From IMG/VR virus record IMGVR_UViG_2711768046_000001: a stretch of 5,747 nucleotides of DNA; one strand, 5' to 3'. A program made the position numbers and the translations under genes. This stretch comes from a virus. Lineage: Duplodnaviria; Heunggongvirae; Uroviricota; Caudoviricetes. Under the pieces are notes generated by a model. It ran no database searches. It was not told the origin of the DNA and saw only the letters and a program-made list of their open reading frames with translations. Positions 1-5,747 of the stretch are shown in pieces; positions within the stretch are counted from its first letter, which is position 1; each line of letters starts with the position of its first letter.

Positions 1-456
1 TTCTTCGGCAGCGTCAGATGGGTATAAGAGAAGGATCTGAACCAGCAGGCGGACTTCCGACGGATTCCTGTCACCCTTTGAGGTGGTTTCCACCAGTGCC
101 TGTACACCGAAGGTAAAGCGCAGACGGTCGATGTTTGCAGACGTAATGGTGCGGGTGATCGGCGTGTCATATTTCACTTCCGTACCCAGCACCGTCTCGG
201 AGCCGGAGGATTCAAATCCCTCCGGCGGTGTCTGTTCCTGCTCACCGGCCCGGAACACCACCGTGACGCCGGATATATTGGTATTCCCCTCACTGTCCAG
301 CACTGGCGTACTGTTCAGCAGCACGCTTTTTAATCCATCCACCGGACCTTCAATCGGCCCTTCGCTGATGGCATCGATCACACTCAGCAACTGCGTGGAC
401 TTCAGGTTGTCCTTCGCTTCGCGCGGAGTATGCCCCTTACTGCTGCCTTTACCCAT
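1..456 (-). CDS. J: Tail tip / host-specificity protein J-like, N-terminal 152 codons only; continues beyond the window start
   Basis: Manual translation of the reverse complement of 1..456 gives an open frame with no stop, starting at ATG (plus 454-456): MGKGSSKGHTPREAKDNLKSTQLLSVIDAISEGPIEGPVDGLKSVLLNSTPVLDSEGNTNISGVTVVFRAGEQEQTPPEGFESSGSETVLGTEVKYDTPITRTITSANIDRLRFTFGVQALVETTSKGDRNPSEVRLLVQILLLYPSDAAEE. This matches my recollection of the lambda gpJ N-terminus. GGAG lies 8 nt upstream of the ATG. Position immediately downstream of I as in lambda. Absent from the ORF track because it has no in-window stop. Confidence 0.88.
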   Translation of the reverse strand, partial: MGKGSSKGHTPREAKDNLKSTQLLSVIDAISEGPIEGPVDGLKSVLLNSTPVLDSEGNTNISGVTVVFRAGEQEQTPPEGFESSGSETVLGTEVKYDTPITRTITSANIDRLRFTFGVQALVETTSKGDRNPSEVRLLVQILLLYPSDAAEE

Positions 457-478
457 TCCTAACGCTCCATAAACGACA

Positions 479-498
479 AAACCGCCCGGAGGCGGTTT
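479..498 (-). other. Perfect 8-bp inverted repeat with 4-nt loop (aaaccgcc-cgga-ggcggttt) in the I-J intergenic region; possible RNA stem-loop
   Basis: Read directly from the sequence. On the transcribed minus strand the stem is followed by TTTTGTCGTTT and then the J Shine-Dalgarno and ATG. Function not established. Confidence 0.3.
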
Positions 499-516
499 CA
501 CATAAAACGTTTTTCA

Positions 517-1164
517 TCAGCGACCAATCACTACAACCTGACCACCATCCCCTTCGTCTGCCGTGCTGATCTCCTGAGAGACCACCCGCGACCCCACGCG
601 CATTTCACCGTACAGAACGGGCAGAACATTGCCCTGGGCAACCATGTTATCCAGTGAGGAGAAATAGGTGTTCTGTTTGCCGTTATCTGTACTTGCTGCC
701 GTGGGCGTCCTGGCTTTCGGTGCCAGCATCTGCGCCACTCCGCCCAGGATCATACTGGCCCCTGCCGCATACATGCCCGATACAGCCGCGGCCCCCAGCC
801 AGCCAACAGGGTTCCACCATGCCACCGCAATCAGCGCCGCACCCAGCACCGCCTGAAACACACCGCCACTTTTGGCACCCGCCAGACGCGGAACGACGTG
901 GATCACGGCACCATTTGCCAGCGGTTCATTAAGACGGGCAGATAATTCATTTTCACCTGCATCACGCCCGGCAATGCGTACCTGGTACCAGCCGTCGCTC
1001 AGTTTCTGACGAAACGCCGGGATCTGCATGGCCAGCGCCCGGATGGCTTCGGACCCCGTTTTCACTCGAAGGTCGATGCGGCGGCCAAATCGTTGTAAAT
1101 CCCCGTAAAGGCAGATGCGTGCCATGCCCGGTGACGCCAGAGGGAGTGTGTGCGTCGCTGCCAT
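517..1164 (-). CDS. I: Tail assembly protein I-like (215 aa)
   Basis: ORF-track ORF 517..1164 (-). Begins MAATHTLPLASPGMARICLYGDLQRFGRRIDLRV and ends VVSQEISTADEGDGGQVVVIGR, which I recognise as lambda gpI-like. Soluble N-terminal about 100 aa ending in AKSGG, followed by a Gly/Ala-rich hydrophobic segment. Sits between K and J and overlaps the K 3' end out of frame, as in lambda. Upstream GAGAGAGG as possible SD. Confidence 0.9.
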   Translation of the reverse strand: MAATHTLPLASPGMARICLYGDLQRFGRRIDLRVKTGSEAIRALAMQIPAFRQKLSDGWYQVRIAGRDAGENELSARLNEPLANGAVIHVVPRLAGAKSGGVFQAVLGAALIAVAWWNPVGWLGAAAVSGMYAAGASMILGGVAQMLAPKARTPTAASTDNGKQNTYFSSLDNMVAQGNVLPVLYGEMRVGSRVVSQEISTADEGDGGQVVVIGR

Positions 1165-1805
1165 TTGTCGGTATACCTCTCTCGTTTACTCAGTTGTTCA
1201 GGAATATGGTGCAGCAGCTCACCGTCGCCGCAGTAAATGGCGGCATGATTCGGCACCGATGAACCAAAACAGCACAGCAGCACATCGCCCGGTTGTGCTG
1301 ATGACAACGCCACCTGATACAGCCCTGTGGCCTCCAGATTATCCAGATAGAGATTCTGACCGTTACGCCACCAGTCATCCTCACGATGAAAATCCGGCAT
1401 CTCAATCCCCGCCAGATGATAAGCATCCCGGAACAGCGTGTAACAGTCCGTCACCCCGTGCTCAAAGCGCCGCCCGGTGAGATGCGGCACACAGCGGAAC
1501 TTGTGAATCGCCCCCCGGCAGACCAGCCACCACGGCAAATCACTCTGCACCTGCAGCCGCCGGTCAGCCTCACTCAGCCAAGGCAGACCACCGGGATGAC
1601 TGTGGACCAGTGCCACAATCTCACCCTGCATCTCTGCCTGCAGCCAGTCCTCCGGAGCCATCCGGAAATAATCCTCCGGCTCACCGGAAATATTCACGCA
1701 GGGAAAATATCTTTCCCCCTCCGGCGCTCTCACCACGAAGCCGCACGACTCCGCTGGCGCACATCGCCGGGCGTGCGCCAGAATCGCTGATTCTGTCTGT
1801 GTCAT
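1062..1805 (-). CDS. K: Tail assembly protein K-like, MPN/JAMM metalloprotease-like N-terminal domain plus NlpC/P60 (C40 peptidase-like) C-terminal domain; 247 aa if the first ATG is used
   Basis: ORF-track ORF 1062..1805 (-). HSHPGGLPWLSEAD at residues 68-81 fits the JAMM signature HxHx7Sx2D exactly (plus 1563..1604). Downstream, GVTDCYTLFRDAYH supplies a candidate NlpC/P60 catalytic Cys (codon at plus 1443..1445), with later His residues (NHAAIY, LLHHIP). Position between L and I matches lambda. Start is uncertain: an internal Met49 (plus 1659..1661) would give 199 aa. Confidence 0.85.
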   Translation of the reverse strand: MTQTESAILAHARRCAPAESCGFVVRAPEGERYFPCVNISGEPEDYFRMAPEDWLQAEMQGEIVALVHSHPGGLPWLSEADRRLQVQSDLPWWLVCRGAIHKFRCVPHLTGRRFEHGVTDCYTLFRDAYHLAGIEMPDFHREDDWWRNGQNLYLDNLEATGLYQVALSSAQPGDVLLCCFGSSVPNHAAIYCGDGELLHHIPEQLSKRERYTDKWQRRTHSLWRHRAWHASAFTGIYNDLAAASTFE

Positions 1806-1810
1806 GGGAT

Positions 1811-2509
1811 TTACTGCGAAAGTTTGTTAATGGAAAGGAAGCCGCCAAAGTTGCCGACGTTATTGCGGAACTTACAACCGCTCAGGCATTTGCTGCATTT
1901 ATCCTTCGTGATGTCGGACGTTGGCTGGTCATATTCATCCGCGACCGCCGGACCGTGATAACCGCACTCATCGCCGCGATAGGTCCAGGTGCAGGTGTTG
2001 GCCAGCATGATACGTCCCGGAAAAACGGCACCGTCCGTTTCCGTCGGTGTGGACAACACAAAGGAGGCACTGACCGCACTCAGTTCGCTGCACTGCTCGA
2101 TGCGCCAGCGGCTGATCACCTCCTGCTCTGGATCGGCGTCGCTGTTTCCGTTGACGAAGTTCACCGCATCCAGAAAACGGGCGTAAACCTTACGCCTGAC
2201 CACCGTTCCGCCGACCAGACTCTGCAGGTCTTCCGCCATCCCCGTGACCATGCCGTGCAGGTTAGAAACCGTCAGTGTCGGACGGGCAGCACTGCCCTTG
2301 CCGTTCAGTTCAAATCCTGTCCCCTGAATGGGGTATACCTGATACTGCCGCCCCTGCCAGATAACCGGCTCACCTTTTTCGTTCTGCTCATTACAGAAAA
2401 AATAACGTTCACCACCGACCTCTGTCAGATCGATTTCCCAGAGCACCACCTGGGCTGACTGAGTGAGGCGTGTCGTCTCATGATGTGTTTCCTGTGGAAT
2501 ATCCTGCAT
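1811..2509 (-). CDS. L: Minor tail protein L-like (232 aa) with C-terminal cysteine cluster
   Basis: ORF-track ORF 1811..2509 (-). 232 aa, the same length I recall for lambda gpL, and in the same position between M and K. C-terminal Cys residues in ...TCTWTYRGDECGYHG...KDKCSKCLSGCKF... (C173, C182, C205, C208, C212). GAGG sits 5 nt upstream of the ATG, directly after the M stop. Confidence 0.9.
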   Translation of the reverse strand: MQDIPQETHHETTRLTQSAQVVLWEIDLTEVGGERYFFCNEQNEKGEPVIWQGRQYQVYPIQGTGFELNGKGSAARPTLTVSNLHGMVTGMAEDLQSLVGGTVVRRKVYARFLDAVNFVNGNSDADPEQEVISRWRIEQCSELSAVSASFVLSTPTETDGAVFPGRIMLANTCTWTYRGDECGYHGPAVADEYDQPTSDITKDKCSKCLSGCKFRNNVGNFGGFLSINKLSQ

Positions 2510-2518
2510 CAGAGCCTC

Positions 2519-2848
2519 CTATGCCACGACCTGTTCAAAATCTGCCGTTATGGTTACCCACAGCGCCCCCACGCTTGCCGACCATTTACGACAAACCACC
2601 CTGATCGGTTTCCAGTCATAAGGTGGCGTCCACTGAAATGCACGGACGCCACCGTGCCGTTCCAGAAAGGCTTTTAAAGATGGGTGGTCACATTTACGAA
2701 CACGTATCGTCACGCTGTAAGTCGACAACTGGTTATTCAGTCCCGCCGCACGACGCTGTTCATAACCATCGCCCAGCTTCACTGTCACCACTTTCGGCTC
2801 TGATACCACATTCATATCCGGGCGCACTTTCCAGTGAAACGTCTCCAT
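2519..2848 (-). CDS. M: Minor tail protein M-like (109 aa)
   Basis: ORF-track ORF 2519..2848 (-). 109 aa, the same length I recall for lambda gpM. Begins METFHWKVRPDMNVVSEPKVV and ends ITADFEQVVA. Its ATG overlaps the stop of the upstream tape measure gene (TAATG). Placement between H and L matches lambda. Confidence 0.88.
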   Translation of the reverse strand: METFHWKVRPDMNVVSEPKVVTVKLGDGYEQRRAAGLNNQLSTYSVTIRVRKCDHPSLKAFLERHGGVRAFQWTPPYDWKPIRVVCRKWSASVGALWVTITADFEQVVA

Positions 2849-5745
2849 TACCGATATGCTCCACTTAACCGACCACCATCACGGGCCTGCTGTTGCATAA
2901 AGTCCGCTGCCGCTTTTTTCCCGAGGTCATAAACCGCCTTCAGGGCAGCCGGACCTATCTGCCCGTTCGTGCCATCGTTATTGATCTCGATGTTGTACTG
3001 CGGGGAAAACATCGCCATACCTGAACCCCCAATATCCGCCACAACCCCCAGCTTACCGTCAGCACCACGACGCAGTGGCAGAATGGCTTCAGGTCCAGCT
3101 TCCCCCATCACACCCGCGCCTTTTGCAAAAGCAAAAAACGTCGGACGGTTAACCACCGTGCCACTGTAACGACTCAAATCAGCAGACTGATAAATCCCCC
3201 CATTGGCATTCAGGGAAAGGCTGCTGAGATCAAATCCCAGTACACTGCCAATCCCTTTTATCGATTTCATCATGGTTGCCTGCGCCAGGATTTTCGCCAT
3301 ATCTGACAGCACCGAAGAGGTGAAGGATTTGAAGTTGAGTTTGCCGGTAGTGACAAAAGTTGCCAGGCCATTTCCCATGTTGCTGAAGGCTGACGAGAAC
3401 ACCTGTTCTGCTGTTCCTGCCGTATTATCTGCATCCACGGTAAAATCCTGAAATGCACGCAGGACTCCGTTTTTCCAGTTACCCTGCACAACTTCAAGCT
3501 GTTGCCAGTAACGGCGATTCTCATTCAGTTGTCGGTTCAGGCTCTCCGTCAGCGCCTGCTCGGCCTTTCTGTAGTCATCCGTGTTATATGTCCCTTTCTG
3601 CTCACTATCCCGCCTCAACTGCTCCAGCTGTTGCTGGTATTTCTGGCGAAGACTCAGTTGTACCTGATATCGCTGCCGCTGCTGATCACCCATACCCACC
3701 GTGGCGATATCCAGGTCATGTTGCTGGCGCTGAGCGCGCTCTTCTTCAGCCAGTTGACTGGTCAGCTGAATTGTTTTTTTCTTCAGATCGTTGAGTGCCG
3801 TCTGTTTCTGAAGCTCCTGCTGTTTTACATCCAGCAGCATCAGTGCCTGAATCAGTTCATCTTTACGGGCCAGCACACTCTTTTCATCTGCCGTCAGTTT
3901 TTTCCCGTCCAGGTCGCTGATGCGCTGCTGCAGAGCCAGAAGCTGTTTATGCGCTTCTGTCATCTTTTCAGTGGCAATGCCTGCTGACTGTCTTGCAGCA
4001 GCAATCTGTCCTTCCACCTGTGCCTGTTGCTGACTGTACTGCAGCAATAACCGGGTGGCCTCATCATTACGGGTTTCGCGTGTTTTTTTCTTACCGGATG
4101 CCAGGGCTTTCTCGTAACGTTCATTTTCACGTTGTATCGCTGCATCCCTGACAGCCTGATCGGCGTACTGCATGGCATTAATACGCGCAATTTCACGCTG
4201 ATGTCGTGCTGCTTCCGATTCATTCATCCGGTTCAGTGCAGCATTTTCAGCATTACGTCGTTTCTGTTGCTCCTGATAATTCCGCTCTGCCTGCTCTTTT
4301 GCATCCTGCAAATCCTTCTGGCGTTTTTTCTCCTGAAGATCGTTAAGACGCTGCTGATCGTATTCAACCTGAGAAGATGATGCCGTCCAGGGGAGTCTTT
4401 TCGCCCGCGACACTTTCTCCTGTAAAGCGGCAATCTGTTCATCCAGCGAGTCTTCACGACCAATATTCATGGCCGCATCCCAGAAACGACTCCACAAATC
4501 AGACAGATACTTCAGCGTACTGCCAAGCGCATTGAGGTTATTATCAATATCCGCAGTACGCCGACCGGTTTCCTCTGCCAGAGCAGACATGGCTATCCGT
4601 GCAGCATCACTGGACCGTCCCTGATCCCCAAGGACACGTATCTGCTCAAGCTGAGTGGCAGTAAGAAAATGCAGCTCATTGTCCAGAGCCTTCGCGGCAT
4701 TTACAGGATCATCCTTCAGCCGCTTAAACTGACTTATGGTATCGCTGACCGACTGGCCAACCGATCGCTCCATCTGTGCGGCAGCTCTCGCCACCATACC
4801 GATATCGTTTCCACGAAATGCGCCACTCCCCACCACCTGAGCCAGCGCACCGGCTGCAGCATGTTGCGTGATACCATTCCCGGAAATAGCACGACTGAGC
4901 GTCCACAGTTGCCCGGCAGTGACTCCGGCATAGTGCCCCGTCAGCGACAGCTGGCGGTTAAATTCTTCCCCCTCCTTCTGACCGTCATACCAGGCTTTAC
5001 CCAGACCATAGACGGCCGCGGTAATACCGCCAATAACCCCGCCCAGCATCATGCCTTTCGGTGACATCAGTGTGTCTATCCATCCGGCACGGTTAGCCAG
5101 CGTTATCCCGGATCCCCTCAGCGCCCCTAAATTGCCGCGGGCCAGTTCACCTATCAGAACGCCTATCTCCTGGCGGGCCGCTGCACTTTTCAGCCCCAGC
5201 GAATGCGTGGCTTTTCCTGCCTGCTCCATTTTGCGGATATACACTTCTGCAGCACTGCTTACCCCTAGCTGGGCAGCCCTGGCACGAAGCAACTCAGAAG
5301 AAGAAAGATTCTGGCGGGTTGCCTGCTCTTTAAGCTGACGGATAAACGCCACTTTCTGTCGGGTAGACTCTTCCTCAGCCTGCGTAAGAACACGGGTTTT
5401 CGCCGTAACCTCAGAAATCAGCGCCAGATAATCCTGCTGACCAATCCCGCCACTGTTTCTGGCCTGTCGGATCTGCTGCTGAATACGCTGTAATTCCTGC
5501 AGCCCCGCACTGGCCTGTTTCACACTGTCAATCTGACGATAAAACGCAGCAGCTGCTTTATCCTGAGCCTCCGCCAGAGCCATGGCCTGCGCCTGTTCCT
5601 CGCGCATTTTCTGGCTCAGCGCCTCCATGCGCTGGCGGGTTTTCTCCACCTCGCGGGCCATGCGTTCATGAGCCTGTGCGTTCTTCTCCACCGTCTGCGC
5701 ATGGACGGATGCGGCTGTTGCAGCCGAATAAATATCCTCCGGCAT
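2848..5745 (-). CDS. H: Tail length tape measure protein (lambda gpH-like), at least 965 aa; true start may lie beyond the right window edge
   Basis: ORF-track ORF 2848..5745 (-). Long Q/E/R/K-rich heptad-like coiled-coil stretches, a Gly-rich hydrophobic segment (GMMLGGVIGGITAAVYGLGKAWY, residues about 231-253), a motif LWSRFWDAAMNIGREDS and a C-terminus NIEINNDGTNGQIGPAALKAVYD...ARDGGRLSGAYR that I recognise as resembling lambda gpH. Sits immediately upstream of M. The first in-window Met is 2 nt from the window edge, so the N-terminus is not established. Confidence 0.9.
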   Translation of the reverse strand: MPEDIYSAATAASVHAQTVEKNAQAHERMAREVEKTRQRMEALSQKMREEQAQAMALAEAQDKAAAAFYRQIDSVKQASAGLQELQRIQQQIRQARNSGGIGQQDYLALISEVTAKTRVLTQAEEESTRQKVAFIRQLKEQATRQNLSSSELLRARAAQLGVSSAAEVYIRKMEQAGKATHSLGLKSAAARQEIGVLIGELARGNLGALRGSGITLANRAGWIDTLMSPKGMMLGGVIGGITAAVYGLGKAWYDGQKEGEEFNRQLSLTGHYAGVTAGQLWTLSRAISGNGITQHAAAGALAQVVGSGAFRGNDIGMVARAAAQMERSVGQSVSDTISQFKRLKDDPVNAAKALDNELHFLTATQLEQIRVLGDQGRSSDAARIAMSALAEETGRRTADIDNNLNALGSTLKYLSDLWSRFWDAAMNIGREDSLDEQIAALQEKVSRAKRLPWTASSSQVEYDQQRLNDLQEKKRQKDLQDAKEQAERNYQEQQKRRNAENAALNRMNESEAARHQREIARINAMQYADQAVRDAAIQRENERYEKALASGKKKTRETRNDEATRLLLQYSQQQAQVEGQIAAARQSAGIATEKMTEAHKQLLALQQRISDLDGKKLTADEKSVLARKDELIQALMLLDVKQQELQKQTALNDLKKKTIQLTSQLAEEERAQRQQHDLDIATVGMGDQQRQRYQVQLSLRQKYQQQLEQLRRDSEQKGTYNTDDYRKAEQALTESLNRQLNENRRYWQQLEVVQGNWKNGVLRAFQDFTVDADNTAGTAEQVFSSAFSNMGNGLATFVTTGKLNFKSFTSSVLSDMAKILAQATMMKSIKGIGSVLGFDLSSLSLNANGGIYQSADLSRYSGTVVNRPTFFAFAKGAGVMGEAGPEAILPLRRGADGKLGVVADIGGSGMAMFSPQYNIEINNDGTNGQIGPAALKAVYDLGKKAAADFMQQQARDGGRLSGAYR

Positions 5746-5747
5746 AG

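What the first reader, a model, noticed from the sequence alone, without database searches (positions are those of the whole stretch)
517..1805. I/K pair looks like a ubiquitin-like / JAB-peptidase module inside the tail-tip operon
K carries an exact JAMM/MPN metalloprotease signature (HSHPGGLPWLSEAD, HxHx7Sx2D) fused to an NlpC/P60-like domain with a candidate catalytic Cys (DCYTLF). The adjacent I protein has a soluble N-terminal domain of about 100 aa that ends in a diglycine (PRLAGAKSGG, GG codons at plus 862..867), followed immediately by a Gly/Ala-rich hydrophobic region. A Ub-like domain ending in GG next to a JAB peptidase is the arrangement seen in prokaryotic ubiquitin-like systems. 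I recall comparative-genomics work proposing this for lambda I and K, but I do not know of biochemical proof of a cleavage or conjugation event. This is the most system-like feature in the window.
Basis: partly seen in the sequence, partly recalled or inferred. Interest (0 to 1): 0.5.

Follow-up and report, generated by a model that had tools for sequence, protein, structure and literature searches.

The report
Lambda tail K/I ubiquitin-like processing pair
This is the well-known K and I tail-tip assembly gene pair of a lambda-like phage, in which K is a deubiquitinase-type protease and I carries a ubiquitin-like domain that K is reported to cut off during tail assembly. The feature is real but already described.

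Summary

- **K (247 aa):** it passes the Pfam thresholds for Prok-JAB and NlpC/P60. Both catalytic sets (E19, H68, H70, S78, D81; C121, H187, H199) are invariant in homologues down to 33% identity. Its model matches JAMM deubiquitinases and NlpC/P60 peptidases.
- **I (215 aa):** residues 14-92 model with high confidence as a beta-grasp fold. The 13 best structural matches are all MoaD, SAMP, ThiS or Urm1 proteins.
- **Module:** the K-I pairing holds in 5 of 5 informative distant loci.

**Correction.** The G100-G101 diglycine is not the conserved end of the ubiquitin-like domain. The family-wide signature is P92-x3-G96-[A/S]97, which aligns with the C-terminal PPxxGG of MoaD. GG dipeptides in I occur no more often than chance predicts.

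**No conjugation.** No E1 or E2 enzyme is encoded here, so this is a processing module, not a conjugation system.

**Novelty.** The module was predicted in 2006 (PMC1779556). A 2025 conference report states that gpK cleaves the gpI ubiquitin-like domain. F-pyocin data show that the N-terminus of the I homologue is removed. Verdict: already known. Still open are the exact cut site and the role of the NlpC/P60 domain.

The parts
1062..1805 (-). Gene K, tail-tip assembly protein (247 aa), a two-domain peptidase
   Evidence: ORF. It is 96% identical to K of re-sequenced lambda. Pfam Prok-JAB plus NLPC_P60. AF2 model has mean pLDDT 84.
1512..1799 (-). K JAB/MPN+ (JAMM) metalloprotease domain, residues 3-98
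1749..1751 (-). K E19, the JAMM catalytic glutamate (E-x-C-G)
   Evidence: Invariant in 25 homologues down to 33% identity and in six loci.
1563..1604 (-). K JAMM zinc motif HSHPGGLPWLSEAD (H68, H70, S78, D81)
   Evidence: all four residues are invariant.
1134..1475 (-). K NlpC/P60 (C40, papain-like) domain, residues 111-224, with C121 (nt 1443-1445), H187 (1245-1247) and H199 (1209-1211)
1062..1164 (-). K/I overlap (103 nt): encodes the K C-terminal helix in one frame and I residues 1-34 in another
   Evidence: The K tail is conserved in distant homologues. Distant loci overlap by 8-13 nt or not at all.
517..1164 (-). Gene I, tail-tip assembly / plug protein precursor (215 aa)
   Evidence: ORF. 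PF06805 Lambda_tail_I, E 5.4e-23. Matches lambda gpI in PDB 8iyk at E 4e-106.
874..1125 (-). I ubiquitin-like beta-grasp domain with its tail, residues 14-97 (fold 14-92, tail R93-A97)
874..891 (-). Conserved end of the ubiquitin-like domain, P92-R-L-A-G96-A97. This is the family-wide signature P-x3-G-[A/S] and the likeliest cleavage region.
   Evidence: P92 is invariant and G96 is at least 90% conserved in 62 representatives. Position 97 is A, S or G in 74 of 82. It aligns with MoaD ...PPVCGG.
862..867 (-).
   Evidence: G100 is kept in 36 of 82 homologues and G101 in 62 of 82. About half of the homologues have no GG here.
724..861 (-). I hydrophobic Gly/Ala-rich helices H1 and H2, residues 102-147
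   Evidence: Kyte-Doolittle profile. AF2 helices 100-117 and 125-147 at low confidence. Predicted to be transmembrane in lambda gpI (PMC11101478).
520..723 (-). I C-terminal structural (plug) domain that stays in the virion, residues 148-215
   Evidence: Nearly identical to the lambda gpI residues modelled in tail-tip cryo-EM structures.
1811..2509 (-). Gene L (context)
   Evidence: PF05100, E 1.5e-98.
2519..2848 (-). Gene M (context)
   Evidence: PF05939, E 1.6e-39.
2848..5745 (-). Gene H, tape measure protein, 5' end cut by the window (context)
35..456 (-). 5' part of gene J, central tail fibre (context)
   Evidence: PF24801 FNIII-A_GpJ. Phage homology ends at nt 35.

Best explanation
K and I are the lambda-type tail-tip assembly proteins.

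I is made as a precursor with five parts: a short leader, a MoaD/SAMP-like ubiquitin-like beta-grasp domain (residues 14-92), a flexible tail ending in the conserved G96-A97, two hydrophobic helices, and a C-terminal plug domain. K is a non-structural, two-headed peptidase with an N-terminal JAMM/MPN+ zinc isopeptidase of the desampylase/deubiquitinase type and a C-terminal NlpC/P60 cysteine peptidase.

Proposed mechanism:

- During assembly of the J-I-L tip complex, the ubiquitin-like domain keeps the hydrophobic precursor soluble and blocks the next assembly step.
- The JAB domain of K then binds the ubiquitin-like domain, threads its C-terminal tail into the zinc site, and cuts the linear peptide bond at or next to G96-A97.
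- The ubiquitin-like domain and K leave. The helices and plug domain stay as the trimeric plug that holds the C-terminus of the tape measure protein.

What is shown and what is inferred:

- Shown here: the domain identities, the intact catalytic residues, the beta-grasp fold (predicted) and the conserved gene pairing.
- Taken from the literature: that cleavage occurs, that K performs it, that K is absent from virions, and that only the C-terminal part of I is present in virions.
- Inferred: that the JAB domain rather than NlpC/P60 is the cutter, and that the site is G96/A97 rather than G101.
For: - **Identity.** The window is 97% identical to phage mEp460, with gene order H-M-L-K-I-J.
- **Conserved pairing.** A K with JAB plus NlpC/P60 lies directly upstream of I in 5 of 5 informative loci, with I at 31-45% identity. 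PHROGs holds K-I and JAB-I fusion families.
- **Cut site.** The P-x3-G-[A/S] signature is conserved and aligns with the C-terminal GG of MoaD. pLDDT falls below 50 at residues 96-100.
- **Literature.** The 2006 prediction (PMC1779556). The Davidson talk: gpK cleaves the gpI ubiquitin-like domain after gpI joins the tip complex (PMC12908700). K is not found in virions by mass spectrometry, and only gpI residues 134/135-223 are modelled (PMC10721106 and PMC12617516). gpI is seen from residue 101 in purified tails (PMC11101478). The N-terminus of the F-pyocin I homologue is present in stalled tips and absent from mature particles, and the K homologue is essential.
Against: - No peer-reviewed biochemical paper on K cleaving I was found in the searchable library. 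The key statement is a conference summary.
- The F-pyocin preprint does not identify the protease. It also notes that E. coli proteases remove the N-terminal region when the protein is expressed alone.
- Nothing here distinguishes the JAB domain from NlpC/P60 as the enzyme that cuts I. Both look catalytically competent.
- The cut site is inferred from conservation and from a weak (E 0.56) profile alignment to MoaD. The 'residue 101 onward' statement comes from one paper's text and could not be checked against coordinates.
- No K-I complex model could be examined.
Confidence: 0.85

Rival explanations
1. The NlpC/P60 cysteine peptidase domain of K, not the JAB domain, removes the ubiquitin-like domain. 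Papain-like folds are the commonest eukaryotic deubiquitinases. On this view the JAB domain serves only to bind the ubiquitin-like domain.
For: C121, H187 and H199 are invariant across distant homologues. Iyer et al. raised this possibility and noted phages whose K has only the NlpC/P60 domain.
Against: The full JAMM catalytic set (E, H-x-H, S, D) is equally invariant, which would be unexpected for a mere binding module. PHROGs contains a JAB-I fusion family without NlpC/P60 (phrog_35166). The conference report attributes the cut to the 'deubiquitinating domain' protein. The closest relatives of the JAB domain are desampylases, which cut MoaD/SAMP-type ubiquitin-like proteins.
Confidence: 0.1
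2. This is a true ubiquitin-like conjugation system. After release, the I ubiquitin-like domain is activated and attached through its C-terminal Gly to a tail or host protein, and K acts as the matching isopeptidase.
For: The fold and the conserved C-terminal glycine are those of MoaD/SAMP-type modifiers. JAB enzymes accompany E1/E2 enzymes in bacterial ubiquitin-like operons.
Against: No E1 or E2 is encoded. The six ORFs of the operon in the window are H, M, L, K, I and J, and the same order is seen in distant loci. Position 97 is usually Ala or Ser rather than Gly. No adduct has been reported in lambda virion mass spectrometry or cryo-EM.
Confidence: 0.03
3. There is no specific processing. 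The I N-terminal domain stays attached but is disordered in virions, or is trimmed non-specifically by host proteases. K acts as a chaperone or as a peptidoglycan hydrolase.
For: The cryo-EM papers simply report the N-terminal domain as unresolved. The F-pyocin I homologue expressed alone loses its N-terminus to E. coli proteases. NlpC/P60 enzymes are typically cell-wall hydrolases.
Against: Both catalytic sets of K are under strict conservation. K is absent from virions, so it cannot act on the cell wall at infection. N-terminal peptides of the F-pyocin I homologue are present in stalled tips and absent from mature particles. There is a direct report of K-dependent cleavage.
Confidence: 0.04

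Closest known systems
Phage lambda gpK / gpI (TAPK / TAPI of Iyer, Burroughs and Aravind 2006)
   Same: Orthologues. K is 96% identical to K of re-sequenced lambda. I matches lambda gpI (PDB 8iyk) at E 4e-106, with the ubiquitin-like and C-terminal domains almost identical. The operon position is the same.
   Different: The hydrophobic linker of I is 8 residues shorter and divergent. The backbone is mEp460-like rather than lambda proper.
Pseudomonas F-pyocin PA0639 / PA0640 (preprint 10.64898/2026.02.24.707460)
   Same: A K homologue is essential for tip assembly but absent from particles. The I homologue forms the lumenal plug, and its N-terminal region is removed on maturation.
   Different: It is a tailocin, not a phage. 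The protease was not assigned there. Sequence identity to this window was not measured here.
Archaeal SAMP / JAMM desampylase pairs (HvJAMM1; PfJAMM1-SAMP2, PDB 5ld9/5lda)
   Different: SAMPs are free modifiers activated by an E1 (UbaA) and attached to lysines. Here the ubiquitin-like domain is a fused N-terminal pro-domain, with no E1. The K score is below the NCBIfam cut-off (28.5 against 130 bits).
Eukaryotic ubiquitin-ribosomal protein fusions (established knowledge, not tested here)
   Same: An N-terminal ubiquitin-like domain is translated in frame with a structural protein, aids its assembly, and is then removed by a deubiquitinase. Functionally this is the closest analogy.
   Different: Different ubiquitin-like clade and different peptidases. 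The resemblance is an analogy, not shared ancestry of the arrangement.
Bacterial ubiquitin-like conjugation operons (Bil; CBASS Cap2/Cap3; E1-E2-JAB operons)
   Different: Those systems need E1 and E2 enzymes and form isopeptide conjugates. None is encoded here.

Membership tests
JAMM/MPN+ metalloprotease (Pfam Prok-JAB PF14464) | Profile match above the curated threshold | tested here: met
   E 3.8e-14, 53 bits against a cut-off of 25, residues 3-98.
JAMM/MPN+ metalloprotease (Pfam Prok-JAB PF14464) | Catalytic set: upstream Glu plus H-x-H-x7-S-x2-D | tested here: met
   E19, H68, H70, S78 and D81 are present and invariant in 25 homologues and six loci.
JAMM/MPN+ metalloprotease (Pfam Prok-JAB PF14464) | MPN fold | tested here: met
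JAMM/MPN+ metalloprotease (Pfam Prok-JAB PF14464) | Zinc-dependent (iso)peptidase activity on the C-terminus of a ubiquitin-like protein | not testable with these tools
   Only a conference summary reports it for lambda gpK.
NlpC/P60 (C40) papain-like peptidase (PF00877) | Profile match above the curated threshold | tested here: met
   E 1.1e-12, 48.3 bits against a cut-off of 23, residues 111-224.
NlpC/P60 (C40) papain-like peptidase (PF00877) | Cys-His-His (or polar) catalytic triad | tested here: met
NlpC/P60 (C40) papain-like peptidase (PF00877) | Known substrate (peptidoglycan stem peptide or another) | not testable with these tools
   The substrate is unknown. K is absent from virions.
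ThiS/MoaD/SAMP-type ubiquitin-like beta-grasp (Pfam Lambda_tail_I PF06805) | Profile match to the I family | tested here: met
   E 5.4e-23, 81.7 bits against a cut-off of 23.8, residues 14-97.
ThiS/MoaD/SAMP-type ubiquitin-like beta-grasp (Pfam Lambda_tail_I PF06805) | Beta-grasp fold | tested here: met
ThiS/MoaD/SAMP-type ubiquitin-like beta-grasp (Pfam Lambda_tail_I PF06805) | Conserved C-terminal glycine or diglycine on a flexible tail | tested here: met
G96 is at least 90% conserved and followed by A, S or G. It aligns with the penultimate Gly of MoaD (weak E 0.56).
ThiS/MoaD/SAMP-type ubiquitin-like beta-grasp (Pfam Lambda_tail_I PF06805) | Significant sequence similarity to ThiS or MoaD themselves | tested here: inconclusive
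   A profile of 45 ubiquitin-like domains reaches H. pylori MoaD only at E 0.56. Iyer et al. report E 1e-3 with PSI-BLAST.
Prokaryotic ubiquitin-like conjugation system (E1/E2/JAB operons, Bil, Cap2/Cap3) | E1-like adenylating enzyme (ThiF/MoeB fold) encoded with the ubiquitin-like protein | tested here: not met
   All operon ORFs in the window are H, M, L, K, I and J. The order M-L-K-I-J is the same in five distant loci. The rest of the phage genome was not scanned here.
Prokaryotic ubiquitin-like conjugation system (E1/E2/JAB operons, Bil, Cap2/Cap3) | Free ubiquitin-like protein whose C-terminus forms an isopeptide bond to a target | not testable with these tools
   The ubiquitin-like domain is an N-terminal fusion. 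No adduct is reported in the virion studies read.

The most novel reading that the evidence does not exclude
K may be a dual maturation protease. On this reading the JAB domain removes the I ubiquitin-like domain at G96/A97. The strictly conserved but unassigned NlpC/P60 Cys-His-His site makes a second cut in the nascent tail. [quoted passage not shown] A more remote variant is that the deubiquitinase-like head of K also strips host Bil-type ubiquitin-like adducts from the central fibre J.
Probability: 0.1. Interest if true: 0.6.

Novelty: already known. Interest (0 to 1): 0.27.

Why it matters
The pair is a clean prokaryotic and viral example of a ubiquitin-like domain used as a removable assembly pro-domain and policed by a deubiquitinase-type enzyme. 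That is relevant to how siphophage and tailocin tail tips are built in order, and to the evolutionary roots of ubiquitin signalling. For this window it is only a re-sighting of a described lambda feature.

The small additions here are:

- Family-wide conservation points to G96-[A/S]97, not the lambda-specific GG, as the end of the ubiquitin-like domain.
- Both peptidase sites of K are invariant, so the NlpC/P60 domain still needs a substrate.
- Reference annotations hide the module. Lambda K is given as 199 aa because of a missing base, and I start codons are often called inside the ubiquitin-like domain.

Tried and rejected
- **The search for related loci with I alignments** of 62 and 11 sequences failed because no stretch was conserved enough. 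I used the look-up of encoding contigs on individual distant homologues instead.
I re-ran it with database homologues only.
- **A K-I complex model** (for example of the natural fusion P0157) was considered as a way to see which glycine reaches the zinc site.
- **Natural I variants without the ubiquitin-like domain** were sought, to test whether loss of that domain goes with loss of JAB. The candidates (P0276-P0291) turned out to be deletion chimeras that join capsid, L, H or other N-termini to the I C-terminus in defective prophages. They are uninformative.
- **K-I fusion ORFs in the protein database** (P0157, P0214 and others) are single-member clusters created by a frame change at the CACACAC run in the overlap or by other indels. 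I treated them as errors or pseudogenes, not as evidence of programmed frameshifting.
- **P0366**, a 2783-aa product with 19 weak repeats matching I residues 10-45, lies in a eukaryote-like assembly. I did not pursue it.
- **Casjens and Hendrix 2015** (PMC4424060) is not held in the library. The original 8IYK structure paper was also not found.

Full report
**What the window is.** The 5747-nt window matches lambda-like siphophages over nt 35-5731. The best matches are mEp460-type phages at 97% identity. All real genes are on the minus strand, in the classical order:

- H (2848-5745, cut at its 5' end)
- M (2519-2848)
- L (1811-2509)
- K (1062-1805)
- I (517-1164)
- the start of J (456 downward)

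Pfam confirms L, M and J.

- K residues 68-81 are HSHPGGLPWLSEAD (H68, H70, S78, D81).
- C121 sits in DCYTLF.
- I residues 92-101 are PRLAGAKSGG, with the G100-G101 codons at nt 862-867.
- A Gly/Ala-rich hydrophobic stretch follows.

The JAMM pattern arises in only 0.25% of shuffles of K. A GG dipeptide in the Gly-rich I protein is fully expected by chance: 3 are observed and 3.0 expected. The diglycine carries no weight on its own.

**K.** The evidence that K is a two-domain peptidase is as follows.

- K passes the curated Pfam thresholds for both Prok-JAB (residues 3-98, E 3.8e-14) and NlpC/P60 (residues 111-224, E 1.1e-12).
- Its best NCBIfam hit is an archaeal desampylase, below that family's cut-off.
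- In an alignment of 25 sequences, including K homologues of 33-43% identity taken from distant loci, E19, H68, H70, S78, D81 and C121, H187, H199 are all invariant.
- No K homologue has a solved structure.

**I.** The evidence for the domain layout of I is as follows.

- Pfam Lambda_tail_I covers residues 14-97.
- With an alignment of 62 representatives at 30-58% identity, AF2 gives pLDDT 88-95 for residues 14-92. The secondary-structure order is that of a beta-grasp. Confidence collapses at residues 96-100, and two low-confidence helices follow at 100-117 and 125-147.
- Residues 1-13 are disordered, and distant homologues begin at the position equivalent to M14.

**Where the ubiquitin-like domain ends.** Four lines of evidence bear on this.

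- Across 82 and 62 family representatives, the strongly conserved positions are P92 (81 of 82; invariant in the 62-sequence set) and G96 (78 of 82). Position 97 is A, S or G in 74 of 82. G108 is also conserved (78 of 82).
- G100 is kept in only 36 of 82 and G101 in 62 of 82. About half of the homologues have no GG at all after G96, for example PRVAGSGRFGQ, PEISGAGKIGQ and VPRVAGAAKNPTV.
- Ge and Wang (PMC11101478) state that gpI is resolved from residue 101 onward in closed lambda tails. That is hard to reconcile with a cut after G101.

I therefore place the likely scissile bond at or next to G96-A97 (about 55-60%), with G101 as the alternative.

**Is it a module?** K with JAB plus NlpC/P60 lies immediately upstream of I in all five informative loci. 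These loci were recovered from I homologues of 31-45% identity and show M-L-K-I-J order. PHROGs contains a K-I fusion family and a JAB-I fusion family. No E1 or E2 is encoded in the operon. It is therefore a processing pair, not a conjugation system.

**What is already known.**

- Iyer, Burroughs and Aravind (2006, PMC1779556) described exactly this: TAPI with a ThiS/MoaD-like ubiquitin-like domain and a conserved C-terminal glycine, and TAPK with JAB plus NlpC/P60. They predicted that the JAB domain releases the ubiquitin-like domain.
- A report of the October 2025 phage conference (PMC12908700) summarises work from A. Davidson's group. It states that gpK cleaves the gpI ubiquitin-like domain from the structural domain, and only after gpI has joined the tip complex, which enforces stepwise assembly.
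- Cryo-EM and mass spectrometry show K absent from virions and only the C-terminal part of gpI present, as a trimeric plug holding the C-terminus of gpH (PMC10721106, PMC12617516).
- In the homologous F-pyocin, the N-terminus of the I homologue is detected in stalled tips but not in mature particles, and the K homologue is essential.

**Mechanism proposed.** The ubiquitin-like domain acts as a removable pro-domain that solubilises and gates the hydrophobic plug protein. The JAMM site of K cuts the linear bond at the tail of that domain once I is docked on J and L. K and the ubiquitin-like domain then leave.

- Shown here: the domains, the catalytic residues, the predicted folds and the conserved pairing.
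- Taken from the literature: the cleavage and its timing.
- Inferred: which K domain cuts, and the exact bond.
- Open: the role of the invariant NlpC/P60 site. One untested possibility is the unexplained cleavage of gpH to gpH*.

**Verdict.** The feature is already known, so interest is low to moderate.

Noticed in passing
window 1-34: The first ~32 nt of the window are the reverse complement of the Nextera/Tn5 read-2 adapter (28 of 30 matching CTGTCTCTTATACACATCTGACGCTGCCGACGA). Phage homology covers only nt 35-5731. The contig end is therefore an adapter remnant, and the last ~11 codons of the J fragment are artefactual.
   Followed up: yes
L001 (lambda NC_001416) 1120-1300; window 1640-1815: The 1982 lambda reference sequence (J02459/NC_001416) lacks one base in the 5' part of K relative to this window and to independently re-sequenced lambdas and close relatives, which have 232 rather than 231 nt. 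This splits the ORF. K is therefore annotated as 199 aa from an internal Met and loses the JAMM glutamate and most of the Pfam JAB signal. Re-sequenced lambda PV340536 has the 247-aa K.
   Followed up: yes
window 1062-1164; L002 5167-5715; L008 2275-2847: The start of gene I is annotated inconsistently. It is given as M1 (215 or 223 aa; used in PDB entries and lambda RefSeq NC_001416), as M14 (about 200 aa), or as the GTG at V34 that overlaps the K stop (182 or 190 aa in mEp460 RefSeq and in PV340536). The V34 start would delete strands 1-2 of the beta-grasp, which are conserved family-wide, so it is very probably wrong.
   Followed up: partly
window 1062-1164: K and I overlap by 103 nt in different frames (64 nt if I starts at M14). 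Distant homologues overlap by 8-13 nt or are separated by 4-94 nt. The K C-terminal helix encoded in the overlap is conserved in distant K proteins. Rare database K-I fusion ORFs arise from a frame change at the CACACAC run at the I start.
   Followed up: partly
window ~470-497, minus strand (I-J intergenic spacer): A strong GC-rich hairpin (AAACCGCC-UCCG-GGCGGUUU) is followed by a U-rich run. The RNA fold of 455-520 is -23.7 kcal/mol with z -3.5. It looks like a terminator or attenuator inside the late operon, between I and J. The simple terminator scan did not list it.
   Followed up: partly
proteins P0269, P0314, P0323, P0336; loci L009 2087-3385 and L010 2985-4112: Some distant I homologues are 360-430 aa long, with a C-terminal extension of about 170-230 residues beyond the plug domain and no Pfam annotation. 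They still sit between a JAB plus NlpC/P60 K and J.
   Followed up: no
proteins P0276-P0291 (database hits to I residues 126/131-215): Many E. coli entries join the I C-terminal plug domain to unrelated N-termini, some resembling other phage structural proteins by eye. They look like deletion scars of defective lambdoid prophages rather than natural variants lacking the ubiquitin-like domain.
   Followed up: partly
L007 3001-13939 (protein P0366): A 2783-aa predicted product in a eukaryote-like assembly (its neighbour carries zf-AD/C2H2 domains) shows 19 weak stretches similar to I residues 10-45. It is probably a repeat or composition effect.
   Followed up: no
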